467 nt of DNA from Escherichia coli (lineage in GTDB: Bacteria; Pseudomonadota; Gammaproteobacteria; Enterobacterales; Enterobacteriaceae). Shown one piece after another: positions 1 to 467 of this stretch (positions within the stretch are counted from its first letter, which is position 1; each line of letters starts with the position of its first letter). The stretch lies in assembly GCF_003334255.1 (NCBI RefSeq), contig NZ_QOWU01000234.1; one strand, given 5' to 3'. A model generated the notes under the pieces. That model saw only the letters and a list, made by a program, of their open reading frames with translations, ran no database searches and was not told where the DNA came from. Position numbers and translations under genes: made by a program.

Positions 1-467
1 AGCGCACTGACCAGCGTATCCAGTTCCCAGCCGGTGCGGGCCGATACGGCCACAACCGGATGTACGGGCCGGAACAGACGGAATACCGCCTCCGTTTTTT
101 CGCGAATATTCTGTGCCTGTGCAGGAGAAGGCTGAATACCGGCCATATCCCATTCATGGCAGGGCTCCGTTTTGTCGGCCTGCGTCACCACAAACAGTAC
201 CCGCTGATGTCCCCGGTGCAGGATGTGTTGCCAGAAATACTCATCCACAGACAGGGCACGGTCATCGGCTTTAATCAGCCACAGTACCAGGTCCAGTTCA
301 GGCAGAATGTCACGGTACAGGGCCTCATACTCTGCATCCCTGTCCCGGCTCTCGCCCACCCCGGGCAGGTCAGTGATAACCATGCTGTGACCGTGGCCAC
401 TCAGACGGAAGCGCCGTACTTCCCGGGTGCCGGCGTGAACATCACTGACCGGGGTGACCTCCCCCTG
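1..467 (-). CDS. Internal fragment (both ends outside the window) of a small GTP-binding protein with a Ras-like/TRAFAC G domain (MMR_HSR1, '50S ribosome-binding GTPase'-like); resembles the YfjP/YkfA/YeeP family of cryptic-prophage/genomic-island GTPases
   Basis: Seen in sequence: the minus-strand frame whose first codon is the complement of 467..465 is open for all 155 codons. Codon choice is enterobacterial-like (frequent CTG Leu, G/C-rich third positions). G-domain motifs occur in the expected order and spacing: G2 'GTRE' (420-431), G3 'VITDLPGVGE' with DxxG at 360-371, G4 'LFVVTQADK' (171-185), G5 'VVAVSAR' with SAR at 36-44. G3 to G4 is about 60 residues and G4 to G5 about 44, typical of a G domain. 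The P-loop (G1) should lie about 20-40 nt beyond position 467. Family assignment is from recalled similarity to E. coli CP4-prophage GTPases, not from a search, so no gene symbol is given. Confidence 0.85.

Follow-up and report, generated by a model that had tools for sequence, protein, structure and literature searches.

GC content and genomic context of a yeeP-type GTPase gene in an Escherichia coli island

Does a GC-rich stretch of E. coli DNA reveal, by its base composition, that it was acquired horizontally? The window considered here, the whole 467-nt stretch that was analysed, contains 152 C, 128 G, 96 A and 91 T residues; this exact recount (280 of 467, 59.96%) reproduces the figure of about 60% GC in the original prediction, which took it as consistent with horizontal acquisition if the host was E. 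coli and as unremarkable if the host was a higher-GC enterobacterium. The GC fraction in 100-nt sliding windows ranges from 0.55 to 0.65 and peaks at both ends. Taken together, the evidence below makes it highly probable that the window is a piece of an intact yeeP-type GTPase gene, part of a horizontally acquired backbone module with a long-lived composition of its own. Its horizontal origin is supported by genomic context and dinucleotide signature more than by GC content, so the conclusion originally drawn was right, although the 60% GC is not what shows it.

A fragment of a GTPase gene and its composition

Two reading frames are free of stop codons throughout the window, minus-strand frame 0 and plus-strand frame 2. 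The minus-strand frame (GC1, GC2 and GC3 of 0.73, 0.42 and 0.65) is the coding one, because its translation is a P-loop GTPase fragment and it coincides with an annotated coding sequence: the window corresponds to nt 172–638 of an 873-nt ‘GTPase family protein’ gene (WP_001069673.1), or residues 58–212 of 290. The representative host, E. coli RM10466 (NZ_CP028381.1), belongs to the set of at least 16 genomes that match at 100% identity; there, the annotated gene occupies the minus strand of locus L001 (19766–20638). The plus-strand frame (window positions 3–467; L001 19727–20485) extends to 253 codons in context and is most likely no gene but a shadow cast by the GC-rich sense frame.

All matches at 100% identity are E. 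coli chromosomes, at least 16 of them, mainly from LEE-negative STEC (for example, O113:H21, O22:H8 and O43). At 90% identity or more, the window is present in 4,484 of 5,426 complete E. coli genomes (around 83%), with a median of 2 gene copies per genome (range 0–7), nearly all of them chromosomal. Copies with 93–100% identity also occur on 1.2–7 kb contigs of metagenome-assembled genomes labelled ‘Lachnospiraceae bacterium’ and ‘Collinsella sp.’ (L011, L036, L039, L040 and L041); these are almost certainly mis-binned E. coli DNA.

Table 1. Features located within the 467-nt window
Feature	Position	Strand	Remarks
Internal fragment of yeeP-type GTPase gene	1..467	-	Codons read from base 467 down; bases 1–2 are a partial codon
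Thr71 codon, candidate invariant switch-I (G2) threonine	426..428	-	Invariant T70 in alignment A1 numbering
G3 / Walker B DLPG, residues 90–93	360..371	-	Motif scan; reverse complement gacctgcccggg
G4 TQAD, residues 152–155	174..185	-	NKxD variant; reverse complement acgcaggccgac
G5-like SAR, residues 199–201	36..44	-	Motif scan; S198 invariant (A1 numbering)
100% identity to first 191 nt of K-12 yeeP (b1999, CP4-44)	1..191	-	blastn against L042 6787–7212

Pfam searches with the window translation return MMR_HSR1 and Dynamin_N, both weak, and it also matches the G domains of Der, Era and MnmE. The full protein carries, besides the threonine and the DLPG, TQAD and SAR motifs listed in Table 1, the P-loop GKSGAGKS at residues 43–50, which falls just beyond the window. 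In an alignment of 23 family members (A1; mean column identity 66%), the G1 motif GKxGxGKSS, the switch-I threonine, the G3 motif DxPGVGE, the Q, D and K of the G4 motif xQxDK and the G5 serine are all invariant. Column numbers of A1 equal protein numbers minus 1, as its first row lacks M1; in this numbering, DLPG sits within an invariant D-x-P-G-V-G-E (D89, P91, G92, V93, G94 and E95), and the G4 motif has the family consensus [NTS]QxDK, with Q152, D154 and K155 invariant. A confident AlphaFold2 model (pLDDT 85, pTM 0.86) comprises two N-terminal helices, followed by the G domain and a long C-terminal helical hairpin.

We compared the window and the gene with a host background of seven 50-kb stretches spaced round the RM10466 chromosome (350 kb, a 7% sample of one strain), which has a GC content of 51.0% (51.3% after masking of the two Stx prophages); gene-level comparisons used 199 core ORF proxies rather than annotated coding sequences. 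Among 467-bp windows of this sample (mean GC 0.5105, s.d. 0.051, left-skewed, 99th percentile 0.602), the window has a z score of +1.74 and is equalled or exceeded by 1.3% of host windows. The expectation that the window would be atypical in an E. coli host is thus borne out, as a high and not an extreme value, and because around 1 in 75 ordinary E. coli windows reaches 60% GC, GC content alone is weak evidence. The whole gene, with a GC fraction of 0.586 (z = +1.5), falls in the top 2.5% of the 199 host ORFs.

The excess is unevenly distributed over codon positions. In the gene, GC1 (0.686) is in the top 1.5% of host ORFs, GC2 (0.445) in the top 15% and GC3 (0.628, z = +0.8) in the top 19%; in the window read in frame, GC1 (0.729) exceeds that of all 199 ORFs and GC3 (0.652) is in the top 7%. 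In absolute terms, third positions do have a high G/C content, as originally noted, but first positions are richer still and the GC3 is ordinary for E. coli. The GC content of the window is a real, modest outlier, and GC3 is not its main source. When the protein is back-translated with host codon frequencies, the predicted GC content is 55.9%. Of the 6.4-point excess over the mean gene, amino-acid composition thus accounts for +3.5 points and synonymous codon choice for +2.8; R, V, H, D and E are plentiful in the protein, and K, N, I, Y and G are scarce. Each component is unexceptional for the gene (tails of 12% and 11%, respectively); within the window, the synonymous component is +3.7 points (tail 3.5%).

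Codon usage gives a similarly mixed picture. The gene has a codon adaptation index of 0.345 (reference set: tuf, rplKAJL and rpoBC), at the 52nd percentile of a host distribution with a mean of 0.369, and its Karlin codon bias relative to the host average is 0.429 against 0.326 ± 0.069 in length-matched ORFs, a borderline value in the top 7%. At the level of single codons, CGG (27.6 versus 5.4 per 1,000 in the host) and CCC (20.7 versus 5.9 per 1,000) are strongly over-used. Of the three measures proposed for setting the gene against its host, GC content stands out (top 1.3%), but GC3 (top 7–19%) and codon adaptation (host median) do not, and codon usage indistinguishable from that of core genes, named in advance as grounds for rejecting a foreign origin, is closely approached.

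An island bounded by tRNA-Phe and an integrase

In RM10466 the gene lies within an island of around 88.5 kb with a GC content of 48.4%, compared with 51.0% in the host sample. At one border, tRNA-Phe (pheV, 3417862–3417937 in NZ_CP028381.1) is followed by a tyrosine recombinase gene (3418135–3419400). At the other, on the yghD side, a short-word blastn search located a perfect direct repeat of 17 bp from the 3′ end of pheV (TTCGATTCCGAGTCCGG, L001 8193–8209) between a DUF4942 gene and yghD. The last 23 nt of pheV, allowing up to 3 mismatches, have no match in L001, in agreement with the ‘imperfect 23-bp DR1’ of PMC5539235. The position of the gene inside an island with these tRNA-Phe and integrase borders indicates that it was horizontally acquired.

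The GTPase gene is the first of a co-oriented block that continues with the IS102/IsrC small RNA, agn43, a YeeR-like gene, IrmA, DUF905, DUF932, an antirestriction protein, YeeS (RadC-like), YeeT, CbeA/CbtA, DUF957 and DUF4942, and that ends at yghD and the gsp genes. In the opposite direction from the GTPase gene lie ShlB with a two-partner secretion hemagglutinin, an Ail/Lom protein, IS scars and a large autotransporter, and beyond the latter a btuB copy, iha, an ato operon and the integrase gene adjoining pheV. The order and orientation of the module are kept in E. coli, in CP4-6 and CP4-57 of K-12, and in most of 23 loci in other genera.

Several features of this neighbourhood deserve mention in their own right. 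The Rfam model IS102, which corresponds to IsrC, matches full length at L001 19459–19662 on the minus strand (253 bits against a gathering threshold of 46), 104 nt downstream of the GTPase stop codon and upstream of agn43; in K-12, isrC likewise lies between yeeP and flu. Upstream of the GTPase start codon is a 1.2-kb AT-rich stretch without an annotated gene (L001 20639–21868), in which the GC fraction of a 467-bp window drops to 0.37 (at L001 21001), sharply below that of the approximately 58.5% GC gene; this stretch is a plausible, putative promoter or H-NS-bound region. The complete atoSCDAEB operon (L008 14737–21987; record 3423915–3431165), an unusual cargo for a pathogenicity island, sits between the integrase-proximal genes and IS66 remnants. 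The btuB gene with its cobalamin riboswitch, which adjoins iha (L006 6759–8867), is presumably either a second copy or a piece of the chromosome that the island captured. Outside the island, the adjacent chromosomal type II secretion genes (gspD-M/yghD, L001 1–8039) have GC contents of 52–59% (56.5% overall), well above the host mean, so at this locus the island is not alone in having GC contents in the high 50s.

The dinucleotide signature of the module is clearly foreign and far more decisive than its GC content. The Karlin δ* of the 12.3-kb module (L001 8320–20638) is 120, compared with 37.6 ± 18.8 for host windows of the same size, none of which (0 of 33; highest value 101) reaches it. For the GTPase gene alone, δ* is 157 against 83 ± 29 (top 2.9%), and for the whole island it is 88, compared with 13–30 for the 50-kb host loci and 46–56 for the Stx prophages. 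High GC content, by contrast, marks the conserved backbone module only and not the island, which lies below the host. With GC3 and codon adaptation ordinary and the island deviating in the opposite direction (48% GC), GC content alone would have done badly at detecting the island here. The lesson is methodological: foreign origin is deduced from the tRNA gene, integrase and repeat around the gene and from the dinucleotide signature, whereas 60% GC is an event expected around once in 75 windows.

Related elements in K-12 are called cryptic prophages, and we considered whether that label applies to the gene. Searches of 50,697 phage records returned 3 weak matches (22–29% identity), PHROG matches are weak and of unknown function, and no capsid, tail or terminase gene is annotated in the 88-kb island; the near-absence of the gene from phage records leaves the label unsupported for it.

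Sources of the high GC content

A scan of one genome per bacterial species, with a reach down to around 42% identity, returned 31 loci and 25 usable homologs. Homologs occur in more than 15 genera of Enterobacterales; the usable ones come, among others, from E. albertii, Salmonella diarizonae, Citrobacter, Hafnia, Photorhabdus, Yersinia, Serratia, Enterobacter, Edaphovirga, Lelliottia, Cedecea, Pectobacterium, Xenorhabdus and Huaxiibacter. The 25 homologs have GC contents of 47–58% (mean 53.2%), and their 10-kb flanks, which across species are mostly island DNA and not host core, average 47.1%. In 24 of the 25 loci, the gene has a higher GC content than its flanks. Compared with flanking coding ORFs alone, it lies above their mean in 19 of 20 loci and within their top quartile in 12; the ORFs directly downstream, which belong to the module, are also GC-richer than those upstream in the majority of these 20 loci. 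Gene GC content is weakly correlated with flank GC content (r = 0.28) and GC1, which ranges from 0.57 to 0.68 in the family, is not (r = −0.08). No other part of the sampled family has a GC content as high as that of the Escherichia yeeP clade (58.4–58.6%). The nearest homologs of this clade outside Escherichia are 59–65% identical at the protein level, with GC contents of 51–56% and AT-richer surroundings.

Plasmids also carry homologs: identity is around 51% for those of large enterobacterial plasmids, 43% for those of 5.9-kb E. coli plasmids and 40% for one on a plasmid of Burkholderia, a high-GC proteobacterium. A Klebsiella pneumoniae record (PLSDB H25) holds a 95%-identical copy. Among the PLSDB records H21–H23, H25 and H45, several are 1.0–4.9 Mb long and look like chromosomes filed as plasmids, or like misassemblies of chromosome size. 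Decay of the GTPase gene has occurred repeatedly: the Citrobacter koseri copy (L033 10001–10875) has 4 in-frame stops and a match in Citrobacter sp. NCU1 has 7, and yeeP of K-12 is a 5′-truncated remnant. Most other family copies are intact, with the invariant motifs.

These observations favour a reading in which the yeeP-type GTPase gene is the first gene of a conserved backbone module in tRNA-integrating islands of Enterobacterales; the K-12 elements CP4-44, CP4-57 and CP4-6 (‘cryptic prophages’) are of this kind. The 59–60% GC content has two roughly equal sources, the composition of the protein (GC1 of 0.69–0.73) and a preference for G/C-rich synonyms among codons, notably CGG and CCC, which E. 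coli seldom uses. On this reading, the composition belongs to the mobile module and not to the host, travels with the module and remains above its surroundings in hosts of widely differing GC content. High GC is then the mark of a long-lived mobile-element backbone and not of recent import from a 60% GC genome.

The most serious competitor holds that the GC excess says nothing about origin, because the amino-acid composition of a G domain forces a high GC1. We regard this as possible but doubtful as a full account. GC1 is indeed the most deviant codon position (0.686–0.729, above 98.5–100% of host ORFs), host codon usage applied to the amino-acid sequence accounts for around 55% of the excess, and GC1 varies within the family without regard to the flanks. 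The synonymous part of the excess is also positive, however, in the gene as in the window, and paralogs with the same fold and motifs span 47–58% GC, which means that the protein does not force 60%. Together with the dinucleotide signature of the whole module, an outlier, the CGG and CCC bias argues that protein composition is not the whole story.

As to why the module retains its composition, we can only infer a reason. A candidate that we rate as unlikely is that the elevation of the backbone, 5–10 GC points over the rest of the island in more than 15 genera and also above hosts with AT-rich genomes (Photorhabdus, for instance), reflects selection, for example for escape from H-NS-type silencing. 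Maintenance genes (the GTPase, antirestriction and toxin–antitoxin genes) would then be active as soon as the element enters any host, and the AT-rich cargo would remain silent. If true, the 60% GC of the window would be an adaptive trait of the mobile-element backbone.

Recent import from a donor of around 58–60% GC, such as a Klebsiella- or Serratia-like genome, with a composition not yet ameliorated, is improbable. It would fit the rank of the window among host windows (top 1.3%), the over-use of CGG and CCC, the foreign dinucleotide signature and the 95%-identical copy in the K. pneumoniae record. Yet the Escherichia clade has the highest GC content in the sampled family, and the nearest homologs outside the genus are divergent, less GC-rich and set in AT-richer surroundings. 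Genes of enterobacterial genomes with 58–60% GC would be expected to have a GC3 of 0.75–0.85, and the GC3 of this gene is just 0.63. Its presence in 83% of complete E. coli genomes, in copies that are 95–100% identical, points instead to long residence. Among the species-representative genomes, no donor of around 60% GC was found at the homolog threshold of around 42% identity; with the nearest relatives outside Escherichia just 59–65% identical, no high-GC donor is identifiable, and any high-GC reservoir would lie among more distant relatives.

That the gene is native to E. coli and simply occupies the upper tail of the normal GC distribution is very improbable: 1.3% of ordinary host windows are as GC-rich, and GC3 and codon adaptation are ordinary, but the gene lies in an island bounded by a tRNA gene, an integrase gene and a direct repeat, its copy number is patchy (0–7 per genome), the same syntenic module recurs in distant genera and its δ* is an outlier. 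Finally, the suggestion that the host is a higher-GC enterobacterium in which 60% GC would be unremarkable has next to no chance of being correct, since, despite homologs on plasmids and chromosomes of Klebsiella, Enterobacter and Citrobacter, the 100% matches among the sequences available are exclusively to E. coli chromosomes, the sampled host has 51.0% GC and the best species representatives outside Escherichia are at most 65% identical in protein sequence.

Comparison with known GTPases and islands

With the module reading favoured, the gene and its surroundings can be set beside systems already described. The yeeP/CP4-44-type gene and its module, module IV of the LAA island and the IsrC–Ag43 locus are already known, and their foreign origin is accepted.

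At the protein level, the YeeP-type protein has the G-domain fold and motifs common to the TRAFAC GTPases Era, Der (EngA), MnmE and FeoB-N (E values of 1e-8 to 1e-15), but it is without their KH, second-G, MnmE N-terminal and membrane domains and has its own helical N- and C-terminal extensions instead. Foldseek searches of the PDB returned Era and the FeoB G domain as top matches, as well as Toc34, GIMAP7 and Irgb6, with similarity confined to the G domain; as such matches are generic to G domains, the fold assigns no function. NCBIfam equivalog models score far below their cut-offs (Era, 51.8 versus 237 bits; MnmE, 55 versus 380; Der, 47 versus 306.7), with the G domain alone aligning, so the protein is not a member of the Era, Der or MnmE families. 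Anti-phage defence GTPases were considered as well (PADLOC models of LeoA/LeoBC, SspF and PifA). None gave a full-length match; the best, LeoBC (E = 1.8e-8), aligns residues 11–127 of the protein with positions 53–163 of a 601-position model, and because this similarity is weak and limited to the P-loop region, the gene is not classed as defence. Given its TRAFAC-class G domain, helical extensions and intact G1–G5 motifs, the protein is presumably a nucleotide-dependent switch that serves the mobile element. A literature search found no functional study of YeeP, YfjP or YkfA; the YeeP family, a conserved group of GTPases, is present in around 83% of complete E. coli genomes, often in multiple copies.

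[quoted passage not shown] 2017, PMC5539235). Its reference sequence is AFDQ01000026 (385,984–472,336), and it consists of four modules whose marker genes are hes; iha and lesP; a pagC-like gene and tpsA/B; and agn43. Module IV, which carries agn43, is 21 kb long, has 51.7% GC and is described as ‘widely distributed in E. coli’ (PMC5539235). The RM10466 island and LAA share the insertion between yqgA/pheV and yghD, a size of around 86–88 kb, a GC content of 48% against 51%, IS66 and IS3 scars, a cargo of iha, a two-partner secretion hemagglutinin, a pagC-like Ail/Lom gene and agn43, and LEE-negative STEC hosts; the RM10466 island is around 2 kb longer than the LAA of the reference strain B2F1. 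Judged by borders, size, GC content and annotated genes, the island matches the LAA pathogenicity island, and the module that holds the gene matches its module IV. A 741-nt ‘outer membrane protein’ gene near the integrase is a candidate hes. RM10466 also carries two Stx2 prophages, annotated as Stx2a and Stx2c (L004 29173–30413 and L005 15126–16366), consistent with the published association of LAA with Stx2. The word ‘GTPase’ does not occur in the main text of PMC5539235.

In K-12, the closest relative is yeeP itself (b1999) in CP4-44, a 426-bp 5′-truncated pseudogene (L042 6787–7212) with 60.1% GC, whereas the gene described here is intact (873 nt, 290 amino acids) and belongs to a far larger island, inserted at pheV and not at the CP4-44 site. 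The two have a common set of neighbours: yeeP, isrC, flu/agn43, yeeR, yeeS, yeeT, cbeA, cbtA and yeeW. The K-12 modules of CP4-44 and CP4-6 have GC contents of 54.8% and 55.2%, respectively. Two further K-12 ‘putative GTP-binding proteins’, YfjP of CP4-57, which we take to be the CDD ‘YfjP’ Era-like subfamily, and YkfA of CP4-6, are around 50% identical to the protein over 287–290 amino acids (E of around 1e-98). Both have the same invariant G motifs, and each is encoded by the first gene upstream of DUF932, antirestriction, RadC-like and CbtA-like toxin–antitoxin genes. They nevertheless form a separate subclade of lower GC content, with genes of 54.1% and 56.8%, respectively, compared with 58.6% for the gene in the pheV island.

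Follow-up and report, generated by a model that had tools for sequence, protein, structure and literature searches.

The window, as we call the whole 467-nt stretch of Escherichia coli DNA analyzed here, is an internal part of a yeeP-like gene whose product is annotated as a "GTPase family protein" (Table 1). An intact 873-nt coding sequence (290 aa) of E. coli RM10466 contains the window with 100% identity (match to NZ_CP028381.1, 100%). The gene belongs to a CP4-44-type island, where it sits just upstream of agn43 in the neighborhood of genes for YfjI, an inovirus-Gp2-family/YagK protein, and DUF932, and its position is that of an island GTPase, with agn43 downstream and DUF932, antirestriction, RadC, and CbeA/CbtA genes also following it. 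This is a very common gene: 4,484 of the 5,426 complete (i.e., finished) RefSeq E. coli genomes that served as our count set carry between one and seven copies with at least 95% identity. It occurs in at least two contexts, being followed either by agn43 (L001 9030-12149) or placed after a gene for a hypothetical protein of 383 to 384 aa (L004 1919-2466, and L005); in L004, the next gene specifies a "dynamin family protein". The E. coli gene was also encountered at 93 to 100% identity on short contigs (L006, L031, L034, L035, and L036) of Lachnospiraceae and Collinsella metagenome-assembled genomes, most likely as a result of binning contamination rather than transfer.

The 155 residues encoded by the window match the Pfam profiles MMR_HSR1 (E = 2.4e-5) and Dynamin_N (E = 5.5e-5), and a motif scan of the 290-aa protein recovered the G1, G3, and G4 signatures, by which the product is predicted to be a GTPase. 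Matches of the full protein to the Era, Der, and MnmE models fall far below the cut-offs of these models and therefore point to a shared GTPase fold rather than to orthology with any of those proteins. Weak profile similarity over the GTPase domain also links the protein to the dynamin-like GTPases LeoA and LeoBC (PADLOC models; E = 1.8e-8 and 6.9e-5), but it has 290 aa against the roughly 560 to 600 positions of these models, and the match is limited to the P-loop region. Membership of a LeoBC/LeoA defense system is unsupported by such weak, P-loop-level matches.

The nearest known relatives are YeeP of the K-12 island CP4-44 and its paralogues YfjP (CP4-57) and YkfA (CP4-6). The sequence-only reading had described members of the family as frequent pseudogenes of cryptic prophages; the family is that of the YeeP/YfjP/YkfA island GTPases, and K-12 yeeP is indeed annotated as a pseudogene. 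The K-12 remnant resembles the window closely, with 96.6 to 97.8% DNA identity over the shared part (96.6% over 553 nt); like the gene studied here, it sits directly upstream of agn43/flu, and the window's product shares its MMR_HSR1-type GTPase domain. Unlike the full-length, intact gene of the window, K-12 yeeP lacks its N-terminus, with homology starting only at gene nucleotide 321. In the Shigella SRL island, orf46 is listed as 97% similar to YeeP and 65% similar to YfjP and likewise adjoins Ag43 (PMC6980539), and in engineered strains, yeeP has been a site for integration into the chromosome (PMC9923381). Comparison of the window's gene with four other alleles gave dN/dS values of 0.12 to 0.26, which argue against general decay; judged from these ratios, the intact GTPase gene of the window is under purifying selection.

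Table 1. Positions of the GTPase gene, its motifs, the A6 run, and the deletion endpoints discussed in the text
Feature	Window position	Strand	Gene, protein, or locus coordinates	Basis or remark
Internal part of yeeP-like "GTPase family protein" coding sequence	1..467	(-)	Gene nt 172-638, codons 58-212 of 290 (whole gene, L001 7830-8702)	
G1 P-loop, GKSGAGKS			Residues 43-50, in L001	Motif scan; outside the window
G3, DLPG	360..371	(-)	Residues 90-93	Motif scan
G4-like, TQAD	174..185	(-)	Residues 152-155	Motif scan
Codons GAA AAA ACG	93..101	(-)	E180-K181-T182	Between G4 and candidate G5 motif
A6 homopolymer (T6 on the + strand)	95..100	(-)		Base read and open reading frame scan
GGCGGTA (sense), recurrent left deletion endpoint just after it, between 84 and 83	84..90	(-)	L001 8378-8386, position 8384	11 nt downstream of the run
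Candidate G5, SAR	36..44	(-)	Residues 199-201	Motif scan; lost in any frameshift at the run
Right deletion endpoint in L041			DUF932, L001 ~15816-15819	
Right deletion endpoint in L045 and L046			DUF932, L001 ~16004	
Right deletion endpoint in L047 and L048 (also P0046, P0048)			DUF932, L001 ~16214	
Right deletion endpoint in L042 (P0063, P0152)			Antirestriction gene	

The feature under study is a run of six adenines in the coding strand of this gene. The sequence-only reading had put it at positions 94 to 99, which is one base off, the run proper occupying 95 to 100 and position 94 being a G. Its other descriptive claims were accurate: the run appears as T6 on the given strand, it lies inside an open reading frame (no stop interrupts minus-strand frame 0 anywhere in the 467 nt), and it spans Glu-Lys-Thr codons. 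Around the run, this frame reads ...AQNIREKTEAVF..., i.e., CGC (104-102), GAA (101-99), AAA (98-96), and ACG (95-93) for R-E-K-T. The run is the only stretch of six T in the window and the longest homopolymer of the whole 873-nt gene. An independent-base model with the composition of the window (60% G+C) predicts 0.048 A/T runs of six or more per 467 nt; in about 100 kb of E. coli sequence such runs occur at 0.85 per kb, which corresponds to 0.40 per 467 nt, and the A6 run is no more than chance yields in this genome scan. E. coli prefers GAA for glutamate and AAA for lysine, and all threonine codons start with A, so that a Glu-Lys-Thr tripeptide gives an A6 run about half the time.

The peptide is kept in places where the run is not. 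Another common E. coli allele, found at 1,845 places in 1,543 RefSeq genomes, specifies the same R-E-K-T with CGG GAG AAA ACG, where the adenine run is reduced to A4. The run is absent from the 20 homologues from other genera that were compared (42 to 65% identity; Citrobacter, Hafnia, Yersinia, Serratia, Salmonella, Enterobacter, Photorhabdus, Pectobacterium, Xenorhabdus, and others), in which the lysine is often retained, mostly as AAG (AAA in 7 of the 20). On these alignments, the A6 run is not conserved. In Escherichia albertii NBRC 107761 (L007, gene at 3001-3873), codons 180 to 182 read GAA AAA AAG, a T182K change that creates an in-frame A7 and, with it, a dnaX-type A-AAA-AAG heptamer in the zero frame of an intact gene.

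Length variation across strains was the check by which the sequence-only reading proposed that its suspicion of slippage at the run be judged. Tract length was scored with queries composed of 20 nt, A(n), and 20 nt, in which each 28-nt megablast seed spans the whole run and only exact tract lengths are therefore matched; engineered queries of 95 to 97 nt could not separate an indel from a single-nucleotide polymorphism in the flank, and the exact-context counts alone were kept. Exact A6 was found at 4,351 places in 3,116 of the 5,426 RefSeq genomes and A5 at 3 places in 2 genomes. BLAST DUST filtering, in a local test, masked A7 but not A6 or A5 and left the 47-nt A7 megablast query without any 28-nt seed, so that its "no match" is void and would have been returned even with a perfect target. 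A7 was consequently searched again in "distant" mode, at an E-value threshold that admits A7 but not A6 (calibration, 77.9 bits = E 3e-12), and no A7 allele with exact or one-SNP flanks was present in the 5,426 RefSeq genomes, with no record at 99% identity. The tract is thus very nearly, but not absolutely, invariant among strains: 4,351 copies of A6 against 3 of A5 and none of A7 speak for stability and come close to the absence of variation that the sequence-only reading had named as its refutation, and the rare variants show that other lengths do exist.

Both genomes that contribute A5 copies show neighboring homopolymer contractions. In FWSEC0003 (NZ_CP031916.1), the GTPase gene of the A5 assembly has seven one-base homopolymer deletions; dozens more are scattered over the island, and some 20 coding sequences within 40 kb are annotated as "frameshifted". 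In ST69 (NZ_CP102488.1), an A7 of yfjI, 2 kb upstream of the gene, is shortened to A6, and six coding sequences within about 12 kb, agn43 among them, are "frameshifted". These contractions make it probable that the A5 copies are artifacts, and the two assemblies look like carriers of uncorrected long-read homopolymer errors in a multicopy island. One-base homopolymer deletions and "frameshifted" coding sequences are dense in L040 (FWSEC0003) at 11500-24300 and in L039 (ST69) at 7800-23800, even though both genomes are RefSeq "complete"; these regions resemble unpolished long-read consensus, and pseudogene calls made there are accordingly unreliable. The FWSEC0003 island further harbors, at L040 23943-27170, a gene for a group II intron-type reverse transcriptase/maturase that splits the DUF932 gene.

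Outside RefSeq, A7 alleles were found in at least seven protein records, two of them traced to their DNA. The 243-aa proteins P0051 and P0054 contain ...NIREKNGGGIPSVPARTSGC..., in exact agreement with the product predicted for A7, and the corresponding DNA, L037 (NCTC assembly GCA_900449335.1, UGCR01000001.1) and L038 (Logan ERR2217948), shows GAAAAAAACGG. The same junction is present in P0122, P0125, P0127, P0133, and P0134. Additional frameshifts in P0122 and P0127 (A7) and in P0055 and P0137 (A5) point to error-prone data. P0133 and P0134 have a single shift each, and in L037 and L038, which represent two different haplotypes, A7 is the sole frameshifting indel in the 1 to 2 kb or so compared, which suggests that some slippage events may be genuine. 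Among the informative +1-frame proteins, 7 of 16 shift at the A6 run, the commonest single site, a share that is biased upwards by the choice of clusters with A7-bearing representatives; the run would thus be the most indel-prone point of the gene, be it in cells or in sequencers. A change of one base there predicts a protein of 213 aa (A5) or 243 aa (A7), with loss of the candidate G5 motif and of the C-terminal 109 residues. From the position of these motifs, the truncated GTPase would very probably be inactive.

These alleles bear on the earlier proposal that a +1/-1 indel at the run is an easy route to inactivation of the gene. Truncating A5 and A7 alleles do exist, to that extent as foreseen, but they are rare, and the other pseudogene alleles arose in different ways. 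K-12 yeeP is truncated at its 5' end (annotated as "missing N-terminus") and keeps the A6 run in its exact 96-nt context; decay of this remnant did not therefore proceed through the run. The defective allele of L004 has a one-base deletion beside an A4 run elsewhere in the gene, that of L005 combines a 5-bp duplication with truncation by an insertion sequence, and P0041, P0044, P0126, P0128, P0129, and others are frameshifted further downstream than the run. Internal deletions of the island are another source of defective GTPase alleles.

A stronger reading would make the run an evolutionarily relevant inactivation hot spot at which real replication slippage is a main route to pseudogenes. Its appeal is plain, since no other homopolymer of the gene is as long, alleles of A5 as well as A7 length are known, the shifted proteins cluster at the run in the proportion given above, and the two otherwise clean A7 loci lie on different haplotypes. 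However, just 3 of about 4,354 A6-type copies vary in finished genomes, all of them in error-rich assemblies; every other pseudogene allele examined was a truncation, a frameshift at another site, an insertion sequence, or a deletion; and no clade was seen to have fixed a variant. We consider this reading quite unlikely.

The internal deletions themselves show a recurrent feature close to the run. Four different deletion alleles share one left endpoint, immediately after GGCGGTA and before TT, and differ in their right endpoints (Table 1). Microhomology at the junctions amounts to about 1 to 6 nt, and the deletions occur on both A6 and A4 backgrounds (A4 in L045 and L047, at ~3031-3050). In the finished genome of strain 300081 (L169 5990-6010), agn43 breaks off precisely behind its own GGCGGTA, where it is fused to the DUF932 position used in L047. 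On that (+) strand of the 16-kb island, GGCGGTATT occurs only twice, the second time inside agn43, and both occurrences are deletion endpoints. The endpoint site falls in the loop of an imperfect palindrome, ACGGA-GGCGGTAT-TCCGT, and the candidate nick-site sequence bearing GGCGGTA is ACGGAGGCGGTATTCCGT. Junction-specific searches found neither the L047-type nor the L041-type fusion in finished RefSeq genomes; they did yield the agn43-DUF932 junction of strain 300081. A scan of metagenomes for the GGCGGTA junction pattern returned, among the matches listed, random ones, none of them related to E. coli, and the corresponding scan of viral contigs gave no related match. P0079, a 185-aa "partial" cluster that was considered as further breakpoint evidence, was set aside: its members end at many positions between 140 and 185 aa and hence reflect contig ends. 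A second recurrent junction may exist outside the window, at L001 ~8612-8615 (gene residues 261-262); P0009, P0011, and P0014 keep the GTPase sequence up to ...DRIFDTAE(SVC) and then diverge, to DUF932, a PF13990-containing protein, and a further protein.

A constant end combined with variable partners has been described for rolling-circle replicons, whose nick sites undergo illegitimate recombination. It is conceivable, if unlikely, that the GGCGGTA-TT site is a hot spot at which CP4-44-type islands undergo sequence-specific breakage or recombination, and the island-encoded inovirus-Gp2-family (YagK/YfjJ) proteins could be the putative nickase. Stalling of replication forks or an effect of the hairpin is another possible origin of the common endpoint, as are serial deletions through a 7- to 9-nt repeat. 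If confirmed, the endpoint could reveal a specific DNA-breaking activity with a part in shaping these very common E. coli islands.

Two further roles for the A6 run itself were weighed. As a phase-variable contingency tract, it would turn the GTPase, and perhaps also agn43 expression downstream of it, on and off. The gene does lie directly upstream of a phase-variable adhesin gene, and a frameshift would cost 109 residues; coding mononucleotide runs in which a +1/-1 change truncates the product are likewise a feature of contingency loci in Neisseria, Haemophilus, and Campylobacter. Unlike those loci, however, the run is short (6 nt), barely polymorphic in length (4,351 places with A6 against 3 with A5, in error-rich assemblies, and none with A7), and not conserved, being broken synonymously in 1,845 copies and missing from the other genera, and no alternating states were seen. 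Phase variation of agn43 is known to proceed via Dam and OxyR, not via a repeat tract. A switching function of the run is, in our view, highly improbable.

Scarcely credible is a role as a recoding or transcript signal (a programmed -1 frameshift, transcriptional slippage, or a + strand antisense terminator made of a hairpin and the T6), for which one could invoke the A-rich sequence, the zero-frame A-AAA-AAG of the E. albertii GAA AAA AAG, and a small hairpin before T6 on the + strand, but against which stand a zero-frame GAA AAA ACG that misfits X XXY YYZ, a -1 frame (that of the A5 allele) that stops about 32 codons after the run, and a tract that is too short, six adenines being below the length known to give appreciable transcriptional slippage. 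The likeness to the dnaX-type site (A AAA AAG) is that of an A-rich heptamer, matched in the zero frame by the E. albertii allele; the window's allele differs from it in the X XXY YYZ misfit just mentioned, and neither a conserved -1 open reading frame nor an outstanding structure (antisense-strand fold) was found. The window scan called no terminator-like sites or promoters, the + strand (antisense) folds no better than shuffled sequences (z = -0.29), and Rfam gave no match at E ≤ 1. We saw no indication that the run is phase-variable, acts in programmed frameshifting, or belongs to an antisense terminator or RNA element.

We thus favor, with a probability of roughly 85%, the interpretation of the A6 run as an ordinary by-product of codon choice that is not a conserved, phase-variable, or recoding site. 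The run would have no function of its own and would simply result, in one allele group, from Glu-Lys-Thr written in the preferred codons of E. coli (GAA AAA ACN), in a gene that is intact in the source of the window and retained by purifying selection. As the longest homopolymer, it would be the spot most prone to indels for cell polymerases and sequencing chemistries alike. A one-base change would stop the native protein after 181 residues and lead to products of 213 aa (A5) or 243 aa (A7) that lack the C-terminal third together with the candidate G5 motif, very probably with inactivation as the outcome. Fewer than 0.1% of the copies in finished genomes are variants of this kind; the majority resemble assembly artifacts, and a few could be real null mutations. 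We infer that a minority of the A5 and A7 variants in databases are true slippage mutants.

To conclude, indels at the A6 run are possible but appear not to be a significant route of decay of the gene. It seems best to regard the three RefSeq A5 copies as errors pending inspection of the reads, and "frameshifted" annotations at the run are for the most part signs of homopolymer errors in multicopy regions assembled from long reads. For a gene as widespread in E. coli islands as this one, the short adenine run would be a neutral consequence of codon choice.
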